This document shows, piece after piece, positions 1-64,000 of a stretch of 64,000 bases of DNA. The notes under the pieces were generated by a model that was not told the origin of the DNA, made no database searches, and was given only the letters and a program-made list of their open reading frames with translations. Source of the stretch: Candidatus Latescibacterota bacterium (lineage in GTDB: Bacteria > Latescibacterota > UBA2968); NCBI GenBank assembly GCA_965204745.1, contig OZ242010.1, positions 2,496,001 through 2,560,000 of the forward strand. Direction: 5' to 3'. The first letter of the stretch is position 1. The number at the start of each line of letters is the position of its first letter. The position numbers and the translations under genes are program-made.

Positions 1-1
1 G

Positions 2-166
2 GCCAATGTGAATGTGTTGATGAATTACCGGTTCCGCCCCGGCAGCGATCTCTACCTCGTATTCGATCAAGGCTATGCCCGCGATCCAGACCTCGACCCC
101 AGCGGCGCATGGGCCGAAAGAAATCGCGCCGTGCTCGTCAAGGTGTCGTACATGCTGGGGATGTGA
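2..166 (+). CDS. C-terminal end of probable DUF5916-like outer membrane protein (5' truncated by window edge)
   Basis: Frame 2 open from edge: ANVNVLMNYRFRPGSDLYLVFDQG...VLVKVSYMLGM*, beta-barrel-like C-terminus. Confidence 0.55.
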   Translation, partial: ANVNVLMNYRFRPGSDLYLVFDQGYARDPDLDPSGAWAERNRAVLVKVSYMLGM

Positions 167-180
167 GGAAATGAAGGGGG

Positions 181-256
181 TAGGTAGTGTTGACATTTTA
201 TTTTTTTCCTTTATGCACAAATTGGCAAATGTGTTGCTTGCTCATTTAAGGCGTTT
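181..256 (-). mobile_element. Terminal fragment of MITE-like element (TIR TAGGTnGTGTTGACATTT)
   Basis: Reverse complement closely matches 10561-10637. Confidence 0.75.
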
Positions 257-912
257 CCTTTGATGGCTTCTCGCTCTGGTTGCTCCGATGGCGTTGACCG
301 AGAGGGACCTATCCCCCGGCCCCTTTCCTACGAGGAAAGGGGAGCAAAGCCCTTTGATGGCTTTTCGCTCTGGTTGCTCTGATGGCGTTGACCGAGGGGA
401 CCTATCCCCCGGCCCCTTTCCTACGAGGAAAGGGGAGTAAAGCCCTTTGGTGGCTTCTGGCTCTGGTTGCTCTGATGGCGTTGACCGAGAGGGACCTATC
501 CCCCGGCCCCTTTCCTACGAGGAAAGGGGAGTAAAGCCCTTTGATGGCTTCTGGCTCTGGTTGCTCCGATGGCGTTGACCGAGGGCATAAAGCGACTAAA
601 AAACCCCCTCATCAATCCCCTCGCAAAATCGCTCACCGTTTTCCCCTTCCTCATAGGAAAAAGGGAGTAAAGCCCTTTGATGGCTTCTGGCTCTGGTTGC
701 TCCGATGGCGTTGACCGAGAGGGACCTATCCCCCGGCCCCTTTCCTATGAGGAAAGGGGAGTAAAGCCCTTTGATGGCTTCTGGCTCTGGTTGCTCCGAT
801 GGCGTTGACCGAGGGCATAAAGCGATTAAAAAACCCCCTCATCAATCCCCTCGCAAAACCGCTCACCGTTCCCCCCTTCCTCATAGGAAGGGGGGCTAGG
901 GGGGTAGGTCCC
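257..912. repeat. Composite REP/BIME-like tandem array, six units (A-A-A-B-A-B)
   Basis: Units start at 257, 351, 444, 538, 674, 768; shared ~47-bp segment plus hairpin CCCCTTTCCTACGAGGAAAGGGG; ends GGGGGTAGGTCCC. Confidence 0.9.
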
Positions 913-935
913 AACAAAACGAAAGGAAAGCGACG

Positions 936-2567
936 ATGAACGACACAGGCAATCCTCTGCACCATGAAAATTACAGGAGACTCTTTGGTTTAGAGATTTA
1001 TCTGACACCCGTGTTCATTTTTTCTAGCCTCGCCATTGTCGGTCTCGTCGCCGGTGCCCTCGTGTTTGAGGAAGGCGCGACGCGCGTGTTTGGCGATGTC
1101 CGCGTGTGGATCATGACGAATTTCGATTGGCTGTTCATGATCACCGCCAACTTCGTCCTGCTCTTTTGCGCGTTTGTGGCTGTCTCGCCACTCGGCAAGG
1201 TGCGCCTCGGCGGGGAAGATGCAAAGCCCGATTATTCCTACGCGACATGGCTTGCCATGCTCTTTGCCGCAGGCGTGGGGATCGGGCTTTTGTTTTTTGG
1301 CGTGCTCGAGCCGGTGACCTACTTTCAAAACCCGCCGCTCGGCCTCGAGCATCTCGATCAAGTCTATGACACAGAAACGCGCTACACAGCCGAGAATACG
1401 CCCGACATCGATGACGCAGCGGTTCGGGCCGCGAGTGCCTTGGGAATCGCCGCGACGACCTTTCACTGGGGATTGCACGGGTGGGCAATTTACGGCGTCG
1501 TCGGCTTAACCCTCGCGTTTTTTGCGTACAACAGGGGGTTTCCCCTCACCATCCGCTCGGGGTTCTACGTGCTGTTCGGCGAGCGCGTATGGGGCTGGCC
1601 CGGGCACCTCGTGGATACGTTTGCCATCTTGGCGGGCCTGTTCGGCCTCGCGACCTCCCTGGGCCTGGGCGTGCAACAAGTGACCTCGGGCCTCAACTAT
1701 TTGTTTGGGGTGCCCGATAGCCACGCCACAATGGTGCTACTGATCGTGGGGATTACGGCCATCGCGCTGATATCGGTGCTGTCCGGCCTCGATGTGGGGA
1801 TCAAGCGTCTCAGCCAACTCAACATCGTCCTCGCGCTGGTGTTGCTGTTGGCGATGATCCTGCTCGGCCCCACGCGCTACATTTTTGATAGCATGGTCGC
1901 TGGGTTAGGCGAATACGTCACAAAACTCGTGCCCCTAAGCAACTGGATCGGCCGGACAGACACGGCCTTTTTGCACGGATGGACGACGTTTTATTGGGCG
2001 TGGTGGATTGCATGGGCGCCGTTTGTCGGCACGTTTATCGCCCGCATTTCCAAGGGGCGCACGGTGCGCGAGTTTATCTCCTGTGTGCTCATGTTCCCAA
2101 CCCTGTTGTGCTTGGTGTGGTTTGGCACGTTTGGCGGTATGTCCATTCACCAGTTCCTCACCGAGGGCTACACCGGCGTCACCGAGGCGGTCGAGGCGTC
2201 TCAACTCGCCCTCGTGCTGTTCAAAATGTTCGATGGCCTGCCGCTATCGGGCCTGTTGTACGGCCTGCCGCTGGCGGGCCTCCTGTCCTGCTTTGGCATG
2301 CTTTTGACCATCATCTTTTTCATCACCTCGTCGGACTCTGGCTCGCTGATCATCGACACCATAGCCGCCGGCGGGCGCACAGACGCGCCCGTGTCGCAAC
2401 GGGTGTTCTGGTGTACGGCCGAGGGCGCGGTTGCCATTGCCCTCCTGCTCGGCGGCGGCCTCAAGTCCATGCAGGCGGCCACCCTGGCCACGGGCCTCCC
2501 CTTCGCTTTTGTGCTCATCGGGATGTGCGCCTGCACCTGTCTCGGCCTCCGCAGGGCATCGCGGTGA
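936..2567 (+). CDS. BCCT family (betaine/carnitine/choline) transporter
   Basis: WLAMLFAAGVGIGLLFFGVLEP, FHWGLHGWAIY, WTTFYWAWWIAWAPFVGTFIARISKGRTVREF motifs. Confidence 0.95.
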   Translation: MNDTGNPLHHENYRRLFGLEIYLTPVFIFSSLAIVGLVAGALVFEEGATRVFGDVRVWIMTNFDWLFMITANFVLLFCAFVAVSPLGKVRLGGEDAKPDYSYATWLAMLFAAGVGIGLLFFGVLEPVTYFQNPPLGLEHLDQVYDTETRYTAENTPDIDDAAVRAASALGIAATTFHWGLHGWAIYGVVGLTLAFFAYNRGFPLTIRSGFYVLFGERVWGWPGHLVDTFAILAGLFGLATSLGLGVQQVTSGLNYLFGVPDSHATMVLLIVGITAIALISVLSGLDVGIKRLSQLNIVLALVLLLAMILLGPTRYIFDSMVAGLGEYVTKLVPLSNWIGRTDTAFLHGWTTFYWAWWIAWAPFVGTFIARISKGRTVREFISCVLMFPTLLCLVWFGTFGGMSIHQFLTEGYTGVTEAVEASQLALVLFKMFDGLPLSGLLYGLPLAGLLSCFGMLLTIIFFITSSDSGSLIIDTIAAGGRTDAPVSQRVFWCTAEGAVAIALLLGGGLKSMQAATLATGLPFAFVLIGMCACTCLGLRRASR

Positions 2568-2703
2568 TACTGGTACGATAGGGCTAAGAGCTGTTGCACT
2601 GCAAGTTAGATCACCGTAGTTTATTTGGGATTACATCTTGGGGCAACCACCCATTTCTTGAGCACCTCGTATTGACCCGCCATACCCATACAGCGAGGAA
2701 AAA

Positions 2704-3048
2704 GTGCGTTTTTGGGAGGAACAGGACAGAATCAACCAAGAGCTAATTCCTCGGGTCATTCGTCAGAACGAACTGCTAAGCCAGCACATAGCCGAGCACG
2801 ACAACCTGCAACAAATACTCAGCGATACCATCCAAAAGGCTCTCACCGAGCAGGCCCAACAGTACGAATCAGCCTTAAATGCCGCCCAAAAACAGCTCGA
2901 TGAAACCCATGACGAGATCACCCAAAAGACTATGACCAAAGCGTTGGAGACCCTGAATCAAGAGGCACGTCAGACTCGAAACCGCCTTGCTGTAATCACC
3001 GTTGTCAGTATCGCCATCGCCGCACTAATGTTCGCCGTTCTCACATAG
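2704..3048 (+). CDS. Hypothetical coiled-coil protein with C-terminal TM (possibly 5' truncated)
   Basis: Gln/Glu-rich helical ORF with hydrophobic tail; frame stays open upstream to 2662 with no ATG. Confidence 0.6.
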   Translation: MRFWEEQDRINQELIPRVIRQNELLSQHIAEHDNLQQILSDTIQKALTEQAQQYESALNAAQKQLDETHDEITQKTMTKALETLNQEARQTRNRLAVITVVSIAIAALMFAVLT

Positions 3049-3060
3049 GAGGCAACCGCT

Positions 3061-4179
3061 ATGACCATGCAGTCGCTAAACCTGTTACCGGAACTGCGAA
3101 AACTCCCCGGGCCGGAATCCGATCAACGCAAATCCTTTCGGGATATGATCGCTGAGCTGCGAGGCATGGAGCGAGGGCTTATGGCAGTCGAAACCGTGTC
3201 TGCGACCTCGTTCGCGATGTGGGGTATTTTCGATACTATCAATGTGGACGATACCCTAGAAAAAGCTCACGAAATGGCCTTCGGCAACTACGAGGGTTCA
3301 TTGCACGACCACTGGCAAGAAATGTTACGAGGCGATGAGGATGCCTCCGCTGGATTCATCAGTGCCCTCAAAGGCAAAGTAGCCGAATTTAACGCCGCCG
3401 AAATGCTAGAACAAAACGGCTATACGAACGTAGAAATCGCCGCGAATCCCATCCAGCCAGAATGGGACATCAGCGCTATTTCTGCGGAAGGAGAGGAAGT
3501 CCTGTTCCAAGTTAAAACCGGAGTGGAGGGGTACGCTAGCGACGTGAGGGAAAGAATGGAAAATACCCAGGATATCGAATACTTGATCAGTACCGAACTA
3601 TACGACAAAATCGCCGAGCGAAGCCCTGAACTCATTGATCAGATGGCCGAGATAGGCTCCGATTACGAACTAGTGGAAGGAATAAAGGACGGTCTCAATA
3701 CCCTCAGCGACAATATGGACCTTGACCTACCCGATAGCATCGGAGAGATAGTCCCCTACGCCGGCGCAATTATGATGGGTGCTCGTCTGATATACAACGT
3801 CATCAAAACCGAGAAAGAGTTCAGCACTGCTGACCGCACCACTAAGAACAAGATGCAAGTCGTCCAAGCCCTTACCGTAATGTCCCGATTTGGCATCTCA
3901 ACCGGCCTTTCGATGGTCGGTGGACTGGGCGGGGGTACTATAGGCTCATTCATACCGGGCATTGGCAACCTGATCGGCGGCATCGCCGGCACAGTATTTG
4001 GGGCCGGCATGGGAATGTACCTGAACAAGCACCTCCAACCCCATATGTTGAACCTAGCCCTGAGCATCACTGGACTCACCCACGCAGACCTCTTCTACTA
4101 CAAGAACAAGCCCCATATTGATAGGGTAGCCTTGTCTTTCCGGCAAGACGCTAACATGCTAGCCGCTGTCCCTAGTTAA
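3061..4179 (+). CDS. Hypothetical protein, possible PD-(D/E)XK-like domain plus glycine-zipper membrane segment
   Basis: SD AGGAGG upstream; KGKVAE...PEWDI...FQVKT; GGLGGGTIGSFIPGIGNLIGGIAG. Confidence 0.75.
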   Translation: MTMQSLNLLPELRKLPGPESDQRKSFRDMIAELRGMERGLMAVETVSATSFAMWGIFDTINVDDTLEKAHEMAFGNYEGSLHDHWQEMLRGDEDASAGFISALKGKVAEFNAAEMLEQNGYTNVEIAANPIQPEWDISAISAEGEEVLFQVKTGVEGYASDVRERMENTQDIEYLISTELYDKIAERSPELIDQMAEIGSDYELVEGIKDGLNTLSDNMDLDLPDSIGEIVPYAGAIMMGARLIYNVIKTEKEFSTADRTTKNKMQVVQALTVMSRFGISTGLSMVGGLGGGTIGSFIPGIGNLIGGIAGTVFGAGMGMYLNKHLQPHMLNLALSITGLTHADLFYYKNKPHIDRVALSFRQDANMLAAVPS

Positions 4180-4220
4180 ACGGGATAGAGTCCCACTTGT
4201 GCAAGGCGAGCACTGCTGGC

Positions 4221-4249
4221 TTGACGAGGAACAGGCGTGATTATATAGT
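4221..4249 (+). promoter_or_regulatory. Sigma70-like promoter of cas remnant operon
   Basis: TTGACG-17 bp-TATAGT; AGGAGG SD before ATG 4320. Confidence 0.6.
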
Positions 4250-4319
4250 GGGGACAGGCAGAATACTTGGATGGAGATAGAAAGGACAACACACTCTGAT
4301 GTGACAGGAGGCCCTGAGT

Positions 4320-4712
4320 ATGGCCGAACGAGATGCTTTGATTTTGGGTGCGCTGTTGCACGATATTGGGAAGTTTGAATTTCGCGCCAATCGCACGTTT
4401 ACGCCGCATACAAATTACGGTGGCTACTTTGTTCAGGAGTACCTCAATCGGTTTCGCTGTCTGGACGATATTCGCGAGGATATTCGCAGAAAAGTAGCGT
4501 GGCATCACGAGGCCGAATTGGCCGTTACAGCAGAAGGCGCGGATCGGTTTATGACCTTGTCGCTCTACGCGCCTCGAGAGTCGGAAATGGCTACGGTGCG
4601 TTCGGATGGGGCGTGGTACAATTTGACCGTGCGAAAAGGCAAAGTGGGCGGGCCGGATTACGCGGGTGAGACCTTAAATGATGCGATGGGTTTGCAGAAA
4701 GGAGAAGAGGAT
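4320..4712 (+). pseudogene. Chimeric remnant: Cas10/Csm1 N-terminal HD domain joined to Csm4-like fragment, in frame with downstream CARF gene
   Basis: GALLHDIGKF...H..YG...WHH (Cas10 HD) then ADRFMTLSLYAP...WYNLTVRKGKVGG (Csm4-like); no Palm/GGDD domain. Confidence 0.65.
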
Positions 4713-5987
4713 ATGAACTCGGCGATGCTGGTGACAGTGGGGGTGGGGAACACGGTTTCGGATGCGATTGCATTTGCCATTCGGGGCATACGCCCGGATT
4801 TTGTGGTGTTTCTGACGACGGAACAAAGTGAAAAACAGACGATGTCCGCTGTTGTGGAAAAGCTCGCTTTGTCTCCTAAAAATTATACATGTCGCCGCGT
4901 GGCTGACGAGGATGATGTTGAAAACTGCACCTTGAATTTCATCGCTGCGATCCAAGATTTGAAAACGCGGGGATTTGACGTAAAAGACATCGTGGCGGAT
5001 TTCACAACGGGCACCAAGGCGATGTCTGCGGCACTTGTGGCGGCTGGCATTGGGGAGCCCATTGGCAAGTTGTCTTATATCATTGGGGAACGCGGTGAAG
5101 GCGGGATCGTTATTTCGGGCACGGAACGCGCCTTGTCGCTCGAACCAAACCGATTGACCATCCGCCGCATGACGGAACAGGCCATCGCGCAATTCAACGC
5201 CACGCGCTTTGACACATGTCTGGAAATGCTCGATCAGATTGTGGGTTTTACTCGCCTGCCGCAAGTCACTCAAGCGATGGCTACCTTGCAAACGCTTGCA
5301 AAGGGATATCGGGCTTGGGATCAATTCGACTACAAATCGGCCATGCCGCATCTGAATTGCTTGAAGGGAAACGAACTGTTGCCCAAGTGGGGATTGAAAA
5401 GCAAGTTGGAGCAACACAAGGCTTTTTTGCACCGCGTGAGTAAGTCCGAGTACGGCGTCGAGCGCGCCCTGGATTTGTGGAACAGCGCAGAAAAACGCAA
5501 GGCAGAAGGACGGTTCGACGATGCCATCGCGCGTCTGTATCGGTTGATGGAATACATTGCACAAGTGCAACTCTTCAACAATCACAAGGGCCTGAAAACC
5601 AGCGACCTCGATGTGCAGTTGCTACCCGAACCCCTGCGACCACAGTATCTAAAAAAAGTCGGACGATCCGACAAAATCACCCTGCCGCTGTATGAAAGCT
5701 ATGAGTTGTTGAAGCATTTGGGCGATAGCTTGGGATGTTTGTTCGCAGACGAGTATGACGGAACGGGTGAGCTAAAAAAAGTGCTAGGGCTGAGAAATCA
5801 GTCCATTCTCGCGCATGGCTTTGGGCCGGTCTCTCAAAAGGGATGTGAAACAGCACGGGATTATGTCCGGAAGTTTATGGTGCAGGCATTTCCAGACTGG
5901 GCGGAGAAAGCCAAAGAGGCGGTATTTCCGGCTCTGAATCCCGCGCCAGTGATTGAGAGTTTGGGATTAGCAGGTCAATCAGGCTGA
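4713..5987 (+). CDS. TIGR02710-like CRISPR-associated CARF protein with C-terminal HEPN-type motif
   Basis: Internal ATG with AAAGGAG SD; LVTVG...PDFVVFLTT, DFTTGTKAMSAAL, FDDAIARLYRLME, RNQSILAHG. Confidence 0.85.
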   Translation: MNSAMLVTVGVGNTVSDAIAFAIRGIRPDFVVFLTTEQSEKQTMSAVVEKLALSPKNYTCRRVADEDDVENCTLNFIAAIQDLKTRGFDVKDIVADFTTGTKAMSAALVAAGIGEPIGKLSYIIGERGEGGIVISGTERALSLEPNRLTIRRMTEQAIAQFNATRFDTCLEMLDQIVGFTRLPQVTQAMATLQTLAKGYRAWDQFDYKSAMPHLNCLKGNELLPKWGLKSKLEQHKAFLHRVSKSEYGVERALDLWNSAEKRKAEGRFDDAIARLYRLMEYIAQVQLFNNHKGLKTSDLDVQLLPEPLRPQYLKKVGRSDKITLPLYESYELLKHLGDSLGCLFADEYDGTGELKKVLGLRNQSILAHGFGPVSQKGCETARDYVRKFMVQAFPDWAEKAKEAVFPALNPAPVIESLGLAGQSG

Positions 5988-6021
5988 TTGGGCTGGTTCT
6001 GACGCGATAAGGCCGGTTGCG

Positions 6022-6324
6022 GTGCCGATCCCATCGCACAAAAAGGACGGTCTCTCCGATGTGGCACACCACCGTCCGCGAGGCTGGCAGAATTTCGTCA
6101 CTCGCCTTTGTGAGATCGATTGCGTAAGCCGGGTTTCTTATGACGAGGCCGCTTATGGCGGTGAAAAAGTTAAGATACTCAACGGTGACAACGGCACCAT
6201 CGCGGTGCGATATGGCCCAACGGGCGAGGAGTTGCCCTTGCGCGTTGAGACCTCTGCTCGCGGGGAGGTCCAAACGAAACTGGTTGAGGAATACATTGCA
6301 AAAAACCTTATTCGGAGGAATTGA
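6022..6324 (+). CDS. Small protein/fragment resembling the C-terminal domain of APE2256/TIGR02619-type CRISPR-associated proteins
   Basis: KDGLSDVAHHRPRGWQNFVTRLC...LPLRVETSARG; directly follows CARF gene; weak start, likely 5' truncated. Confidence 0.45.
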   Translation: MPIPSHKKDGLSDVAHHRPRGWQNFVTRLCEIDCVSRVSYDEAAYGGEKVKILNGDNGTIAVRYGPTGEELPLRVETSARGEVQTKLVEEYIAKNLIRRN

Positions 6325-6364
6325 TTTGTAAATCCTTGGGTTGAATGATTCGTTCAAAAAAAGC

Positions 6365-6394
6365 AAAAGCCAGACGCATTGTCTGGCTTTTTTT
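6365..6394. terminator. Intrinsic terminator (bidirectional)
   Basis: AAAAGCCAGAC-GCATT-GTCTGGCTTTTTTT. Confidence 0.8.
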
Positions 6395-6466
6395 GTGCAA
6401 CAGTTCAGCTAAAAGTCTCTTTCAGGTGCTGGCATGGTTTAAGTCAGTAAAACCGCTACCCTTTTC

Positions 6467-6661
6467 TCACTCCTCTTTTTTTTCGTCTCTCTCCTCATTT
6501 CTATTCCATTCCTGCAAGGAAATAAACAACGCGCCCAAGAGAAATAAGATAAGGGAAAAACCCCACCCATCTCCATCATAGACGCCGCCACGCGACTCTG
6601 CAACCCAAAACGGCAACACGCAACCTATGAATACCAATCCCAATCCCGATATAATGAACAT
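6467..6661 (-). CDS. Small two-TM membrane protein
   Basis: GGAGG SD, two hydrophobic segments, charged tail. Confidence 0.6.
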   Translation of the reverse strand: MFIISGLGLVFIGCVLPFWVAESRGGVYDGDGWGFSLILFLLGALFISLQEWNRNEERDEKKEE

Positions 6662-6746
6662 GACAATTCCTCCAATGGTGGTTTAGTTTAAGCGGACGGT
6701 GATTATGCCATCAACAGAGATGGCGACCTATACCGCTGACTGTCTT

Positions 6747-7035
6747 TCACCGAACGATTGATGACATACCGCGAGAACGCGGTGAGTTTCCGAGTTTGAA
6801 CATGATCAGCGTGCCGAGGGTCAACAAGGTCGTGATCTGGATTTCCAATAATCCAACACAAAGCCGTAAAAAGTCGGCTGTTGATTTCTCGAAAGCCGCT
6901 GTCGATGCGTGTCGACAATTCGCGCTGACCTCGTGCTAGATTGGTCAACCGATGGCCGATCTGTTCAATGACGCCTTCGTGCCTGCTCGTGCGGGCGTCC
7001 AATTCAGCACATCTGCTCCCTGTGGGCGGCAACAT
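6747..7035 (-). pseudogene. Frameshifted small coiled-coil protein with C-terminal TM
   Basis: AAGGAG SD, ATG 7035; removing one base at 6842-6844 gives WIIGIQITTLLTLGTLIMFKLG. Confidence 0.55.
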
Positions 7036-7325
7036 TTGTTCTTCTCCTTGTGGTGAATGGTGAGTTAAAACGGCACGTCTTGCCGAGGTCATGACAAACA
7101 TACTCAATTATCTCAAAATTTTCAAGTACTGATAACTCGTTTTGCCGACCACTGATAGCTGCTCTCGCCCGATTTGAAACATTGCTTTGCGTGCCGAATC
7201 CGTTATATTTGATAGCGCATAAGCGGGCAAAACGCAAGCATGCATTGTCGTCGAGTTGTTGCGCTGGGCAGAGGCGATAACATCTATTTGGATCGGTGGA
7301 TCGAATTTGGCATAGGGTTTGAAAT

Positions 7326-8681
7326 ATGGATGCTTACGATGCGTGGTTTCAGTGTTTTCGCGGGTGTGCGGGTCGCTATCCGTTGACCGAGGTGATTTAC
7401 ACCTGCCCGACGTGTGGGGGGTTGCTCGAGGTGGCGCATGATATGGCGGTGCTCAAGCGCGAATCGGGTGCGTATTGGCGGGCCTTGTTCGACAGGCGGT
7501 ATATGCGAACCGAGTGGCCTTATGGCAGTTCGGTGTGGGGGAAGAAGGAATTGGTCTGCCCGGTGGTTCACGAAAACAATGTGGTGTCGATGTACGAAGG
7601 GGGCAGCAATTTGTTTTGGGCCGAGCGTCTGGGCCGGGAAATTGGGGTCGATGATTTGTGGGTCAAGCAATGCGGCAACAGCCATACCGGGTCGTTCAAG
7701 GATTTGGGCATGACCGTGTTGGTGTCGATGGTGAAGCAGATGCAGTTCGAGGGCGTGCATATCCCGGCGGTTGCGTGTGCATCCACCGGGGACACGTCTG
7801 CGGCACTGGCTGCGTATTGCGCGGCAGCGGGGATCCAAGCGGTGGTGTTTTTGCCGAGGGACAAAATCTCGACCGCGCAACTCTTGCAACCCTTGGCCAA
7901 TGGCGCGCTGGTGCTGAGTTTGGAAACGGACTTTGACGGGTGCATGAAACTCGTGCAGGAGATTTGCCATGAGGAACACATCTATCTCGCCAACTCGATC
8001 AATTCCCTGCGCGTGGAGGGGCAAAAGACGATCAGCATTGAATTGGTGCAACAATTCGATTGGGAAGTGCCGGATTGGATCGTGATCCCGGGCGGGAACT
8101 TGGGCAATGTGAGCGCGCTCGGCAAAGGGTTTCTCGAAATGCAGGCACTGGGGATCATCGACCGGTTGCCGCGCATCGCTGTGGCCCAAGCCCACAGGGC
8201 CAACCCGCTCTATCGCAGTTTTGAAAAGAACTTTGACGATTTTGAACCCATTCGCGCCCAGCCCACCTTGGCCAGCGCGATCCAAATCGGCAACCCGGTC
8301 AGCAGGGAAAAGGCGACGCAAACGCTCAAATTATTCGGCGGGGTCGTCGAGGAAGCCAGCGAGCAGGAATTGGCGGATGCAGCGGCGCGCGCGGATCGCA
8401 CGGGGTTGTTTGCGTGCCCACACACGGGCGTCGCGTTTGCGGCATTGTTCAAGTTGATCGACAAGGGCGTCATTCAAAAGGATGACCGGGTGATCGCGAT
8501 TTCGACCGCGCACGGCTTGAAATTCAACGAATTCAAACTCGGGTACCACCGCGATGAGTTGCAGAACTGGCGCGTCAACCCGCGCTATGACAATGCGCCG
8601 GTCGCGTTGCCGCCCGACGCGGATGCGGTCAAACGGGCGATTTTAGAGCGGGTGGAAGCCGACGAAAAGTTGACAGGATAA
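7326..8681 (+). CDS. thrC: Threonine synthase (plant-like type)
   Basis: [15 protein letters not shown] lysine motif, [21 protein letters not shown]. Confidence 0.93.
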
Positions 8682-8850
8682 GGGGTTTTGGTTACATTGT
8701 GAACGCAACAAAATGGTGGTGATTTGCGGCATATTGCAGCCACTTTAAACAAGTCGCTAAAAAGTCAATCCAAATTCCGGGCTTTTTGGCCCGGTTTTTT
8801 TGCGTACAGCGCGGGGCTTTTTGTGGCTCCGCTTTTTTTGGAGATGGCGC

Positions 8851-10044
8851 ATGGTGGAAAAGCGCGACAGGTATGCGCCCTGTTCGGGCACGCGGGCCGT
8901 TCACGCAGGGGAAGACTGCGACCACTGGGGACAGGCGTTGACCGTGCCCATCGCCCAAACATCGACCTATGTTTTTCGGGACTCAGGGGCCGTAAAGGCG
9001 TTTGTGGCCGGCGAGAACCGGCAGATCGACTACGGGCGTTACGGCAACCCCACGCAACATGTAGCGGAATGCAAACTCGCGGAATTGGAAGGCGCCGAGG
9101 CCGGGATCTTGTTTGCATCGGGCATGAGCGCGGTGACGACCACCTTGTTGGGCATGTTGTCGAGCGGGCAACATGCGGTGATCATGGACGACTGCTATCG
9201 CAAGACCGCGCAGTTCTGCGAGATGGTGTTGCGAAAATTTCGCATTGAAACGACATTTGTTCACGCGGGGGATTGCGCTGCAGTGGAAGGGGCCATTCGG
9301 AAGGAAACGCGGGTGATCATTTCCGAATCGCCGACCAACCCGCACCTCAATGTGATCGATTTGGAAAAGCTGGTGCAAATCGCAAAAAACCATCGGGTCA
9401 AGACGATCATCGACAGCACCTTTGCCACGCCGTTCAACCAGCGTCCGCTCGAATTTGGCGTGGACTTGGTCATCCATTCGGCGACCAAATACTTGGGCGG
9501 GCACAATGATTTGATGGCCGGCATCGTGCTCGGCAGCGCGCCATTGGTCGGTGCGATAAGGGATTATCGAGGCATTTTGGGCGGGGTGATCGACCCGCAT
9601 TGCGCGTATTTGCTGATCCGAGGGATCAAGACCTTTCCGCTGCGGATGGGCAGGCAAAACGAGACCGCGTTGCGGTTGGCGCGGTTTTTGGAACGACACG
9701 CACGGGTCAAGCGCGTGTATTATCCCGGCTTGGAGAGCCACCCGCACTACGATGTGGCCCAAGCGCAGATGCGCGGGTTTGGCGGGTTGGTGAGTTTTGA
9801 TTTGGACGCGGATGAGGCCGGCACGTTATCTTTTATCGACCGCTTGCAAATCCCGCGGATCGGCGCGAGCCTCGGCGGCGTGGAGAGCTTGGTGTCGCAT
9901 CCGGCGTCGATTTCGTATTACGAGTTGGCACGCGAAGACCGATTGGCGATTGGCATTGCGGACGAGTTGGTGCGCTATGCGGTGGGGATTGAAGATGCCG
10001 AGGATATTATACGCGATGTGGGGCAGGCACTCGACGCGGTTTGA
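8851..10044 (+). CDS. metB: Cystathionine gamma-synthase family PLP enzyme (plant-like)
   Basis: YGRYGNPT, ASGM, ESPTNP, HSATKYLGGHND, SLGGVESL. Confidence 0.8.
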   Translation: MVEKRDRYAPCSGTRAVHAGEDCDHWGQALTVPIAQTSTYVFRDSGAVKAFVAGENRQIDYGRYGNPTQHVAECKLAELEGAEAGILFASGMSAVTTTLLGMLSSGQHAVIMDDCYRKTAQFCEMVLRKFRIETTFVHAGDCAAVEGAIRKETRVIISESPTNPHLNVIDLEKLVQIAKNHRVKTIIDSTFATPFNQRPLEFGVDLVIHSATKYLGGHNDLMAGIVLGSAPLVGAIRDYRGILGGVIDPHCAYLLIRGIKTFPLRMGRQNETALRLARFLERHARVKRVYYPGLESHPHYDVAQAQMRGFGGLVSFDLDADEAGTLSFIDRLQIPRIGASLGGVESLVSHPASISYYELAREDRLAIGIADELVRYAVGIEDAEDIIRDVGQALDAV

Positions 10045-10048
10045 TGAT

Positions 10049-10108
10049 AGCCACAAAAGGCACGAGCGGGGTACAACTGGGCGACAGCCAGTTCAAAGGC
10101 ACAAAAGG
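10049..10108 (+). repeat. AGCCACAAAAGGCAC-type short repeat carrying a 31-nt GTAC hairpin element
   Basis: Related copies at 44489-44583 and, reverse, 51133-51213 and 42857-43003. Confidence 0.8.
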
Positions 10109-10281
10109 CAAATTGGATGTGCTTCTAATTTTTCAAATCCGTTTCTCGGTACTGGGCTCCGGCGTTGGTTACGCTTGCGCGTGCGGCGGGGTAATACCAA
10201 ATTGAATTGCTATTGTCCTGATGTGATGCGATCTGCTACTGGTCCCTGATCCTCTTGAGGTTACACAGTCATTTAGAGAAG

Positions 10282-10637
10282 CCATGGCAACCATGCCATC
10301 GCAAACGACCATCAGCTAAAGCCATCACGCACAGCGCGCAAGTCCGTCTCGCAACCAACATCCATGATGCAACCCACTTTACAGGCTGGCGCATATTGTG
10401 CTGTTACAAAAGCGCTTTGCGCTGTGCAAGCCCCTCGGCGTTTGAGAGCGGCATTTTTGAACTGCTAGGGCAGTTGTACCCCGCTCGCTTACTTTTTTTT
10501 GCTGTTGAAAAAAAGTAAGTCGCCGAAGGCATCGGAGGCAACCAACGAGGTTGTAGGACTAAACGCCTTAAATGAGCAAGCAACACATTTGCTAATCTGT
10601 GCCTAACGTCAAAAAAATAAAATGTCAACACGACCTA
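10282..10637 (+). mobile_element. MITE-like non-coding element, partial copy
   Basis: About 280 bp homologous to reverse complement of 56702-56960; ends AAATGTCAACACGACCTA. Confidence 0.8.
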
Positions 10638-10717
10638 ATCCGTTTCTCGATCCTGGACTCCGGCGTTGGTTACGCTTGTGCGTGCGGCGGAGTAAGCAAG
10701 TTTTTTGAAAGGCCACT

Positions 10718-11440
10718 ATGTTTGGCATTCTTTTGATTCACGCGATTCGCAACCTGTTTCAGACGCCGCGCTGGTGGTGGGCGATGATTCCCGGGGGTGC
10801 GTTGAATATGTTGTTCGCGCAGGTCTTAATGCTGATTTTTGATGAGGAAATTGAACTTGAGGCATGGGCCGTGTTGTTCTTGGGAAGCCTTGGATTGTCG
10901 GTCATCGCTTGGGGGTATGTGTATCGGATTTTTGTCGACGCGCTCAACGGGGCAGAGTCGCTGGTCTTGCCCTCGTGGCGCGATTGGTGGACGTATTGGC
11001 TGGCGGGATTCTATTTGCTCCCCATTGCGATGGGCTACTCGGTGATCGTCATCGCTTGGCTTTCGATGATGATTTCGATATTGGGCTTGAAGATGGCGGT
11101 GATTCCGCTGCTGCTCACGCTGATCTTTTACAATGGGTTTCTCCCTATCGCGTTTGCGCGATTTGCCGCAAAGGGGCGCGTGTGGATGGCGTTTGAGCCG
11201 GGGCCGATTTGGCAGGACATCCGCAGAATTGTGCGCGGCGACTACGTGCAGACGTGTTTTGGACTGTTTGGCTTTTCGATCCTCGGCAATATGATATTGA
11301 GCTATTTGCCGTGGGGAGGCTTGGCATTGGCCTCGACGTATAATTTTGTGCTCATGGTGATTTTTGCGCGGATTTTCGGCTCGCTGATTCGCAACGCGCT
11401 CAGAGAGGACGCGCCGCGTTCAATCGACAGGTGGCAATAA
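10718..11440 (+). CDS. DUF4013-like multi-pass membrane protein
   Basis: GYVYRIF...LPSWRDW motif, several TM helices. Confidence 0.7.
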   Translation: MFGILLIHAIRNLFQTPRWWWAMIPGGALNMLFAQVLMLIFDEEIELEAWAVLFLGSLGLSVIAWGYVYRIFVDALNGAESLVLPSWRDWWTYWLAGFYLLPIAMGYSVIVIAWLSMMISILGLKMAVIPLLLTLIFYNGFLPIAFARFAAKGRVWMAFEPGPIWQDIRRIVRGDYVQTCFGLFGFSILGNMILSYLPWGGLALASTYNFVLMVIFARIFGSLIRNALREDAPRSIDRWQ

Positions 11441-11494
11441 AAAAGCCGGACATTCCCATGGGGAACGCCCGGCGGTTGGCTGTGCGAGATGCGG

Positions 11495-12409
11495 TTAGAC
11501 CTGCGCCCAGGCCAGATCGAGCACGCGCTTGGCATTGGCGATAATGACTTCTGGCGATTCCCCCTCCATTGGGGAAACCTCGAAACTCAAGATGGGGCGT
11601 TTATCGGGGTCGAGATAGCCGATGTTGTGCAACTCGCGGAGAAATTCCACGACTTCGGGCACGTCATTTTCCCCGTCTTTGCAGCCAAAGCGCGGGTGAT
11701 TGTCGCCATAAGCCGGGTGATCGGGGTTGGACATCACGCAGTTGCCGACGTGCATGTGGACGATGTGATCGCGCGCGAGGTTGAGGGCGTAAACCGCGTC
11801 TTCGCCCTGCAAGGGGAAATGGCTCAAATCGAGCATCAGCCCGAAATTGGGATATTGCCGCCGGAGGCACTGCGAGACTTCGACCGCGAGGGCGTTGGGG
11901 CCAATGATGCAATTTTTGCCATAAGGCACGCGGTCAAATGTTTCGAGGACGATATCCATCCCCTTTTCGCCTGCGTAATCGCAGAGTTGGCTCAAAGAAT
12001 CGATCAGCAACTCGAGGCCTTCTTCGCGGGCCTCGTCCCCGGGGTCGGCGCCGGACAGCAGGGCGCATCCGGGCGCGCCGAGTTCTTCGGCTTGGTCGAT
12101 ACCCGCTTTGACCGCGTCGACCGCGCTTTGGCGATGTGCCGCAGCCGGCGAGTTGATGTTGAGTTGGTTGACCAGCAAAATGGGTTGCGCGCCAAATGCC
12201 ACGTCCATGTGGGCCGCGGCGAGCAGATCGCGTGCCTGCGCCCGCACTTGCGGATCTTTCATGTGCGTGACTTCCACGACTTGGAAATAGGGATCGGTGG
12301 CGATTTTTTCCAGGGTTTCGACAATGGGGCCTTCGCCGCCAATACAGGCTTTGTAGGCCATGAAGTGAACGATGCCAATGCGCGCGTAGTGTTGAATGGG
12401 GTCGGTCAT
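11495..12409 (-). CDS. Sugar phosphate isomerase/epimerase (xylose isomerase-like TIM barrel)
   Basis: IVLETFD, LMLDLSH, HMHVGN, SFEV metal-binding pattern; AAAGGAG SD. Confidence 0.85.
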   Translation of the reverse strand: MTDPIQHYARIGIVHFMAYKACIGGEGPIVETLEKIATDPYFQVVEVTHMKDPQVRAQARDLLAAAHMDVAFGAQPILLVNQLNINSPAAAHRQSAVDAVKAGIDQAEELGAPGCALLSGADPGDEAREEGLELLIDSLSQLCDYAGEKGMDIVLETFDRVPYGKNCIIGPNALAVEVSQCLRRQYPNFGLMLDLSHFPLQGEDAVYALNLARDHIVHMHVGNCVMSNPDHPAYGDNHPRFGCKDGENDVPEVVEFLRELHNIGYLDPDKRPILSFEVSPMEGESPEVIIANAKRVLDLAWAQV

Positions 12410-12514
12410 TGCGGCGGGTGCTCCTTTCGTATCGGAGGGATGGGAACTGCGAAAATTGGACTCGGAAAATAGCAAAGGCGGGCGGGTTTGTCAAGGTATT
12501 GCGCGATTTTGGCC

Positions 12515-12543
12515 TTGACTATCTGTATCCCTTCTGGTATTTT
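12515..12543 (+). promoter_or_regulatory. Sigma70-like promoter upstream of tRNA-Tyr
   Basis: TTGACT-17 bp-TATTTT. Confidence 0.5.
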
Positions 12544-12559
12544 TTACGCCCGATAGGTT

Positions 12560-12645
12560 GGGGGGTTACCAAAGCGGTCAACTGGGGCAGACTGTAAATC
12601 TGTTGGCTCATGCCTTCGGTGGTTCGAATCCGCCACCCCCCACCA
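12560..12645 (+). tRNA. tRNA-Tyr(GTA)
   Basis: Cloverleaf, anticodon loop CTGTAAA, long variable arm, TTCGAAT, CCA end. Confidence 0.95.
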
Positions 12646-12689
12646 TCACTTTCCACAAGGGGCGGCGCGTCCTGCGTTGCAAAATTCTC

Positions 12690-12718
12690 TTGACCTTAGA
12701 CCACCTTTTTCCTATCTT
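12690..12718 (+). promoter_or_regulatory. Sigma70-like promoter upstream of tRNA-Gly
   Basis: TTGACC-17 bp-TATCTT. Confidence 0.5.
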
Positions 12719-12796
12719 CCCAATTCTCAAAAATTCCCTTTGGGCAAAACAGACCCCTTTTTCAGAAAAAGGGTTGTTTTTTATGTAATTAGTCGA

Positions 12797-12873
12797 GCGG
12801 GAATAGCTCAGTTGGCCAGAGCGTCAGCCTTCCAAGCTGAGGGTCGCGGGTTCGAGTCCCGTTTCCCGCTCCA
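12797..12873 (+). tRNA. tRNA-Gly(TCC)
   Basis: GCGGGAA acceptor, CTTCCAA loop, CCA end. Confidence 0.96.
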
Positions 12874-12895
12874 ACCATCCCGCGAGGAGTTCAAC

Positions 12896-12971
<76 letters not shown>

Positions 12972-12981
12972 TTTTTTGGGT

Positions 12982-13057
12982 AGGCTAGTAGCTCAACTGG
13001 TAGAGCGTCGGTCTCCAAAACCGGTGGTTGCGGGTTCAAGTCCTGCCTAGCCTGCCA
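12982..13057 (+). tRNA. tRNA-Trp(CCA)
   Basis: AGGCTAG acceptor, CTCCAAA loop, CCA end; precedes secE. Confidence 0.96.
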
Positions 13058-13070
13058 TTTTTATGCGATT

Positions 13071-13256
13071 ATGTTCAGCAAAATCAGTCAATTTATCGGC
13101 GACGTGCGCGTTGAGATGGGCAAGGTCACTTGGCCGACGCGCGAAGAACTCAAAACATCGACCGCCATTGTACTCGCGCTGTCGTTAGCACTGGCTGTGT
13201 TCATTTATATCGTCGACACTTTCTTGGCCGGCATCATGGAGTTCATCCTGATTTAG
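13071..13256 (+). CDS. secE: Preprotein translocase subunit SecE
   Basis: EMGKVTWPTREE motif, synteny. Confidence 0.95.
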   Translation: MFSKISQFIGDVRVEMGKVTWPTREELKTSTAIVLALSLALAVFIYIVDTFLAGIMEFILI

Positions 13257-13284
13257 CGGGATTTTTTGCGGAGATCGTTACCCG

Positions 13285-13821
13285 ATGAAATGGTATGTGG
13301 TCCACACCTATTCTGGGCACGAGAACAAGGTCAAGAGCTATATTGAGGCCGCCAAGGAAAACGTCGATGTCGGCGACAAAATCGGTCGGGTGATCGTGCC
13401 GACCGAGGAAGTGGTCGAGATGAAGGACGGGCGGAAAACGACCTCGCTCAAGAAGTTCTTGCCCAGCTATCTTTTGGTCGAACTCGATATGGACAAAGAG
13501 TCCCTCTATTTTGTGACCAGTGTGCCGGGGGTGACGAGCTTTGTGGGCCCGGGCCGCAGGCCACAGCCTTTGCGCGAAGAGGAAGTGAACCGCATTTTGG
13601 GGCAAATTGAGCGGCGCCCGGTCGAGGAAACCTCGGATGTGCCCTACCAAGTGGGCGACAGGGTCAAGGTGATCGACGGGCCGTTCAGCGATTTTATCGG
13701 GCTAGTCGATGATATCAATCCGGAAAAGAGCAAGATCAAGGTGATGGTGAGCATCTTCGGGCGCAATACGCCGGTGGAATTGGATGTGTTGCAAGTCGAA
13801 GAAGCGGTTGAAGCGCGATAA
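13285..13821 (+). CDS. nusG: Transcription termination/antitermination factor NusG
   Basis: KWYVVHTYSGHENKVK, KOW motif. Confidence 0.98.
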   Translation: MKWYVVHTYSGHENKVKSYIEAAKENVDVGDKIGRVIVPTEEVVEMKDGRKTTSLKKFLPSYLLVELDMDKESLYFVTSVPGVTSFVGPGRRPQPLREEEVNRILGQIERRPVEETSDVPYQVGDRVKVIDGPFSDFIGLVDDINPEKSKIKVMVSIFGRNTPVELDVLQVEEAVEAR

Positions 13822-13833
13822 CGAGAGGCGGCA

Positions 13834-14259
13834 ATGGCGAGAAAAATTCTCACGACAATCAAGTTGCAAATTCCCGCAGGACATGCCACGCCGACGCCCC
13901 CGGTCGGTCCGGCTTTGGGGCAGCACGGCGTGAATATCATGGAGTTTTGCAAGGCGTTTAACGCCCAAACGCAGGACAAACAGGGGTTGATCATTCCCGC
14001 GATTATTACGGTATATGCGGATCGGAGCTTTTCCTTTGAACTCAAAAGCCCGCCCGCGGCCGTGTTGCTCAAACGCGCGGCCGGGATCGCCAAAGGGTCG
14101 GCGGAGTCCAACCGCGACAAAGTCGGGTCCGTGACAGATGACCAACTTCGGGAAATTGCAGAGATGAAAGTTCAAGACCTCAACGCGGCCAGTGTAGATG
14201 CCGCCAAGCGCATGATTGCGGGCACGGCGCGCAGCATGGGCCTCACTGTTGAAAATTGA
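13834..14259 (+). CDS. rplK: 50S ribosomal protein L11
   Basis: [22 protein letters not shown]. Confidence 0.98.
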
Positions 14260-14270
14260 CCGGAGGGAGT

Positions 14271-14972
14271 ATGGCACGGAAGCAATCCAAACGCTACAAA
14301 CAAGCGGCCGAGCTTTTCGACCGGCAAACGCATTACAACTTGGCCGAAGCGGTTGATATATTGAAGCAAATGCCCACGCGGAAATTCGACGAAACCGTCG
14401 AACTCGCGTTTCGCCTCGGCGTCGATCCCCGGCAGGCGGACCAACTCGTGCGCGGCACGGTCGTCTTGCCCCACGGCTTGGGAAAATCCGTGCGCGTTGC
14501 GGTTTTTGCCAAGGGCGAGGCCGCTACCGAGGCCGAAGCTGTGGGCGCGGATTTCGTGGGCGCGGAAGACCTCGTGGAGAGGATCAATGGCGGGTGGACG
14601 GATTTTGACGTGGCGATAGCCACGCCCGATATGATGGGGCAGGTCGGGCGGTTGGGGCGCATCCTCGGCCCGCGCGGGCTGATGCCCAATCCCAAGAGCG
14701 GCACGATGACGCCCGATGCCGCACGGGCGGTGCGCGAGGCCAAAGCGGGGCGCGTGGAGTATCGGGTCGATAGGACGGCCAATGTGCATACGCCGGTGGG
14801 CAAGGCGTCTTTCGACGCGCGACGTCTGCGGGAAAATGCACAGGCGTTGATCGATGCGATTGTGCGGGCGCGGCCATCTGCGGCAAAAGGGCAATACATG
14901 CGCTCGGTCACGCTATCGACCACGATGGGGCCGGGCATTCGCCTAGACCGCACGGCACTATCGGTCAATTGA
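14271..14972 (+). CDS. rplA: 50S ribosomal protein L1
   Basis: [18 protein letters not shown]. Confidence 0.98.
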
Positions 14973-15001
14973 CGAGAGATGGACATTTAGGCGAACAGCG
15001 C

Positions 15002-15026
15002 GTAGGGGCGATGCCCCGTGCTCGCC
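15002..15026 (+). repeat. GTAG-family REP
   Basis: GTAGGGGCGATGCCCCGTGCTCGCC; reverse copies at 42702-42728 and 42809-42835. Confidence 0.7.
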
Positions 15027-15047
15027 AAAAATACGAGAGGTGCGGAG

Positions 15048-15581
15048 ATGCCAACTGCTGAAAAAGAGGCTGTTGTCGCGGAGTTGACAGATGTCTTAAA
15101 ACGGGCCAACGGGGTGTATTTGACCGATTTCACCGGGTTGGACGTGCCCGCGTTTACCCTGTTGCGGAAGCAACTCCGCGAAGAGTCGATTTCCTACCGG
15201 GTGATCAAAAATCGGTTGGGCAAATTGGCGATTCAACGCGCGGGGCTCGAGGGGCTCGACGAGGCGTTGCGCGGGCCTACGGGCTTGGTTTGCGCGGATG
15301 AAGACCCGGTCGCGCCGGCGCGCGTGTTGTCCAAATTCGCCGAAGAAGGCGATGGCAAGCCCGCGATTAAAGCCGGGTATGTCGATGGCGATATTTTTGT
15401 CGATGACCAAATCGAAAGGCTGGCCCAAATCCCGCCGCGCGATGTTCTGCTAGGGCAGATGGTTTCGGCCATGCAAAGTCCGATCAGTGGCCTCGCGTTC
15501 ACGCTGAATGGCATTTTGCAAAAACTCGTGGGCACATTGCAGGCCGTCGCAGAAAAGAAACAGGAAGGGGGCGGCGAATAG
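15048..15581 (+). CDS. rplJ: 50S ribosomal protein L10
   Basis: YRVIKNRL, synteny. Confidence 0.96.
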
Positions 15582-15624
15582 GCCGCTCGCAACAATCCCA
15601 ATTCATTGCTGGATGGAGGCGTTC

Positions 15625-15999
15625 ATGGCTGTTGATTCCATTATTGCGGAAATTGAAAAGCTCTCGGTGCTCGAGTTGGCCGAATTGGTCAAAGCACTCG
15701 AGGAGAAGTTTGGCGTGACAGCACAGGCCGCGGTCGTTGCCGCGCCCGGTGGTGGCGGGGGTGAAGCCGCGCCCGAAGTTGAAGAGCAGACCGAATTTGA
15801 CGTGATTTTGTCGTCTCCCGGCGACAAGAAAATCCAAGTGATCAAGGTCGTCCGCAGCATCACCTCGTTGGGCCTCAGAGAGGCCAAGGCCCTGGTGGAT
15901 GGGGCGCCCAATCCCGTCAAAGAAGGCGTGGAGAAGGACGAAGCCGAACAGATCAAGGCAGAACTGGAAGAAGCCGGTGCGGTGGTGGAACTCAAGTAG
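15625..15999 (+). CDS. rplL: 50S ribosomal protein L7/L12
   Basis: [25 protein letters not shown]. Confidence 0.98.
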
Positions 16000-16060
16000 G
16001 GTGTTTTGCAGCACGAATCCGTAACTGACCCTTAGCCTTCCAGCACAGGAGCGTGATCAC

Positions 16061-19000
16061 TTGGCAGATCGAGGATTTATCAACCGGAAATCGTACGGAA
16101 CACTCACGTCTGCAATCGAAATGCCCAATCTGTTGGATATCCAACTGGATTCCTACGACTGGTTTTTGCAGAAGAATACACCGCCTGGCGCGCGCGAGAA
16201 ACAGGGCCTCCAGGCGGTCTTCCATAGTATCTTTCCGATTTCGGACGCGCACAATCTCTATTCGCTGGAGTTTGTCGATTATTCCGTTGGCACGCCCAAA
16301 TACGACGTGCAAGAATGTCTCGAACGCGGGACCACTTATGCCGTGCCCCTGCGTTCAACGCTGCGTTTGATTTCCCGGGAAAAGCAGGGAAATGGCGAGG
16401 TTCGCGTGAAAGACATCGTGGAGCAAGCCGTGTTCTTGGGCGAGTTGCCCCTCATGACCGCTGAAGGCACATTTGTCATCAATGGTTCAGAGCGCGTGAT
16501 CGTCAGCCAGTTGCACCGGTCGCCCGGGGTGTTTTTCGACGATACCATTCACCCCAATGGCAAGCGTTTGTTTTCCGCGCGCATCATCCCGGACAATGGG
16601 GCGTGGATCGAATTTAGCCTCGATATCAACGACATTATGTACGTGCATATCGACCGCAAGCGCAAATTGCCGGTGACGACCTTGTTGCGCGCACTGGGCT
16701 TTGACAAGTCCGAGGAAATTTTGGGGATTTTCCACGGCGATGTCGCGGTCAAAGTCAGCGAAGAACTCATCGGTCGCATCGCCACCGAAGATGTCATCGA
16801 CAAAAAAACCGGCGAGGTGATCGTCGAAGCCTATACCACGTTAGAGGAAGAACATCTCGTAGCCCTTCGGGAACGTCAAATCCGCAACATCGCCGCGATG
16901 GATATCGATCCGGAGAACGACGGCGGGATTATTGCCAATACTTTGGCAAAAGACCCGTGCGACAGCGAAGAGGAGGCACTCTCGCGGATTTACAGCTTGT
17001 TGCGGCCTGGGGACCCGCCCAATATCGAAACCGCGCGGGGGTTGCTCGAGCGGCACTTTTTCAGCCCTAGGCGGTATCAACTCGGCGCGGTCGGGCGCTA
17101 CCGCATCAATCAGCGTCTCGATATGATCGATCACATTCCCCTCGATTTTACCATGCTCTGCATCGATGACTTTATCAAGGTTATCGAATACCTGATCGAG
17201 TTGGCTATGGGAGAAGGATTTACCGACGATATCGATCACTTGGGCAATCGCAGGGTGCGCTCGGTGGGCGAGTTGCTCTCGAAGCAATTCAGCATTGGTT
17301 TGGCGCGCATGGCGCGCACGATTAGAGAGCGCATGAGTTTGCGCGATTCCGAGCAGTTGACCCCCCACGACTTGGTCAATGCGCGCACGGTTTCCACGGT
17401 GATTCAGGCGTTTTTTGGCAGCAGCCAGTTGTCGCAGTTTTTGCAGCAGATCAACCCCTTGGACGAACTGACGCACAAGCGCCGGTTGTCCGCGCTAGGG
17501 CCAGGGGGCTTGACGCGCGACCGCGCCGGGTTTGAGGTGCGCGATGTCCACCACACGCACTACGGGCGCATCTGCCCCATCGAAACGCCCGAGGGGCCGA
17601 ATATCGGCCTGATCGTGTCTGTGGCGACTTATGCCAAAGTCAATCCCTTTGGGTTTCTCGAAACGCCTTACCGGGTGGTCGAAAATGGCAAAGTAACCGA
17701 GGAAATTGCGTATTTGCCCGCCGATGAAGAAGACCGCCACACCATCGCGCAGGCCAATCTGATGCTCGAGGAGGATGGCGCGTTTGAAAACAATGTGGTA
17801 CAGGCGCGGCGACGGGGCGATTTTCCCGTGGTCGATCCCGAAGCACTCGACTACATGGACGTTTCGCCTTTCCAACTCGTCAGCGCGGCGGCCGGGCTGA
17901 TTCCGTTTCTCGAGCACGACGAGGCCAACCGCGCGTTGATGGGGTCGAATATGCAGCGGCAAGGCGTGCCCCTCCTCATCACGGACGCGCCGCGCGTGGG
18001 GACGGGCCTCGAGCGCAAGGTCGCCACGGATTCAAAGGCGGTGGTCGTTGCGAAAAACGCCGGCGCGGTGACGTATGTCAGCGCGAGCAAAATCGTCGTC
18101 AAGCGCAAAAAGAGCCGCAGCATTGAAATGCTTTCCCTGTCCGATGAGGACGTGTACGAACTGACCAAGTTCAAGCGGTCCAATCAGGATTTTTGCATTA
18201 ACCAGCACCCGGTCGTGCAGGTCGGCGACAAGGTCGAGGAAGGGCATTTGTTGGCCGATGGATGCGCCACGGACAAGGGCGATCTCGCACTCGGCGCGAA
18301 TGTGCTCGTGGCATTTATGTCGTGGCACGGGTACAATTTTGAGGATGCGATTATCGTTTCTGAACGCCTGATCAAGAAGGATATTTTCACGTCGGTGAGC
18401 ATCGAGGAATTCGAGCTTCAGGTGCGCGATACCAAGCGCGGCACCGAGGAAATCACGCGCGAGATTCCCAATGTGAGCGAGCAGGCGGTTCGCAATCTGG
18501 ACGAGCACGGCATTATTCGCATCGGCGCGGAAGTGAACCAGGGCGATATTCTCGTGGGCAAAGTGACCCCAAAGGGCGAGACCGAGTTGTCGCCCGAAGA
18601 GCGGTTGTTGCGCGCGATTTTCGGCGAGAAAGCCGGCGATGTGCGCGACGCCTCGCTCAAAGCCCCGCCGGGCATGGATGGCGTGGTGATGGATCGCAAG
18701 GTTTTTTCCCGCAAGGAGCGCGACGAAAAGACGAAAAAAGAAGACCGCGAAAGGACCCGAGCCGCGAGAAAGCACGCTGCGGAAAAGATCGCGTCCTTGA
18801 AGGAGAGGCGGGATCAGCGGGTTTTGGAGTTGCTCAAAAACCGCGCGGTCAATACGCTTCGCAGCATCGAAGACGATTCGGTGATCGTGCAGGGCGGAGG
18901 CGCGTTGACCGCAAAAACGCTGGAAAAATTCGACTTGCGCGACCTCCGCCCGGATGACAAGTGGTGCGACAGCCCCGCGACGAGCCAAAAGGTGGATCGC

Positions 19001-19837
19001 CTGATCGAAATGACCGATCACTTGGTGAATCAGGCCGAAGAGGAACTCGAGCGCGAACTCGAGAAAATCGCACGCGGAGACGAACTCCCGCCGGGCATCG
19101 TGCAATTGGTCAAGGTGTACGTGGCGCGCAAGCGAAAGCTGATGGTGGGGGATAAAATGGCCGGCAGGCACGGCAACAAGGGCGTGATTTCGATTATCGT
19201 TCCGGAAGAAGACATGCCCTATTTGCCGGACGGCACGCCCATCGATCTGATTTTGAACCCGCTCGGCGTGCCTTCGCGCATGAACCTCGGGCAAATTCTC
19301 GAAACGCATCTGGGCTGGGCGGCCCACGAGTTGGATCTCCATTTTGCGACCCCGGTGTTTGACGGCGCGAGCATGGAAGATATCCAAGAGAGGTTGCGAG
19401 AAGCCGGGTTGCCCGAAAATGGCAAAACGCGCCTCTACGATGGCAAAACCGGGCAGCCTTTTGACAAAGAAGTGATGGTGGGCATCATTTACATCTTGAA
19501 ACTGTCGCACCTGGTCAGCGACAAAATTCACGCGCGGTCCATCGGCCCCTACTCGCTGGTCACGCAACAGCCCTTGGGCGGCAAGGCGCAATTTGGCGGA
19601 CAACGCTTTGGGGAAATGGAAGTTTGGGCGCTCGAAGCTTATGGCGCGGCACACATGTTGCAAGAGATGTTCACGGTCAAATCCGACGATGTGGCGGGCA
19701 GGTCGAAAATTTACGAGACCATCGTGAAGGGGGAAAACCCACCCGAACCCGGCGTGCCAGAGTCGTTTAATGTGTTGGTCAAAGAGTTGCAAAGCCTGTG
19801 TTTGGACGTGGTGCTCGAAAACGCGCAGATCGACTGA
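16061..19837 (+). CDS. rpoB: RNA polymerase beta subunit
   Basis: [29 protein letters not shown]; TTG start. Confidence 0.99.
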
Positions 19838-19867
19838 CGACCTTAAGATTTGAAAAGGGGGTTCTCC

Positions 19868-22800
19868 GTGGCCAATACCCATTTTGTCAATCGAACCTTT
19901 GATTTTAATTCCATCCGCATTCAACTGGCTTCGCCAGATACCATTCGCGGGTGGTCGCAGGGCGAAGTGACCAAGCCCGAAACCATCAATTACCGGTCTT
20001 TTAAGCCCGAGCGAGACGGGTTGTTTTGCGAGTGCATTTTCGGGCCTGTGAAGGATTGGGAATGCCATTGCGGCAAGTACAAGCGCATTCGGTACCGAGG
20101 CGTGGTTTGCGACCGGTGCGGGGTTGAAGTGACGCAGTCGAAGGTCAGACGCGAGCGGTTGGGGCACATCGAACTGGCGGTTCCGGTGACGCACATCTGG
20201 TTTTTTAAGTCGCTGCCGTCCCGCATGGGCTATTTGCTCAATCTGTCGGTTCGCAACCTCGAGCGGATCATCTACTACGAATCGTATGTGGTGCTCGATC
20301 CTGGGGACGCGCCCATCGAGTTCAAGGACTTGCTCACGGAAGACGAGGTGCTTGAACTCGAAGAACAGGGGCATTCGTTTGAGGTGGAGATGGGGGCCGG
20401 CGCGATCAAAAAGTTGCTGGAGGATATCGATGTCGAGGACCTGTCTGCGGAGTTGCGGACGCAAGCGCGGTTCGAGACATCGGTGCAGCGCAAGCAAGAG
20501 GCACTCAAACGCCTCAAGGTCGTGGAGGCGTTTCGCCAATCGGACAACCAGCCCGAGTGGATGATCCTCGACGTCATCCCGGTCATCCCGCCGGACTTGC
20601 GCCCGCTCGTGCCCTTAGAGGGCGGCAGGTTTGCCACGTCTGATCTCAACGACCTGTATCGCCGGGTGATCAACAGAAATAACCGCCTGAAAAAGCTGAT
20701 CGACATCAAGGCGCCCGAAGTCATTTTACGCAATGAAAAGCGCATGCTTCAAGAGGCCGTGGACGCCCTGTTTGACAATGGGCGGCGGTCGCGTGCGGTT
20801 CGCGGCGATGGCAACCGGTCCCTCAAATCGCTTTCGGATCTGCTCAAGGGCAAGCAGGGGCGGTTCCGCCAGAATCTCTTGGGCAAGCGGGTGGATTATT
20901 CCGGGCGGTCCGTGATCGTGGTCGATCCCCATTTGAGATTGTACCAATGCGGCTTGCCCAAGCACATGGCCTTGGAATTGTTCAAGCCCTTCATCATCCG
21001 GCGGCTGGAGGAAAAGGGGCTCGTGCAAACGGTGAAGAGTGCGAAAAAGCTGGTGGAACGCGAGCGCGTCGAGGTGTGGGATATTCTGGAAGAGATCATT
21101 CAGGATCACTGCGTTTTGCTCAATCGCGCGCCCACCTTGCACCGCTTGGGCATTCAGGCGTTTTTGCCGGTGCTCGTGGAGGGCAAGGCCATTCGCATTC
21201 ATCCGCTGGTCTGCGCGGCGTTCAATGCGGATTTTGACGGCGACCAGATGGCCGTGCATTTGCCCCTGTCGTTCGAGGCGCAAATTGAGGCGCGGGTGTT
21301 GATGCTGTCGTCGAATAATTTGCTCAAGCCCGCGGACGGGTCGCCCGTGGTGGTCGATAGCCCCAAGGAAATTGCGATGGGGCTGTACTATTTGACGAAA
21401 ATGATCCACGGCGATCAAAAGAATCTCAAGACCTTCAGCAGCGCGGAAGAAGCGCGCATGGCGCATGAATACAAGCGCGTTAGGTTGCACGAAGCCATGC
21501 GCGTTCGCATCGGCGACGAACTTTTGACCACCACTGTCGGGCGCGTGATTTTCAATGGGATTACGCCCGATTCCATGCCCTTTATCAATGAATTGATCGA
21601 CGATAAGGGGATTCGCAAGATCGCGGCTGAAGTCCATAGCCAATATGGCAACCGCACTACGACTAATTTTCTCGACGACGTGAAGCAGTTGGGCTACGAT
21701 TATGCCACCTGGTCGGGCATTTCAATTGCGGTGAGCGACGTGGCCGTGCCCGGGGAAAAGGACGAACTGATCACCAGCGCGATGGACGAGGTCGAAAAAA
21801 TCCTCCAGCAACACGCGATTGGCGCGATTACCGAGGGCGAGCGCTACAACAAAGTGATCGACGTGTGGCAGCATACGACCAATCGCATTGCCCAGGCGAT
21901 GATCGGTACCTTTGAGCAGGCCGAAGATGGCTTTAACTCGATCTGGATCATGAAGGATTCCGGAGCGCGGGGGAACGACGATCAGATCAAACAACTCGGG
22001 GGCATGCGCGGTCTGATGAACAAACCCCAAAAGAAATTGACCGGGGCCATTGGCGAGATCATCGAAACGCCGATCATTTCCTCGCTCAAAGAGGGGTTGT
22101 CCGTGCTCGAGTACTTCATTTCTACGCACGGCAGCCGCAAGGGGTTGGCCGATACGGCATTGAAGACCGCCGAGGCGGGTTATTTGACGCGCCGCATGGT
22201 GGATGTGTCGCAAGATGTGATCATTTCCGAGAAGGATTGCGGGACGATCTTGGGCATCGATATGGAGGCCCTGAAAGAAGGCGAAGAAGTGGTCGAGCCG
22301 CTGTCTGACCGCATCGTGGGCCGCACGGTGCTCGAGGATGTCGATGATCCCATTACGGGAGAACAGATCGTCGAAGCCGGCGTTTTGTTGGATGAAAAAT
22401 TGGCCGACAAAATTGCCGATGCGGGGATTGAAAACGTGCCCGTGCGTTCCGTGTTGACGTGCGAATCCCGCAAGGGGGTGTGCATCGCTTGTTATGGGCG
22501 CAATCCCGCGACCGGGCAACCCGTGGATATCGGCGAGGCCGTGGGGGTTATTGCCGCGCAGAGCGTTGGCGAACCCGGCACGCAACTCACCTTGCGTACG
22601 TTCCACATCGGGGGCACGTCCAGCCGCATTGCGGAGCAAGCCGTGATCGGCGCGAAGCGCGCGGGCAAGGTCTTCTTCAAGCATCTCGAATTTGTCCCGC
22701 GCACAGAGGATTCGTGGGTCGTGGTGGGGCGCAATGGCGAACTCGAAGTGCAGGACGATCAGGGCCGGGTGCGGGGCGGGCACTACCACGTGCCACACGG

Positions 22801-23956
22801 CGCGGTGTTGCGCGTGCAAGCAGGGCAAGATGTGGAAGAGGATCAGGCACTCTACGAATGGGACCCGTACAACAACGTGATCATCTCGCCCAACGCGGGC
22901 ACAGTTCGGTTTGTCGATCTCGTGGAAGGCGTGACGTACCGCGAAGAGATCGACGAGAACACCAGCATTGCCGGGCTAGTCGTGATCGAGCACCGCGACC
23001 GCACCTTGTCGCCGCACATCCTGGTCGTGGACGACGATGGCAAAGAGTTGGGCAATTACATCATTCCGTTGGGCGCACGCTTGGTGGTGCGCGATGGAGA
23101 TCGCGTGGCCGCGGGCGACACGCTAGCGAAAATTTCGCGGGAGCGCAGCAAAACGCGGGATATTACGGGTGGTTTGCCGCGCGTGGCCGAGCTCTTTGAA
23201 GCACGGCGTCCCAAAGAGGCTTCTGTGGTGACGGAGATCGACGGCGTGGTGAGCTTCGGCGGGTTGGTGCGGGGATCGCGCACGGTTTTAGTCACGGCGG
23301 ATGAGGGCGATGAGAGGAAGTACACGATTCCCTACGGACGACATTTGCGCGTGCAAGCAGGGGATCGCGTGGTCGCAGGGGATCGCCTGTCCGAGGGGTC
23401 GATCAACCCACACGATATTCTGGCGATCTTGGGGGATCGGAGGGTGCAGGAATACCTCGTGGATGAAATTCAGCAGGTGTATCGCCTCCAGGGCGTGAAA
23501 ATCAACGACAAGCACATTGAAACCATCGTCCGCCAGATGTTGCAAAAAGTGCAGGTGACGGACCCTGGGGATACCAATTTCCTCGAAGACGAGCTCGCGG
23601 ATCGGTTCCGCTTCTTGGATGAAAACGACAAGGTGATTGCCGAAGGCGGGGATCCCGCAACGCACAATCCGGTCTTGTTGGGGATTACGCGCGCCGCGCT
23701 TTTGACCGAGAGTTTTATTTCTGCGGCGTCTTTCCAAGAAACCACGCGCGTGCTGACCGAAGCCTCGGTACAGGGCAAGGTCGATACGCTGTTGGGGTTG
23801 AAGGAAAACGTGATCATCGGGCATCTCATTCCCGCGGGTACGGGCGCTGTGAAATACCGCGGAGTGGATCCAGAGATCGTGGAAGACTCGCAGGTTTTTG
23901 AAACGCTCGCAGAGAAGCGCACGGAGAGCATTGGTTTGCCGCCAATTAATGCTTGA
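19868..23956 (+). CDS. rpoC: RNA polymerase beta' subunit
   Basis: NADFDGD, Zn-finger, KPETINYR; GTG start. Confidence 0.99.
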
Positions 23957-23981
23957 CAATTACCAACGCGCTTGATATATT
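23953..23981 (+). promoter_or_regulatory. str operon promoter overlapping rpoC stop codon
   Basis: TTGACA-17 bp-TATATT. Confidence 0.7.
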
Positions 23982-24018
23982 GCCAGTCTCCCATACGCAA
24001 ACGTTCATGGAGGTTGCG

Positions 24019-24390
24019 TTGCCCACAATTAATCAATTGGTTCGGAAGGGCCGAAAAGCCAAGCGCAAACGTTCTTCTGCACCCGCCCTGAGAGGGTGTC
24101 CTCAAAAGCGCGGTGTTTGCACTCGCGTTTATACCACCACGCCCAAAAAACCCAATTCAGCCCTGCGTAAAGTCGCGCGCGTCAGGTTGACCAATGGCCT
24201 TGAAGTCACGGCCTATATTCCGGGCGAAGGGCACAATCTCATGGAGCACTCTGTGGTACTCATCCGAGGGGGGCGCGTCAAAGATTTGCCCTCGGTGCGT
24301 TATCACATTCTTCGGGGCGTGCTCGACACCACGGGCGTGAATGACCGCAAACAGGGCCGTTCCAAATACGGCACCAAAAGGGCGGGTTAA
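24019..24390 (+). CDS. rpsL: 30S ribosomal protein S12
   Basis: [19 protein letters not shown]; TTG start. Confidence 0.98.
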
Positions 24391-24472
24391 TCGCGTATCT
24401 ATTATTGAAAAACATGGGGGATACCACTGCGGTGGCATATCCCCCTTAGTGTAAAAAAAGGTCGTTCCCAAG

Positions 24473-24940
24473 ATGCGAAAACGACGAGCGGAAAAACGGC
24501 ATTTGGCCCCAGACCCCAAGTACAGAAATTTGTTGGTGACGCGCTTTGTCAACTGCTTGTTTCGCAAGGGCAAAAAGAGCGTGGGCGAGCGGATTTTCTA
24601 CGATGCCCTCGATCTGATCGAGGCGCGCGGCAACAATTCCGGTTTAGAGGTTTTTGAAAAAGCACTCGACAATGTCAAGCCGGTCATCAAGGTGCGGTCG
24701 CGCCGGGTCGGTGGCGCGACGTATCAAGTGCCCGAAGAAGTCCGACCCGACGAGCGGCTCGCGCTGTCCATTCGCTGGTTGATTCTGTTTGCCAAAGAAC
24801 GCGGCGAAAAGACGATGGCGCAGCGGTTGGCCGGCGAATTTATGGACGCGGCAAACGGGCAAGGACGCGCGATGCAGCGGCGCGAGGAAACGCACCGCAT
24901 GGCAGAGGCCAATCGCGCATTTGCACATTATCGCTGGTAA
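24473..24940 (+). CDS. rpsG: 30S ribosomal protein S7
   Basis: [24 protein letters not shown]. Confidence 0.98.
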
Positions 24941-24950
24941 AGAGAACGAG

Positions 24951-27044
24951 ATGGCGAAACGATACGACTTGAAACGCACCCGAAACATCGGGATTATGGC
25001 GCATATCGACGCGGGCAAAACGACCACGACCGAGCGCATGCTCTACTACACGGGCATTTTGCACAGAATGGGCGAGGTTCACGATGGCGCGGCCACGATG
25101 GATTGGATGGCGCAAGAGCGCGAGCGCGGCATTACCATTACGTCTGCGGCGACGACGTGTTTTTGGGATGACCACCGCATCAATATCATCGACACGCCAG
25201 GGCACGTGGATTTTACCGCCGAGGTCGAGCGGTCATTGCGGGTTTTGGATGGCGCCGTGGGCTTGTTTTGCGCGGTCGGGGGCGTCGAGCCCCAGTCCGA
25301 AACGGTTTGGCGTCAGGCCGATAAATACGCCGTGCCGCGGATCGCATTTGTCAACAAGATGGATCGCACGGGTGCCGATTTTGATCGCGTGGTCAACATG
25401 ATGCGCGAGAGGTTGGCGTCCAACTTCGTTCCGGTTCAGTTGCCGGTCGGGTCTGGCGAGATGTTCACGGGGCTGATCGATTTGATCAAGATGAAATTCG
25501 TGACCTACGAAGACGATTCTCTGGGCACCATGTTCGCGGAAGGCAGTATTCCCAAGGATCTGGAAGAACGCGCTTACGAAGGCCGCGAGCAGTTGTTGGA
25601 GGCGGTTTCCGATTTTGACGATACGTTGATGGAAAAATTTCTCGAAGGCGAAGCGATCAGCGAACGCGAGATCAAAGCGGCATTGCGCCAAGCCGTGATC
25701 AACAGTGTTGCGGTGCCTGTGCTTTGCGGGTCCGCGTTCAAAAACAAGGGCGTGCAACGGTTGTTAGACGCCATTGTCTCATTTTTGCCCTCGCCGCTCG
25801 ACGTGCCCGAAATCGTGGGCTACGATCCCAAAAATGTCGATGTTCGCATCGGCCGCCCGGTTTCCGATGAGGTGCCTTTTTCAGCATTGGCGTTTAAGGT
25901 GATGACGGATCCTTATGTCGGGCGCTTGACGTATTTCCGCGTGTATTCCGGGCGATTAACCACGGGTTCTTACGTGCTCAATGCCAACAAGGGCAAGCGC
26001 GAACGCATTGGCCGCGTGTTGCAGATGCACGCGAATAAGCGGGAACAGATCGATGCGGTGGTCGCAGGCGATATCGCCGCGGTTGTCGGGCTGAAAGACA
26101 CGGCGACGGGCGAGACCCTGTGCGATGAAAAAGATCCGGTGATATTGGAGTCGATGGAATTTGCCAAGCCGGTGATTTCCGTGGCGATTGAACCCAAGAC
26201 CAAGGTCGATCAGGATCAACTCGGCGTGGCACTAGGCAAGTTGGCCGAGGAAGACCCGACGTTTCACATGGCCGTCGATCCAGATACCGGGCAGACCATT
26301 ATCTCGGGAATGGGCGAATTGCACTTGGAGATCATCGTGGATCGCCTCAAACGCGAATTTCGGGTCGAGGCCAATGTGGGCAGGCCGCAGGTGACGTACA
26401 AAGAGGCCATCCGCAACGCGGTGCAAAGCGTCCACGGGCGTTTTGTGCGGCAAAGCGGAGGGCGCGGTCAATACGGGCATGTGGTCATCAACGTGGAACC
26501 CGGCGCGCCTGGATCGGGACTGGTTTTCGAGAACAAAATTACCGGCGGCGCGATTCCCACCGAATATATTCCCGCGGTGCGGGCGGGCATTCAGGAGGCC
26601 ATGAGCGGTGGGATTTTGGCCGGGTATCCCATAGACGACGTCAAAGTCGCGTTGTTCGACGGGTCTTATCACGAGGTCGATTCTTCTGAAATCGCTTTCA
26701 AAATTGCGGGGTCTATGGCTTTTCAAGAGGCTGTCAGACGGGCGAAAGCGTACTTGATGGAACCGATTTTTGACGTGGAGGTCGTCGTGCCCGAAGACTA
26801 TATGGGCGATGTCATCGGCGATCTGAATGCGCGTCGCGGCAATATCGTGGGCATGGTCAACCGCCCGGACGCACAGGTCATTACGGCGACTGTGCCGCTG
26901 AGTGAAATGTTTGGTTATGCCACCAAGTTGCGGTCGCTCACGCAGGGCCGCGCGATTTATTCGATGGAATTTTCCAAATTTGAGGAAATGCCAAAGCACA
27001 TCGCCGAAGAAATTTTGTCTTCGGTCAATGTATTTGCAGCTTAA
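24951..27044 (+). CDS. fusA: Elongation factor G
   Basis: [25 protein letters not shown]. Confidence 0.99.
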
Positions 27045-27086
27045 AGCGAACGCTTCATTCCGTTCGGTCTTTCTTAGGAGGAGAAC

Positions 27087-28280
27087 ATGGCGAAGGAGAA
27101 GTTTGAACGGGACAAACCCCACATCAATATCGGCACCATCGGGCATGTGGATCACGGCAAAACCACGCTGACTGCGGCCATTACCAAAACGCTGGCAGCC
27201 AAGGGCCTCGCCGATTACATGCCCTTTGACGACATTGACAAAGCGCCCGAGGAAAAAGAGCGCGGGATCACCATCAACACGGCGCATGTGGAGTACCAGA
27301 CGGACAATCGCCACTACGCCCATGTGGATTGTCCCGGGCACGCGGACTATGTGAAAAACATGATCACGGGGGCAGCGCAGATGGATGGCGCGATTCTCGT
27401 CGTGAGTGCCGCAGACGGCCCCATGATCCAGACCCGCGAGCACATCCTGCTTTCGCGTCAGGTCAATGTGCCTTCTATCGTGGTGTTTATGAACAAGGTC
27501 GATATGGTCGATGACGAGGAATTGCTCGAACTGGTCGATCTGGAAGTCCGCGAGTTGTTGGATCAATACGATTTCCCCGGCGATGATGTGCCCGTGATTC
27601 AGGGGTCAGCCCTCAAGGCGTTGGAATCCGCCGATCCGGATTCTGCAGATTGCGCCTGTATTTGGGAGTTGCTAGAGGCGGTGGATGAGAATATCCCGGA
27701 GCCCGTCCGCGAGATCGATAAAGATTTTTTGATGCCGGTTGAGGATGTCTTCACGATCACCGGGCGCGGCACAGTGGGCACGGGGCGCATTGAACGCGGC
27801 CTGATCAAGGTCGGCGAGGAAGTCGAAATCGTGGGCATCCGCGAGAGCCGCAAGACCACGGTGACCGGCGTGGAAATGTTCCGCAAGTTGCTCGACGAGG
27901 GCCAGGCTGGCGACAATGTCGGGTTGTTGTTGCGCGGCGTGGATAAAAACGAAATCGAGCGCGGCATGGTGATTGCCAAGCCGGGGTCTGTGACGCCCCA
28001 CAAGAAATTTGTCGGCGAAGTTTATGTGTTGACAGAGAAAGAGGGCGGGCGCAGCAAACCCTTCTTTACCGGCTATCAACCGCAGTTCTATTTTCGCACC
28101 ACCGATGTGACTGGCAAAGTGCAGTTGCCCGAAGGCGTGGAAATGGTGATGCCCGGCGACAATGTGACCATGAATGTGGAGTTGCTGACGCCCATTGCAA
28201 TGGAAACCGAGTTGCGATTTGCCGTGCGGGAAGGCGGCCGCACCATTGGCTCGGGCGTGATTACTGAAATCGTTGAGTGA
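27087..28280 (+). CDS. tuf: Elongation factor Tu
   Basis: [20 protein letters not shown]. Confidence 0.99.
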
Positions 28281-28300
28281 GAACCGCGAAGGGATGTCTC

Positions 28301-28609
28301 GTGCCTGCACAGAAAATCAGAATTAGGCTGAAAGCATACGATCACCACGCATTGGATCGCTCTGCTGAGGAAATCGTTCGCACGGCAAAACGGACTGGGG
28401 CGCTGATTTCCGGCCCCATTCCATTGCCGACGAGGCGCTCGCTCTACACGGTGTTGCGCTCGCCGCATATCGATAAAAAGTCGCGAGAGCAGTTTGAGAT
28501 GCGCGTCCACAAACGCCTGATCGACATTCACAACTCAACGCCCCAAACGGTGGATGCCCTGATGAAGTTGGATCTGCCCGCGGGTATCGACATTGAAATT
28601 AAGGTGTAA
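28301..28609 (+). CDS. rpsJ: 30S ribosomal protein S10
   Basis: [17 protein letters not shown]. Confidence 0.98.
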
Positions 28610-28611
28610 TC

Positions 28612-29235
28612 GTGCTCGGATTGATCGGAAAAAAAATCGGTATGACGCAGGCATTTGACGAAGCGGAATTGCTGACGCCCGTCACGGTGCTCGAAGTGGT
28701 TCCGTGTCCCATCGCGCAGGTCAAAGACCGGGACTCGGATGGCTATACGGCATTGCGGGTCGCGTACCACAAGACGCGGGCGAATCGGCTCAACCGCGCA
28801 GAGCAAGGCGTTTTCAAAAAGGCCGGCATCGCCCCGCATCGGGGCCTTGCGGAATTTCGCGTGGATGATGTTTCCGAATACGCGACGGGCGAGGTGCTCG
28901 ACGTGGGCATGTTTGCCGTGGGCGAGATCGTGGATGTGACGGGCCGGTCCAAAGGACGCGGGTTCCAAGGCGGTGTCAAACGGCATGGATTCAGGGGTGG
29001 TCCCAAAACGCACGGGCAATCGGACCGGCATCGCGCGCCCGGGTCCATAGGCCAAAGTTCCACGCCTTCGCGCGTGTTTAAGGGCATGCGGATGGCCGGG
29101 CACATGGGGGATCGGCGGGTCACGGTGCGCGGGTTGCAGGTGGTGCGCGTGGATACCACGCAAAATTTGCTGGTCGTAAAAGGCGCTGTGCCGGGCAGCA
29201 AGGGGGCGCTCGTGGTTATTGAGAAGCGCGATTGA
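28612..29235 (+). CDS. rplC: 50S ribosomal protein L3
   Basis: GKKIGMTQ, KGRGFQGGVKRH. Confidence 0.98.
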   Translation: MLGLIGKKIGMTQAFDEAELLTPVTVLEVVPCPIAQVKDRDSDGYTALRVAYHKTRANRLNRAEQGVFKKAGIAPHRGLAEFRVDDVSEYATGEVLDVGMFAVGEIVDVTGRSKGRGFQGGVKRHGFRGGPKTHGQSDRHRAPGSIGQSSTPSRVFKGMRMAGHMGDRRVTVRGLQVVRVDTTQNLLVVKGAVPGSKGALVVIEKRD

Positions 29236-29251
29236 TTGAAGGAACGCGATT

Positions 29252-29884
29252 ATGGCATCTCTTGGGATTTGCAACCTCGAAGGCGAAGAAGTCGGATCGA
29301 TTGACTTGCCCGAAACCGTTTTTGGCATCGCGCCATCTGCGGACGCGATTTACTACGCGGTCAAAGCGTATTTGACCAATCAGCGGCAGGGCAATGCCTC
29401 GACGAAAACCCGTGCGGAAGTCAATCGGACGAAGCGCAAAATGTATCGCCAGAAGGGGACCGGGCGCGCCCGCAAGGGCACGGCAGGATCGCCCATTTTG
29501 ATCGGTGGCGGGGTGGCGCACGGGCCGAGGCCAAAAAATTTTCGGGAGCGCGTGCCCAAGAAAGTCAAAAGGCTGGCGATGCGCTCGGCATTTTCGCAAA
29601 AGGCTATCGACAATGCCATCTCGGTTTTGGAAGATTTTGAACTCGAAACCCCGAAGACAAAGCAAATGGCAGACATGGCGCGCAGGCTCGACATTCAAGG
29701 CCAAAAGGCATTGCTCTTGACGGACGGCATCTCTGAAAACACGGTCAAATCCTGTCGCAATATCCCCAAACTTTCCGTGTTGCCCGTCGCGCAAGTTTCG
29801 ACTTATGACCTGATCCACGCAGACGCGCTCGTTCTCACGCGCAGCGCGGTTTCTCGCATTCGATCCCTGTGGGGTGCCTCGTGA
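29252..29884 (+). CDS. rplD: 50S ribosomal protein L4
   Basis: RQKGTGRAR. Confidence 0.98.
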   Translation: MASLGICNLEGEEVGSIDLPETVFGIAPSADAIYYAVKAYLTNQRQGNASTKTRAEVNRTKRKMYRQKGTGRARKGTAGSPILIGGGVAHGPRPKNFRERVPKKVKRLAMRSAFSQKAIDNAISVLEDFELETPKTKQMADMARRLDIQGQKALLLTDGISENTVKSCRNIPKLSVLPVAQVSTYDLIHADALVLTRSAVSRIRSLWGAS

Positions 29885-30168
29885 AAAATTCGATGCAGAT
29901 TATTCGGCGTCCCGTGATTACAGAGCGGGCTTCCAATTTGCAGGAAACGCACAACAAGTACGTGTTTGAAGTTCATGCCCGCGCCAACAAGGTCGATATT
30001 CAGCGTGCGGTCGAGGCCCTGTTCGACGTCGATGTCGTCAAGATCAATACGAGCACCGTACACGGCAAGGTCAAGCGGCTCGGCCGGTTTCAGGGTAAGC
30101 GTTCCAACTGGAAGAAGGCCGTCGTCACCCTTGCCGATGGACACAGCATCGACTTCTTTGAAGGATGA
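29881..30168 (+). CDS. rplW: 50S ribosomal protein L23
   Basis: [14 protein letters not shown]. Confidence 0.97.
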
Positions 30169-30172
30169 TCCC

Positions 30173-30997
30173 ATGCCCGTAAAAAAATTTCGCCCACTCA
30201 CGCCTTCGCTGCGATTTAAGACCGTCTCTTCGTTTGACGAGATCACAAAAACTTCGCCCGAAAAATCCCTGATTGAACCCAACAAAAAATCCGGGGGGCG
30301 CAACAATCGGGGGCGCATTACGATTCGGCGGCGCGGCGGCGGGCATCGGCGCAATTATCGGCGCATCGATTTCAAACGCGACAAAGTGGGCGTGCCCGCG
30401 ATTGTCCACAGCATCGAATACGATCCCAACCGGTCGGCGCGCATCGCGCTCTTGCATTATGTCGATGGCGAAAAACGCTATATTCTCGCGCCGATTGGGC
30501 TGGCTGTCGGCGATGAGGTCACATCTGGCACCGATGCAGAGATTCGACCGGGCAACGCGCTTCCCTTGTCGAATATTCCCTTGGGTAGCAATGTACACAA
30601 TGTCGAACTCAAACCCGGAAAGGGCGGGCAACTGGGCCGGTCCGCGGGCGCGGAAATTCAAGTGATGGCGAAAGAGGGCAATTTTGCGACCCTTCGGTTG
30701 CCTTCTGGCGAGCGTCGATTGGTTTTGGTATCGTGTTATGCGACCATTGGGCAGGTTGGAAATTTGGAGCACGAAAATGTCGTCGTTGGGAAGGCCGGGC
30801 GGAGTCGCTGGTTGGGCAAGCGCCCGAAAGTGCGCGGCGTTGCGATGAACCCCGTCGATCACCCCCACGGCGGCGGCGAAGGCAGGGCCTCGGGCGGCGG
30901 GCATCCGGTAACGCCGTGGGGACAACCCACCAAGGGGTACAAAACGCGGAAAAAGAAAAACAAGTCCGACCAAATGATCATTCAGAGACGCAAGTAA
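30173..30997 (+). CDS. rplB: 50S ribosomal protein L2
   Basis: [25 protein letters not shown]. Confidence 0.99.
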
Positions 30998-31011
30998 CAG
31001 GAGTATTATCT

Positions 31012-31299
31012 ATGGCACGGTCAATCAAAAAAGGGCCTTTTATCGAGCCGAGTCTCTTAAAGAAGATCGATCTGATGAATAAGACCGGCAACAAGCGCGT
31101 GATTCAGACCTGGGCGCGGCGTTCGACAATCGCGCCGGAGTTTGTGGGTCACACGCTGGCTGTACACAATGGCAACAAATTCATCCCGGTTTATATCACC
31201 GAGAACATGGTCGGGCACAAACTCGGCGAATTTGCCCCCACGCGCACGCATCGCGGCAACAGGGGCAGATCGACCGAACGCGCCACTTCACTGAAGTAA
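31012..31299 (+). CDS. rpsS: 30S ribosomal protein S19
   Basis: [23 protein letters not shown]. Confidence 0.98.
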
Positions 31300-31317
31300 T
31301 TGAGATTGGAATTGCAA

Positions 31318-31659
31318 ATGGAAACTCGGGCCGTATTGCGCTATTCGAGAATTTCGCCGCGTAAGGCGAGGCAGGTGGTCGATCTCGTGCGGGGGAAAGA
31401 CGTGGAGGAGGCGTTCCACATCTTGCGATTTACCCCCAAAAAGGCCGCGCGCATCGTAGAACGCACCTTGCAATCCGCTGTTGCAAATGCGGTCAACCGC
31501 GAGGAAACAGATGTCGTAGAAGAGGAGCTCTTTGTGAAAGAGGCGTATGTCGATGGCGGCATCGCGTTGAAGCGGTTGCGTCCGCAGCCTCGCGGGGCAG
31601 CCGGATTGATTCGCAAGCGGTACAGCCACATCACGCTGGTCGTTTCAGACGAGGCATAG
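31318..31659 (+). CDS. rplV: 50S ribosomal protein L22
   Basis: ISPRKARQVVDLVRGK, SHIT. Confidence 0.98.
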   Translation: METRAVLRYSRISPRKARQVVDLVRGKDVEEAFHILRFTPKKAARIVERTLQSAVANAVNREETDVVEEELFVKEAYVDGGIALKRLRPQPRGAAGLIRKRYSHITLVVSDEA

Positions 31660-31668
31660 GAGACTACT

Positions 31669-32313
31669 GTGGGCCAAAAAACGCATCCTATCGGAGTGAG
31701 GTTGGGCATCGTCAAGGACTGGCACTCTCGCTGGTTTGCCAATCGCGATTTCGCCACCCTTCTAGAAGAAGACCTCATGCTTAGGCGGTACATCAACAGC
31801 CGGTTGCAACGGGCGAGCGTGGCGCAAATAGATATCGAGCGCGCGCCCAAGCGGGTGACCATTTCGATTCACACCGCGCGTCCGGGCATTGTCATTGGGC
31901 GAAAAGGCGCGGAGGTCGATAAATTGCGAGACGAGTTGAAGCACCTGACCGGGAAGGAAATTTACATCAATATCAACGAGATCAAGCGTCCTGAACTCAA
32001 CGCACAACTCGTCGCGGACAATATTTCCCGGCAATTGGAACAGCGCGTGTCGTTTCGCCGCGCGATGAAAAAGGCCGTTGCCTCTGCGGTTCGCATGGGC
32101 GCAGAGGGGATCAAAGTCGTGTGCGGGGGGCGCCTTGGCGGGGCGGAAATGTCTCGCGTTGAAAAATCGGAACCCGCGGGCCGAGTGCCGCTCCACACGC
32201 TTCGCGCCGATATCGACTATGCCAGATCGACCGCCTATACGACTTCGGGCACGGTGGGCGTGAAGGTTTGGATCTGCCACGGGGAAAAAATGGGGGCGGA
32301 CGCCCATCTGTAG
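31669..32313 (+). CDS. rpsC: 30S ribosomal protein S3
   Basis: [23 protein letters not shown]. Confidence 0.98.
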
Positions 32314-32326
32314 AGGAGCGACACTC

Positions 32327-32746
32327 ATGTTAATGCCAAAGCGCGTCAAGTGGCGAAAACAGCAAAGAGGGCGTCTCAAAGGCACGACCCTTCGGGGAGC
32401 GCGCATTTCTTTTGGGGAATACGGGTTGCAGGCCCTCGAACCGGGATGGATCACCAACAGGCAAATCGAAGCGGCCCGCGTAGCGATTACGCGCGCCTTG
32501 GGCCGCGGTGGCAAAGTTTGGATTCGCGTTTTTCCGGACAAACCCCTCACGGTGAAGCCCGCCGAAACCCGCATGGGCAAGGGCAAGGGCAATCCCGAAT
32601 ACTGGGTCGCGGTGATCAAGCCCGGGCGCATTATGTTTGAAATTGAAGGAGTGCCGCGTGCGAGCGCGCAACGCGCCATCAAATTGGCGAGCCAAAAATT
32701 GCCCATTAAAGTGCGCTTTGTCGAGCGCGGAGGGCACGAGGAATGA
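32327..32746 (+). CDS. rplP: 50S ribosomal protein L16
   Basis: [18 protein letters not shown]. Confidence 0.98.
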
Positions 32747-32955
32747 AACCGAGTGAAATGCGAGATCTCACGCCGAGCGACGTGCGGGAGAGAATTGGGG
32801 AACGAGAAGCGGAACTCATCAATCTCCGCATTCAGTTGGCGACGCGCCAACTCGATAATCCCATTGTGTTGCGAGATGCGCGCAGGGAACTCGCCCGGCT
32901 CAAAACCGTGTTGCGCGAACACGAGCTCGGCATTCGCACGCTTCCCAATGCGTAA
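32743..32955 (+). CDS. rpmC: 50S ribosomal protein L29
   Basis: [13 protein letters not shown], synteny. Confidence 0.96.
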
Positions 32956-32975
32956 CTTTTGAGGAGAATCGGCGT

Positions 32976-33242
32976 ATGGCACAAGTGCAAACCCGCAGGC
33001 ACCGCAAAACCCGAGTGGGGCTGGTGGTCAGCGATAAAGCCAACAAGACCATTGTCGTTGAGGTGAGGCGTCAGGTGGCGCACCCCTTGTATGGCAAGGT
33101 CGTGCAAAGGCGTTCAAAATTGGCGGCGCACGACGAGAAGAACGAAGCGCGATCTGGCGATGAGGTGTTGGTTGCCGAAACCCGGCCTTTGAGCAAGACC
33201 AAACGCTGGCGATTGGTGGAAATTGTCAAAAAAGCCCATTGA
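32976..33242 (+). CDS. rpsQ: 30S ribosomal protein S17
   Basis: [17 protein letters not shown]. Confidence 0.98.
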
Positions 33243-33254
33243 GGTGGAGAGGTC

Positions 33255-33623
33255 ATGGTTCAGGAATATTCGATGTTGAATTGCGCCGATAACACGGGGG
33301 CCCGAAAGGTGATGTGCTTTCGCATTTTGGGAGGCACCAAGCGCAAGTACGCCAAAATCGGCGACACGGTTGTGGTTACGGTGAAAGATGCACAGCCAAA
33401 CAGCGGGGTGAAGCGCGGCGACGTCGCCCGTGCGGTGATCGTTCGCACGAAAAAGGAAACGCGCCGAGCAGATGGGTCGTACATCCGATTTGACGACAAT
33501 GCCGCTGTGTTGATCAATCAGGAAGGCGAACCCCGCGGCACGCGCATTTTTGGGCCTGTGGCCCGCGAGTTGCGCGAGCGGCGGTTTATGCGGATCGTAT
33601 CGCTGGCGCCCGAAGTGATTTAA
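33255..33623 (+). CDS. rplN: 50S ribosomal protein L14
   Basis: [18 protein letters not shown]. Confidence 0.98.
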
Positions 33624-33638
33624 AAGGCGAGGAAAAAA

Positions 33639-33959
33639 ATGAAAATTCGCAAGGGCGATCAAGTCGAGGTCATCAGCGGGGTTTATACCGGGCAACGGGG
33701 CAAGGTGTTGCGCGTTTGGAAAAAGAACGACCGGGTGCTGGTCGAAGGGGTCAACACGGTCAAACGCCATACGCGCCCCAGTCCCAACAATCAGCAAGGC
33801 GGGATTGTGGAAAAGGATGCGCCCGTGCATGCGTCGAATCTCATGATCGTCGATCCACAAACCGACGAGCGCACCCGGGTTCGCATTCAGCGGCTCGAAG
33901 ATGGGTCGCGCGTGCGGATTGCAAAAAAGAGCGGGGAGCAAATTCCCGACGCTGACTAG
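33639..33959 (+). CDS. rplX: 50S ribosomal protein L24
   Basis: [15 protein letters not shown]. Confidence 0.98.
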
Positions 33960-34011
33960 AGGCGTACCGACCGACGGCCTGTCAGCAGATGTGTCGAATG
34001 ACGAGGACGAT

Positions 34012-34560
34012 ATGGCAACGCGATTGCAAGAACACTATGAAAGCGAAGTGGTACCCGCACTCATCCAGCGGTTTGGCTACGAGAATCGCATGCAAGTGCC
34101 CAAGGTGGAAAAGGTCGTTTTGAATATGGGCGTTGGCGAAGCCGTGCTCAATGCGCGGGTGATCGAGCATGCGGTCGAGGATTTGACGCGCATTTCAGGG
34201 CAAAGGCCCGCCATTCGCAGGGCGAGGAAAGCCGTTTCAAATTTTAAGTTGCGCCAAGGCATGCCCATCGGTTGCGCTGTCACCCTTCGCAGGGCGCGCA
34301 TGTACGAGTTTCTCGACCGGTTTTTCAACTTTTCCGTGCCGCGCATCCGCGACTTTCGCGGGCTTTCAACGCGGTCATTCGACGGCCGGGGCAATTACAC
34401 GGTCGGCATTCAGGAGCAGATCATTTTTCCGGAAATCGACTACGATCAAATCGACAAAATTCGCGGCCTCGACGTGACTTTGGTCACGACGGCCCCTACG
34501 GATGAAGAGGCATTGGAATTGCTCAGCGGGATGGGCATGCCGTTTCAAAATCAAGGGTGA
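34012..34560 (+). CDS. rplE: 50S ribosomal protein L5
   Basis: [22 protein letters not shown]. Confidence 0.98.
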
Positions 34561-34585
34561 ACAACAACAGAAGGTCAGGGCTGAT

Positions 34586-34771
34586 ATGGCGAAAAAATCC
34601 ATGATTGCCAAAGCAAAGCGCAGACAGAAATTTGCCGTTCGCCGCTATAACCGGTGCCACAGGTGCGGCAGGCCGCGCGGTTATTTGCGGAAATTCGGGG
34701 TTTGCCGCATCTGTTTCCGCGAATTGGCACTCGCCGGCGAGATTCCCGGCGTGACAAAGGCGAGTTGGTAA
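34586..34771 (+). CDS. rpsN: 30S ribosomal protein S14 (zinc-binding type Z)
   Basis: RCHRCGRPR...CRIC, 61 aa. Confidence 0.97.
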
Positions 34772-34784
34772 GGGAGGTGCGATT

Positions 34785-35180
34785 GTGACAACGGATCCGA
34801 TTGCCGATATGTTGACGCGGGTGCGGAATGCATGTCGCGCTGGGCATCGCAAGGTGGATATTCCGAGTTCCACGATGAAACGCGAGATCGCCCGCATTTT
34901 GAAAGAGCGCGGTTTTGTCCACAATTACGCGCATATCGAGGACAATAGGCAGGGGTACTTGCGCCTGTATCTCAAGTACAGTTCCGACGAGGAAAGCGCG
35001 ATTCAGGGGTTGAAGCGCGAGAGCCGGCCCGGGTTGCGAAAGTACGTGGGCAAAGCCGACATTCCCCGCATCCTCAATGGCCTGGGCGTCGCCATTTTAT
35101 CCACATCAAAAGGCGTTTTGACGGATCGCGTTGCGCGCCGAGAAGGCGTTGGTGGCGAAGTGATTTGCAGCGTCTGGTAA
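34785..35180 (+). CDS. rpsH: 30S ribosomal protein S8
   Basis: DPIADMLTRVRN, SRPGLRKY. Confidence 0.98.
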   Translation: MTTDPIADMLTRVRNACRAGHRKVDIPSSTMKREIARILKERGFVHNYAHIEDNRQGYLRLYLKYSSDEESAIQGLKRESRPGLRKYVGKADIPRILNGLGVAILSTSKGVLTDRVARREGVGGEVICSVW

Positions 35181-35192
35181 AAGGAGAGCGTC

Positions 35193-35759
35193 GTGTCTCG
35201 AATAGGTAAACAGGCCATCGCAGTGCCCGGTGGCGTGCAGGTGCAAATTGGGGCTTCACAAGCGCGAGTCACCGGTCCCAAAGGGACCTTGCAAGTGCCA
35301 TTGCACCCGGTCGCGGATGTGAGCCAAGAAAATGGCGCGCTTTCCGTTACTGTGCAAGACCCCGAAGATCGGCAACACAAGTCGCTTTGGGGCCTCACGC
35401 GCGCGTTGTTGGCGAATGCGGTTCAAGGCGTGACCGCGGGTTTCGAGAAGCGCCTGATCGTCGTGGGCGTGGGCTATCGCGCGGATATGAAGGGAAAAAA
35501 TTTGGATCTCAACGTGGGGTTCAGCCACTCGGTCACGGTTGAAGCACCACAGGGGATCGAATTTAGCGTGGATAACCCGCCGCCCGAGCCGGAAAACGCC
35601 CAAGCACTGGTTCGGGTCAGCGGCGCGGACAAAGAACTCGTGGGGCGCATCGCGGCGAATATCCGCAGTATCCGGCCCCCCGAACCGTACAAGGGCAAGG
35701 GCATCCGGTATAGCGACGAATACGTGCGGCGCAAGGCCGGCAAGGCGGCGGTCAGTTAA
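35193..35759 (+). CDS. rplF: 50S ribosomal protein L6
   Basis: SRIGK, PEPYKGKGIRY. Confidence 0.98.
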   Translation: MSRIGKQAIAVPGGVQVQIGASQARVTGPKGTLQVPLHPVADVSQENGALSVTVQDPEDRQHKSLWGLTRALLANAVQGVTAGFEKRLIVVGVGYRADMKGKNLDLNVGFSHSVTVEAPQGIEFSVDNPPPEPENAQALVRVSGADKELVGRIAANIRSIRPPEPYKGKGIRYSDEYVRRKAGKAAVS

Positions 35760-35782
35760 ATTTGAAATGGGTGAGTCGTTCA

Positions 35783-36151
35783 ATGGCAACCAAACAAAAT
35801 GAAAAAAAGAAGATGCACAAGCGTCGTCAGTTGCGGATCAGAAAGCGGCTTTTCGGAACCGCAGACCGACCTCGGCTGACGGTTTTTCGCAGCCTCAAAC
35901 ACATTCAGGCGCACCTGATCGACGATGCGAATGGGCGTTCATTGCTGGGCATTTCGTCCCATGGGCTTAAGGATCAGTTGCAAAATATCGCGGGTAAGTG
36001 CGATCAGAGCCGCGAGGTGGGCAAGGTTCTGGCGGCCAAAGCGCGGGAGGCCGGTATTTCGCAAGTCGTTTTCGACCGCGCCGGGTATCTCTATCACGGC
36101 CGCGTCAAGGCATTGGCAGAGGGCGCGCGCGAAGGCGGGTTGAAATTTTAA
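35783..36151 (+). CDS. rplR: 50S ribosomal protein L18
   Basis: [21 protein letters not shown]. Confidence 0.98.
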
Positions 36152-36167
36152 TGCTAAGGAGCGGGTT

Positions 36168-36692
36168 TTGAGCAGAATTGAAGCCACGGGTTTAGACCTG
36201 ACAGAGGTCGTCATCAACAACAGCATCAAGCGCGTGTCTCACGTCCGCAAGGGCGGGCGGCGTTTTGCGTTTAATGCGCTGTGCGTGGTCGGCGACAAAA
36301 AAGGCATTGTGGGCGTTGGCATGGGCAAAGCGGGCGAGGTCTCTGAGGCCATCCGCAAAGCGACCGACGACGCAAAAAAGAATCTGGTGCGCGTGCCCGT
36401 CGTGGAAGGCACTTTACCACACGAGATTATCGGACGGTTCGGCGCGTCTCGCGTTTTGCTCAAACCCGCCGCGCCCGGCACGGGCGTCATCGCAGGCGGG
36501 GGCGTGCGTGCGGTTTTGGAATTGGCCGGGATTCAAAATGTGTTGACGAAATCCTTGGGTTCTCAAAATCCCCAAAATGCTGTCAAAGCCGCGATGGAGG
36601 GCTTGACGCGGCTAAAAGATGCGGGGATGTTTGCGCGATTGCGCGGCATAGATGAAGCCGAATTGATCTCGGTGCGGGGGCAGGATGGCTGA
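36168..36692 (+). CDS. rpsE: 30S ribosomal protein S5
   Basis: [14 protein letters not shown]. Confidence 0.98.
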
Positions 36693-36885
36693 CCAAAAAA
36701 CACTTCGGATTACGCAGGTTCGCAGCGCGATTAAGCGGCCAAAAAAACAACAGCGAACCTTGGACGCGCTGGGTATCCGCCGCATTCGCCATACGGTAGA
36801 ACACGATGACTCGCCGCAGGTGCGCGGCATGCTGGTGGTCGTCTCGCATCTGGTCACAGTTGAAGAAACGGGAACGCAAAAATGA
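36685..36885 (+). CDS. rpmD: 50S ribosomal protein L30
   Basis: [17 protein letters not shown]. Confidence 0.96.
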
Positions 36886-37346
36886 AACTCGGCAATCTCT
36901 CGCCGCCCAAAGGGGCGACTGCAAAAAAGAAACGCCTGGGCATTGGCCCCGGCTCTGGAACGGGTAAAACCGCGGGCAGGGGGCACAAAGGGCAACGGGC
37001 GCGGTCCGGGTCCAAGCGCAAGGATTGGTTTGAGGGCGGGCAAATGCCCCTGCAACAGCGCTTGCCCAAAATTGGATTTAACAATCCCTTTCGCGTCGCG
37101 TACCAGATCGTCAATCTCGCGGATTTGGCTGCGCGAGAACTCTCTGGCGAGATTACGCCCGAGGTGCTCAAAGGCGCGGGGCTGATCGCCTCGGCAAAAC
37201 GGCCCGTGAAAATTTTGGGACAAGGCGAAATTGCCGCGCCCTTGCAAGTTCGGGTTCAGGCGATGTCGGCTGCGGCTGCGAAAAAAATCATCGCCGCGGG
37301 CGGAAGCGTTGACGTTACTGCCGGCGGCGCGGTCGAGGCCGACTGA
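36882..37346 (+). CDS. rplO: 50S ribosomal protein L15
   Basis: GRGHKGQRARSG, FEGGQMPL. Confidence 0.98.
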   Translation: MKLGNLSPPKGATAKKKRLGIGPGSGTGKTAGRGHKGQRARSGSKRKDWFEGGQMPLQQRLPKIGFNNPFRVAYQIVNLADLAARELSGEITPEVLKGAGLIASAKRPVKILGQGEIAAPLQVRVQAMSAAAAKKIIAAGGSVDVTAGGAVEAD

Positions 37347-37358
37347 GAGGAGGAGGCG

Positions 37359-38699
37359 TTGCTCGAGAGCGTCAAAAGCGTTTTTAAGATCCCGGAACTG
37401 CGGAACAAGGTGTTGTTCACCCTGGGCATTTTGGCGATTTATCGCTTGGGTGGGCAGATTCCCATTCCGGGCATAGACCGAGTCGCATTGGGTGAGTTTT
37501 TTGCCGGCACCACGCAGACCATTTTCGGCCTCTACGACATGTTCGTGGGCGGGGCATTTACTCGTGCGACCGTGTTCGCGCTGGGGATTATGCCCTATAT
37601 CAGCGCGTCCATTATTTTTCAATTGATGGGTGCTGTGGTGCCATCCCTGCAAAAGCTGCAAAAAGAGGGCGAGGCCGGGCGCAAGAAGATCATTCAATAC
37701 ACGCGGTACGGCACGGTCGCCTTAGCTGCGGCGCAGTCGTTGGGCGTGAGCTTTTTTTTGGAAAGTCTCCAATCTCCGTCGACCGGGCTTCCGGTCGTGC
37801 TCTATTCCGGGTGGAGTTTCCGGTTGTTGACGGTTTTGACCATTACCGCAGGCACCGTGTTTATTATGTGGCTGGGCGAACAGATCGACGCGCACGGCAT
37901 CGGCAACGGGATGTCCCTGCTCATTTTTATTGGCATTATTGCGGCATTGCCCTTTGTCGTGCGGCAAGAGTATCGAGATTTCGTGACCAATGACAAGGCC
38001 ATTTTGATCGAGATCGCCGTTTTGGTTATCGTTGTTGCCCTGACCGCGCTGGTGGTGTTGATCACGCAGGGCACGCGCAAAATTCCGGTACAATACGCCA
38101 AGCGCGTGGTTGGGCGGCGCGTCTATGGGGGGCAAAGCACGCATATTCCGCTCAAAGTCAATACATCTGGGGTGATGCCCATTATTTTTGCACAGGCCAT
38201 TATGTTTTTGCCCGCGACAATGGCAGGGTTTGCCCCCAACAACGAATTTATGCAAAATTTCGCGTCTGCATTTACGCCGAGTATGTCGTGGGTGTCGTTG
38301 CCCTATTGGTCGATTTACTCCTTGCTCGTGATTTTCTTCGCCTATTTTTACACCGCCATCGTGTTTAATCCGATTGATTTAGCCGACAACATGAAACGCC
38401 AGGGCGGGTTTATTCCCGGGGTGAGGCCTGGCAAGCGCACGTCTGATTTTATCGACCGGGTGCTCACGCGCATCAACATGCCGGGGTCAATTTTCTTGGC
38501 CGCTATCGCGGTTGGCCCCTACTTCATCATCAATTCGATGGGGGTGCATCCGGGCCTCGAACAGGTGTTTGGCGGCACGGGGTTGTTGATTATGGTCGGC
38601 GTGGCACTCGACACCTTGCAGCAGGTCGAATCGCATTTGCTGATGCGCCACTACGATGGGTTTATGAAAAAGGGCCGCATTCGCGGGCGCCGCGCATGA
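37359..38699 (+). CDS. secY: Preprotein translocase subunit SecY
   Basis: ALGIMPYISASII, GIGNGMSL, FIPGVRPG. Confidence 0.98.
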   Translation: MLESVKSVFKIPELRNKVLFTLGILAIYRLGGQIPIPGIDRVALGEFFAGTTQTIFGLYDMFVGGAFTRATVFALGIMPYISASIIFQLMGAVVPSLQKLQKEGEAGRKKIIQYTRYGTVALAAAQSLGVSFFLESLQSPSTGLPVVLYSGWSFRLLTVLTITAGTVFIMWLGEQIDAHGIGNGMSLLIFIGIIAALPFVVRQEYRDFVTNDKAILIEIAVLVIVVALTALVVLITQGTRKIPVQYAKRVVGRRVYGGQSTHIPLKVNTSGVMPIIFAQAIMFLPATMAGFAPNNEFMQNFASAFTPSMSWVSLPYWSIYSLLVIFFAYFYTAIVFNPIDLADNMKRQGGFIPGVRPGKRTSDFIDRVLTRINMPGSIFLAAIAVGPYFIINSMGVHPGLEQVFGGTGLLIMVGVALDTLQQVESHLLMRHYDGFMKKGRIRGRRA

Positions 38700-38723
38700 G
38701 GTCGCAAACGCTGGAGATGGGTT

Positions 38724-38840
38724 ATGAAAGTCCAATCATCCGTTCGCCGTCGCTGCAATCACTGCAAGATCATCCGCCGCCGAGGCGTTGTGCGCGTGAT
38801 TTGCAAAGCCAATCCGCGGCACAAGCAGCGACAGGGATAA
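38724..38840 (+). CDS. rpmJ: 50S ribosomal protein L36 (not in ORF track)
   Basis: Manual translation [38 protein letters not shown]. Confidence 0.96.
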
Positions 38841-38859
38841 CCACAGGAGACGCAGTCGC

Positions 38860-39234
38860 ATGGCCCGAATTGCAGGTGTAGATATTCCCAGGGAAAAGCG
38901 CGTGGAAGTCGCGTTGACGTACATTTTGGGCATTGGGTTGAGCACGTCGCAAAAAATCCTGACGCAGACGCGGATTTCGCCCGATACGCGCGTGGAGGCT
39001 TTGACGGACTCGGAAGTCGCCAAATTGCGCTCGGTCGTCGAAGGCCAATACAAAGTTGAAGGCAACCTGCGAAGCGAAGTTGCCATGAACATCAAGCGAT
39101 TGATGGATATTGGGTGCTATCGCGGGTTGCGATGGCGGCGCGGGTTGCCGGTGCGGGGGCAACGGACGCGCACCAATGCCAGAACGCGCAAAGGCCCCAA
39201 GCCCGGTATTGGCAGCCGCAGACGGAGCGGGTAA
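38860..39234 (+). CDS. rpsM: 30S ribosomal protein S13
   Basis: [27 protein letters not shown]. Confidence 0.98.
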
Positions 39235-39254
39235 TCAAACAAAGGAGGAGTCGT

Positions 39255-39638
39255 TTGCCACCGAGAAGAGGGAGACGACGGAGCAGACGGGTCGAGGCCA
39301 ATGGCGTCGCCCACGTCAATGCCAGTTTTAACAATACCATCGTGACGCTGACCGACCGCGATGGCAAGGTCATTTCGTGGTCGTCCACCGGCAAAGTCGG
39401 GTTTAAGGGGTCGAGAAAGAGCACGCCCTATGCCGCTCAGTTGGCCGCAAACGATGCGGCCCGAGAGGCCATGGCACTCGGATTGCGCCGGGTGGAAGTG
39501 TGGGTCAAGGGGCCCGGGGTTGGCCGAGAAGCTGCGGTGCGTTCCTTGCAGGGCGCGGGGTTGGAAATTTCCGCGATCAAAGACGTCACGCCCATTCCGC
39601 ACAATGGGTGCCGCCCGCCCAAGCGACGGCGCGTTTAA
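39255..39638 (+). CDS. rpsK: 30S ribosomal protein S11
   Basis: [27 protein letters not shown]; TTG start after AGGAGG. Confidence 0.97.
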
Positions 39639-39660
39639 CCAAAGAAACAGGAGATATCGC

Positions 39661-40290
39661 ATGGCGAGATACACTGGCCCAAGTTGCAAACTGTGTCGCA
39701 GAGAAGGCATGAAATTGTTTCTCAAAGGCGCGCGTTGCCACATGGACAAATGTTCGTTTGACCGCCGGAGCTACGCGCCCGGCATGCACGGGCAGAACAT
39801 GCGCCGCAAGCCGTCGGAATACGCGCTTCAGCTCCGCGAGAAGCAAAAAACCAAGCGCATCTACGGGGTGCTGGAAAACCAATTTCGCACCTATTATTCC
39901 AAGGCTGCGCGCAAAAAGGGCGTGACGGGCGAGTTGCTTTTGCAGATGCTCGAATGCCGGCTGGACAACCTGATCTACCGGTTGGGCTTCGCGCCATCCC
40001 GAAAATCCGCACGCCAACTCGTGCGGCATCGGCACATTGCGGTCAATGGGCGCACCGTGGATATTCCCTCATTTCAGGTTTCTCCGGGCGATGCGGTGCA
40101 GGTGCGCGAAAAGAGCCGTCAGTTGCAACTCATTCACGATTCGCTCAAGCGCGCAGGCGATGCGGGTCAAGCGACGTGGCTTTCGGTCGATAAGGTGAAT
40201 TTGAGTGGCACGCTCATCGAATATCCAAAGCGCGACGCCATCCCCACGCCGGTCGAAGAGCAACTCATCGTCGAGCTTTACTCCAAGTAA
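39661..40290 (+). CDS. rpsD: 30S ribosomal protein S4
   Basis: MARYTGPSCKLCRREG, LIVELYSK. Confidence 0.98.
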   Translation: MARYTGPSCKLCRREGMKLFLKGARCHMDKCSFDRRSYAPGMHGQNMRRKPSEYALQLREKQKTKRIYGVLENQFRTYYSKAARKKGVTGELLLQMLECRLDNLIYRLGFAPSRKSARQLVRHRHIAVNGRTVDIPSFQVSPGDAVQVREKSRQLQLIHDSLKRAGDAGQATWLSVDKVNLSGTLIEYPKRDAIPTPVEEQLIVELYSK

Positions 40291-40314
40291 GACGCGCAAC
40301 AGGAGTTTTTGTAT

Positions 40315-41331
40315 ATGGAAGCGACAATTTTTCAGATGCCTCGCTCTGTGAAAGTCGACGAAGAAAGTCTGCGTGACGATCACGGCTTGTTCAGTGTGCA
40401 ACCCCTCGAGCGCGGATTTGGCTCAACACTCGGCAATGCCCTGCGGCGCGTCTTGCTGTCCTCTATTGAGGGGGCCGCGATTAAGGCCGTGAAAATCGAG
40501 GGGATTCAGCACGAGTTCACAGTGGTCGAGGGCGTGGTCGAGGATGTGACGGAGATCGTCTTGAATCTCAAAGAGGTCTGTCTGCGCGTGCATGGCGATG
40601 AAGACAAGTTGCTGTACGTGCGGAAGGAAGGCCCGGGCACGCTCACGGCCGGGGATTTGAAAGTCGATGCCGATGTCGAGGTGATGAATCCGGAGTTGCA
40701 CATTGCAACGCTGGACAAAGATGGCGTGCTCGGTATGGAGATCACCGTCGGCAAGGGTAGGGGCTACGTGCTGGCCGAGGAGAACAAGCACCCGGATCAA
40801 CCGATGGGTACGATTGCGTTGGACGCGGCATTTTCCCCGATTCGCAAAGTGCATTACGAGGTCGATAATGCGCGCGTGGGGCAGCAGACCGACTACGACA
40901 AACTCACGCTACAAGTTTGGACAAACAGCGTTGTGCGCCCAGACGATGCCGTGTCGCTCGCCGCGAGAATCTTGAAAAACCATCTCGATATGTTCATCCA
41001 CTTTGAAGAAGATGTCGAAGACGAACCAGAGAGAATTATCGACGAGGAAACGCGCCGAATTGCAAAGTTGCTCCAGATGCCCGTAGAGGAATTGGAGTTG
41101 TCGGTGCGGTCGGCCAATTGTCTGAAAGCGGCCCGTATTGACACCATCGAAGATCTCGTGCAGAAAACGGAAAACGAGATGCTCAAGTTCCGCAATTTTG
41201 GGCGCAAATCGCTCAATGAACTGACCGCGATTCTCGAAAGTTATGGCCTTGCTTTCGACTTTGATGTGAGCAAGTATCGCGGCATCGCGGATCGGGATGA
41301 TCACTTCTCGATTTTGGATGAGGATATTTAG
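40315..41331 (+). CDS. rpoA: RNA polymerase alpha subunit
   Basis: PLERGFGSTLGNALRRVLLSS, LSVRSANCL. Confidence 0.98.
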   Translation: MEATIFQMPRSVKVDEESLRDDHGLFSVQPLERGFGSTLGNALRRVLLSSIEGAAIKAVKIEGIQHEFTVVEGVVEDVTEIVLNLKEVCLRVHGDEDKLLYVRKEGPGTLTAGDLKVDADVEVMNPELHIATLDKDGVLGMEITVGKGRGYVLAEENKHPDQPMGTIALDAAFSPIRKVHYEVDNARVGQQTDYDKLTLQVWTNSVVRPDDAVSLAARILKNHLDMFIHFEEDVEDEPERIIDEETRRIAKLLQMPVEELELSVRSANCLKAARIDTIEDLVQKTENEMLKFRNFGRKSLNELTAILESYGLAFDFDVSKYRGIADRDDHFSILDEDI

Positions 41332-41341
41332 CGAGGAAACC

Positions 41342-41773
41342 ATGAGGCACGGAAAACGAGGCCGCAAGTTGGGCCGTACCGCGAGCCATAAAAGGGCCAT
41401 GCTCAACAATATGGCGACATCTCTGTTCGACAATGGCAAAGTTCGCACCACCTTGCCCAAGGCCAAGGAATTGCGCGGCGTTGTCGAACGGTTGATTTCT
41501 TTTGCCAAGCGCGGCGATTTGCACGCCCGGCGCCAGGTATTGCGGCGCATTCAGAACAAGGTGGTGGTCGCCAAGTTGTTCGACGAAATTGGCCCTTCAT
41601 TTGCCGGTCGCAATGGCGGGTACACGCGCATTTTCAAGCTCGGCCCCAGGCGCGGCGACAGCAGCGAGTTGTGTTTGATCGAGCTCGTCACAGATGAGGT
41701 CGATTTCGATTATGCAGAGACCGAATCAAACGCAGATGAGGCAGAGGAAGTGGGCGTGCAGAGAGACGCTTGA
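41342..41773 (+). CDS. rplQ: 50S ribosomal protein L17
   Basis: MRHGKRGRKLGR, RNGGYTRI. Confidence 0.98.
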   Translation: MRHGKRGRKLGRTASHKRAMLNNMATSLFDNGKVRTTLPKAKELRGVVERLISFAKRGDLHARRQVLRRIQNKVVVAKLFDEIGPSFAGRNGGYTRIFKLGPRRGDSSELCLIELVTDEVDFDYAETESNADEAEEVGVQRDA

Positions 41774-41888
41774 CCTACCCCCCCGTTTCATTTTTTGAGG
41801 GCAAATCGACATTCGTTCGGTTTGCCCTTTTTTGTACGCAAAAAAGGCGACGGTATCACCGTCGCCTTTTGGTTTGGATGGGAGAAAC

Positions 41889-42362
41889 TTAGTCCCGCGA
41901 GATGCCGAGAATCTCGTAGGTGAGCGTGCCGACGGGCACTTGAATATCCACGATCTCGCCAACGCGCTTGCCCAGCAGGGCCTTGCCGATGGGAGACGCG
42001 GTCGATATCTTGTTCTGGTCAAAATCGGCTTCATCCACTGTCACCAGTGTGTACTGCATTTTGTTGCCGCTCTTTTTGTCTTGCAATTTGACCGTCGCGC
42101 CCAGATAGGCTTTGTCTTTGGGAATCTGACTTTCGTCGATGATTTCCGAGTTGGTGAGTTTTTCCTCGAGTTCGGCAATTTTCTTTTCCAGAAATGCCTG
42201 TCGCTCTTTGGCAGCGTGGTATTCGGCATTTTCACTCAAGTCGCCAAATTCGCGCGCCCGTCTGATCGCCGCGATGACGGTTGGACGCTCTTTGGTTCGC
42301 AGGTGAATGAGGTCGGCGCGAATTTTCTCGTAGCCGTCTTTGGTGAGATAAACCCGGGTCAT
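41889..42362 (-). CDS. greA: Transcription elongation factor GreA
   Basis: GDLSENAEYHAAKE, SPIGKALLG. Confidence 0.97.
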   Translation of the reverse strand: MTRVYLTKDGYEKIRADLIHLRTKERPTVIAAIRRAREFGDLSENAEYHAAKERQAFLEKKIAELEEKLTNSEIIDESQIPKDKAYLGATVKLQDKKSGNKMQYTLVTVDEADFDQNKISTASPIGKALLGKRVGEIVDIQVPVGTLTYEILGISRD

Positions 42363-42667
42363 AACAAAGTGTCCTATGAAATAAAAAATCTATCTCGAAC
42401 CCAATCGCGTGTTCCGAGATAGACTTTTGATGCGACGATATGTCGCTGTCCATTGTCTATATGGCAAAAAAATAACACCTTTTGGGCGATAAGTCAAGCG
42501 TAAATATTCGCGTGCGGATAAATCCGCATCTGGGGTTTGACTCGCACGTTGCTCGGCAAAAATGTTTTTCTCGTTTGAGTGGGATGTTATATTTTTTGGG
42601 TTCAATTCACCATTGATAATTTTACGAGAACCGCGATGCGTTTATTTCGAGGCAAGTTTCATTTTTT

Positions 42668-43003
42668 GGGGACCTATTTCCCTAAATCCCCTTGTATCTT
42701 TGGGCAGGCACGGAGGCACCGCCCCTACACCCAAAAAAGTGAGAAGGTAGAGGCAAGACGTGAGAAGGCCACCCCTCTCCCCTCTTGCGTCTCGCGTCTT
42801 CCGTCTTCGGGCGAGCACGAAGGCATCGCCCCTACACACGGCTCGCCTTTAAGCGAGTTGTACCCCTTTTGTGTTTTTGTGCCTTTTGTGCTTTTTGTGG
42901 CTCAAATCGCATCTTCCTCTTTTGCGTCTTTTGTGCCTTTTGTGGCTCAAATCGCATCTTCCTCTTTTGTGTCTTTTGTGCTTTTTGTGGCTCAAATCGC
43001 ATC
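42668..43003. repeat. Repeat cluster: degenerate REP-A, two GTAG REPs, three 45-bp tandem units
   Basis: GTGGCTCAAATCGCATCT at 42897, 42942, 42987; CCCCTAC-ended REPs. Confidence 0.8.
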
Positions 43004-44477
43004 TTTCTACGAGAAAGGGGGGAATCGGGTCTCCCCCCCTCGTTGCGGGGAGGGGTCATATTTTTTTGCCTTCCTTTTTCTCGTCGCCCTGTTGTGCATC
43101 CCCAAAGACGCGCCTGCCTCCGCGCCAGATAGTCTTTACAAACACGATCCCTACGATATATCCCAAGTTGGCGTTGTTGACAGCGCGGATGTTTTTGTCA
43201 CGCGAGTGACACCGGTGAAACATTTGTTGCGCTTGCCCCGGTATGCCTTGTTGTTGCTGGTCAATCCGGTGGAGAAATTTGCCATTTATGCAGAGCACGC
43301 AAAGCTATGGATGCGCTACTATAAATTTTTCACCAACAAAGCGGGTACGTTTGGTCTTTTTCCGCATGGGCAGTTGGGCGGCGAAACGGGTACGGGGATC
43401 GGGGTGCGTCTTTTTCACGCCAACTGGTTCGGCCATGAAAATACAATCGCGGCGCGCTATATCTATTCGGGGCGAAAAGGACAATTTGTCGAAGGGTTGT
43501 ACGTTGCGCCCGAGGTGTTGGGCAAGGGGCTCGTTTGGAAACTTTGGGGTGGCTATTTGCAAACGAGAAATCGCAGCGCAAATATCAACGGCGCGTTGAG
43601 GGGCAATGACGCGAGACTTTTTGAACTCGAGCAGGTCGAGATCGAGACCGCGATTGAATGGCGGTTGCGAGAGGGCGCGTTCGCGTCTTATGTGCCGCAG
43701 GTCAAATTGGCGGGCACGCTGGGGTTTGCGCGGCGCGATTTCAGGCCGGTGATGGGCGGATCGCAACCGCTGTCCGATCCGGGTTCATCGGCCCAAGCGC
43801 GCTTGCTCAAGGGGATGGGCAAGGCGTTCAACTTTTACCGGGTTGGGCTTCAGGTGGTGTATGACGACCGCGATTTTAAGCGGCCGACGCGCCGGCTTTC
43901 CCTGCCGGTCGATTACCGATACCCCGGCCGCATGGTCGCGCAATTTGGCGATCAATTTTACTTTGCACGCGATACCGGGTATCCCGAACGCGGTGGCTTT
44001 GTCGCGTTGGAAGGAAGCGTGGCGATAGGGCCGGATCACATTGGGTTTTATCAGATTCGCGCAGAGGTTGCCCGCTATGTCACGCTGTTTTGGAAGAACC
44101 GAATTTTGGCCCTGCACGCCCGGTTGGATAAGGTGCGGTCATTGGGAGATGGCTTTGTGCCCTATACCGAGTTGATTCAGTTGGGCGGCAACCAATCGGC
44201 ACGCGGGTACAGACGCGGTTATTTTCGCGGGCAAGGTGCTTTGGAATTTAACGCCGAGTATCGGTATCCGATCTGGGATTATTGGAATGCGTTTTTGTTT
44301 TGGGACGAGGGACAGATTTTCGATCATTTTGGCGCGTTGCGCTGGGGCGGTTTCCATTCTTCTTATGGCGGCGGCATTGCATTTCGCACCGAGCTCGGCC
44401 TGCTCGCCAAAGTCAAAATCGGCCGTAGCACTGTCGAGCGTCTTCTCATCGGCTTTACGCTACGCCAAGCGTTTTAA
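42987..44477 (+). CDS. BamA/TamA (Omp85) family outer membrane protein; start uncertain
   Basis: LGGNQSARGYRRGYFRG, EYRYPIW, terminal Phe, signal-like FFAFLFLVALLC; frame open from 42579 through repeats. Confidence 0.8.
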   Translation: MAQIASFYEKGGNRVSPPRCGEGSYFFAFLFLVALLCIPKDAPASAPDSLYKHDPYDISQVGVVDSADVFVTRVTPVKHLLRLPRYALLLLVNPVEKFAIYAEHAKLWMRYYKFFTNKAGTFGLFPHGQLGGETGTGIGVRLFHANWFGHENTIAARYIYSGRKGQFVEGLYVAPEVLGKGLVWKLWGGYLQTRNRSANINGALRGNDARLFELEQVEIETAIEWRLREGAFASYVPQVKLAGTLGFARRDFRPVMGGSQPLSDPGSSAQARLLKGMGKAFNFYRVGLQVVYDDRDFKRPTRRLSLPVDYRYPGRMVAQFGDQFYFARDTGYPERGGFVALEGSVAIGPDHIGFYQIRAEVARYVTLFWKNRILALHARLDKVRSLGDGFVPYTELIQLGGNQSARGYRRGYFRGQGALEFNAEYRYPIWDYWNAFLFWDEGQIFDHFGALRWGGFHSSYGGGIAFRTELGLLAKVKIGRSTVERLLIGFTLRQAF

Positions 44478-44488
44478 GGCCGAGGGAT

Positions 44489-44707
44489 AGCCACAATAGC
44501 CACAAAAGGCACGAGCGGGGTACAACTGGCGACAGCCAGTTCAAAACACAAAAGGGGTACAACTGGCGATAGTCAGTTCAAAGGTGAGCGATATGTGCAG
44601 GGGCGATGCCCTCGCGCAAAGCCATCAGAACAGTTCTTGATATAAGCCATCAAAGAAGCACTGCTCCCCCTTTCCTTGCAGGAAAGGGGGCCGGGGGGAT
44701 AGGTCCC
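44489..44707. repeat. Repeat cluster: GTAC hairpin elements plus reverse REP-A copy (44609-44707)
   Basis: Reverse complement of array unit A, ends GGGGGATAGGTCCC adjoining the ATG at 44708. Confidence 0.8.
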
Positions 44708-46798
44708 ATGAACGACGCACAACAACCCATAAACGCCCTGCCCAAGGGGTATCGGCTCCAGGAATACGAACTGGTGCGCGTGCTCGGGTTTGGGGGATTC
44801 GGCATGACGTATTTGGGCTATGACCACAACTTGGACAAACCCGTGGCGATCAAGGAATACCTGCCTTCGGATATCGCCATCCGGACAAGCGACAACAGCG
44901 TCATGCCGCAGGCGAGCGAGTTTCAAGGCGATTTTGCGTGGGGTCTGGATCGCTTTTTGGACGAAGCGCGCACCTTAGCCCGATTTGACCATCGCCATCT
45001 CGTCAAGGTGCATCGCTTTTTTGAAGAACACAACACCGCGTATATCGTGATGGAATACGCCGAGGGCGAGACTTTGTCGGCGTATCTCAACCGCAAAGGG
45101 GTGCTGACCGAATCAGAACTCAAGGCGATTCTGAATCCGATTCTCGACGGCTTGGCGGCGGTGCATCGTGCGGATTTTCTGCATCGGGACATCAAACCTG
45201 GCAACATCGTCATTCGCGCCGAGGATCGCTCGCCCGTGTTGATCGACTTTGGCGCGGCGCGTCAAGCGGTGGGGGCGATGAGCCGTTCGGTAACAGCCGT
45301 CGTGACCCCGGGCTACGCGCCGCGAGAGCAGTATTCGACCCGTGGCAATCAGGGTCCTTGGACGGACATTTATGCGCTGGGGTGCGTGTGCTATCGCGCA
45401 TTGACCAATGATGTACCCCATGATGCGGTGGATCGGATGATCGACGATCCGCTGATTCCGGTTTCGGATCGGTGCAAGGGCCGTGCGAGCCACCAATTTC
45501 TCGCCGCTATCGATCACGCACTACAAGTAGATGAGACTGCCCGTCCGCAAAGTGTGTCCGAATGGCGCGCCGAGTTAGGCGACACGCCTGTTGATGTTCC
45601 GCCGCCGGAAATCTCGCCACCGCCCGATGTTGAGCGTCCTGAGCCGGAGCGTGTTCAAGGTGCTGTGCCGAATAAGAAACGTCTGGGAGATCGCCTGATA
45701 TGGATCGTCGTGGGCGTGGTTGTGCTCGTGTTTATGGTCCTTGCAATTTCTGATTACGTCGAGAGGCAACGCCGAGCAGAAGAGATTGCACGCCAAGAGG
45801 AGATTGCGCGCCAAGAAGAATTAGCACGCAGAAGGACTGAAGAAGCAAGAAAGGCAGAGGAAGCACGCCAAGCAGAGATTGCACGCCAAGAGGAAATTGC
45901 GCGCCAAGAAGAATTAGCACGCAGAAGGACTGAAGAAGCAAGAAAGGCAGAGGAAGCACGCCAAGAGGAAATTGCGCGCCAAGAAGAATTAGCACGCAGA
46001 AGGGTAGAGGTACAGGCAGAGGTGGGTAAGTCAATTGAAGACCTCATCACCACAGGATTGAGGTATCCAGAGGGCATCGCGCTGGATGTGGGGCGCGGAA
46101 AGATGTACTGGACGGGCACTGGCACGATTCAGCGTGCTAACCTTGATGGCTCGAGTGTCGAAAACCTCATCACCAGAGAATTGAGCTTTCCATGTGGCAT
46201 CGCGCTGGATGTGGGGCGCGGAAAGATGTACTGGACGGACTCGGTCACAGCTAAGATTCGGCGTGCCAACCTCGATGGGTCGAATGTCGAAGACCTCATC
46301 ACCACAGGATTGAGGTATCCAGAGGGCATCGCGCTGGATGTGGAACGCGGAAAGATGTACTGGACAGACAGGAGCACGGATAAGATTCAGCGTGCCAACC
46401 TTGATGGCTCGAATGTCGAAGACCTCATCACCAGAGGATTGAGTAGGCCAAATGGCATAGCACTAGATGTGGGGCGCGGAAAGATGTACTGGATGGACAC
46501 TTACACGAATAAGATTCAGCGTGCCAACCTCGATGGCTCAAATGTCGAAGACCTCATCACCACAGGATTGAGTGAGCCAAGTGGCATCGCGCTAGATGTG
46601 GGGCGCGGAAAGATGTACTGGACAGACAGGAGCACGGATAAGATTCAGCGTGCCAACCTCAATGGCTCGAATGTCGCAGACCTCATCACCACAGGATTGA
46701 GGACGCCACTTGGCATCGCGCTGGATGTGGAACGCGGAGTGATGTACTGGACGGACTATGACACGAATAAGATTCAGCGTGCCAATATACCCCGCTAA
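44708..46798 (+). CDS. Membrane Ser/Thr protein kinase with coiled-coil linker and six YWTD (LDL-receptor class B) repeats
   Basis: LGFGGFG, VAIKE, HRDIKPGN, DFG, GYAPREQ; TM; GIALDVGRGKMYWTD x6. Confidence 0.92.
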   Translation: MNDAQQPINALPKGYRLQEYELVRVLGFGGFGMTYLGYDHNLDKPVAIKEYLPSDIAIRTSDNSVMPQASEFQGDFAWGLDRFLDEARTLARFDHRHLVKVHRFFEEHNTAYIVMEYAEGETLSAYLNRKGVLTESELKAILNPILDGLAAVHRADFLHRDIKPGNIVIRAEDRSPVLIDFGAARQAVGAMSRSVTAVVTPGYAPREQYSTRGNQGPWTDIYALGCVCYRALTNDVPHDAVDRMIDDPLIPVSDRCKGRASHQFLAAIDHALQVDETARPQSVSEWRAELGDTPVDVPPPEISPPPDVERPEPERVQGAVPNKKRLGDRLIWIVVGVVVLVFMVLAISDYVERQRRAEEIARQEEIARQEELARRRTEEARKAEEARQAEIARQEEIARQEELARRRTEEARKAEEARQEEIARQEELARRRVEVQAEVGKSIEDLITTGLRYPEGIALDVGRGKMYWTGTGTIQRANLDGSSVENLITRELSFPCGIALDVGRGKMYWTDSVTAKIRRANLDGSNVEDLITTGLRYPEGIALDVERGKMYWTDRSTDKIQRANLDGSNVEDLITRGLSRPNGIALDVGRGKMYWMDTYTNKIQRANLDGSNVEDLITTGLSEPSGIALDVGRGKMYWTDRSTDKIQRANLNGSNVADLITTGLRTPLGIALDVERGVMYWTDYDTNKIQRANIPR
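45775..46003 (+). repeat. Intragenic EEIARQ/EEARKA coiled-coil repeats
   Basis: Near-identical DNA repeats encoding EEIARQEELARRRTEEARKA. Confidence 0.85.
46037..46790 (+). repeat. Six ~129-bp YWTD repeat units
   Basis: Units start at 46037, 46160, 46289, 46418, 46547, 46676. Confidence 0.9.
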
Positions 46799-46799
46799 C

Positions 46800-46985
46800 G
46801 GGGAATGAAGATGGGTTTTGCGAGAGGGAATGTGACGGGTTTTAATCGCATGATGCGCTGGCTCAAAGCCATAAAAACAGCTCTTGTTCTCATCCATCAA
46901 GCAAGCTATGCTCCCCCTTTCCTCGTAGGCACAGGCGTAGCCTACAATGAGCGAAGCGAATAACGGGGCCGGGGGGATAGGTCCA
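46800..46985 (-). repeat. Degenerate REP A/B copy with a 35-nt insertion
   Basis: Similar to reverse complement of units in 257-912; ends GGGGGATAGGTCC. Confidence 0.7.
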
Positions 46986-47016
46986 CATGGGTATCGGCTT
47001 AAGAAAGAAACTGATC

Positions 47017-48324
47017 ATGTCAAACCCCTTCAAACAGATGATGGATATTCGCCGATCTGAAGCACCGCTGGCGGTGTTGATGTTCGGCTATTTTTTTTTG
47101 GTGATTGCGAGTTTCTGGATTCTGAAGCCGCTGAAAAAAGGGCTTTTTATCGCGTTTTACGATGCGGTTGGTTTCCACGCTTTGGGCATGCAGTTGACCG
47201 CGGCACAAGCCGAATTGATCGCCAAAGTTTTGAATATGGCGGTCGCGTTTCTGGCGGTGTCGGTTTTTACCCTGCTCGTGCGGTCATTTCAGCGGCAGCA
47301 GTTGACGTATCTCTTTTCCGCGTTTTTCGGCGTTTGCTACGCGATCTACGCAACGATGCTCGGCAGTGTGGGGCCTTGGACCGCGTGGACATTTTATCTG
47401 TTCGGCGATTTGTACAGCACCTTGATGGTGGCGACGTTTTTTGCGTTTTTGAACGACAGCGTGGCGCCGGATGCGGCCAAACGCCTGTACGGGCTGATCG
47501 GCTTGGGCGGGGTGAGTGGGGGATGGTTTGGGTCGGAAGTTCTACAAGCTCTGATCGATGATTTGAGCGCGTCCGACTGGATGTGGGTTTGCTTGGGCAT
47601 CGGCGTTGTGATCGCCGCCCTTGCAAGCGCGGCCGGGCACTTGGTCACGCGGCAGTTGCCAGCGGTCAAATCGGCATCCAAAGAAGAATTGCCGCCCGGC
47701 AATCCAGCACTGGAAGGCGCGCGCTTGGTCTTTCGGTCAAAATATCTTTTGTCAATTGTGGCGATAGTGGGCATTTATGAAATGGTCTCGACCATTATGG
47801 ACTTCCAGTTTTCTGCAACGGTTGCCCACTACCTCGAAGGCGATGCGATAGGAAAGCAATTTGTACGTGTTTTTGCGTTCACCAATCGGTTTGCGTTTGT
47901 CGTGCAAATCGCGCTGACTAGCTTTGTGATGACGCGGTTTGGGGTCGGCAGGGCGCTGATGTTTTTGCCGGTTGCCGCGCTGTGCGGTTCTGCGGCGTTT
48001 CTGTGTTTTCCCGTGTTGTGGGTCGGCAGCGCGCTGAATACGTGTGACAATGGGTTTGGCTACTCGATCAACCAATCGGCAAAAGAGGTGCTTTACGTGC
48101 CCACGACCCGCGACGAAAAGTACAAGGCCAAAGCCTTTATCGACATGTTTGTCCAGCGGTTTGCCAAGGCCGTGGGTGTGGGCCTGAGTTTGGGCATTAC
48201 GCTGGTGTTCACGGGCTTTGCGAGTATGCGGTGGTTGTCGTTGATCAGCGCGGGGTTGCTCGCGGTGTGGCTTTTGGCCGTGCGGTACGTGGGGCGTTCT
48301 TTCCAGCGTTTGGAATCTCAATGA
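47017..48324 (+). CDS. Npt1/Npt2 (TLC/NTT) family nucleotide transporter
   Basis: ILKPLK, AKRLYGLIGLGG, YSINQSAKEVLYVP, KYKAKAFID. Confidence 0.88.
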   Translation: MSNPFKQMMDIRRSEAPLAVLMFGYFFLVIASFWILKPLKKGLFIAFYDAVGFHALGMQLTAAQAELIAKVLNMAVAFLAVSVFTLLVRSFQRQQLTYLFSAFFGVCYAIYATMLGSVGPWTAWTFYLFGDLYSTLMVATFFAFLNDSVAPDAAKRLYGLIGLGGVSGGWFGSEVLQALIDDLSASDWMWVCLGIGVVIAALASAAGHLVTRQLPAVKSASKEELPPGNPALEGARLVFRSKYLLSIVAIVGIYEMVSTIMDFQFSATVAHYLEGDAIGKQFVRVFAFTNRFAFVVQIALTSFVMTRFGVGRALMFLPVAALCGSAAFLCFPVLWVGSALNTCDNGFGYSINQSAKEVLYVPTTRDEKYKAKAFIDMFVQRFAKAVGVGLSLGITLVFTGFASMRWLSLISAGLLAVWLLAVRYVGRSFQRLESQ

Positions 48325-48336
48325 TCGATTCTTTTT

Positions 48337-51063
48337 ATGTGGAACAAAATCATCGACATTCGGCCGGGAGAGTTGCGGCGGTTGATGCCACTCGTGATGG
48401 CCTACGCGCTCATCTTGGCGTCTATCTACGTGCTCAAGCCCGCGCGCAACGCCCTGTTTTTGGACCAACTGGGCATCGCACAACTGCCTTATGTGTTGAT
48501 TCTCGTGGCGCTGATCGGCGGGGGCATTTCGAGTTTGTATTCCAAATTGATGGGCGACATGCGGCTCAATCGCCTGATACCGGGCACCTTTGTCGCGCTG
48601 ATCGTTCACTTGGCGATTTTTCGGTACGCGTTCACGGTTTCCGGAAGTTGGATTTACTACTCGTTTTACATCTGGGTCACAATTTACGGGGTGCTCGCGG
48701 TGTCCTTGCTCTGGCTGCTGGCAAATGCCGCGTTTAATGCGCGGGAGGCGCGGCGGCTTTTTGGGTTTATCGGCACGGGCGGCATTGCCGGGTCCGTGTT
48801 GGGAGGCTCGTTCACGGGATGGGCCGCCAACGATCTGGGCACGGAGAATTTGTTGCTGGTCAGCGCGGGGTTGCTCGCGGCGAGTACCGCGCTGGTTTGC
48901 ACAGTGCCTGTGGGAAGCCTGTCTGCGAAAGCGTCGACAGAAGGGGGCGCGTTGCGAGCGGTGATGTCGTCGGCACTGCTTACGCGCATCGCGGGCATGG
49001 GCGCGTTGGTCGCGGTTGTCGCGGTTGTGGCAGACATTCAGTTTAATGAGATCGTGGATGCGGCGTTTGAGAGCAAGGACGAGAAAGCCGCGTTTTTCGG
49101 CAGTTTTTTTGCCTATCTCAATGGGTTTTCCTTTGTGTTTCAACTCCTCGTGACCCCGTGGGTTCTCAAGCGATTGGGGGTTGGTTGCGCGCTGTTTTTT
49201 TTGCCGGTGAGCATGGCCCTCGGCGCGGTGGGCGTGCTGTTGATGGCGGGCTTATGGGGCGGGGTCGCGGTGAAGGTCGGGGATGTCGGGTTTCGCCATT
49301 CCATCCACAAGGCCGTGGTCGAAGTCCTGTTTTTGCCGGTGCCGGCTGAACTGAAAAAGCGGTCCAAGGTGTTTATCGACACGACGGTCGACAATTTGGC
49401 GACCGGCGTGGGCGCGCTGTCCGTCCTGATTTTGCAGGCTGGGTTCGGCGTGTTGTATCCCCATCTGTCGTTTTTGTCGTTGGGGCTCATCGCGGTGTGG
49501 CTTTGGCAGTTGGTCGGGTTGCAACGGGCGTATGTAGATGCGTTTCGGCACGCGCTCGACCGCAGGGAAATTTGGGGTGATGATTTTCGCATGCAACCCG
49601 ACGGGGCGATGATTGCGGTGTTGCTTCAGGCATTGAAGTCCGAAAATCCCCGGCAGGTGGCGTACGCGCTGGCGTTGTTGGGCACGGCGGACGAGGATTT
49701 GACCGGGGCCGTCGCGCCATTGCTTCAACACGCGGATGCCGAGGTGCGGCGGTTGGCAGTGATGGCGATGCGGCCCTCCCCGCATGTGAATTTACAACCC
49801 TTGGTGCGCGGGTTGTTGCGCGATGAAAACACGGATGTGCGCGTAGAGGCATTGCATTTTCTGCGCCGTCAATCCCTGTCCGCGGATTTGGATGCGTTGC
49901 GGCGCGATTTGCGAGACGACGATCCCAAAATCCGCACAGCCGCGCTGGGATATATTTCCCGGTATGGCAAGGCCCGGGAAAAGGCATTGATCGACGAGGC
50001 ATTTGTGACCTCCGTCCTTTGTTCGGACGTGCGCGAGGAGCGCGTGGCATTGGTGCGGGTGATCGGCGGCATGGGGGAGTTGGAGGCGTTTCTATTCGCG
50101 CTGATGCACGACTCAGACGCCGAAGTGGTGCGGGAAGTGATTCGCAGTTTTGACAATCGTAGCCCGGAGTACACGGCTTGGTTGCTCGACCGCTTGGCAG
50201 AGCCGCGCTATCGCCTGGACGCGCGCAATGCCCTTGGGAGAATGGGAGAAGATGCCTTGCCCGCGCTTGAGACCGCCTGGGATTCGCCGCACACCTCGCC
50301 GCGCCTGCGGTTGCAAATCCCCCGGGTCATTGCCGAGATTCCCTCGCAACTGTCTGTCGATTTTCTGTTGGACGAGTTGAAAAACGCAACGGAACATTTG
50401 TCGGAGTTGTCAGTCGCTTCCGACGATAGCCTCGCGCTGATTCAGGCGGTGTACAAATTGCAGGCGTCGTTCCCGGACCTGCATTGCGATGCAGAGCGCG
50501 TGGACCGCATTGTGATGGCGCAGGCCGAGGCGTATTACGAGATGACGCGGTTGTTGCAAATTTTTGAACCGGCGCAGGGCCAAGACTTTGCATTGCTCAA
50601 GCGGGCGTTGCGGGAATACCGCGATGAGACACTGGAGCAAATTTTTCTGTTGCTGGGGCTTCGGTATTCGGCCGAGGATATGCACCGCACCTATTTGGGC
50701 ATTGCGAGTTCTGACGAGACAAAGCGCGCAAATGCGTTGGAGTTTTTGGACAATGTGCTCGACCGGCACCACGAGTGGAAGGCGATTTTGCCCGCGCTGA
50801 TCGACGCCGATGCAGTGGAAGCTGCCCTGTCTTATGGGCGAAAATTTTTTGCCGATAGCCTGCGGACGCACGAGGATGGGATGTCGTATTTGATCGATGG
50901 CGATGATCTCTGGCTCAAAGCCTGCGCCCTCAACTGTGTGGATACCGACGATTCCCCCGCGCTGATTTCCCGCGTCCATACCTGCCGCACCCATGCACAT
51001 CCCCTGATCGCCGAGACCGCGGCGCACGTAGTTGAGCGGCTTGGGGGGATGAGCGGGGACTGA
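48337..51063 (+). CDS. NTT family nucleotide transporter fused to HEAT repeats
   Basis: VLKPARNALFL, REARRLFGFIG, KVFIDT; C-terminal HEAT repeats, RANALEFLDNVL. Confidence 0.88.
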   Translation: MWNKIIDIRPGELRRLMPLVMAYALILASIYVLKPARNALFLDQLGIAQLPYVLILVALIGGGISSLYSKLMGDMRLNRLIPGTFVALIVHLAIFRYAFTVSGSWIYYSFYIWVTIYGVLAVSLLWLLANAAFNAREARRLFGFIGTGGIAGSVLGGSFTGWAANDLGTENLLLVSAGLLAASTALVCTVPVGSLSAKASTEGGALRAVMSSALLTRIAGMGALVAVVAVVADIQFNEIVDAAFESKDEKAAFFGSFFAYLNGFSFVFQLLVTPWVLKRLGVGCALFFLPVSMALGAVGVLLMAGLWGGVAVKVGDVGFRHSIHKAVVEVLFLPVPAELKKRSKVFIDTTVDNLATGVGALSVLILQAGFGVLYPHLSFLSLGLIAVWLWQLVGLQRAYVDAFRHALDRREIWGDDFRMQPDGAMIAVLLQALKSENPRQVAYALALLGTADEDLTGAVAPLLQHADAEVRRLAVMAMRPSPHVNLQPLVRGLLRDENTDVRVEALHFLRRQSLSADLDALRRDLRDDDPKIRTAALGYISRYGKAREKALIDEAFVTSVLCSDVREERVALVRVIGGMGELEAFLFALMHDSDAEVVREVIRSFDNRSPEYTAWLLDRLAEPRYRLDARNALGRMGEDALPALETAWDSPHTSPRLRLQIPRVIAEIPSQLSVDFLLDELKNATEHLSELSVASDDSLALIQAVYKLQASFPDLHCDAERVDRIVMAQAEAYYEMTRLLQIFEPAQGQDFALLKRALREYRDETLEQIFLLLGLRYSAEDMHRTYLGIASSDETKRANALEFLDNVLDRHHEWKAILPALIDADAVEAALSYGRKFFADSLRTHEDGMSYLIDGDDLWLKACALNCVDTDDSPALISRVHTCRTHAHPLIAETAAHVVERLGGMSGD

Positions 51064-51132
51064 CCACTGACCTACGATTGCCGTTCATCCGCCTCTCACC
51101 TGTGTCTCGCCCCTACACACGGCTCGCGTTTG

Positions 51133-51213
51133 AATGGGCTGTCGCCAGTTGTACCCCTTTTGTGCCTTTGAACTGGCTATCGCCAGTTGTACCCCGCTCG
51201 TGCCTTTTGTGGC
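51133..51213 (-). repeat. GTAC hairpin elements within AGCCACAAAAGGCAC repeat
   Basis: Reverse complement of 10049-10108 and 44498-44580 type. Confidence 0.8.
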
Positions 51214-51250
51214 TAACCCTCTTGCCTCTCACCTCTCATTGAATACCGTT

Positions 51251-51673
51251 ATGTTGACCGCGATTGAAAAAGTGATGGCCTTGCAAAATGTGGATGTGTT
51301 TTCCGAAGTCTCCACGCAACACCTGGCGCGTTTGGCCGCGATTGCAGAAGAGATGTCTTGCAACGCGGGGGATGTGCTGTATCGAGAGGGGGACCCGCCC
51401 CGCGCGATGTATCTGATTTTGGAGGGCAGGGTTCGGTTGCACCGCGGCGATCTCGATGTGACGATAGCAGGGCCGGATGATGTGTTTGGCACATGGGCGC
51501 TGTTTGACGACGAGCCGTGCGTGGCAACCGCGACTGTGCTGGAGCCGAGCCGGGTGTTGTGTATTGAACGCGACAATTTTATTGATTTGTTGGCGGATTA
51601 TGTGCAGATTACGCAGGGCGTTTTACGCATGATGGCGAAGCGTTTGCGCGGTTTGGTCGCCCGCGTTCAATAA
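51251..51673 (+). CDS. Cyclic nucleotide-binding domain protein
   Basis: LYREGD...MYLILEGRV...FGTWALFDDEP; MLTAIEKV start. Confidence 0.88.
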   Translation: MLTAIEKVMALQNVDVFSEVSTQHLARLAAIAEEMSCNAGDVLYREGDPPRAMYLILEGRVRLHRGDLDVTIAGPDDVFGTWALFDDEPCVATATVLEPSRVLCIERDNFIDLLADYVQITQGVLRMMAKRLRGLVARVQ

Positions 51674-51718
51674 CGGATATGCCCCGATCTTTGGGGCTTT
51701 TTTTGTTTTGGAGATGGC

Positions 51719-52192
51719 ATGGATAAGCGCAGAAATATCGTGATTGTCGATGACGAAGAAATGGTTTTGGTCAGCATCAATTCCTTTTTGACGCTCGAGA
51801 CCAATTACAAAGTGACGACTTTTTCGCATCCAAAAGACGCGCTCGAGTTTATCCGAGAAAACGAGGTCGATCTCGTGATTTCCGACTATCTGATGCCCGA
51901 CATGGACGGCATTCGGTTTTTGGGCGAGGTCAAAAGGCTCAGGCCAGACGTGACGCGCATCATTCTGACGGGCTATGCAGACAAGGAAAATGCGATCAAG
52001 GCGATTAACGATATCGGTATCTATCAGTATATCGAAAAGCCGTGGGACAATGAGGATTTGAATATCATCATTCGCAATGGCTTGGAGAAGAAGTTGCTGA
52101 TGGAACAACTGCAAGAGAAAATCGAGCAGATCAATCGCGCGTACGGCGAGTTGCAAGCGATCCAACAAGAGGTACTCAAGACCTTTGTGTGA
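51719..52192 (+). CDS. Response regulator (receiver domain plus coiled coil)
   Basis: VDDE, ISDYLMPDMDG, LTG, KPW. Confidence 0.92.
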   Translation: MDKRRNIVIVDDEEMVLVSINSFLTLETNYKVTTFSHPKDALEFIRENEVDLVISDYLMPDMDGIRFLGEVKRLRPDVTRIILTGYADKENAIKAINDIGIYQYIEKPWDNEDLNIIIRNGLEKKLLMEQLQEKIEQINRAYGELQAIQQEVLKTFV

Positions 52193-52193
52193 T

Positions 52194-52258
52194 GGGACCT
52201 ACCCCCCTAACCCACCTTCCTGGCAGGAAAGGGGAACGAGGATCGATTTTGCGAGGGG
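52194..52258 (+). repeat. REP copy (inverse of unit B end)
   Basis: GGGACCTACCCCCCTAACCCACCTTCCTGGCAGGAAAGGGG...TTTTGCGAGGGG. Confidence 0.7.
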
Positions 52259-52369
52259 AACGATGAAGCGGCGGTAGGGCGGTGGGCCGGTCTCGCCTCT
52301 TACTTCTCGCCTCTTGCTTGGGGATGATGAGCAGGGCGGGTTGACGCTATGGCGCGAAAGGGGATTGTG

Positions 52370-53383
52370 ATGCCGCGGTTATGCTTTTTGATGGTGTGCA
52401 TCCTGCTTGTGGGTTGCACGGAACGCCAGGTCCGCATCCATTTTGAACGGGCCGAAAAGTATCGGCATGAGGGCAAAATTGATTTGGCGATTGAGGAATA
52501 CAAAGCCATTCTCGATCTCAGCCCGGATGCGTTTGACGCGCGCAACAACTTGGGGTATCTCTACGTTGAAAAAGGTCAGTATGCCCGAGCTATTATGCAC
52601 TATCGAAAAGCCATTGCCGCGAAGCCCGATTTTGCCGAGGCCCACTTCAACTTGGGCGTGGCTTATGTGGCGGAGGGCCAACTCGACAGCGCGGTTGCCG
52701 CTTACCAGCGCGCGGTGCAATACGATCCGGAAAACCACGAGATCCACAACAACTTGGGCGCGGCGCATACCATGCGCGGCGATTATCGAAAAGCCGAAAT
52801 GAGGTATCAACACGCCCTCGCGCTCGCGCCGGATTACGCGGATGTCCACCACAACTTGGGCCTGCTCTACACGTTTGAAGGGCGGTTTCGGGACGCCATT
52901 CCGCAGTATGAGAAGGCCATCCAGTACAAACCCAATTTCGCCGATGCGTATAACAACATGGGCAGCGCGTACATGGAATTAGGGGAAATCGAGGCCGCCA
53001 TGCGACACTTTCAAACGGCTCTTCGGCAACGACCCGATCACGCACTCGCCAAGGCCAATCTGCAAGAATCCAAAACGCGCCTCCAAGAGGCCCAACGCGC
53101 ACGGGACGCAGGCGAAATGCGCGCCCATCACATTCTCGCCAAAACCGAGTCGGATGCCCGCCAACTGCTCGATCAACTCGCTGCGGGCGCGGAATTTGAA
53201 ACGCTGGCGCGGCTCTATTCAATCGATCCCGCGGCTGGCCGAACCGGAGGCGACCTCGGCCCCTTTTTGCCCGGTACGCTCTTGCCCGAATTTGAGCGAG
53301 CGGTGCAAGAGATCAACCCCGGTCAAATCGGCGGCCCGGTCAAAACCGCGGCTGGGTATCACATCATCAAACGCATCTATTGA
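52370..53383 (+). CDS. TPR-repeat lipoprotein with C-terminal parvulin-type PPIase
   Basis: LLVGC lipobox, NNLG TPR repeats, HIL...GGDLG...GYHIIK. Confidence 0.88.
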   Translation: MPRLCFLMVCILLVGCTERQVRIHFERAEKYRHEGKIDLAIEEYKAILDLSPDAFDARNNLGYLYVEKGQYARAIMHYRKAIAAKPDFAEAHFNLGVAYVAEGQLDSAVAAYQRAVQYDPENHEIHNNLGAAHTMRGDYRKAEMRYQHALALAPDYADVHHNLGLLYTFEGRFRDAIPQYEKAIQYKPNFADAYNNMGSAYMELGEIEAAMRHFQTALRQRPDHALAKANLQESKTRLQEAQRARDAGEMRAHHILAKTESDARQLLDQLAAGAEFETLARLYSIDPAAGRTGGDLGPFLPGTLLPEFERAVQEINPGQIGGPVKTAAGYHIIKRIY

Positions 53384-53443
53384 TCTCGCGGTCTTAATCC
53401 TCGCGTTTTGACTGGGGAACTGCTATCGCAAAATTTGCTCCTG

Positions 53444-56335
53444 TCAATCCCCCATTGCAAACCGAATCTGCTTGCGTACACCGCGCGGGTTTGGGGCGTT
53501 CAAATCCGTTACCACCACCTCGATTTCCAATTGTTCTTCGCTGTGTTGCGGTACGTCTAACGCGATGTAGATCGGTTCCCATGTGTCTGTTCCGGTGTGT
53601 TCATAAGAGATCTGTACCCCATCGGCGCGTGGGGTTTGACCGAGTAGCCGCCCCAGTCCCCGAATCAACCGCATGCCCGTGCTCGGCATGCCCGTAAGCG
53701 CGTACTCGATGCGGTAGCGGGTTTGCCCGAACGCGTCGCGGGTCAAGTTGTACACCTCGTAATAGAGATACACCGCCTGCGCCTTTGCAAAGGTTTTGGA
53801 CGGCAGGGGCACGACCTGCAACCCCCCCTTCTGAAATTTCCCACCCGCGGTTTCTTCCTTTTCAACGATCTGTCCTGCCAATTCCAAATCGCTCAAGGCC
53901 AGTGCGTCGCCGCGGAAAGACGGCACGGTGACGTAGGTTTTGTGGACCTGAATTTTCTGGCTGATGGGATCGCGCACCTGAGCGGCCAAGAAGTACTGGC
54001 CCGGGGGCAGCGCGGTGGTCGCTTGATCCACGATCAGCGTCCCGTGATCGGTCGGGCCACTTAGGGCTTGTGCCACGCGCACGCTGTCTCGAAAAACCGG
54101 CTTCAGGGATCGGTCATAGACCGCGATTTCTCGGTCGAGCATCGCGTAAGACTTGCCGCCTCGAGATGCGGGGGTCAATGCCGCGATGGGCACGGCCATG
54201 TACACTTCCAGCTTCGTCTCGCGCTCGGATGTGCGGAAATTCGCCGCGTACATGTAAAAGTCCATGGGGTCGCCGCCGTAGTCATGCCGATAAACCGAGG
54301 GCGTGCGGTTGACGACTTGGGCCACCACCTTTTCGGGCGCGAGGCGCGTCCACAGCGCGCGGTTGGGCGAATTGGGTGGAATGGGCGCGAAATCGAAAAA
54401 GCCATTGCCCGTGGGATCCAAAAATGTGATCTCGATGCCGCCGGCGATGTCGGCGTAAATCCACGATTCCCACTTGTAGCCCAACTCCGATCCATCGCGC
54501 ATCACGCTGCGCCTGCGCGGTACCGGGAACGTGGGCACGCCGCGCAACTCGGCTGTCTCGGGGCCGGCGCCGTAGCCATAAGACGAACTCGACTGCCCGT
54601 GTACATGCTTGGTCGGCAACACTTCATCCAAGGCGTTTGCAGCGATCATATTCAGGCGGTTCTTGACCTTTGCCACCTTTTCGTCTGTCTCGAACACCAG
54701 ATAATCCGACCAAGTCCGATGGTCCGGATGCCCGAGCCGAATGTACACGTCGCCCCGGCGATCCCAGCCTCTGCCGTGCCATTCTTCCAGGCCTTCGGCA
54801 AAATTTGAGCGCGCGAAATACACGCGCCGGTAATGCTCTACGCGGCGTTCATTCACGGGCGTGGTCGGCGTGGGATCGGCCTCCAGCCAAAAGACGTTCC
54901 GCAATCTGGATAGGGACCGCCCGAACGCGCCTTTGATCTTGGCTAGCACTTCGGCAGGGGCTATCAGGGACAGGTCTTGGTAATACGCCCGGTCGGTCGG
55001 GCCCAAAACCCGAAAGTACTGTTCAAACGCCTTTTGTGCTCGGGCAAAATCCCCGCGTTCAATACAAGTCTGCGCCAGCAAGGGGAGATAGTCTTTGGGT
55101 TTTGTCTTTGCCATATCCTGCAATTCGTCCAAGCTATGGGTTTCCTCGCCCGCGGCTTTCAGGCGCATCGCCACATGCGCCAGGCGCGAAGGCGTGATGG
55201 GATGCGCGGGATTCACCGCCAGTTGCCGGGAATAGGCTTTCATCGCCTTGTCGTAGTAGCGCAGGGATTCGTAAAACACGCCCAACTTGAAATGCGCGTC
55301 GTAGTGGTCGGGAAACCGCTCGATGACATGCCCGAAATAGTGATCCAGATCCACGCGGTCCATCCCCACCATCGCCAGATGGCACATGCCCAGATTGTAG
55401 TGGGCTGCCGCGTACGCGTCGTCCATTGCACAGGTTTCCCGAAACAAGCGCGATGCGCGGGATTTTTGCCCCGGCATTTTTAATGCGGCGAGCGCCCGGC
55501 CATTGCGCGCTTCCACGAATTTTTTGTTCTTTTTGATGGCGTCCAAAAAGAGTGCTTCGGCTGTTTTCACGTCGTCTCGTTCCAAGCGGAGATAGCCGAG
55601 CGCGCACATCGCCACGGCGTCCTTGGGATGGAGAATGAGCATGCGGTCGCAAATGCGGGCGGCCTCGGCGACTTGCTTTTCATCTGGGGCCTGCGCTCGG
55701 GTGGTGTATTTTTTTGGGATCAGATCCCCGCGCTCAAAATACGCATCGGACACGGTCACATGGCGGCGCCCAAAGTGGTAGTCGTAATAGTACTTCAGCA
55801 CGAGCGGATTGCGCGCCCGCCAGAATCGCGCCAGAAATGGCCCCTTGGCTTTTCTATCCAATGCCTTGTAAAAAGCCGCGGTGTCCGCATCGGCGATCTC
55901 GCCCAAAATCAGGCCCGCGACTCGGTCTTCAACTTCCCCGAAACTCGCTTGCAACACCACCTCGGCGATCTGCCTATCGGCCTCGCGTGCTTCGCCTTCT
56001 CGGTCGATCATTTTGATGAGCGATCTCTGCACCCGCAATTCGCCGATAGATGTTTTGATCGCGACCTCGGTTTCGGTTTCGGTCGCGATCTCGCCCTTGA
56101 GCACCGTGCCATCCTCGAGCAAGACCGTGACATTGCGCGAGGGGCGTTCGATCATTTTGATGAGCGACTTCGCCACCCTGAGTTCACCCATCGCCGTTTT
56201 GATCACGACCTCGGTTTCGGTTTCGGTCGCGATCTCGCCCTTGAGCACCGTGCCATCCTCGAGCAAGACCGTGGCGCCATCAGCCGAACTCAAAAATACG
56301 CAGAGCAGCATGGCTATGAGTTGGAGAATTTTCAT
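53444..56335 (-). CDS. GWxTD-domain TPR protein, secreted
   Basis: Signal peptide; FWLEADPTPTTPVNERRVEHYRRV, GWDRRGDVYIRLGHPD; TPRs. Confidence 0.85.
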   Translation of the reverse strand: MKILQLIAMLLCVFLSSADGATVLLEDGTVLKGEIATETETEVVIKTAMGELRVAKSLIKMIERPSRNVTVLLEDGTVLKGEIATETETEVAIKTSIGELRVQRSLIKMIDREGEAREADRQIAEVVLQASFGEVEDRVAGLILGEIADADTAAFYKALDRKAKGPFLARFWRARNPLVLKYYYDYHFGRRHVTVSDAYFERGDLIPKKYTTRAQAPDEKQVAEAARICDRMLILHPKDAVAMCALGYLRLERDDVKTAEALFLDAIKKNKKFVEARNGRALAALKMPGQKSRASRLFRETCAMDDAYAAAHYNLGMCHLAMVGMDRVDLDHYFGHVIERFPDHYDAHFKLGVFYESLRYYDKAMKAYSRQLAVNPAHPITPSRLAHVAMRLKAAGEETHSLDELQDMAKTKPKDYLPLLAQTCIERGDFARAQKAFEQYFRVLGPTDRAYYQDLSLIAPAEVLAKIKGAFGRSLSRLRNVFWLEADPTPTTPVNERRVEHYRRVYFARSNFAEGLEEWHGRGWDRRGDVYIRLGHPDHRTWSDYLVFETDEKVAKVKNRLNMIAANALDEVLPTKHVHGQSSSSYGYGAGPETAELRGVPTFPVPRRRSVMRDGSELGYKWESWIYADIAGGIEITFLDPTGNGFFDFAPIPPNSPNRALWTRLAPEKVVAQVVNRTPSVYRHDYGGDPMDFYMYAANFRTSERETKLEVYMAVPIAALTPASRGGKSYAMLDREIAVYDRSLKPVFRDSVRVAQALSGPTDHGTLIVDQATTALPPGQYFLAAQVRDPISQKIQVHKTYVTVPSFRGDALALSDLELAGQIVEKEETAGGKFQKGGLQVVPLPSKTFAKAQAVYLYYEVYNLTRDAFGQTRYRIEYALTGMPSTGMRLIRGLGRLLGQTPRADGVQISYEHTGTDTWEPIYIALDVPQHSEEQLEIEVVVTDLNAPNPRGVRKQIRFAMGD

Positions 56336-56371
56336 CTGTCGCGTCCAAAAAAATTTGGCAATACATGGGAA

Positions 56372-56428
56372 TTGACTTTGAAAATATAACAGGGTATCTT
56401 TAGGAAAATCGTTTTTGATATTCAAAAA
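56372..56428 (+). promoter_or_regulatory. Sigma70-like promoter plus palindromic operator-like site
   Basis: TTGACT-17 bp-TATCTT; TTTTTGA-TAT-TCAAAAA at 56412-56428. Confidence 0.55.
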
Positions 56429-56445
56429 TCAGGAGGTGAATTTCT

Positions 56446-56610
56446 ATGGGCAAGATCAGAAGAGTGATTAAAGATGCTGAAAAATCTGCCTCTGTAAGCC
56501 GAGAGCAGGTTGAGGTGGCGGCTCAGAAAATCAAAGCAAACCGCCCGGCTACCTTTGAGACAAAACCCGATGTTCTGAAAAGTGCGCCCACACTTCATCC
56601 AAATAAGTAA
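56446..56610 (+). CDS. Small basic hypothetical protein (54 aa, not in ORF track)
   Basis: AGGAGGT SD; MGKIRRVIKDAEKSASVSREQVEVAAQKIKANRPATFETKPDVLKSAPTLHPNK. Confidence 0.6.
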   Translation: MGKIRRVIKDAEKSASVSREQVEVAAQKIKANRPATFETKPDVLKSAPTLHPNK

Positions 56611-56701
56611 TACCAATTTGATTTTATATTTTTCGCATCTTGCCTCACATCAGGAATGAATGAGGAATAGACGGTCCGTAGGGATCATGCGGTGCTGGTC
56701 T

Positions 56702-57135
56702 AAAACATTTGGCCTTACAGCCTCGGTTGTTGCCTTCGATGCCTTCGGCGACCTACTTTTTTTCAACAGCAAAAAAAAGTAGGCAAAAAATGCCGCTCTC
56801 AAACGCCGAGGGGCTTGCACAGCGCAAATCGCTTTTGTAACAGAACGATATACGCCAGCCTGCAAGGTGGGTTGCATAATGGAGGTTGGTTGCGAGACGG
56901 ACTTGCGCGCTGTGCGTGATGGCTTTAGCTGATGGGCTTTTGCGAGAGCACTTGTTGGGATGCCTTATTGAACTGCGGAACGTCAGTGAATACGATGAGA
57001 GGGGTAGCAAAAGCGAAAAAGTTGAAGGAGCGATTGTCCGAGTTTCTCAAACCGAGAGCATATTCTGCGATAGGGCTTGATTTCTCGATAAACCGCCCAT
57101 CCAGTTGCATGGCTCGTAAATGTCAACACAACCTA
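56702..57135 (-). mobile_element. MITE-like non-coding element, partial copy
   Basis: Homologous to 10282-10570 in reverse; ends AAATGTCAACACAACCTA (opposite TIR). Confidence 0.8.
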
Positions 57136-57186
57136 ATCGCATTGGAAAAATACAATACCCCTTCCCCTCGTACCTGTCAAGCCATG

Positions 57187-57225
57187 AAAAACGGCGGATG
57201 GACATTGCGTCCCTCCGCCGTTTGT
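57187..57225 (-). terminator. Probable terminator after porV-like gene
   Basis: AAAACGGCGGA...TCCGCCGTTT hairpin. Confidence 0.6.
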
Positions 57226-57252
57226 TTTACATCCGCCGTTGTGTTTCAAGGG

Positions 57253-58338
57253 CTAAAAATCGACTGCCCCTGAAATCACATGGACAGAGGAGAAGTAATT
57301 GGTGTCGAATTGCTTGTAGGCATAATCGATCTTCACGCCTCTGCCGGATTCGGTCAAATACTTCAGCCCGCCGCCAAAAGCAAAGCTCTCGGTATCGTGA
57401 TTGGTCTTGTAGCCCGCGCGCCCAGAAAAGCCGATGGGACTGCCGGCGGCTTGGAACGTGTACTCCAGGCCGATCAAAACCTGCTCGTCAAAATCCACGG
57501 GATTCGTCACGTCAAACGCCAAATTCAGGTGATGCGGTACGGGGAGGTTGCCCATCATGGACAACACATCCACCAGCAGGCCGAGACGAATATTGCGCGG
57601 CAACTCGAAGGACTCGCGCTGGTAGGTCAGTTCCTGGCTGTAATTTTGCACGGTCATCGCCAGCACTGTATTGCGGAAGCCCGTATTGAAATACGTGCCC
57701 AGATCCACGGCAAACGCGGTCTTGGCATTATCCACAGTGGTGCGATTGCCGCCGATCAAGACATTGCCCGTGCCCAGGTTTTGACTGGCGAGTTTCACAT
57801 TGGCACCGATTGAAAAGCGATCCGTGATCTTCAACCCATAAGCCACAGAGAACGCATAGTTCGACGTGGTGAAGGTGCCGGTATCTGTAAAACCCTCGCC
57901 CGTGGGGTCTGGATCTATTGCCGTGCCATTGAACGTGCCCGCGTCATAGGTCACAAAGCCGAGGCCAAACGTGCCGCGACCGGGAATGTTGAGGGCCGCG
58001 CCAGCGACTTGGCTTTTGGTATTGGCAATCCAGGAAACATAGGTGAAAAAGGCTTCGCGCCCATCGAAAAACGCCAGTGTTGCGGGATTGGTGAACACGC
58101 CGGCTGCAGAGCCGATCATCCCGGTGCCCGCTCCGGCAAGCGCGGCGGACCGCGCATTGGTCGGCAGTTTCAAAAACGCAAAGCCCGCTTGCCCAACTTT
58201 GACAAACGCGGGATTCAGCTCTTCGGAACCGCCATCTGGCAAAATGGGTTGCAAATCCCGAATTTGTGCTTCTGATGTGGGGGCCATCAACCCGACGAAC
58301 AACGCGGTCAGCATGGCGGCCCAGTTCATTCGTTTCAC
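57253..58338 (-). CDS. PorV/PorQ family outer membrane protein
   Basis: GQAGFAFLKLPTNARSAALAG, FTNPA, DLGTYFNTGFR, terminal Phe. Confidence 0.85.
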   Translation of the reverse strand: MKRMNWAAMLTALFVGLMAPTSEAQIRDLQPILPDGGSEELNPAFVKVGQAGFAFLKLPTNARSAALAGAGTGMIGSAAGVFTNPATLAFFDGREAFFTYVSWIANTKSQVAGAALNIPGRGTFGLGFVTYDAGTFNGTAIDPDPTGEGFTDTGTFTTSNYAFSVAYGLKITDRFSIGANVKLASQNLGTGNVLIGGNRTTVDNAKTAFAVDLGTYFNTGFRNTVLAMTVQNYSQELTYQRESFELPRNIRLGLLVDVLSMMGNLPVPHHLNLAFDVTNPVDFDEQVLIGLEYTFQAAGSPIGFSGRAGYKTNHDTESFAFGGGLKYLTESGRGVKIDYAYKQFDTNYFSSVHVISGAVDF

Positions 58339-58365
58339 AACGTACCTCCTTAAAATCGTCGACTT

Positions 58366-60498
58366 TTACCTGACCACGACAAAGCGTTCGATGTGTGTGG
58401 CACCGGTTGCCGTGTCTTCGATGTGGGCGAAGTAAATCCCACTCACCAAGAACTGATTGTTGTCCGAAATCATCAAATCCCACGACTCATCGCCAGACCC
58501 AGAGGTGTGGTCGATGCGCGTGATCAGATCGCCCGTAATCGTAAAGACGCGAATGATCGCATTTGCGGGCAGGTTCACAAACTGGAGTTTGTTGGGCTGA
58601 CCCTGGTAGTTGTACCCGTTGTCGTCGAGTTGCCCGCCCTGCACCTGATAGGGATTGGGCACGACGCGAACCCGCGTAATGTCGTTGGCCGGCCCGCGGA
58701 AGGGGCTGATGCCATCGGCTTCGGTGCGCGTGGCAAAGCGGCTGCTCTCCAAGCCATCGGCATCGACCGCTGTCACGGAGTAATAGTAGCGCGTGCCGCG
58801 AAGGGCGGTCTCGTCGCTAAACGAGGTGCCGGTCGGCATGCCGATCAACTCGGGCACTTCCGTGTGCCGGCCCGCGTAGCGATAGACGTGGTACTTGTCC
58901 GCGCCGGAAACCGCATCCCAACTCAGTGAGTTGATATCCGGCCCCGATGTCACCTCGAAGCGCGCGGGCCAATTGGGCGTGGGCGGCAAGGAGGGCATCG
59001 CGCCCCTGCGATTTGCCCATGCCTGGCGCGCGACGGCCACAGTCGCCATCAGCGAATCGAGGCCGCTGTCGAGGAACGCCTCTTTTTCATCAAACGAAAT
59101 CGTGCCATCTGCCCACTGCTTTCCAACGCGCTTGTTCTCCGATTCAGAGGGCCCGGCGACGATCACTGCGGACACGATGTGAATGCTCTGCCCGAGTTCC
59201 AAGTCCCAGGGGCCAAAGGTCGTCACCCACTGATAAATTTGCTCGGTGGTGACATACCCGGGGCGGTCGGGATCGGAAACGGCAATGCGATCCTCTCTCA
59301 TCGCGTTCGGTTGCACGTAAAAGTCGTGCACGGTTCTGCGATCTGCCGTGCGCGTGCTCGTCCACACTTCGCCCGGCACCCAGCGCACCTGACGCGGCTG
59401 TGCATTTTCGGGATCGGACGTGTCGTCCAACCAGTTTTCGCTGAACACATTGGGATCGTTTGTGGGGGTTTTATCCACGTGCAAAAACACGCGGCCCTTG
59501 TAGTGCGATTCCATAAACTCGCCCGCGCTGATGTTGGCAGCGCGCACCGCGTCGAGCAAGTCGCCAGAAGCGGGCGCGGGTTCGCCGCGATCATCGCCAT
59601 CGGGCCGATAGCCCGACTTATCGCTGTCGTCGCCATCGTGGATGTAGAGCAATTTTTCGTCGTCATCCCAATAGTTGACTTCGTCCCAGATGCCGCCGGC
59701 GAGCAAGCCGGCATCGTAAGCGCGACCGCCATCTTCGGCGGTGATCGTGATATGCGCCCCGCCCGCAGGGCCTGAGCCACCGCGCTGCAAATAGTAGTTC
59801 AGCCCGACGTAGAAATCGTCGTAAGACGGATTTTTCTGCGCGGTTTCCGGGCTCGAGGCAATGCCGCGCTCGCCCGCGCGCAGATCGACCACATGCGGCG
59901 TTTGCGGATAGGTGATCGTCGTGACTTCAAAGACCATGTCGTCGGCATTTGCGTTTGCCCAAGAATAGGTTTCGCGCACGATCCGCAAGCCTTCGGAGTT
60001 GACGATTGTGCTGCTGATCATCAAATCCGCGCCCAACTCCGACCGCGTGCCATCGCCGTATTCGGGGAACACGCGCCAGTTGGTCCGCAAAAGCTCTTTG
60101 CCATCCTGAACGATGGTTGGGGGCGCGACTCGGAAAAACTTCGGATTGGGCAAGTTCAACCGCGTTTCCGTTCCGCCCAACTTTGAAGGCGAAAAATCGG
60201 CGAGGTCGTCGAGCAGGTCATTGCACCAGGGGCTTTGCGTGGTGTTCACCAAGGATTGCCCGCCTTCGTAGTAACTGGGCACATTAAACGTGGAATACAG
60301 GCCCACCACGGCCATACCCGCATTTCCGACTCGATACCCGATATCGGGATCGGTATCGGCCGTCTCGAGGCCGCCCGGCCAAATCAGCCGCGACGAGGTC
60401 CAAAGCGTGCCGACCTCGTGGCTTTGTGCCTGGGCACTGCCGGCCATCAGCACGACCATCAAGCATGTGGAAAGAATCCACAATCCAAAACGTTTCAT
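58366..60498 (-). CDS. Secreted protein with FN3 domain and T9SS-type C-terminal sorting domain
   Basis: Signal peptide; YYYSVTAVD; VRVVPNPY...FVNLP...IRVFTITGDLI...SGIYF...FVVVR. Confidence 0.8.
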   Translation of the reverse strand: MKRFGLWILSTCLMVVLMAGSAQAQSHEVGTLWTSSRLIWPGGLETADTDPDIGYRVGNAGMAVVGLYSTFNVPSYYEGGQSLVNTTQSPWCNDLLDDLADFSPSKLGGTETRLNLPNPKFFRVAPPTIVQDGKELLRTNWRVFPEYGDGTRSELGADLMISSTIVNSEGLRIVRETYSWANANADDMVFEVTTITYPQTPHVVDLRAGERGIASSPETAQKNPSYDDFYVGLNYYLQRGGSGPAGGAHITITAEDGGRAYDAGLLAGGIWDEVNYWDDDEKLLYIHDGDDSDKSGYRPDGDDRGEPAPASGDLLDAVRAANISAGEFMESHYKGRVFLHVDKTPTNDPNVFSENWLDDTSDPENAQPRQVRWVPGEVWTSTRTADRRTVHDFYVQPNAMREDRIAVSDPDRPGYVTTEQIYQWVTTFGPWDLELGQSIHIVSAVIVAGPSESENKRVGKQWADGTISFDEKEAFLDSGLDSLMATVAVARQAWANRRGAMPSLPPTPNWPARFEVTSGPDINSLSWDAVSGADKYHVYRYAGRHTEVPELIGMPTGTSFSDETALRGTRYYYSVTAVDADGLESSRFATRTEADGISPFRGPANDITRVRVVPNPYQVQGGQLDDNGYNYQGQPNKLQFVNLPANAIIRVFTITGDLITRIDHTSGSGDESWDLMISDNNQFLVSGIYFAHIEDTATGATHIERFVVVR

Positions 60499-60569
60499 AA
60501 GCAAGGTACTCCTTCAAAACTATCGGCCACAGCCGCTCGCCCTATCGGCGGGAGAGCGGCGATGGGGCC

Positions 60570-63500
60570 CTAAAATGAAAATCGCAACCCAAACGCGATG
60601 TCGCGGCGGTCCAAATAGACCAGATACGGACGGCGCGTCTCTTGGAAATTATTCAAATCCACGTCGGAACCCGGACGGCTGCCTTCCTGCAAGTTGCCAC
60701 TGGAATCGACCGTCCACCCGAGCCGCTCCATATAGGCTCTTGCTTTGGCATCGTCGTTGGTGTTCGGATAATCCCAAACCTCGCCATCGAAGTCGCGGTG
60801 GTGGTTGAAGTTCTTGAAATTGAAGATGTTGTGGATCTCCAAGTACAACAGCGGCGCGCCCGCGATATCAAAGGCTTTTGATATCCGCAAGTCTGCGATG
60901 TTGCTGTCCGTCCACTGCACGTTCAACACATTTTGCAAGGCGGGGTCGTTGGTCGGATTGTAATTCATCCACCAACCGCCTTCGCGGCGGAAGAACAAGT
61001 TGGCTTCCCAACCGCCTTTCCACATGCGCTGTTCGGCGCCGTAGTCGAGCGGCGTGCGGAAGTTCAACCCCAACTTCCAAATTGGACGCGCTTTGAACGC
61101 CTCGTTGGCGGCATTGGCATTGACATCGATGAGCAAGCGGGAAGGCGTGGTCACGGTGTTCTGATCGTAGATTCTATCCCACCCAATTCGCCGCCTGCGT
61201 TCTTGGCGGTAATCGTAGGAAATGAAGCCCGTGAAGAACTGACCGCGCGATTTCTTGAAGGCGATCTCGTACCCGCGCACGTCTTTGATGCGGCCCGAAG
61301 TCGTCCAGCGCGTGCGTCTGCTGGTGCTGTTCAGGGTGTAATAGCTCGTGTTGGGTTCGAGTTCTTTGTCGATGTCTTTGAAATACACCGTGCTCGAAGC
61401 CAGGTACGTCCCTGCAAAGCTCTTTTCAAACCCGAGTTCATACGCGATAGTCTGCGGCATTTCCACCCAGGGGTTGCCGAAGTTTTCCAAAGGCTCGCCC
61501 GCGCCAGACTGCGCTCGGTAGAGTTCCACTGTCGTGGGCACCTGATAGAAGTGACCGTAGTTGAAGTAGAGCTTGGAGGTGGCGGTCGTCGGATGAGACA
61601 CGCCAAACCGCGGGCTCCACGTCCACTGGGTCGGCGCGCGAACCCTGCGCCGATTCTCGTACAGCCGCGTGGCATTTGAGCCGATGTATTCATCGTGCGG
61701 TTGGCCCACCAGGTCAAACCACTTGTCGGGACGGTGGAAGTCCAAGCGCAGGCCCGCGTTCACCACGATCTGCCGATATTCCATGCGGTCTTGAACGAAC
61801 AAACCGCCGTACCACGGCGTCTTGACATAGTAGTTGTGCAAGTTCGCGGTCTGCGTTGCCACGATATCGGCGGGATTGTCGCTTTCCCAACCATCGGGGC
61901 GGGTCGGCAAGGTGGAGACATAGCCGCGGAACTCTCGCAGGTAAAACGTATGCGCCTGAATCCCCGCTTTGATCTGGTGATGCGGCGTCATCTGGCTGGT
62001 GATGTCAAAGGTCAAATCGGTCTCTCGGATATAGGACCAATCCGCCGAGCGGCTCGATCCGCCGCCGCCGCGCAACCGGTAAATCCCCAAGATGTCGTTG
62101 CGCCGGTTGGCGTAGTTCCAGCCCACCGGGGCTTCGTCCAAAATCACGGCCCCGGCCGCTCGTGCGCGCTCGACATTCGCGTTGGGGGTGACGGCTTCGT
62201 TGCCTTCTTGAAATTGGGCGATCTCGGAGGCGTAATCTTCGAACTCTTCAATTCGGCCATCGGGATACACCGCGGCGCGGGGGATGCCTCGGGCCTGCGG
62301 TTTCTGCCAGGTGGCTTCCCAGTCCGTCCTGCCATAACGCGCCGTGAGGTTGTAAAAGGTTTTGGGCGACAAGGTGTGCGACCAGTTCAGGGTAAAATAG
62401 TTGCGGCCGATGGTCTGCTGGTTGTTCTGAGACCCGGGCGCAAACATCTGAACATCGTCAAAGCGGAGAGACGCCTCGTATTGCGATCTGACAAACGTGC
62501 CCGTAAAATCGCCGCGCTTCGCGCCATCGGCCCAACCGCGCAAATAACCCAACGACAGCTTTGTCGTGGCAGTCGGCGTCATCGTCAATTTGCCCTGCAA
62601 CATGTTGTCGCGGTACGACGTTTTGGACAGGTCGTACACATAGGCCGTGCGCTCGCGCTGGCTGGTCACCATCAACGACAACTTGTCGCTGATGATGGGC
62701 GTGCCAAGGGTCGCGTCGTAGTGATAATCCGCTTCGCGATCCCCTGCATTGGCATTGTAGCCATCGTTGCCATCGAGTTCAAAATTGCGATGTTGCCACG
62801 CCCAGATGCCTTTGGCCTGGGCAATGGATTGGATCGGGTCGTCAAAAATGCCCGCGGTCCAGTTGCCCTCGGCGCCGCCGCGATCCGCAAATTCCTGCGT
62901 CCAACCCTTAAAATCGGGGGTGCCATCGCCATTGAGATCTGCGGTGGGGGTATCGCTTTCAAACCGGCCGACATCCCACCAGTTGTCCGAACTGTACACT
63001 TCGGGGCCAAAGTGCTTGCGCCCAGCGGGATTGAACCGCGCATCCGCGTTGATCGTGAACTGGCGCGGCTCGCGGGTGACGATGTTGACGACGCCACTGC
63101 GAACATCCCCATACTCCGCGCTAAAACCACCCGTCAAAATTTGCACTTCGGCCAGATTTGTTTTGCTAAACGAAGAATACGGCCGGTTGTTGCGGTTGTC
63201 TTTCATGCCCACGCCGTCTAGCGTGTACAGCAATTCCTCTTCGCTCGCGCCGCGAATGGTCAACCCCCAGGCGTCGCGATCCACGCCGACCTGCGTGGCA
63301 AACGCATCGCGCAAGCGCGGCCCCGTGGGGGTCTCGCGCACCTCGGTCGCCTTCATAATCGTTTGGGCGTAGGAGACTTCCAATTCGATGGGCGGGCGCT
63401 CGGCCACAACCGTGATCTCGCTCAATTCGACGGTCGATTCCGTCAGGGAAAAATTCACCGGCGAGGTGCGGTCCACACTCACCACCACATCCGTCTTGCT

Positions 63501-63770
63501 CACCGTGTGATAGCCCACGAGTGATGCCTGCACTTCGTACACGCCCGGCAACACCTGAATGACGAAATACTCGCCATTGACATCGGCGGTCGCGCCGAGC
63601 CGCGTACCCGCGATCACCACATTGGCCCCCGGCAAGGGGTCGCCGGTATTGGCATCGGTGATGCGCCCCGCGATTTTGCCCGTGGTGGTCTGTGCATCGG
63701 CGCGATGCGCTAGACCAAACCCCAGGGCAATGGCGAGTGCGGTGTAAAACCATGACTTATAGCGATTCAT
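60570..63770 (-). CDS. TonB-dependent receptor with N-terminal carboxypeptidase-like regulatory domain
   Basis: GKIAGRITD...PLPGANV, IRG, TGGFSAEYG, SPRFGVSHP, terminal Phe; AGGAGG SD. Confidence 0.92.
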   Translation of the reverse strand: MNRYKSWFYTALAIALGFGLAHRADAQTTTGKIAGRITDANTGDPLPGANVVIAGTRLGATADVNGEYFVIQVLPGVYEVQASLVGYHTVSKTDVVVSVDRTSPVNFSLTESTVELSEITVVAERPPIELEVSYAQTIMKATEVRETPTGPRLRDAFATQVGVDRDAWGLTIRGASEEELLYTLDGVGMKDNRNNRPYSSFSKTNLAEVQILTGGFSAEYGDVRSGVVNIVTREPRQFTINADARFNPAGRKHFGPEVYSSDNWWDVGRFESDTPTADLNGDGTPDFKGWTQEFADRGGAEGNWTAGIFDDPIQSIAQAKGIWAWQHRNFELDGNDGYNANAGDREADYHYDATLGTPIISDKLSLMVTSQRERTAYVYDLSKTSYRDNMLQGKLTMTPTATTKLSLGYLRGWADGAKRGDFTGTFVRSQYEASLRFDDVQMFAPGSQNNQQTIGRNYFTLNWSHTLSPKTFYNLTARYGRTDWEATWQKPQARGIPRAAVYPDGRIEEFEDYASEIAQFQEGNEAVTPNANVERARAAGAVILDEAPVGWNYANRRNDILGIYRLRGGGGSSRSADWSYIRETDLTFDITSQMTPHHQIKAGIQAHTFYLREFRGYVSTLPTRPDGWESDNPADIVATQTANLHNYYVKTPWYGGLFVQDRMEYRQIVVNAGLRLDFHRPDKWFDLVGQPHDEYIGSNATRLYENRRRVRAPTQWTWSPRFGVSHPTTATSKLYFNYGHFYQVPTTVELYRAQSGAGEPLENFGNPWVEMPQTIAYELGFEKSFAGTYLASSTVYFKDIDKELEPNTSYYTLNSTSRRTRWTTSGRIKDVRGYEIAFKKSRGQFFTGFISYDYRQERRRRIGWDRIYDQNTVTTPSRLLIDVNANAANEAFKARPIWKLGLNFRTPLDYGAEQRMWKGGWEANLFFRREGGWWMNYNPTNDPALQNVLNVQWTDSNIADLRISKAFDIAGAPLLYLEIHNIFNFKNFNHHRDFDGEVWDYPNTNDDAKARAYMERLGWTVDSSGNLQEGSRPGSDVDLNNFQETRRPYLVYLDRRDIAFGLRFSF

Positions 63771-64000
63771 AAAACATCCTCCTTTATGGTTTCTTCCCAA
63801 TATTGGGGAAGACGAGGGAAAGATTCTCTCGGCCCTTTCCCAAAGCCGATTTCTCCATACCTCAAGAGAGAAACTGCCAACGACAAATCACCTACAAGAC
63901 ATCACCTCCTTTTTTTGCCCTATATACTCGGGACACCTCAACCACTGCTGCGATGAACTGCTCGTGCCAAAAATCTCATGTAAAGACCAGAAAGTCAAGA

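Follow-up and report, generated by a model that had tools for sequence, protein, structure and literature searches.

The question that this locus raises is whether an open reading frame that joins pieces of Cas10 and Csm4 to a CARF-HEPN protein is a decaying CRISPR-Cas locus or a repurposed effector. A preliminary description of the window (the whole stretch of DNA analysed, 64,000 nt) had named both readings. We found that the decaying locus is favoured, because the genome lacks a Cas10 cyclase, the N-terminal 131 residues have no confident fold in the predicted model, and sister alleles are frameshifted or shortened. The frame very probably descends from a type III-A (Csm) CRISPR-Cas operon and is a young remnant of it, in which two microhomology deletions left csm6 without its cognate activator. 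This is ordinary gene decay at an early stage and not a new defence system, and the remnant is probably neutral.

The single open frame (4320..5987, plus strand) starts with ATG and encodes 555 amino acids. It had been described as one frame with a Shine-Dalgarno (SD) sequence and three blocks, and all of these were recovered (Table 1). Residues 1-77 matched the Cas10/Csm1 model TIGR02578 at positions 2-75 of 753 (E 2.4e-6), and the Pfam HD model PF01966 scored 29.9 bits against a cut-off of 22, with profile positions 23-90 of 116 covered. This segment is the start of the HD domain, in which H14-D15, H30 and H62-H63 are present. Residues 74-128 matched Csm4_C (PF17953; E 2.5e-4), although the score of 21.3 bits is under the cut-off of 25.9. 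The Csm4 model TIGR01903 gave 13.9 bits against a cut-off of 55, and 49 of the 320 Csm4 residues are present. A full Csm4 (Cas5-like RAMP) was therefore not found in the frame, since the scores are under the cut-offs and the RAMP fold is incomplete. Finally, residues 150-520 matched TIGR02710 with 193.6 bits (cut-off 83.9). The matches of the Cas10, Csm4 and csm6 blocks are real and far above chance, and both small segments thus have the profile matches on which the preliminary description depended.

To place the blocks, two genomes of the same genus, G018 and G016, provide an intact operon with PrimPol, cas1, cas10, csm2-6 and an array. The array holds 50-60 copies of a 37-nt repeat and begins within ~350 nt of the csm6 stop. 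The three coding segments of the window are 83-92% identical to these operons at the nucleotide level, and gene order and native frames are kept. In BlastN searches against the intact loci, the homology to the cas10 5' end covers 4318-4524, the cas10 and csm4 homologies overlap at 4509-4524, and the homology to the csm5 end and csm6 covers 4649-6009 (83% nt). In tBlastN searches, residues 1-68 were 92.6% identical to the G018 Cas10, and residues 210-258 of the 320-aa G018 Csm4 covered 4509-4655 (79.6% aa). However, the block measures 1668 nt from start to stop, against 8444 nt in the intact operon. The window lacks cas10 past codon 68 (including all of the Palm/cyclase), csm2, csm3, PrimPol and cas1, as well as most of csm4, nearly all of csm5, the leader and the array. 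In addition, the block occupies a different genomic context.

Table 1. Features of the collapsed locus and its flanks (window coordinates)
Feature	Position	Strand	Remarks
Extra block in window	4175..6357		2183 nt, absent from G016; from locus comparison
Promoter-like site	4221..4249	+	TTGACG-17 nt-TATAGT; 10/12 matches
Native cas10 ribosome-binding region	4306..4319	+	AGGAGG at 4306-4311 ahead of ATG; homology to G016 cas10 upstream region begins here
Segment A, cas10/csm1 codons 1-68	4320..4523	+	Native frame; 92% nt to G018, 88% to G016
Junction 1	4513..4524	+	Imperfect microhomology of ~13 nt (GCCGAATTGGCCG-like), common to cas10 and csm4 registers
Segment B, internal csm4 piece	4524..4655	+	44-49 codons; native csm4 frame; 87% to G018, 91% to G016
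Junction 2	4649..4655	+	7-nt microhomology CGGGCCG; 6/7 in relatives' csm5 end
Linker	4656..4712	+	19 codons; csm5 3' end and csm5-csm6 spacer, in the csm6 frame and not the csm5 frame
Complete csm6	4713..5987	+	424 codons and stop; CARF, 6H and HEPN domains
Last homology to G016 locus	5988..6009	+	22 nt; third breakpoint next; leader and CRISPR array missing beyond
Terminator-like hairpin	6365..6391		Palindromic, flanked by A-run and T-run; common to G016 sequence after the 372-aa gene

The alignment to the two intact operons upheld the earlier proposal that two deletions collapsed a type III-A operon in frame. The junctions had been put near 4510 and 4670; there are indeed two, and their positions are refined in Table 1. 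The deletion at junction 1 measures ~4.1-4.8 kb on G016 and G018. At junction 2, ~2.0 kb is missing, from mid-csm4 to the last ~8 codons of csm5. The chance that both junctions stay in frame is about 1/9. The 555-codon frame runs from the cas10 start codon into the intact csm6 because both junctions kept the frame by chance. The same two deletions had been held to explain the loss of the cyclase, csm2, csm3, csm5 and the array. All of these are absent, but the array and leader went through a third breakpoint at ~6009.

We propose that an ancestral locus with the order PrimPol-cas1-cas10-csm2-csm3-csm4-csm5-csm6-long array, as in G018 and G016, underwent two internal deletions. The first, of about 4-5 kb, would have joined cas10 codon 68 to mid-csm4, and the second, of about 2 kb, would have joined mid-csm4 to the last csm5 codons. 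Both probably arose by illegitimate recombination at the short microhomologies. Through additional breaks, the locus would also have lost the adaptation genes (PrimPol and cas1) on its upstream side, and the leader and array on the other.

The flanks were also compared. In G016, homologs of window 6358-6420 and 6567-6657 come after a homolog of the 372-aa gene, within 37 nt. No homolog of 4175-4305 was found within the relatives' loci, and the 100-aa ORF at 6022-6324 and the dispersed-repeat ORFs matched no Pfam family. A simple synteny explanation was rejected: in both G016 and G018 the BCCT, 372-aa and threonine synthase genes occupy unrelated locations, and thus do not show where the operon lay ancestrally. 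The promoter reported upstream of the frame exists as a site, but the scan returned 2 promoter-like sites against 1.9 expected in shuffled sequences. Thus, it is a consensus match only. Transcription might come from this site or from read-through of the 372-aa gene, and might end at the hairpin. Translation could start at the cas10 ATG, which would give 555 aa, or at the csm6 SD and ATG, which would give the native 424 aa.

The csm6 gene is intact. As had been described for the CARF gene, it has its own SD (AGGAG, 4700-4704, within the linker) ahead of an ATG at 4713, and it keeps the HEPN motif R492-N-Q-S-I-L-A-H499 (R-x6-H) at 5793-5816. All 47 of the 47 near-invariant family residues are kept. 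PF09670 (98.3 bits, cut-off 27) and PF22205 (44.6, cut-off 27.6) also matched, whereas the specific CARF model PF23400 stayed under its cut-off (17.9 bits against 24.6). The protein therefore falls well above the cut-offs of the TIGR02710 / PF09670+PF22205 family (PADLOC CARF1--CARF_HEPN, Csx1/Csm6). Outside its own cluster, the family members listed are 353-451 aa long, apart from an 811-aa protein whose extra domain is a different one, and among the family members listed the 555-aa architecture is confined to its own 90% cluster.

Among PDB sequences, phmmer with the whole protein matched no solved Csm6 and gave nothing but a weak hit to a Cas10 N-terminus (E 0.0056), so that the csm6 part had to be placed by structure comparison. 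Residues 132-552 were modelled with pLDDT 85-98. The best Foldseek match was the Csm6 of Thermus thermophilus HB8 (PDB 8jbb, 8jh1, 5fsh; E 7e-16 to 1e-15), a cA4-activated RNase, with TM 0.52-0.57 on the target over ~445-452 aligned columns. E. italicus Csm6, which binds cA6, also matched (E 3e-11). The Thermus protein has the same CARF-helical-HEPN layout and R-x6-H motif. However, the identity is just 22-23%, and the window protein can bear a 131-aa N-terminal tail. The Csm6 part is thus predicted to be a cyclic-oligoadenylate-gated HEPN RNase with a fold closest to the cA4-activated Thermus Csm6, and it may prefer cA4.

Where could its activator come from? The preliminary description suggested a search of the genome for another cas10 or cyclase. 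The best TIGR02578 match in the genome, 28.1 bits against a cut-off of 170 at positions 2-75, holds no Palm (GGDD cyclase); TIGR02577 was under its cut-off, and PF22335 gave no match. With the G018 proteins as tBlastN queries, residues 1-68 of Cas10 and 210-258 of Csm4 alone matched the genome, and no match to csm2, csm3 or csm5 was found at E ≤ 1e-3. The type III repeat had just one partial match of 22 nt, elsewhere in the genome, and none in 5988-6400; a de novo scan of the genome found a type I-C array alone. Degenerate repeats or a leader were looked for in 5988-6400 and 4175-4320, and local scores there peaked at 6-8, which is the chance level. In addition, a 28-nt csm6-leader pattern had 0 matches in JGI metagenome contigs. 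Because the genome is without a Cas10 cyclase, a Csm complex and a type III array, the RNase is without its cognate activator and most likely idle, and it would be selectively neutral. However, the genome holds two CBASS cyclases (in two cyclase+E2 CBASS pairs) besides a type I-C system, and thus the absence of any activator is not proven.

The sister alleles bear on the same point. The protein belongs to a 22-member 90% cluster, of which 15 members are listed. Three of these 15 have a length of 555 aa, each from a different assembly. Their N-terminal 131 residues are identical, and csm6 differs at 3 and 12 residues; for example, P0009 has 12 changes in the 424 csm6 residues and 0 in the tail. 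This invariance could reflect constraint on the tail or, equally well, recombination among csm6 alleles. Two of the 15 listed members are frameshifted forms of 332 aa without the HEPN motif, and one is a 5'-short form of 381 aa. Furthermore, a sponge-metagenome contig (X4) has the same flanks and csm6, with 366 other letters replacing 4215-4648. At least two different deletion variants, the window and X4, thus retain csm6, and selection for an orphan sensor might be the reason. Decay continues in the sister alleles (the 332-aa and 381-aa forms and the X4 variant). Compared with the relatives, the three segments have dN/dS values of 0.17-0.39, which do not exceed those of the two intact loci compared with each other (0.38-0.47). 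Since dN/dS is not raised and the N-terminal 131 residues are identical in three 555-aa alleles, we regard the event as young.

An alternative is that csm6, with or without the tail, is selected because it answers a cyclic oligonucleotide made elsewhere, possibly by the type III system of an invading element or by either CBASS cyclase. The fully intact gene, its survival with the same flanks in two deletion variants, and the two CBASS pairs would fit such a sensor. On the other hand, two of the 15 listed members are broken before the HEPN motif and one is shortened at its 5' end, dN/dS gives no post-deletion signal either way, and cA4 or cA6 is the ligand of the nearest relatives with solved structures. 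To our knowledge, no CBASS product is known to activate a Csm6, which also counts against it. We consider this alternative unlikely. A broader claim would be that selection maintains the fusion, or the orphan csm6 at any rate, as a stand-alone sensor whose activity is modulated by the invariant 131-aa tail; in our judgement this is distinctly unlikely.

Could the whole 555-aa HD-Csm4'-CARF-HEPN protein instead be functional, with the HD scrap and A74-D75-R76 adding a nuclease or regulatory function? The frame kept over both junctions, the retained native cas10 SD, the HD score above its cut-off and the tail shared by three alleles speak for it. The preliminary description had suggested that the ADR at the junction could complete the HD site. 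This idea has a basis: the conserved Cas10 A75-D76 lies just beyond the breakpoint, and the csm4-derived A74-D75 is one residue off. However, of the Cas10 N-terminal region before the next aligned block (~residue 173-225) just 68 residues are kept, and a complete HD domain with all metal-binding motifs was not found, since the AD, GER and LYDHS blocks are past the breakpoint and the downstream conserved Cas10 GER and DxxLYDHS blocks are missing from the frame. Because the remaining ~100 HD-domain residues are missing, a working HD site is unlikely. In addition, residues 1-131 have pLDDT below 50 throughout and no confident fold, in a prediction with very few aligned sequences behind it. Only small parts of the HD and Cas10 models are covered, the frame would be kept by chance in about 1 of 9 cases, and 0 of the 120 listed homologs outside the protein's own cluster cover such an N-terminus. 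A repurposed fusion is therefore very unlikely. Under the decay reading, the HD and Csm4 scraps would be functionless and the tail vestigial and unfolded.

With regard to the assembly, 16 runs from 8 studies contain part of the stretch, and none of the 17 runs listed was an RNA run. In the best of them, run X1 (possibly the source sample), contigs depart from the window's path at junction 2: one has csm4 sequence running on past 4655, and another has a csm5-like end before 4649. Segments A and B have a depth of ~61-67 in X1, and the flank and csm6 have one of ~94-97. Because the contigs branch and the depths differ, a more complete form or close relative co-exists in X1. Junction 2 is bridged by no contig piece among those listed, and its support comes from the finished genome and the two other 555-aa proteins. 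These two observations at junction 2 could suggest an assembly chimera or culture-only artefact in which the collapsed form is not a stable genomic state. This is hardly credible, since the genome was assembled as a single contig of 5.48 Mb and the 555-aa protein is also encoded, with different csm6 alleles, in two further assemblies. In addition, an independent X2 contig covers 4235-4651 and bridges junction 1 with 0 differences, and parts of the stretch occur in the 16 runs from 8 studies.

Orphan or degenerate CRISPR-Cas loci and stand-alone CARF effectors occur, and the present locus is like them in that an accessory effector gene has lost the Cas10 that generated its signal. However, the parent operon, the breakpoints and the microhomologies are readable here base by base, and several decay states co-exist. 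In the literature consulted, including the accessible parts of PMC11229360 and PMC9704534, nothing was found on Cas10-Csm4-Csm6 chimeras or orphan csm6.

The young remnant thus offers a base-resolved snapshot of the decay of a type III CRISPR-Cas operon. In this snapshot the Cas10 cyclase and the Csm backbone were removed first by microhomology deletions, and the gene for the cyclic-oligoadenylate-gated RNase was left intact. Closely related strains and metagenomes contain intact, single-remnant, frameshifted and differently deleted versions side by side, and therefore the locus could serve as a natural series for two questions. The first is why interference modules get lost, by autoimmunity cost or by redundancy with the resident type I-C system. 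The second is whether CARF effectors that have been orphaned persist as dead weight or find a new use. If the orphan sensor were true, the locus would be a natural case in which an accessory CRISPR effector has come to answer a different signalling source. For annotation, the 555-aa 'HD-CARF-HEPN' architecture should be taken as a deletion product and not as a new domain fusion family.

Profile searches of the 555-aa protein bore out the three-block split (Cas10 HD, Csm4, CARF-HEPN) of the preliminary description. Residues 1-77 corresponded to positions 2-75 of 753 of the Cas10/Csm1 model (TIGR02578, E = 2.4e-6, 26.5 bits; cut-off 170), and on the N-terminal part Pfam HD reached 29.9 bits (cut-off 22), with positions 23-90 of its 116-position profile aligned. 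Residues 74-128 matched Csm4_C below its cut-off (E = 2.5e-4, 21.3 versus 25.9 bits). In addition, residues 150-520 matched TIGR02710 (193.6 bits; cut-off 83.9), PF09670 and PF22205 also exceeded their cut-offs in the csm6 part, and the PADLOC CARF_HEPN/Csx1 models matched residues 133-539 (E = 2e-86). The homologs at E ≤ 1e-10 numbered 377. Those listed, 120 in all, span no more than 62-79% of the query, and among these the N-terminal part occurs nowhere outside its own 90% cluster. The putative promoter is a consensus match only, because 4000-6500 contains 2 such sites, with 1.9 expected in shuffled sequence.

Positions of features in the window and in related loci
Feature	Position	Strand	Remark
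Promoter-like match, TTGACG-17-TATAGT	4221-4249	+	consensus match
AGGAGG	4306-4311	+	upstream of ATG at 4320
Open frame	4320-5987	+	555 codons, ATG start, no interruption
cas10 5' end	4318-4524		BlastN 92.3% to G018, 87.6% to G016
Internal csm4	4509-4655		BlastN 87.1% to G018, 91.2% to G016
csm5 end + csm6	4649-6009 (G016), 4685-5987 (G018)		BlastN 83%
100-codon ORF	6022-6324	+	between csm6 stop and hairpin terminator
SAM_alpha riboswitch (RF00521)	8706-8780	+	46.8 bits vs 36; upstream of Cys/Met PLP enzyme gene, 8800-10044; suggests an alphaproteobacterial host
Four clustered tRNA genes	12560-13054	+	
Dispersed repeat, window	10200-10640 (+), 56708-56966 (-), 181-256 (-), 10136-10194 (+)		
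Dispersed repeat, G018	L015 8956-9276		
PrimPol, G018	L015 2785-4668		NF040561, 371 bits
Tandem 96-nt repeats, G018	L015 6012-6287		internal 42-nt units
csm5, G018	L015 11721-13547		608 aa
csm6 duplicate, G016	L011 G016:C1:4992039-4995920		993 nt, 96% identical, TAG stop
csm6 3' part + array start, G016	L014 G016:C1:1443433-1446786		85% identical
Short csm6 3' fragment, G016	G016:C1:3997805-3998172		
Type I-C system, own genome	G000:C1:1458923-1481000 (L018, L019)		outside window
CBASS pairs, own genome	L021 G000:C1:3009256-3012750; L022 G000:C1:3328235-3331609		one adjoins a type III restriction methyltransferase gene

When 41 related genomes (own included) were searched with the protein, eight gave matches. 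In G018, a same-genus genome with an intact type III-A operon, residues 1-75 matched at 87% in a 794-aa frame, residues 64-112 at 80% in a 325-aa frame and residues 123-555 at 77% in a 443-aa frame, all within 8.4 kb; G016, another such genome, showed a like pattern. The G018 locus (L015) reads CRISPR-associated PrimPol, cas1, cas10 (793 aa; TIGR02578, 542 bits), csm2, csm3, csm4, csm5, csm6 and an array in which a 37-nt repeat occurs about 50 times. In a BlastN comparison with both loci, the window showed three collinear pieces. Homology spans 4306 to 6009, and compared with these loci the adaptation genes, leader and array are absent. The alignment identifies the segments as cas10, csm4 and csm6, so the earlier structural reading of a collapsed type III-A operon was right.

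In the intact relatives' locus PrimPol adjoins cas1, csm5 is unusually long (residues 6-469 match a 364-position model), and the G018 tandem repeats, absent from the window, lie directly upstream of cas10. Besides its intact locus, G016 carries three more csm6 remnants; type III-A loci keep changing across the genus. A repeat of about 290-390 nt is dispersed through the window's own genome, with 161 BlastN matches (median identity 87%). It appears mobile, since a G018 copy lies between cas10 and csm2, and its 87-106-aa ORFs matched no family in a Pfam search.

The junctions were mapped by ungapped comparison in both registers. At the first, the cas10 register extends to 4524 and that of csm4 begins at about 4513; the two overlap in an imperfect microhomology of about 13 nt, which in the window reads GCCGAATTGGCCG. 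At the second, the csm4 register extends to 4655 and that of csm5/csm6 begins at 4649, with 7 nt, CGGGCCG, common to both (relatives, 6/7). By comparison with the relatives' loci, the first deletion is about 4.1-4.8 kb long and the second about 2.0 kb. The cas10 and csm4 scraps are both in their native frames, and the 19 codons at 4656-4712 (last csm5 codons and spacer) follow the reading frame set by the csm6 ATG, not that of csm5. In the relatives too, the csm6 frame stays open ahead of the gene (443- and 473-aa frames versus a gene of 423-424 aa). Thus, the in-frame outcome needs two one-in-three events, about 1/9 by chance, and selection is not required to explain it.

By Nei-Gojobori dN/dS against G018 and G016, there was no sign of relaxed constraint in the cas10 segment (0.17 and 0.39; intact pair G016-G018, 0.40), the csm4 segment (0.31 and 0.32; 0.47) or csm6 (0.31 and 0.38; 0.38). 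Thus, the deletions happened recently compared with the divergence of the species. A 90% cluster of 22 members contains this exact protein. Among the 15 listed, three have 555 aa (the window and two other assemblies), seven start at M132 and have 424 aa, one starts there and has 433 aa, two have 332 aa with a frameshift before the HEPN motif, one is 5'-short (381 aa) and one is a 199-aa fragment. The first 131 residues of the three 555-aa forms are identical, and csm6 differs at 3 and 12 positions.

Sixteen sequencing runs from eight studies, none recorded as RNA, contain part of 4100-6100, and contigs of four were compared with the window. The first junction is bridged in run X2, in which a 417-nt contig equals 4235-4651 with zero differences; none of the pieces listed from the four runs spans the second. 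In X4, a sponge metagenome, a 3811-nt contig links 4100-4214 to 4649-6099 through 366 other letters; it is a remnant of another form that shares the flanks and csm6. Low-depth contigs of X4 run on into intact cas10 and csm4. X9 has a csm5-like end just before 4649. In X1, the run that covers the stretch best, pieces identical to the window break at 4524/4522 and 4642/4649, one contig extends csm4 beyond 4655 and another reaches 4649 from a csm5-like end; depth is about 61-67 on the cas10 and csm4 segments versus about 94-97 on the flank and csm6. X1 may contain a fuller locus in a sub-population, or else a second strain. This branching leaves the dN/dS and 555-aa allele evidence standing, and the chimera is real. 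In addition, 4167-4233 and 6004-6078 show about double depth and two sequence variants in X1 (e.g. 4207 C>A, 6048 C>T), so near-identical copies or variants exist in that sample; BlastN of the assembled genome gave no second copy of these stretches.

In G016, the counterpart of the 372-aa gene (window 2697-4174; 89%) is separated by 37 nt from the homologs of 6358-6420 and 6567-6657 that follow it, and the 6365-6391 hairpin falls in the common part. As these flanks are nearly contiguous, 4175-6357 (2183 nt) is extra relative to G016. No homolog of 4175-4305 or 6010-6357 was found among the 20 other same-genus genomes; the 100-codon ORF lies in the second of these stretches and had no Pfam match. 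Synteny does not place the ancestral operon, as the neighbouring BCCT transporter and threonine synthase genes have unrelated locations in both G016 and G018.

We propose that the locus is most likely a neutral remnant left by recent deletions. The csm6 part is intact: an alignment of 64 rows has 47 columns conserved to 90% or more, and all 47 are kept, R492-NQSILA-H499 among them. In the AlphaFold2 model, residues 132-552 have pLDDT 85-98. Among PDB structures the model best matches T. thermophilus Csm6 (8jbb, 8jh1 with cA4; E 7e-16 to 1e-15; 22-23% identity), and E. italicus Csm6 with a cA6 analogue comes next. Csm6 could still be made from its own SD/ATG, or as the 555-aa form with a vestigial tail, and would then be a Csm6 without its cOA source. 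In the complete own genome (5.48 Mb), TBlastN with the full set of G018 Cas proteins found only cas10 residues 1-68, csm4 residues 210-258 and csm6 residues 15-443; csm2, csm3 and csm5 were not found. A second cas10, suggested earlier as a possible signal source, did not appear: TIGR02578 and TIGR02577 stayed below cut-off and PF22335 gave zero matches. For the type III repeat, a single partial match of 22 nt turned up, elsewhere in the genome. Scanning for repeats de novo gave one large array (1458923-1472729, about 14 kb), adjoining a complete type I-C set (cas3, cas5c, cas8c, cas7c, cas4, cas1, cas2), the only CRISPR system found in the genome. Two CBASS-type pairs of oligonucleotide cyclase and E2 are also present. 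It is unlikely that selection keeps csm6 as an orphan sensor.

Residues 1-131 have pLDDT below 50 throughout, weak evidence alone since the alignment is few rows deep. Against Cas10 of four relatives, the fragment ends just before the conserved A75-D76 and lacks the GER and DxxLYDHS blocks that come next; only 68 residues are left of the N-terminal region before the next aligned block (about residue 173-225). The idea that A-D-R at the junction completes the HD site has a basis, as the csm4-derived A74-D75-R76 lies one residue off the lost AD; however, the following blocks are gone. Despite the open frame and the three identical N-termini, selection for the 555-aa fusion itself is highly improbable.

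The locus is of a known kind, a degenerate CRISPR-Cas locus with an orphan CARF effector, and its value lies in showing the decay of a type III system at base resolution and in polymorphic form.
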